A DNA stretch of 14,400 bases from an uncultured Bacilli bacterium (GTDB taxonomy: Bacteria; Bacillota_I; Bacilli_A; RF39; UBA660). Numbering within the stretch: position 1 is the stretch's first letter; every line of letters begins with the position of its first letter. Where the stretch lies: positions 3,979-18,378 of the forward strand of contig CAJUCU010000011.1 of NCBI GenBank assembly GCA_910585335.1, given 5' to 3'. Position numbers and translations under genes: made by a program. This document shows, piece by piece, positions 1 to 14,400 of the stretch. The notes below the pieces were generated by a model. It was given only the letters and a program-made list of their open reading frames with translations. It was not told where the DNA came from and did no database searches.

Positions 1-1
1 A

Positions 2-388
2 ATTGAAAACCAAAAAAATGCAGATAATAAATTATCAATATTTAAAAATTTACCAATAAAACATAAATGTATAACAGCGCAGCCATTATTAGAAAAAATA
101 GATATTGAAAAATATCTTGATAATATTGAATTAGTTGTAGTAGGAGGAGAATCGGATATTAATGCTAGAGTATTTAATTATGATTGGGTATTAGATATTA
201 GAGAACAATGCATGAGGAAGAACGTTGATTTTGAATTTAGACAATGTGGAACTTATACAATCAAAGATGGAAAACAATATAAGATACAGACGAAGGATTT
301 GTGCAAACAAGCGAGATTAGCTAATATTGATTATAAGAGTAATCGCTATACAATAAATTCAAAAGATATAAAGAATGATTCCATATGA
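2..388 (+). CDS. DUF5131 / phage Gp37-Gp68 family protein, C-terminal fragment (5' end lies left of the window)
   Basis: Frame 2 is open from the window edge to TGA at 386-388. It is absent from the ORF track because it has no in-window start. My translation reads ...ITAQPLLEKIDIEKYLDNIELVVVGGESDINARVFNYDWVLDIREQCMRKNVDFEFRQCGTYTIKDGKQYKIQTKDL... The block VVGGES..AR....W...iR.QC......F.F.Q.G matches the conserved C-terminal core I remember for DUF5131. Recalled from memory, not searched. Confidence 0.55.
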   Translation: MENQKNADNKLSIFKNLPIKHKCITAQPLLEKIDIEKYLDNIELVVVGGESDINARVFNYDWVLDIREQCMRKNVDFEFRQCGTYTIKDGKQYKIQTKDLCKQARLANIDYKSNRYTINSKDIKNDSI

Positions 389-440
389 GTTATTAGGGAA
401 TCATTTAAAAGAAATAATAATTTATGGGAAGGAGTGTTGT

Positions 441-545
441 ATGATGGAAAAAACGAAAAAATTCTTTAAAGAACATAAAAAGCGAATTGGTTGGATCATA
501 ATTTTAATTGGTATTACTGTTGCTTGTGCAATAAATTTATTGTAG
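441..545 (+). CDS. 34-aa small membrane peptide (charged N-terminus plus one hydrophobic helix)
   Basis: AAGGAG at 429-434 sits 6 nt before ATG 441. Translation is MMEKTKKFFKEHKKRIGWIIILIGITVACAINLL, with stop TAG at 543-545. It is too short for the ORF track. No homology claim is made. Confidence 0.35.
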   Translation: MMEKTKKFFKEHKKRIGWIIILIGITVACAINLL

Positions 546-722
546 AAGATGGTTTTTAAGAGATAATATACGATTTTTGATTTTTTCATTTGTATTTTCA
601 ATTTTTTCTTTTGATACTGTTTCATTTGTCATAAGTTTTTTATGTAAGTCGATTATATTACTTTGGACTTTATCTATTGTTTCTTGTTTTATTTACTCTA
701 TAATGCAATCTATATTTTTCAT
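537..722 (-). pseudogene. Small coiled-coil-like ORF interrupted by an in-frame TAA at codon 10, or a 9-codon leader ORF
   Basis: Minus-strand reading is MKNIDCIIE-TAA-IKQETIDKVQSNIIDLHKKLMTNETVSKEKIENTNEKIKNRILSLKNHLLQ-TAA. The start is at 722-720, the in-frame stop at 695-693 and the final stop at 539-537. Strong SD with a 7-nt spacer. An internal ATG at 632-630 would give only 31 aa and has no SD. The track ORF 422-625(-) is a different frame that I do not support. Confidence 0.3.
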
Positions 723-747
723 TGTTTGTCCTCCCTAAATAATGCAT

Positions 748-776
748 ATTATATGTTATACATTTTATCTTGTCAA
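748..776 (-). promoter_or_regulatory. Consensus sigma-A promoter on the minus strand (TTGACA-17 nt-TATAAT)
   Basis: The reverse complement of 748-776 reads TTGACA agataaaatgtataaca TATAAT. The -35 is the complement of 771-776, the spacer is 17 nt, and the -10 is the complement of 748-753. GGGAGG (complement of 730-735) and ATG (complement of 720-722) follow. Confidence 0.6.
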
Positions 777-819
777 ATTTCATTCGTTTGTGTTTGTGGT
801 TTTATTATAGTTAGATTCA

Positions 820-828
820 TGATATAAT
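820..828 (+). promoter_or_regulatory. Extended -10 promoter (TGaTATAAT) upstream of the GNAT gene
   Basis: TG at 820-821 and TATAAT at 823-828, about 50 nt upstream of ATG 880. No good -35 is seen. Confidence 0.4.
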
Positions 829-879
829 TTTGTTGAAACGTTGGTTAATAAAGTACTTATCGGCATAGTAGAGGTAAAT

Positions 880-1434
880 ATGGAGTCTTTATATGATTTA
901 AAATATGAAATACTTAATTTGAAAAATTTAGATGTTGCATTTTGGATTCAAAAGGAAACATGGCCTGATGATCCAGATTATGATGATTTGTATGATAAAG
1001 CGATACATACTGAAAAAGATAATTGTTTTTTTCTGATTTATGATAAAGATATTCTAATTGGAATAACGGGTGTAGATGTTTATGAGGCGTATCCTGATAC
1101 AATCTGGCTTGATTGGTTTACTATTTTACCTGAACATAGAAGAAAAGGCTATGGAAAAAAGGTATTATTAGATACTATATCTTATTGTAAAAAACTTGGT
1201 AACTATGATTATTTTAGAGTTGATACGACTTATTATGAAAATCGACCAGCTATCATTTTATATGATAAGATAATGCCATTAAAAGAAGATTATATTGCAG
1301 AGGATACAGAAGACTATAAAAACTATTTTATTATTTATAGTTATGGTTTAAATGGAAAACTAGAGCCTTGGAATAATAAATATCTTGGATTAAGAAGTTA
1401 TTGTGATAAATGTAATGAAAGAAATAAAGAGTGA
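880..1434 (+). CDS. GNAT family N-acetyltransferase (184 aa from ATG 880)
   Basis: The acetyl-CoA binding motif A is recognisable (ILPEHRRKGYGKKVLLDTISYCKKLG, i.e. R-x-x-G-x-G). GAGG at 871-874 sits 5 nt before ATG 880. The track's TTG 841 start has no SD. Stop TGA at 1432-1434. Confidence 0.85.
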   Translation: MESLYDLKYEILNLKNLDVAFWIQKETWPDDPDYDDLYDKAIHTEKDNCFFLIYDKDILIGITGVDVYEAYPDTIWLDWFTILPEHRRKGYGKKVLLDTISYCKKLGNYDYFRVDTTYYENRPAIILYDKIMPLKEDYIAEDTEDYKNYFIIYSYGLNGKLEPWNNKYLGLRSYCDKCNERNKE

Positions 1435-1456
1435 GTGAATAGGAGTGAGAAAAGTT

Positions 1457-1813
1457 ATGGCTAGAGTATTAAAGAATAAGCAATTAGTAAATACTAGATT
1501 GGCTACTAATTATGGTGGATGGATGTATTGTGATCAATGTAATGAGAATATTGGTTATTTATGTTATTCCACTTATGATAGATTGGAATTAAACTATCAA
1601 TGTAATTGTGGAAGTCGTGGTGAAGCTGTATTAGATTTTGAAGATAGTAAAACAGGACAAAATTGTAATGATGAATTAGTTGTTATTAAAAATAGATTTT
1701 GTTGTCCTAAGGATGAGGAACCATTAATTACTATATTAGATAAAAAAGTAGCTAGTTATGAACTTAAAGTTACTTGTAAAGCTTGTAGTAATATTTATAC
1801 AAAACAAAAATAA
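1457..1813 (+). CDS. Cys-rich hypothetical protein (118 aa), probably with zinc-ribbon-like CxxC pairs
   Basis: AGGAG at 1441-1445 precedes ATG 1457; the track's GTG 1445 overlaps that SD. Cys motifs are CDQC, CNC, CC and CKAC. It follows the GNAT stop by 10-22 nt. I do not recognise a family. Confidence 0.6.
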   Translation: MARVLKNKQLVNTRLATNYGGWMYCDQCNENIGYLCYSTYDRLELNYQCNCGSRGEAVLDFEDSKTGQNCNDELVVIKNRFCCPKDEEPLITILDKKVASYELKVTCKACSNIYTKQK

Positions 1814-1841
1814 TCAGTTATTTGAATAAGGAGGAAAAAAT

Positions 1842-2177
1842 ATGGAAAATAGAACATGTCAAAGTTGTGGTATGCCGATTACATCAGATTTACAATTAGG
1901 TACTAATAAAGATGGGAGTATTCAGTCTGATTATTGTAAATATTGTTTTCAATTAGGAGAATTTGTAGATAAAGTTTCTATGGATGAATATATTGAGATG
2001 TGTTCTAAATATGCTTTTCAAGCAGGAATGACAAACGAAGAGATGAAAGCGTATTGTATGGAGCTTTTTCCTACTTTAAAAAGATGGAAGTGTACTTGTA
2101 CTGATGAATGTGCTAGTGGTTATAATCCTAATTGTACTTGTACAAATCCAGAGTGTCATTGTACCGAAAAACAGTAG
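1842..2177 (+). CDS. Zinc-ribbon domain protein with a Cys-rich metallothionein-like C-terminal tail
   Basis: AAGGAGG at 1828-1834 sits 7 nt before ATG 1842. The N-terminus CQSCGMP...GTNKDGS...YCKYCF..GEF is the pattern I associate with the 'putative zinc ribbon' domain common in Clostridia. The tail is KCTCTDECASGYNPNCTCTNPECHC. Confidence 0.7.
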   Translation: MENRTCQSCGMPITSDLQLGTNKDGSIQSDYCKYCFQLGEFVDKVSMDEYIEMCSKYAFQAGMTNEEMKAYCMELFPTLKRWKCTCTDECASGYNPNCTCTNPECHCTEKQ

Positions 2178-2197
2178 TTGGTAAGGGATGCGAGAAA

Positions 2198-3082
2198 ATG
2201 AAATTTGTTCCAGCTAAGACCATACTTACCAAAGTTAAGAATGGGGCTTATTGGTATGGTGTTGATTATAATATGAATTTATATCGTGGGTGTTCTCATG
2301 GGTGTATTTATTGTGATAGTAGAAGTAATTGCTATCATATAGATGACTTTGATGTAGTGCGAGGAAAAGAGAATGCTCTTTTTATTTTAGAACGCGAACT
2401 TATCAAAAATATGAGAGGTGTTATTGGTATTGGTGCGATGTCTGATACTTATAATCCTAAAGAATTAAAATATGAACAGACAAGAGGGGCTTTAAAACTT
2501 ATTTCAAAATATGGGTTTGGTGTTTCTATTGATACAAAGAGTGATTTGATATTAAGAGATCTTGATTTGTTGAAAGAGATTCATTCTAAAAACAATGTAA
2601 TTATAAAATTTACTATTACCACACCAAGAGATGATTTATCACAGATTATTGAACCAGGTGCGCCTGTTTCTTCTAAGAGATTTTATGCTATTAAAACGTT
2701 AGCTGAAAACGGTCTTTTTGTAGGGATTATGCTTAATCCAGTTCTTCCTTTTATTACAGATAAAGAAGAGGATATTAAAAGGTTTGTAGAGCTTGCCTAT
2801 CAATGTGGTGCTAGATTTATTCATACTTATATGAGTATGACTTTACGAGAAAATCAAAGAGATTATTATTTTGAAAAGTTAGATGAGCATTTTATAGGAC
2901 TTCGTGAGAAATATATTCGTTATTATGGAAACCGCTATGATTGTGTTGTACCTAATTGTAAGAGATTATATAAAGTTTTTGCTGACGAGTGTGAAAAGTA
3001 TGGTATTTTATATCGGATGGATGAGATCATTAAAGCATATAAAAAAGAATGTGAAACTAGTGAACAAATAACGTTATTTTAA
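2198..3082 (+). CDS. Radical SAM protein, SplB / 'DNA repair photolyase'-like (COG1533-type), 294 aa
   Basis: CxxxCxxC cluster motif in YRGCSHGCIYCDSR near the N-terminus. Size and overall layout resemble stand-alone SplB-like radical SAM proteins. I chose ATG 2198 (AAGGGA 9 nt upstream). The track's 2132 start would overlap the previous gene by 46 nt. Confidence 0.8.
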   Translation: MKFVPAKTILTKVKNGAYWYGVDYNMNLYRGCSHGCIYCDSRSNCYHIDDFDVVRGKENALFILERELIKNMRGVIGIGAMSDTYNPKELKYEQTRGALKLISKYGFGVSIDTKSDLILRDLDLLKEIHSKNNVIIKFTITTPRDDLSQIIEPGAPVSSKRFYAIKTLAENGLFVGIMLNPVLPFITDKEEDIKRFVELAYQCGARFIHTYMSMTLRENQRDYYFEKLDEHFIGLREKYIRYYGNRYDCVVPNCKRLYKVFADECEKYGILYRMDEIIKAYKKECETSEQITLF

Positions 3083-3101
3083 CTGTTATTTGTTATTTTT
3101 C

Positions 3102-3110
3102 TGGTATAAT
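3102..3110 (+). promoter_or_regulatory. Extended -10 promoter (TGgTATAAT) upstream of the SNF2 helicase
   Basis: TG at 3102-3103 and TATAAT at 3105-3110, 32 nt upstream of ATG 3142. Confidence 0.4.
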
Positions 3111-3141
3111 ATAGAAAAGTTCATTAAAGGAAGTATGCGGT

Positions 3142-6100
3142 ATGGTAGATTTAGGAATACAAAAAATACATCAATTTGTAGGTGCTGACTCTTATACAAA
3201 AGGGCTTCAATATCCTAAAAGATATGTAAAATATACAGATAAGTTTGATTTCAAGGATATTCATATTCATCAGTTTCAAGTGGAGTCAGAGCGTACTTAT
3301 GATTTTTATGAGGTGGAAATTCATGAGCGTGCTTGTGAAGTTTTAAATGCTACTTGTACTTGTCTTCAATATCAAAGAGTGGAGAGTTGTAAACATATTG
3401 CTGCTTGTTTGCTCCAATATAAAGAAGATATTTTTGTTGTTGATCCACTTGAGAAAAGTTTTTTGATTTCTAAAGGGATTTTAGAAGAATTTTATCAAAA
3501 ACCGACAACTCGAAAAGTAAAATTAAAGAAACAGTTAACACTTGCTTTAGAACTTGAGTTTCACAATTCTTACTATGGTTCTAGCGTTTATTTTAAATTT
3601 AAAATAGGGGAAGAGAAACTTTATAGTCTTAATAATAAATTAAGTAGATTTTTAGCCAATTATGATAGACGTGATGATGTTATTGAGTTTGGTAAGAATT
3701 TTACTTATGATCCAGAAGCTTATTTCTTTTCGAAGGAAGATGAAGAAATTATTTATTACTTGGTAGCACTTTATAAGAGAAATCCTTATTATAATTATAG
3801 AGATTTTTCTCTTAGTTTGGAGGAGGCCTCTCGACTTTTTTCGCTTTTGAGTCATAAAACTTTTTCGGTGGTAAAGCACGGGGAAATGCATCACTTTTTG
3901 GAAGAAAGTCCTATTGCTATATTATTTGCTAAAGAAGGGGAGTATTATCGTCTTTCTTTTCAAACAGATGGGGTTTCTTTTCTTACGAATGATTATCAGT
4001 ATGCTATAAAGGAAGATACTTTGTATCAAATTCCATCTAAAATTAGTCGGATTATTCAGGCGGTGAAGGAGAATAAACTAGATAATCTTATTTTTAAAAA
4101 ACAGGATTTATCGCTTTTTCATCAAGGAATTTTGCCTATTGTTCAAAATGATATTATTCTTGATGATTCTTTAAAAGATGAAATTGTTTTAGGAGTAAAG
4201 CCTGCAATTAAAATTTATTTAGATTTAAAAAATAAGATGATTCTTTGCAATGTTAAACTTCAGTATCAAGAAGAAGAGATTGATTACTTTGATTCTTTCT
4301 CTCATATTGTTCGAGATGAACAAATAGAAAGTCAGGTGATAGAGGATCTTTTGAAATATGGCTTTTTGGTGGAGAATAAGAAAATTTATATAGATGATGT
4401 TGATGTTATTGGAGAGTTTTTGACTTGTTATTTAGAAGCGCTTGCAACAGATTATGAGGTTTTTACATCTGAGAAAGTAAAGAAGACCAATATTTTGAAA
4501 GATATGAGTATTCGTTCTAGTTTTAGTATTGGTCAAGATAATATTATGAAGTATGAGTTTGATTTGGGGGATATTCATAAGAGTGAGATTGGTCATGTTT
4601 TGGATAGCATGAGGAAGAATAAGAAATATTATCGTTTGAAAAATGGACATTTGTTAGATTTAAGTGAGAATCATGAATTGAAACAGTTACAATCTTTGAT
4701 AAATGATATGGAACTCACCGATAAAGATTTACAAAATGGTAATGGTAGTCTTCCGAAATATAGGGCTATATATTTGGACAGTATCAAGAAGGAGCAATAT
4801 CATATTATTCAAACTGATAATTTATTTGATGAGTTGATTTATAATTTTAATTCTTATAAGGATGAGAGGATACAGCTTAGTCCTAAAGAAAAAAAGATTT
4901 TGCGTGATTATCAGGAAATAGGAGTGAAATGGTTATATAATATTTATAAGTGTGGATTTGGTGGTATTTTAGCCGATGAAATGGGACTTGGAAAGTCTAT
5001 TCAACTTATTTATTTTCTTAAGCAAGTTTTAAAAGAGAAAAGGGATGCTAAGATTTTAATTGTAGCACCTACTGCGCTTATTTATAATTGGAAAAATGAG
5101 TTTGATAAATTTGGTAGAGAGATGAAGTATAAAGTTTTTGCTGAGAGTAGAGTTTTACGAAAAAAGGAATTAGAACGTGCTCAAGATATTAATGTTTTTA
5201 TTACTACTTATGGTCTTCTTAAGCAAGATCAAGAACTATATTCTGCTATTTCTTTTGATGTGATTGCGATTGATGAAGCTCAAAATATTAAGAATGCTAA
5301 TTCACAAATGACTAAAATAGTGAAATCTATGCAAGGATCTGTTATGCTTGCTTTAACTGGGACTCCGCTTGAAAACTCTGTTTTAGAACTTTGGAGTATT
5401 TTTGATTTTATTATGCCAGGTTATTTGTCTAGTTATATGAGTTTTCAAAAGAAATATAATGTGAGAGATGTTGATAAGGATAACTTAAAGTTATTAGATA
5501 ATCTAAATCAAAAAATCCAACCATTTATTCTTAGAAGACGAAAAAAAGATGTTGTGACAGAACTTCCAGAGAAGCTTGAAAATAATATTTATATTGATTT
5601 AACTGAACAACAGAAGAAGCTTTATGTTGCACAACTTGAAAAGACAAAAAAGGAAATGGATGAAATTATAGCGACAGAAGGATTTCGAAAGGGTAGTTTT
5701 AAAATTTTACAGTTGCTTACGAAATTGAGGCAACTTTGTATTGATCCTAGAATTTTGTATGAAAATTATAAAGGGGGCAGTGCTAAGATAGAGAATTTGG
5801 TTTCTTTGGTGGAAGAAGTGATTCAAAATGGTCATAAGATTTTACTTTTTACTAGTTACAAGACGGCTTTAGATATTGTCAATCGAGAATTTACTAATCG
5901 CAATATTTCTACTTATGTTATTGATGGAAGTGTATCTTCTAAAAAGCGAATGGAACTGGTTGATAAGTTTAATCAAGATGATACTAATGTTTTTTTAATC
6001 ACTTTGAAAGCTGGAGGGACAGGGCTTAATCTTACTAGTGCAGATGTTGTGATTCACTTAGATTTATGGTGGAATCCACAAGTTGAAAATCAAGCTACTG

Positions 6101-6315
6101 ATAGGGCTCATAGAATTGGCCAGAAGAATACGGTTGAAGTAATTAAACTAATTTGTAAAGGAACTATTGAAGAGAGAATTTTGGAACTTCAAAATAAGAA
6201 GAAAGTTCTTAGTGATAAGGTAATTGAAGGGGATGAACGCGATCAGAATATTCTTTCTCGACTTACTGAAAAAGATATTCAGCGCTTGTTATCTTTGGAT
6301 TATGAGGATGTTTAG
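3142..6315 (+). CDS. SWIM zinc finger + SNF2-family DEAD/DEAH helicase (YwqA-like), 1057 aa
   Basis: N-terminal SWIM motif CTCLQYQRVESCKHIAACLL (CxC...CxH). Helicase motifs are LADEMGLGKS (Walker A/motif I), DEAQNIKN (motif II), LTGTPLEN (motif III), and LKAGGTGLNLTSADVVIHLDLWWNPQVENQATDRAHRIGQ (motifs V-VI, typical of SNF2). Confidence 0.95.
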   Translation: MVDLGIQKIHQFVGADSYTKGLQYPKRYVKYTDKFDFKDIHIHQFQVESERTYDFYEVEIHERACEVLNATCTCLQYQRVESCKHIAACLLQYKEDIFVVDPLEKSFLISKGILEEFYQKPTTRKVKLKKQLTLALELEFHNSYYGSSVYFKFKIGEEKLYSLNNKLSRFLANYDRRDDVIEFGKNFTYDPEAYFFSKEDEEIIYYLVALYKRNPYYNYRDFSLSLEEASRLFSLLSHKTFSVVKHGEMHHFLEESPIAILFAKEGEYYRLSFQTDGVSFLTNDYQYAIKEDTLYQIPSKISRIIQAVKENKLDNLIFKKQDLSLFHQGILPIVQNDIILDDSLKDEIVLGVKPAIKIYLDLKNKMILCNVKLQYQEEEIDYFDSFSHIVRDEQIESQVIEDLLKYGFLVENKKIYIDDVDVIGEFLTCYLEALATDYEVFTSEKVKKTNILKDMSIRSSFSIGQDNIMKYEFDLGDIHKSEIGHVLDSMRKNKKYYRLKNGHLLDLSENHELKQLQSLINDMELTDKDLQNGNGSLPKYRAIYLDSIKKEQYHIIQTDNLFDELIYNFNSYKDERIQLSPKEKKILRDYQEIGVKWLYNIYKCGFGGILADEMGLGKSIQLIYFLKQVLKEKRDAKILIVAPTALIYNWKNEFDKFGREMKYKVFAESRVLRKKELERAQDINVFITTYGLLKQDQELYSAISFDVIAIDEAQNIKNANSQMTKIVKSMQGSVMLALTGTPLENSVLELWSIFDFIMPGYLSSYMSFQKKYNVRDVDKDNLKLLDNLNQKIQPFILRRRKKDVVTELPEKLENNIYIDLTEQQKKLYVAQLEKTKKEMDEIIATEGFRKGSFKILQLLTKLRQLCIDPRILYENYKGGSAKIENLVSLVEEVIQNGHKILLFTSYKTALDIVNREFTNRNISTYVIDGSVSSKKRMELVDKFNQDDTNVFLITLKAGGTGLNLTSADVVIHLDLWWNPQVENQATDRAHRIGQKNTVEVIKLICKGTIEERILELQNKKKVLSDKVIEGDERDQNILSRLTEKDIQRLLSLDYEDV

Positions 6316-6429
6316 TATTTTTGGATGAGCAAATATGAAGTACATAGTTATTTTAACTTTATAAAAATAAAAACTGTATTTATGAATATTAACATGTATT
6401 TGCAATGTCTAATTTTGATTAAAAATTGT

Positions 6430-6457
6430 TTTACCTAATAGGGTTTTGTGTTATACT
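6430..6457 (+). promoter_or_regulatory. Putative tRNA promoter (TTTACC-16 nt-TGtTATACT)
   Basis: -35-like TTTACC at 6430-6435, TG at 6449-6450 and TATACT at 6452-6457, 18 nt upstream of the tRNA 5' end. Confidence 0.4.
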
Positions 6458-6475
6458 AGTTTTGTAGCAAGTCAT

Positions 6476-6551
6476 GCCGACTTAGCTCAGTTGGTAGAGC
6501 AACGCCCTCGTAACGCGTAGGTCGAAGGTTCAAGTCCTTTAGTCGGCACCA
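6476..6551 (+). tRNA. tRNA-Thr (anticodon CGU), CCA encoded
   Basis: Hand-folded cloverleaf. The acceptor stem GCCGACT pairs with AGTCGGC. The D arm is GCTC-AGTTGGTA-GAGC. The anticodon arm is ACGCC-CTCGTAA-CGCGT, with U33, anticodon CGT at 6509-6511 and A37; the loop-proximal 31:39 pair is a C-C mismatch. The variable loop is AGGTC and the T arm is GAAGG-TTCAAGT-CCTTT. Discriminator A plus CCA end at 6551. Confidence 0.88.
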
Positions 6552-6564
6552 GAGTGATACTAAA

Positions 6565-6596
6565 CTCGAACTTTTGAATTATAAAGTTCGGGTTTT
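6565..6596 (+). terminator. Rho-independent terminator after the tRNA
   Basis: A 10-bp stem pairs CTCGAACTTT (6565-6574) with AAAGTTCGGG (6583-6592), including one G.U. The loop is 8 nt and TTTT follows at 6593-6596. Confidence 0.7.
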
Positions 6597-6712
6597 AATA
6601 TGTTTAGAATATGATAGAATATTTATGAAAACTTGAAGATGTCAATTTAGTAAAAATATACTTGTACAGTGACATTATTAATATATATTTTCAATTAATA
6701 AGGAGCAGTCTT

Positions 6713-7462
6713 ATGAAAGTGAAAAATATTACAATTAGTGATATTCAAGATATTGATTCCTAATTTTCATTTTTTCATTATACGAATAAAAATAATATTG
6801 AGAGTATAGATAAAAATGGGCTAATTTCTAAAATTGGAGATAGTGCAACAGGTATAGAAATAACTGAAAAAATATTTTTTGCTATTGGAATAAAGGGAGT
6901 ATTTTCTATTTTTGATTCTTGGATAAGGTGGTTAATAGCCAAAAGATTAACAGATTTACCAGGAAAAAAAGCGGATATATCGTTTTATCGTTTCTGTACT
7001 TTTGTGATGAGATTACCAGTTTTGCATTATTTTGTGGCAATCATTGTTAATTTAGCAGTTTGGTTAGAATTTAGATTTAAACCATTTAAAATCAAATCTT
7101 TTAAAATTATGAAAGATATATTAGATAATAGTTGCTTTCTAATATTAGATTTAGAAGAAGAGGTCTACTTTTCATATAAAGATATTGGCGAGGTAAAGAA
7201 TCAAAAATTTAATAGAAAGTTATTAAAAACAGTATATGCTAGGCAAAATAAAATGAATAGTAAAAAAATGGATTATTGGAATATGCATACTTTTAGTAAT
7301 GTAGCTATTCCTCCTAATAAAATAACATTAATTAAACTTCACGATTCTTATAATTGCTTAGATATTTTATTATGGATGATAGAAAATATAAAATTAGATT
7401 TAAAAGTATTATCTCCTTATTTATATGAATTTTTAGATTATTATAAGTTACTGAAGAAATAA
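6713..7462 (+). pseudogene. Hypothetical protein gene with an in-frame TAA at codon 17 (16 aa + stop + 232 aa), otherwise intact
   Basis: Possible promoter TTGTAC (6662-6667)-16 nt-TATATT (6684-6689). AAGGAG at 6700-6705 sits 7 nt before ATG 6713. I checked the reading codon by codon: MKVKNITISDIQDIDS-TAA(6761-6763)-FSFFHYTNKNNIESIDKNGLISKIGDSATGIEITEKIFFAIG... It is open in the same frame to the stop at 7460-7462. The track reports only the GTG 7004 remnant (152 aa), which has no SD. Confidence 0.5.
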
Positions 7463-7511
7463 TTATAAATGCTATTGTACTTGATCAGATTGATTGTTAT
7501 TTGGACTTTTC

Positions 7512-7536
7512 CTAACTAAAAATAGTTAGATTTTTG
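7512..7536 (+). terminator. Weak AT-rich rho-independent terminator
   Basis: A 7-bp stem pairs CTAACTA (7512-7518) with TAGTTAG (7523-7529). The loop is AAAA and TTTTTGTT begins at 7531. Confidence 0.35.
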
Positions 7537-7678
7537 TTCTTTCTCGGAAAGTGAGAATCATAATTATGGTAATAGAAACAAAAGTACTTGTAATATGTGA
7601 AGATTTAGAAAGAAAAGTAGATGAAAATAGCTGGTTATTATTTGGTGAAGTGAAAATATATTTATTAAATAGCATTTA

Positions 7679-7687
7679 TGATATAAT
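7679..7687 (+). promoter_or_regulatory. Extended -10 promoter (TGaTATAAT) for the retron ncRNA/RT transcript
   Basis: TG at 7679-7680 and TATAAT at 7682-7687. The predicted start is around 7693-7696, about 185 nt upstream of the RT ATG. The core TGATATAATATA recurs at 8922-8933. Confidence 0.5.
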
Positions 7688-7693
7688 ATAGAA

Positions 7694-7875
7694 GCAGTAG
7701 TGATTGGATTATTTCCTACTTTAGCGAGTCGTTAAGGGACTTTAATAATTGTGATGATTAATAGTAATATTCCAAAGGACTAAACTACACGCTGTGTAGA
7801 CGCTACGTTCTACTTCGCTTCAGTCCATTTCCATATTACAATATCATTTGTACTGCAAATTAAATAGGAGGTAGT
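7694..7875 (+). ncRNA. Candidate retron non-coding RNA (msr-msd); boundaries approximate
   Basis: This is an untranslated leader between the promoter and the RT. Inverted-repeat pair B joins 7708-7723 with 7861-7875 (15 bp, 3 G.U, one bulged C) and ends directly next to G7724 in TTAGCGAG. Alternative pair A joins 7694-7704 with 7843-7856 (6+4 bp). Internal hairpins: 7726-7742; CTACAC-GCT-GTGTAG at 7785-7799; GTAGA/TCTAC at 7796-7813; and GGACT/AGTCC enclosing 7777-7826. The 7785-7826 patch is visibly more GC-rich than its surroundings. Confidence 0.55.
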
Positions 7876-7879
7876 AAAA

Positions 7880-8827
7880 ATGTGGAAGTACATAGGAACT
7901 AAAGAATGTAATGAATTTTTGCTATCTCTTAATTTATTTGATTTTAAGAATAAAGACATGTATATAAAAACTATTTATTCTATTACTAATAATATAGAGT
8001 CAAATTACAAAATCTATAAAATTAAAAAGAAAAATGGCAATTACAGAACTATATATGAACCAAATCCATTATTAAAATCTATTCAAAGAAATATTTTGGC
8101 AAATATACTTAATCATAAATCTGTATCTAAATATGCCAAAGCATATCATAAGGGAACTTCATTACTAGATAATGCACTGCCACATATTAATAAAAGAATG
8201 ATTTTAAAACTAGATATAAAAAATTTTTTTGAAAATATATCTTTTTTTGATATTTATAATTGTTGTTTCCCGATAGAATACTTTCCTAAATCTGTAGGGA
8301 TGGTGTTGACTTATCTATGTACTTATGATGGGCATTTGACGCAAGGATCTCCAACATCTTCCTATATTTCAAATCTTGTTATGAAGGATTTTGATGAAGA
8401 AATTGGCACTTGGTGTGATTTGAATCATATTGCTTATACACGATATTCAGATGATATGACTTTTTCTGGAATTTTTAATCCCAGTGAAATAATCATTAAA
8501 GTTAGAAAGTTATTATATAAATTAGGATTAGAATTAAATAATAGTAAAATTCATGTGGTAAGTAATCATTTTAGTCAAAAAGTTACAGGAATTGTAGTTA
8601 ATGAAAAAGCACAGGTCTGTTTAAAGTATCGTAAAGAAATAAGAAAAGAAATATACTATATAAATAAATTTGGATTATGTTCTCATTTAAAACGATGTAA
8701 TATAGATGTTTCTCCTGAAAAATATTTGCAGAAATTATATGGAAAAATATTGTATGTTTTGCAAATTGATTCACACAATCAAGAATTTTTAAAGTATAAA
8801 GAAATCATTAATAAGTTTAAATTGTAA
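7880..8827 (+). CDS. Retron-type reverse transcriptase (315 aa)
   Basis: AGGAGG at 7866-7871 sits 8 nt before the ATG. RT motifs in order are YRTIYEPNPLLKSIQRNI (RT1/2), NALPH (8171-8185), LDIKNFFENI (motif A), LTQGSPTSSYISNL (motif B), YTRYSDDMTF (YxDD, 8444-8455) and KVTGIVVN (VTG at 8582-8590). The protein is short, with no maturase X, endonuclease or other fused domain. Confidence 0.88.
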   Translation: MWKYIGTKECNEFLLSLNLFDFKNKDMYIKTIYSITNNIESNYKIYKIKKKNGNYRTIYEPNPLLKSIQRNILANILNHKSVSKYAKAYHKGTSLLDNALPHINKRMILKLDIKNFFENISFFDIYNCCFPIEYFPKSVGMVLTYLCTYDGHLTQGSPTSSYISNLVMKDFDEEIGTWCDLNHIAYTRYSDDMTFSGIFNPSEIIIKVRKLLYKLGLELNNSKIHVVSNHFSQKVTGIVVNEKAQVCLKYRKEIRKEIYYINKFGLCSHLKRCNIDVSPEKYLQKLYGKILYVLQIDSHNQEFLKYKEIINKFKL

Positions 8828-8921
8828 CTATCATATAGTCATTTTTATTATTTGAGTAAAAGTGAAATTCATAAATCAATAGAGAAAATCGGCAAGAAGA
8901 CAAAATAACTATAATACACTG

Positions 8922-8930
8922 TGATATAAT
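8922..8930 (+). promoter_or_regulatory. Extended -10 promoter (TGaTATAAT) upstream of the 79-aa/364-aa gene pair
   Basis: TG at 8922-8923 and TATAAT at 8925-8930, 31 nt upstream of ATG 8962. It shares the 12-nt core TGATATAATATA with the promoter at 7679. I see no terminator hairpin between the RT stop (8827) and this site. Confidence 0.45.
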
Positions 8931-8961
8931 ATAAGTACTATACGATTTACGGAGGTATTCC

Positions 8962-9201
8962 ATGAAGAATGAAAATAGGCAAAAGGTGGAAGTGGCAAGA
9001 CAATTTTGTCAGGCAGTTAAGGATTTAGCCCAAAACTATAATTTACCATTTTTTGTGGTGACAGATGGGGCTAGTGCCACTAGTAATAATGGTTGTGAAG
9101 CAGTAAAGAATGCAAGAGATCATCATATTAGATGGGAACAGGAAAATGGATATGATCCTTATGAAGATTGGAGTAAAAAAGATGGAACAAAAAATCAATA
9201 A
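8962..9201 (+). CDS. 79-aa hypothetical protein, first gene of the pair downstream of the RT
   Basis: GGAGG at 8951-8955 sits 6 nt before the ATG. The sequence MKNENRQKVEVARQFCQAVKDLAQNYNLPFFVVTDGASATSNNGCEAVKNARDHHIRWEQENGYDPYEDWSKKDGTKNQ matches no family I recognise. Its 3' end overlaps the next ORF by 20 nt. Confidence 0.6.
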   Translation: MKNENRQKVEVARQFCQAVKDLAQNYNLPFFVVTDGASATSNNGCEAVKNARDHHIRWEQENGYDPYEDWSKKDGTKNQ

Positions 9202-10276
9202 TATAATGAATTTGATGGATTCTATTGAATATGGTTTTAAAGATGAAAATGGTAAAAATATAATTAATACCAATCCTCAGAAATGGGATGATGAATTTTA
9301 TAAGTTCTATTATTTGCAAACTCCAGACGAATTGTTAAAATCTAAATGTGGCGTATGTTGGGATCAAGTAGAATTGGAAAGAAAATTGTTCCAGGATAAT
9401 AATATCAAATTTAAAACTTATTTTATTTATATGGTAGATCATGATATGTTACCATCCCATACTTTTTTAACTTATGAAAATAATAATAAATATTATTGGT
9501 TTGAACATTCTTGGAGTGCATATAAAGGAGTTCATGAATACAAAAGTGAATTAGAACTATTATTAGATGTGAAAAAAAATTTTATGAAAGAACATAATTA
9601 TGTTAGTGAGAATTGTTTTTTATATATTTATGAGTATCAAAAACCTAAAAAACATATCACTTGTGATGAATTCTATCAGTATATTGAAACACAAAAATTG
9701 ATGAAAATAAATAAACCATTCTATTTTTATCATTTAGTAAATAAAAATGTTGATATGAGCAATGGTTTATTAAGTCTTCAATATATGTATGATAACAAGA
9801 TGTATGATTTATTTGATAAAAATGTTTTAAAGTATAAAGATAGAATATTAAATGATTGGGATATAAAAAAATATAAGGGAAAATCTAATTTGACTCGTGA
9901 AGAATATATGGATGCTTTAAATATTTTTAGGGGAAAATATGGCTCCAATTATATATACTTTTTTAGATATCCTCCATATAAAAATTTGGGCAATAAAATA
10001 AATGAATTATCTAAGTATAAAGATATTTATAGAATTAATATAAATGATGAAGAGGTTCAAAAATCAATAACTGATATTTTTTATGGCTATGATATGAGTG
10101 ATAGTGATCAGCAATTATTAAATCGGAAGTATTATGAAAATATTTCAGAAGAAGAATACTTTTCTAAGTATGATGATACTCTTTCTATGAATTTTAGTAC
10201 ATTAAATCATATCGGCATCAGTTTTCAAAATGGGTATTGTCCAAGTCAATTTTTAGAACAGATTAACTGGGAATAA
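9182..10276 (+). CDS. 364-aa two-domain protein: N-terminal transglutaminase/papain-like Cys-His domain plus an uncharacterised C-terminal domain (candidate retron effector)
   Basis: I chose ATG 9182 (GGAG at 9170-9173, 8-nt spacer). The track's 9110 start would lie deep inside the previous ORF. In the N-domain, SKCGVCWDQVELERKLF (Cys codons at 9347 and 9356) is followed 34 codons later by PSHTFLTYENNNKYYWFEHSW. This gives C-x34-H-x13-E spacing, similar to the Cys-His-Asp/Glu core of transglutaminase-like proteases. The C-domain runs from about 9716 and starts PFYFYHLVNKNVDMSNGLLS. Confidence 0.75.
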   Translation: MEQKINNIMNLMDSIEYGFKDENGKNIINTNPQKWDDEFYKFYYLQTPDELLKSKCGVCWDQVELERKLFQDNNIKFKTYFIYMVDHDMLPSHTFLTYENNNKYYWFEHSWSAYKGVHEYKSELELLLDVKKNFMKEHNYVSENCFLYIYEYQKPKKHITCDEFYQYIETQKLMKINKPFYFYHLVNKNVDMSNGLLSLQYMYDNKMYDLFDKNVLKYKDRILNDWDIKKYKGKSNLTREEYMDALNIFRGKYGSNYIYFFRYPPYKNLGNKINELSKYKDIYRININDEEVQKSITDIFYGYDMSDSDQQLLNRKYYENISEEEYFSKYDDTLSMNFSTLNHIGISFQNGYCPSQFLEQINWE

Positions 10277-10311
10277 AGCATAGTGGAAATATGTATTAAT
10301 GGGAGGTTATT

Positions 10312-10816
10312 ATGAAAGATAGGGTGAATACTACTAATATAGCGATGCATTTAGTCCAATCATTTTGCTGAACCTAGTATGTTTACGGATAAAAAAGGAT
10401 ATTTTGAATTCTTAAGAGAAAAGAATCAAGGGATTAATTCACAGTTTTGGATCGATTTTGAAGAAGATATATATAAAGTAGAAAGAGAAAAATTGAATGC
10501 TGAAGGTCCAGATGAAATTGTATCGAGGGGTGTTCATTATATAAATGTCCTTCAGGAGTTTTCTAATTACTTTCATATAAAAAAGCCAAATAGTAAGTTG
10601 ATTGTTTGGTGTGGTACTCACTATGATTTCATAAGTCCATTTGCCAAGCAAACTATTTTTGGCTATGAGAAAAATGATGTTGTTAGTGTAGATTATTGTG
10701 GTGGAATATCATTAGGAATTGATAACTCTAACCATATCATTGCTAATGTTAATAATCAGTTTTATCCAATTTGTTTTGAAGATATAAAACCGCATCATCG
10801 ACACTTGGGAAAATAG
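10312..10816 (+). pseudogene. Hypothetical ORF split by a +1/-1 frameshift at a T4 run (19-aa head plus 145-aa body)
   Basis: GGGAGG at 10301-10306 sits 5 nt before ATG 10312, giving MKDRVNTTNIAMHLVQSFC-TGA (10369-10371). The 145-aa track ORF (ATG 10379) has no SD, and its frame is open back to 10355. Removing one T from TTTT at 10363-10366 would fuse them as ...HLVQSFAEPSMFTDKKGYF... The body shows a faint resemblance to the C-terminal half of histidine phosphatases (SKLIVWCGTHYDFISPF). I do not rely on that. Confidence 0.4.
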
Positions 10817-11333
10817 GGACGCCCTTTTCTTTAAAACGAGAAAAGTACTCTCTATTTCTTTTTATTTTTTCAATGTCATCGCTTTTCATACCACCATCAT
10901 AATTATGTTCTTCTCTGTGTTTTATATATTTTAAGTGAGTATCGAAATCTGGGATAACAATAGCATCTGGAATCATATTTACTGAACTGGCACCAATGAC
11001 CCAAAATCCTAGTTTTTTTGCCTGTTCTGTAATAACGTCTGCTTTTCTTTCAATGCTATCGATTTCTTCCTCGCTCCAATTCCACCAATCTCCTTTAGGA
11101 AAAGCATTACAAGATTCCCATAAAACATCCCCATCTATCCAGTTGTTTTCTTTTTGATGTTTCACATAATAGGTTTTTCCAATCCCACTTGGACCATAAA
11201 TAAATAGTCCTTTCTTGTGCGTTATATATCTTTGTTTTAACTCGTTCCAAACAGTAGAACCATCACTAAAAATAATTGGCGTATTTTTATCTAATAAGTT
11301 ATCATTTAAAAAATCATTATCCATATAATCCAT
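10749..11333 (-). CDS. Small P-loop NTPase (kinase-like), 191-194 aa
   Basis: Walker A motif in LFIYGPSGIGKTYYV. AAAGG lies directly against ATG 11333, so the second ATG (11324-11322, 9-nt spacer) is the likelier start. The 3' end overlaps the convergent ORF 10379-10816 by 68 nt. Confidence 0.7.
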   Translation of the reverse strand: MDYMDNDFLNDNLLDKNTPIIFSDGSTVWNELKQRYITHKKGLFIYGPSGIGKTYYVKHQKENNWIDGDVLWESCNAFPKGDWWNWSEEEIDSIERKADVITEQAKKLGFWVIGASSVNMIPDAIVIPDFDTHLKYIKHREEHNYDGGMKSDDIEKIKRNREYFSRFKEKGVPIFPSVDDAVLYLQNKLDKTDY

Positions 11334-11406
11334 CCTTTCGTTCTTTTATTATATCATTATATAATAAATCGGTATAATATTTTGTATTCGAAAAATAATA
11401 TGTAAT

Positions 11407-12357
11407 ATGAAGAAATTATTTTTAATGAAAAATCCTGATTTATTTCAGGGAGAACAATACTTGAATACGAACACCAATTATTTTGAAGGATGGTATTTTA
11501 AAAATGTAAATGGCGAGAGGGGGATTTCTTTTATTCCTGGGATTCATATTAGTGATACTGCAAAGAATGCTTTTATCCAAGTGATTACGAATGATTCGTC
11601 TTATTATGTTCCTTATTCTATTTCAGATTTTGCATTTTCTTTTGATCCTTTTTGTATTACAATTGGCAAGAATACTTTTACAAAAGAGGGACTTCATATT
11701 GAGATAGAAGATAAAAAACAAAAGCTTCATATTTTGGGTGATATTTTCTATTTTGATAGTAAAAATATAAAACCACGGTTTTTAGCCCCTAATATCATGG
11801 GCCCTTTTTCTTATATTCCTTTTATGGAGTGTAATCATGCTATTTTGAGTATGCAAAATAAAATAAATGGTTTTATTAAGATTAATGGAAATTTATTGGA
11901 TTTTGGGCATGGTACTGGTTATATTGAGAAAGATTGGGGTTTTTCTTTTCCTAAATCTTATATTTGGTGTCAGGGGAATTGTTTTAAGAAGGATGCTAGC
12001 TTTATGCTCTCTATTGCCGATATTCCTTTTCAACTTTTTCATTTTAGAGGATTTATTTGTGTGCTCATGATAGATAATCAGGAATTTCAATTTACTACAT
12101 ATAATCATGCTAAAATAGAAAAATATCATGTTGATGATTCCTTATTAGATATTATTTTAAAAAAAGGCTGCTACTTTCTTCATATACAATCAGAATATGA
12201 AAACGGGATGAAGCTGATGGCCCCAGTGAAAGGCAAAATGGAGAAGGATATTTTAGAAAGTATTACGACTTTTGTTACAGTGACTTTGAAGAAGGATGAT
12301 GAAATTATTTTTTCTGATACTAGTACTAACTGTGGCTTAGAAATTGTTCTTTCATAG
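11407..12357 (+). CDS. Tocopherol cyclase family protein (bacterial homologue, function unknown)
   Basis: The N-terminal YFEGWYFKNV motif and the roughly 300-aa beta-rich layout match what I remember of the tocopherol cyclase family in Clostridia. There is no obvious SD before ATG 11407, so the start is uncertain. Confidence 0.55.
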   Translation: MKKLFLMKNPDLFQGEQYLNTNTNYFEGWYFKNVNGERGISFIPGIHISDTAKNAFIQVITNDSSYYVPYSISDFAFSFDPFCITIGKNTFTKEGLHIEIEDKKQKLHILGDIFYFDSKNIKPRFLAPNIMGPFSYIPFMECNHAILSMQNKINGFIKINGNLLDFGHGTGYIEKDWGFSFPKSYIWCQGNCFKKDASFMLSIADIPFQLFHFRGFICVLMIDNQEFQFTTYNHAKIEKYHVDDSLLDIILKKGCYFLHIQSEYENGMKLMAPVKGKMEKDILESITTFVTVTLKKDDEIIFSDTSTNCGLEIVLS

Positions 12358-12411
12358 TTTCATGTATAAAACTGTTCTTTTTTCACATATTATGTGTAGG
12401 AGCGTGAAAAA

Positions 12412-12840
12412 ATGGAAGAAAATATAAATGCACTAGATGAAATTCATAAAGGTGCCTGTATGGGTATGGATGCGTTACACTTTATTTCAGATAAAGTAGA
12501 AGATGATAAGCTACGTGAGGAACTTCGGAAACAGTATGATGATTATAAAAAGATTATGAGTCGAATAGAAGAGATTTATCCTAAATATAATGATGGTCTT
12601 CCTCATAAAACAACTACCATGAATAAAGCTCTCACTTGGTATGGTATTTCTATGAAGACTTTTTCTGACAAAAGTACGTCTAAGCTTGCGGAACTTTTAT
12701 TAGAAGGAGTGAATATGGGCATTATTGAAGGTAGAAAAGTACTGAATAATAAAAATGTGGATAAAGAAGTTCATAAAATTATTGATCAATTTGTTTCTAT
12801 GCAAGAAAAAAGTGTAGAAGCTTTAAAAAAATATTTATAG
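12412..12840 (+). CDS. 142-aa helical hypothetical protein (ferritin-like/four-helix-bundle type)
   Basis: AGGAG at 12398-12402 sits 9 nt before the ATG. The sequence is helix-rich and charged (LDEIHKGACMGMDALHFISDKVEDDKLREELRKQYDDYKK...). The family assignment is uncertain. Confidence 0.55.
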   Translation: MEENINALDEIHKGACMGMDALHFISDKVEDDKLREELRKQYDDYKKIMSRIEEIYPKYNDGLPHKTTTMNKALTWYGISMKTFSDKSTSKLAELLLEGVNMGIIEGRKVLNNKNVDKEVHKIIDQFVSMQEKSVEALKKYL

Positions 12841-12860
12841 ATACTTTGGTATCTTTTTTT
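12839..12860 (+). terminator. Short rho-independent terminator
   Basis: AGATAC (12839-12844) pairs with GTATCT (12849-12854). The loop is TTTG, and the T-run extends to 12860. Confidence 0.45.
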
Positions 12861-12899
12861 CTTGTGATTTATTTAGTATAATAAAAGAGGAGGTAGAAA

Positions 12900-13262
12900 A
12901 TGGAAAAATTAGTATTAAAAAAATGTGGTATTTGTGGAGGACTTGTTGAAGATTTACATTCTAGTCATCTTTCTTGTTGTGGAAAAGAAATGACGGAAGT
13001 TTTATCTAATTCTGTTGATGCTGCAGTAGAAAAACATGTACCAATTTATGAAATAAGCGATGGAAATATTGTTGTTACAGTTCATCATGTAATGGAGGAA
13101 GATCATTATATTGAATGGATAGCACTAGTATCTGGAGAGTCTTTAGAACGTATTTATTTAAAACCAGGGGATTCTGCTGTTGTTACTTTTTGCTCTAAAA
13201 CAAATGGTATTTTATATGCTTACTGCAATAAACATGGACTTTGGGAGACTGAAATCAAATAG
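12900..13262 (+). CDS. dfx: Desulfoferrodoxin (2Fe superoxide reductase)
   Basis: AGGAGG at 12888-12893 sits 6 nt before the ATG. The N-terminal desulforedoxin-type motif is CGICG...CCG. The SOR centre II ligand motifs are EKHVP, HHVMEEDHYIEWI and YCNKHGLW. The 120-aa length is typical. Confidence 0.9.
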   Translation: MEKLVLKKCGICGGLVEDLHSSHLSCCGKEMTEVLSNSVDAAVEKHVPIYEISDGNIVVTVHHVMEEDHYIEWIALVSGESLERIYLKPGDSAVVTFCSKTNGILYAYCNKHGLWETEIK

Positions 13263-13296
13263 TTTAGAATGATTTTTGTTTCATTGTTTAGAAAAG

Positions 13297-13329
13297 AAAA
13301 AGTATTAGATTTTTTGTCTAATACTTTTT
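13297..13329. terminator. Bidirectional rho-independent terminator between convergent genes
   Basis: A perfect 9-bp stem pairs AGTATTAGA (13301-13309) with TCTAATACT (13317-13325), with a 7-nt loop. It is flanked by AAAA (13297-13300) and TTTT (13326-13329), so it works on both strands. It overlaps the stop of the minus-strand gene. Confidence 0.75.
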
Positions 13330-14400
13330 ATGTGTATATACTATTTGTCATTTTGCTTACTGCAGCGTAGATATAAGAGATTCTATACCAAGTTTGTTTG
13401 TTGACTGTTCCTGTTTGTGATAAATAAAATACACTTTGAAACTTTAAAACAGCACGTTTGGTATCACCATCAAATAGACCAGAAGGGTTGTTGATTATGG
13501 GAATGCCTGGATAGCTTCCTCTAATATAGTTTAGAACATTTTGCAGAACATAAACATCTTTACTACAGTCTCCTTCTTTCAATGTCTTTGTAAATGAATA
13601 AGGATATTCTCCAATTGTTTCTGCTTCGTAAATATTGATGTTATTACCATAGTAATACTTTAAAATTTGCAATGCTTCATAACCTCTGTCTCCTAATTCT
13701 TTTGAACCCCATTGACTTAGGTAACCAGGATCTGTCGTATTACTTTTGTAATGAGCGAGTAGGGGTTGTGGTCTAAAGCCACTTCTGATATAGTTTGTAA
13801 ATATTTCATCAACCATATCTGAAATTGGCTGAAATATTGTTCCGTTTCTAGTATATTTCTGATCATAACTAGTTGTTGATGTAATGGTAAAATCAAATCC
13901 TTTACTTGGATACCATTCTGTAAATATTCTATTTAGTGTAAAAGAAATAATTGCTAAGATGTTTGCTTTGATGGTCTCTTCTGGCCAGGTACTGTATATT
14001 TCGCTACTTGCTACATTCTTGATGTAATCTACGAATGGGACTGTGTAGTTTGCCGCATTCGCATTCGTAGGAATACCATCATGGACGATAATGTTTTCTG
14101 GTATTACTACTTTTGATAAAACATATGGTGTAGCTTGTTGTTCTGTTTCTGTTTCTTCTATACTAGGTGGGTAGTCTCCCCATAAAGTATTGGGTGGAAT
14201 TACTGCTATATCTTCTTCCTCATTTTCATCAAGAGAAGTCATGTAGATATTTTGAATGGATGTAATGCCATCAAAGATTTGTACTCCTTCTATTCTGGTC
14301 TCTGTAAGACCTAGTGCATTTATTAGTACATCATAAGTTTCATAAGGTCGTGTTTCGTGCTGATTGTTTTCTGAAAAACTTTTGTCTACAGTATCCAATG
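13328..14400 (-). CDS. SpoIID/LytB-like domain protein with C-terminal peptidoglycan-binding domain (N-terminus probably outside the window)
   Basis: YIKNVASSEIYSTWPEETIKANILAIISFTLNR resembles the SpoIID/LytB core (Y..gV...E....wp.EalKAqa.aaRtyal). The C-terminal GDCSKDVYVLQNVLNYI...LFDGDTKRAVLKFQSVFYLSQTGTVNKQTWYRI fits a PG_binding_1-type repeat. The track's 'M' at 14398 is a TTG codon at the window edge, so the ORF is probably truncated. Confidence 0.6.
   Translation of the reverse strand, partial: LDTVDKSFSENNQHETRPYETYDVLINALGLTETRIEGVQIFDGITSIQNIYMTSLDENEEEDIAVIPPNTLWGDYPPSIEETETEQQATPYVLSKVVIPENIIVHDGIPTNANAANYTVPFVDYIKNVASSEIYSTWPEETIKANILAIISFTLNRIFTEWYPSKGFDFTITSTTSYDQKYTRNGTIFQPISDMVDEIFTNYIRSGFRPQPLLAHYKSNTTDPGYLSQWGSKELGDRGYEALQILKYYYGNNINIYEAETIGEYPYSFTKTLKEGDCSKDVYVLQNVLNYIRGSYPGIPIINNPSGLFDGDTKRAVLKFQSVFYLSQTGTVNKQTWYRISYIYAAVSKMTNSIYT

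Follow-up and report, generated by a model that had tools for sequence, protein, structure and literature searches.

Positions 7679-8827 of the window (the whole stretch of 14,400 nucleotides analyzed here) very likely hold a complete retron cassette that belongs to the Ec107-like lineage (Retron-Eco5, RT clade 2), stands alone, and is probably active; msDNA production is predicted for it. The cassette is one conserved unit of 1.15 kb, in which the ORF of a reverse transcriptase (RT) follows an extended −10 promoter and an ncRNA of 165 nt. Its limits are defined by DNA homology: across 65 related loci, mostly from uncultured gut Bacilli, conservation extends from the −10 element to the RT stop codon, and homologous DNA in every locus is restricted to about 7655/7679-8820/8845. 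The contexts in which the cassette is found are unrelated to one another and come from 60 or more gut-associated Bacilli species; the cassette is also abundant in gut metagenomes. The original prediction for this DNA was a retron made up of an RT and an upstream msr-msd RNA with a1/a2 repeats, a claim borne out by profile scores and covariation. It also proposed a Clostridia-type host. The record titles of the relatives refer instead, for example, to uncultured Bacilli, “Tenericutes” or “Mollicutes” MAGs, with typical Clostridia not among them.

The reverse transcriptase

The RT and its ribosome-binding site have the following coordinates, the site and the motifs being read from the sequence:

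7866-7871, + strand: ribosome-binding site AGGAGG, 8 nt 5' of the ATG and kept across loci
7880-8827, + strand: retron reverse transcriptase, 315 aa (PADLOC RT_Ec107-like, 7e-124, full length)
8171-8185, + strand: NALPH motif of the RT (aa 98-102)
8342-8359, + strand: QGSPTS motif of the RT (aa 155-160)
8444-8455, + strand: YSDD motif of the RT (aa 189-192)
8582-8590, + strand: VTG motif of the RT (aa 235-237)

RVT_1 is the sole Pfam domain of the RT, and an accessory domain is absent. The compact protein with these four motifs and no accessory domains that was originally described is therefore confirmed by the 315-aa ORF and by Pfam. The motifs are strongly conserved. Among 55 intact homologues, the region X signature is NAxxH in 52 and NVxxH in 3, motif 7 is VTG in 48 and ITG in 7, and the catalytic box, which is intact in all 55, reads YSDD in 53 cases and YCDD in the other 2. 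The RT ORF is intact in 55 of 59 copies (the disrupted copies are in L002, L028, L040, and L057), with dN/dS values of 0.14-0.31 out to saturated dS. Antisense or overlapping ORFs within the RT are found in only 4-5 loci.

Profile comparison against the RT clades, as originally proposed, places the protein among retrons: the best 25 PADLOC matches listed are retron RT models throughout, led by RT_Ec107-like with 411 bits, as compared to 341 bits for the best III-A model. These scores were calibrated with RTs of known type. With the Ec107-like and III-A models, respectively, the authentic Ec107 RT of E. coli reaches 437 and 313 bits, whereas the values for two type III-A RTs are 340/507 and 320/409; Ec107-like RTs are thus separable from those of the sister type III-A by calibrated PADLOC scores. 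By BLASTP, the window RT is 40% identical to the Ec107 RT over 309 aa (E=2e-82), and its raw identity to Firmicute type III-A RTs is 43-44%. Because identity to type III-A is at least as high as that to Ec107, the Ec107-like placement rests on the profiles, the YSDD/YCDD box, ncRNA homology, and architecture, rather than on a full phylogeny. The top PDB matches are likewise all retron RTs. The NCBIfam model retron_St85_RT matches with 216.8 bits, under its 235-bit cut-off.

Promoter and msr-msd RNA

Upstream of the RT gene lies a leader of about 186 nt, measured from the start of the a1 repeat (7694) to the ATG. The promoter and the elements of the ncRNA are as follows:

7679-7687, + strand: extended −10 promoter TGATATAAT, read from the sequence; cross-locus conservation starts here, not upstream
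7693-7857, + strand: retron ncRNA (msr-msd), 165 nt, the window's sole match to covariance model R1 (179 bits, E=2e-35)
7694-7699, + strand: a1 inverted repeat GCAGTA, partner of a2, with 94-97% pairing in helix 1 and double changes in both directions between GC and AU
7700, + strand: candidate branching (priming) G, directly 3' of a1; invariant in 57/57, its role being assigned from retron biology
7706-7716, + strand: msr hairpin 1 (GGAU / UUCC), with compensatory changes in every pair
7719-7737, + strand: msr hairpin 2, CUUUAGCG-AGU-CGUUAAGG, with conserved apex GCG-AGU-CG; 100% paired in 51 sequences, with 3-6 covarying pairs
7753-7848, + strand: msd long stem-loop, the predicted msDNA template, with covariation in all stems
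7753-57/7844-48, 7764-69/7834-39, and 7777-80/7823-26, + strand: msd stems, supported by covariation
7785-90/7794-99, + strand: msd apical hairpin, supported by covariation
7800-7822, + strand: variable msd segment, polymorphic in length; shortened or deleted in L013, L015, L016, L022, L023, L026, and L029
7850, + strand: G opposing the branching G, invariant in 57/57; reverse transcription is predicted to start from the base 5' of G7850
7851-7856, + strand: a2 inverted repeat TACTGC, covarying with a1

The extended −10 promoter of the original prediction matches TGATATAAT and is a property of the family as a whole: a −10-like hexamer is present in all 57 family loci, with the sequence TATAAT in 48, and the TG extension is present in 52 of the 57. 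The spacing between the −10 element and a1 is fixed in most family loci, and transcription is predicted to start at about 7693-7694, i.e., at a1. The leader had been described as ~180 nt long with inverted repeats at its ends, in good agreement with the length given above and with the GCAGTA (7694-7699) and TACTGC (7851-7856) repeats. In the window itself, the leader folded alone is no better than chance (z = −0.23 and −1.16; the sequence is AT-rich), and a consensus promoter scan gave site counts not above those in shuffled sequence. With both the single-sequence fold and the promoter scan at chance level, the claim is carried by comparative evidence.

The comparative evidence comes from 51-57 homologous leaders. 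The ncRNA consists of seven helices with 41 pairs, and 95.3-95.7% of alignment cells are paired, as compared to 32-50% in slid controls. Compensatory changes are seen for 18 of the 41 pairs in an independent MAFFT alignment and for 33 of 41 in the covariance model alignment; none of 500 shuffled controls reached the observed values. R1, which was built from gut-Bacilli leaders only and whose E-values are rough, finds one match per locus, always immediately 5' of the RT. R1 also finds the E. coli Ec107 ncRNA over its full length (L095, 2451-2626), with 32.2 bits and a rough E-value of 6e-6. No Rfam family matched, even at E-values up to 10. The msd is conserved in sequence as well as in structure, and its reverse complement, folded as DNA, has a z-score of −3.75.

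Two opposing G residues are a hallmark of retron ncRNAs (PMC7736814, Fig. 2 legend). G7700, the candidate for the first of these, has the G of CAAUAG as its counterpart when aligned to the Ec107 ncRNA of E. coli. The apex of msr hairpin 2, GCGAGUCGC, is also found in both the E. coli Ec107 ncRNA and the type III-A ncRNA of B. mycoides. An extension of the a1/a2 duplex by UGAU (7701-04) and AUCA (7843-46) was considered and set aside; this helix is 91% paired, with variation that is chiefly U-G wobble. It competes with the msd-base helix (7753-57/7844-48), which was kept and has 15 double changes at one pair. Both pairings may form.

Neighboring genes and alternative explanations

Three sets of genes near the cassette are candidates for an effector:

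3142-6315: SNF2 helicase gene, upstream, with the Pfam domain SNF2_assoc, typical of bacterial SNF2 helicases
7004-7462: neighboring ORF, 152 aa
8962-10276: downstream gene pair, encoding proteins of 79 aa and about 374-388 aa

In most characterized retrons, an effector is encoded in cis (PMC7736814), and the original prediction implied such a tripartite system, in which an adjacent gene (the 152-aa ORF, the 79-aa/388-aa pair, or the SNF2 helicase) would be an effector restrained by RT-msDNA. These genes are uncharacterized; aside from SNF2, searches of the neighbors with Pfam, PADLOC, NCBIfam, and PHROGs returned nothing beyond a weak DUF553 match. The SNF2 protein matches the PADLOC models DpdE and ZorD. 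These matches reflect the generic SNF2 fold, and Pfam identifies the SNF2_assoc domain. Conservation speaks strongly against the tripartite arrangement. No neighbor is conserved with the RT across the 65 family loci, and the window neighbors have no homologue in any of 72 RT loci, including L001, where the RT is 92% identical. The reverse is also true: the flanking genes occur without the RT. The 79-aa/374-aa pair is lineage-wide, with 621 homologues, and is found without any RT in L085-L090, and the synteny upstream with the SNF2 gene is kept in relatives that lack the RT. An adjacent effector is thus very unlikely, and the contig-scale context indicates that none is encoded in cis. Lack of a linked effector is a recognized exception among retrons and the defining trait of the Ec107 branch (PMC7736814). 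The most frequent neighbor family is found in at most 7 of the 72 loci, and neighbors are mostly housekeeping genes. A small ABC-type ATPase gene lies upstream of the cassette in 7 loci, an exception to the absence of accessory genes; in L019, for instance, the order ATPase-ncRNA-RT spans 4884-6960.

If the effector is absent, it may have been lost. The nearest effector-bearing relatives are type III-A retrons, which have the order PRTase-wHTH-ncRNA-RT, and Mestre et al. (PMC7736814) proposed loss of the associated proteins in the Ec107 branch. The cassette could therefore be a decaying or purely selfish type III-A remnant that lost the PRTase and wHTH genes and has no cellular function left. 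In line with this, 4 of 59 copies are disrupted, and the unrelated contexts of the cassette suggest mobility. By tblastn with Vagococcus lutrae and Bacillus mycoides queries, no PRTase or wHTH homologues were found in the window or in the family loci examined. Decay is nevertheless hard to reconcile with dN/dS values of 0.14-0.31 that persist to saturated dS, with catalytic motifs intact in 55 of 55 homologues, and with a promoter that is conserved and an ncRNA that is kept by compensatory changes. For the same pairs of loci, nucleotide identity of the ncRNA (72-93%, down to 66% RT identity) equals or exceeds the amino-acid identity of the RT. The spread over at least 60 species, the abundance in gut metagenomes, and the failure to find any mobility gene or terminal repeat with the cassette likewise argue against a remnant, which we consider improbable. 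An RT of another kind (group II intron, DGR, Abi, or UG/DRT) behind an ordinary 5' UTR is effectively refuted. The matches to non-retron NCBIfam models that could be cited in its favor (Drt2, Drt3a, group II RT) are weak: they score 41-51 bits, where the cut-offs are 200-390. The RT has the retron-specific NAXXH and VTG motifs, and the PADLOC matches described above are to retron models. A group II intron is further contradicted by the lack of an Rfam match and by a score of 42 bits for TIGR04416 (cut-off 300), and a DGR by the lack of a TR/VR-like pair between 5500 and 11500, where there are just two chance-level 36-nt direct repeats that are 72-75% identical.

An empty insertion site was sought through orthologues of the SNF2 helicase and DUF553 genes in relatives. 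Synteny breaks on one side in every case, so the search yielded no filled/empty pair and no target site. A tRNA-linked island was rejected: the 3' end of the tRNA-Thr is not repeated in the window, and in other loci the RT has no regular tRNA neighbor. Carriage by phages or plasmids was also rejected, with nothing in IMG/VR and with phage and plasmid matches <45% identical.

Related retrons and possible function

Among characterized retrons, Retron-Eco5 (Ec107) is most like the window element. It is found between pyrE and slmA in L095 (NZ_CP033401.1), where it was located with two primer fragments. Both elements consist of an ncRNA and an RT of about 315-319 aa, and are compact and intergenic, without effector or mobility genes (PMC6868368). 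Both score nearly equally with the Ec107-like profile (411 bits for the window, 437 for Ec107), and in neither catalytic box is the second position alanine: the box is YSDD in the window and YCDD in Ec107 (PMC6868368). The two ncRNAs begin alike, with CA(G/A)UA-G, both contain the GCG-AGU-CGC msr hairpin, and they agree in overall architecture. There are also clear differences. RT identity is only 40%, and the window host belongs to a low-GC uncultured gut Bacilli lineage rather than E. coli. The Ec107 ncRNA has a GC content of 55% and an a1/a2 duplex of about 16 bp, as compared to 35% and 6-7 bp in the window. Ec107 occupies a single fixed chromosomal site in 385 of 5,426 complete E. coli genomes, whereas the window family is found in many contexts. 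Lastly, msDNA is proven for Ec107 and predicted for the window element.

Type III-A retrons are the closest effector-bearing relatives, represented by B. mycoides pl208 (L084) and V. lutrae pK136-2-B (L083), the source of the 43-44% identical RTs. A type III-A model is the second-best PADLOC profile for the window RT, and the B. mycoides ncRNA shares the GGCGAGUCGCC msr hairpin. However, PRTase and wHTH genes lie directly upstream in these retrons, and the window has a homologue of neither. The RTs of these retrons are also longer (338-345 aa) and extended at the N terminus, have a YADD box, and score higher with the III-A profile than with the Ec107-like profile. Retron-Eco1 (Ec86), the reference with a solved structure, is the best PDB match (E=1.8e-34, residues 18-262) and follows the same general ncRNA logic of a1/a2 repeats, branching G, msr hairpins, and msd stem. 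It is of type II-A, has an NDT effector, and falls in another RT clade; II-A profiles give 189-215 bits for the window RT.

The Ec107-like lineage is already catalogued, and earlier publications cover both its bias toward Bacillota and the gut and its lack of accessory genes; the window holds a further member. Mestre et al. (2020, PMC7736814) described the Ec107 branch as a stand-alone cassette. In the SPIRE survey of 2026 (10.64898/2026.05.14.725207), clade2_Ec107like has 192 members, 93% from Bacillota and 91% host-associated, without accessory modules. The window element shares with this clade (PMC7736814; 10.64898/2026.05.14.725207) its profile assignment, Bacillota host, gut source, and lack of recurrent accessory genes, with no substantive difference. 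The original argument for novelty, that studied retrons are mostly from Proteobacteria and a Clostridia-type example would be unusual, is therefore outdated. Ec107-like retrons were the second most frequent type in a large metagenome survey. What goes beyond the published description of the lineage is an ncRNA model at base-pair level, the delimitation of the cassette, and evidence for RT-independent flanking genes.

For Ec107, the RT and the msr-msd are enough for msDNA. By extension from Ec107 and from the general retron mechanism, a single transcript from near 7693 would serve as both folded ncRNA and RT message. The RT would bind the msr hairpins, prime from the 2'-OH of G7700, and copy the msd leftwards, starting at about 7849 and ending at about 7745-7757, which would yield a hairpin of branched msDNA about 95-105 nt long. 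The most likely output, to which we give roughly even odds, is that RT-msDNA takes part in sensing phage or stress together with a cellular partner encoded at an unlinked site, by analogy with the sister type III-A and its PRTase and wHTH proteins. A role for RT-msDNA alone is appreciably less probable. RT-msDNA would then itself be the functional unit or, at the same low probability, would act via a host factor that is conserved and has a housekeeping role; in either case, a dedicated toxin would be absent. The minimal cassette, purifying selection in at least 60 species, housekeeping surroundings, and sequence conservation of the msd leave room for this. If true, this reading would accord with an msDNA whose target, in the cell or in a phage, is recognized by sequence, and thus with a second mode of retron action distinct from abortive infection. 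Ec107 was excluded from the defense assays of Millman et al. (10.1101/2020.06.21.156273).

As a single locus, the cassette adds little; it is of value because it offers a well-resolved example of an abundant, effector-less retron group. The ncRNA model, the invariant priming G, the exact limits, and the length tolerance at 7800-7822 together amount to a ready construct with which to look for a phenotype of RT and ncRNA alone. Clade 2 retrons are among the highest reported producers of RT-DNA (PMC10849725), and the window cassette may therefore be useful for engineering a compact, low-GC retron editor.

The retron locus and its reverse transcriptase

The GC content of the window is 22–34%. The original prediction placed a retron module at 7679–8827, and its coordinates and description were accurate, with the ORF, the reverse transcriptase (RT) motifs, the promoter and the bounded leader all located.

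Features of the retron locus
7679–7687, upstream of the RT: extended −10 promoter, TGATATAAT
7694–7699 and 7851–7856: inverted repeats GCAGTA (a1) and TACTGC (a2), bounding the leader (~186 nt)
7866–7871: ribosome-binding site, AGGAGG
7880–8827, + strand: RT ORF, 315 aa, with RVT_1 as its sole Pfam domain
Amino acids 98–102, 155–160, 189–192 and 235–237 of the RT: motifs NALPH, QGSPTS, YSDD and VTG, respectively

Promoter-like hexamers are no commoner than in shuffled sequence. A 41-aa ORF predicted across the promoter region (7566–7691; listed for L073–L078) is kept in no other locus and is probably spurious.

The identification as a retron was also right. The best PADLOC model for the RT is RT_Ec107-like (7e-124, 411 bits, full length), the top PDB matches are all retron RTs (best, Ec86, 1.8e-34), and the noncoding RNA (ncRNA) is conserved. 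Scores on the NCBIfam Drt2, Drt3a and group II models are far under their cut-offs; the score on the generic NCBIfam retron_St85 model is also below threshold (216.8, with a cut-off of 235). In order to calibrate the PADLOC profile scores, we located a genuine Ec107 retron, searching complete Escherichia coli genomes with 47 nt joined from two primer-derived fragments of the Ec107 msd (PMC8563936 supplement). The query matches 385 of 5426 genomes, at 381 chromosomal places and 5 on plasmids. The single match inspected, in NZ_CP033401.1 (3634631–3635932), lies between pyrE and slmA and adjoins a 319-aa RT and nothing else. PGAP gives this RT only the name “reverse transcriptase family protein” and does not annotate the Ec107 ncRNA.

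Scores of RTs on PADLOC profiles (Ec107-like; best type III-A)
Window RT: 411 bits; 341 bits
E. coli Ec107 RT: 437 bits; 313 bits
Bacillus mycoides plasmid RT (type III-A): 340 bits; 507 bits
V. lutrae plasmid RT (type III-A): 320 bits; 409 bits

By these calibrated profile scores, the window RT behaves like an Ec107 RT rather than a type III-A RT. The window RT is 40% identical to the Ec107 RT across 309 aa (BLASTP, E=2e-82), level with its raw identity to Firmicute III-A RTs (43–44%). Among the 55 intact family members, 53 have YSDD as their catalytic box and two have YCDD; III-A homologues have YADD; the Ec107 box has been reported as YCDD (PMC6868368).

Structure and conservation of the ncRNA

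Rfam contained no match, and single-sequence folding of the leader was statistically unremarkable (z = −0.23 and −1.16). A scan of species-representative genomes yielded 72 loci, 65 of which encode a family RT (44–92% identity). Leaders from 51 distinct loci aligned well with MAFFT, and RNAalifold with hand refinement gave seven helices.

Helices of the leader alignment (window positions)
7694–7699/7851–7856: a1/a2 duplex
7706–7716: msr hairpin 1
7719–7737: msr hairpin 2, with an AGU triloop on a GCG/CG apex
7753–57/7844–48, 7764–69/7834–39 and 7777–80/7823–26: three msd stems
7785–90/7794–99: apical hairpin

This alignment has 95.3% of its cells paired and two-sided changes at 18 of 41 pairs, values matched by none of 500 shuffles; slid controls gave 32–50% pairing. 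The covariance model derived from it (R1) finds exactly one copy per locus, each directly upstream of the RT, even in four loci with RTs merely 44–47% identical. Compensatory changes occur at 33 of 41 pairs in the R1 alignment of 57 sequences, whose fit to the model biases it toward structure. With filters off, R1 recovers the full-length E. coli Ec107 ncRNA at its known position (32.2 bits, with an approximate E of 6e-6). G7700, right after a1, and G7850, right before a2, are invariant (57/57) and correspond to the “two opposing G residues” described for retron ncRNAs (PMC7736814). The ncRNA has its GCG-AGU-CGC hairpin in common with Ec107 and with a B. mycoides type III-A ncRNA.

Since this priming architecture is conserved, and since an RT plus msr-msd is enough for msDNA in Ec107, the window cassette (−10 element, ncRNA and RT) would be expected to make msDNA. 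The reverse complement of the msd, folded as DNA, has z=−3.75. The published Ec107 msDNA is 107 nt; because the base lying 107 nt 5' of the Ec107 opposing G aligns with window ~7745 under R1, we predict an msDNA of ~95–105 nt.

The segment from the apical msd hairpin to the closing GUCC (7800–7822) is a natural site tolerant of insertions and deletions. It is length-polymorphic across L013, L015, L016, L022, L023, L026 and L029: the first two lack it altogether, and several of the rest keep only a GCG-CUU-CGC mini-hairpin. At full length the segment holds a direct CTTCG repeat.

Neighbors, maintenance and function of the cassette

Nucleotide homology between the window and all loci (blastn) is confined to ~7655/7679–~8820/8845. 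Conservation begins at the −10 element (present in 57/57 loci, TG-extended in 52) and ends no more than a few bases from the stop codon, with no terminal repeats at either end. Beyond the RT itself, the only window ORF with a counterpart among the 65 family loci is one of 142 aa (12412–12840), matched once, in L027; even the locus with the closest RT (L001, 92% identical) has no such counterpart. All-against-all clustering of the 72 loci gave no neighbor family in more than seven. Immediate RT neighbors are, by Pfam, a miscellany of mainly housekeeping genes (YchF, enolase, SAM synthetase, NusB, UvrD and others). PRTase/wHTH homologues were found nowhere in the window or the loci searched, nor were DGR-type repeats or a consistent tRNA linkage.

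The window retron belongs to the already described Ec107-like group. The retron call stands, but the accompanying proposals of an adjacent effector and of taxonomic novelty fall. The window's neighbors also occur without an RT. Mestre et al. found the Ec107 branch to be without associated proteins, naming it a stand-alone cassette, and in their data clade 2 is mostly gammaproteobacterial (PMC7736814). According to a 2026 preprint, clade2_Ec107like (n=192) ranks second in abundance among the retron groups of the SPIRE catalogue; 93% of it is from Bacillota, 91% is host-associated, and recurrent accessory modules are absent. The preprint assigned the group low novelty and lists Ec107_like among the ncRNA models most often detected (10.64898/2026.05.14.725207). 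An experimental census places clade 2 among the best RT-DNA producers (PMC10849725). Family loci derive from the guts of humans, mice, rabbits and other hosts, and most of their records are titled uncultured Bacilli, “Tenericutes”, “Mollicutes” or Clostridium sp. CAG:302. A large protein collection holds >1,800 proteins related to the window RT; the phages, plasmids and IMG/VR contigs searched contain no close relative.

Seven family loci (L019 4884–5789, L020, L022 4938–5804, L025, L030 4923–5786, L033 and L065) have an upstream ABC-type ATPase of 288–302 aa on the same strand, ending ~25 nt before a1, with Pfam AAA_15 and AAA_21 domains and weak PADLOC PtuA, AriA and mad3 matches (~1e-15). 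Because these loci belong to two non-sister RT subclades, the ATPase could represent either retained synteny or an accessory gene that recurs in a lineage otherwise lacking effectors.

As to function, Mestre et al. allowed for an effector acting in trans or for some other mechanism (PMC7736814), and Millman et al. left Ec107 out of their assays. We give roughly even chances to the cassette sensing phage or stress together with a cellular partner encoded elsewhere. RT-msDNA acting by itself is a good deal less probable. That the cassette is a functionless remnant seems very improbable. Compared pairwise with eleven homologues, the window RT shows dN/dS of 0.14–0.31, up to saturated dS, and 55 of 59 RT ORFs are intact. 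Nucleotide identity of the ncRNA is 72–93% in 10 of 11 comparisons, at least equal to RT amino-acid identity; in the most distant (L048) the values are 54% and 62%. Judged from these sequence comparisons, the cassette is maintained, not decaying. The RT frame is interrupted in L002 (3012–4144; ~190-nt insertion) and, by frameshifts or stops, in L028 (5746–6942), L040 (2378–3315) and L057 (6001–6961). These may be pseudogenes or assembly errors; their ncRNAs still score 143–192 bits, and in L028 a further 60 nt separate a2 from the start of the RT.

Flanking genes and possible insertion sites

The genes flanking the retron in the window are independent of it and received no assignment from PADLOC, PHROGs or NCBIfam. 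A 1057-aa SNF2-family helicase (3142–6315; SNF2_assoc, SNF2-rel_dom and Helicase_C domains) is lineage-conserved, with upstream synteny to radical SAM and GNAT genes; relatives at 71–79% identity retain this synteny and carry no RT. Its matches to the PADLOC DpdE and ZorD models (up to 1e-124) probably reflect the common SNF2 fold, not a defense system. Downstream, genes of 79 aa and ~371–374 aa form a lineage-wide pair (621 homologues) that occurs without the RT, with differing upstream DNA, often Mob_Pre or resolvase elements. The retron occupies this upstream position in the window, and the region resembles a hot spot for recombination or insertion. In relatives L085 (1–2334), L087 (3156–7787) and L088 (119–2595), the genes directly upstream of the pair encode serine recombinase or resolvase, Mob_Pre relaxase and DUF1016/YhcG nuclease.

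Mobility of the cassette is suggested because genomic contexts differ even at 92% RT identity, and because no SNF2 homologue in the whole collection comes closer than 79% identity. We found no filled/empty insertion-site pair for the cassette. An intergenic module of ~90 nt recurs across genomes (window 6545–6629, L001 7047–7136, L021 4494–4563, L034 ~2690–2780 and L079 ~11261–11300), consisting of a strong terminator hairpin, AAACTCGAACTTTT...AAAGTTCGAGTTTT (z=−5.6 in L001), and then an extended −10-like TGATATAAT. It follows tRNA-Thr in the window; in L001 it lies ~100 nt downstream of the RT, after a tRNA-3'-end-like GGCACCA. Since Ec107 has been reported to have replaced an intergenic palindrome, this module might mark insertion-prone sites.
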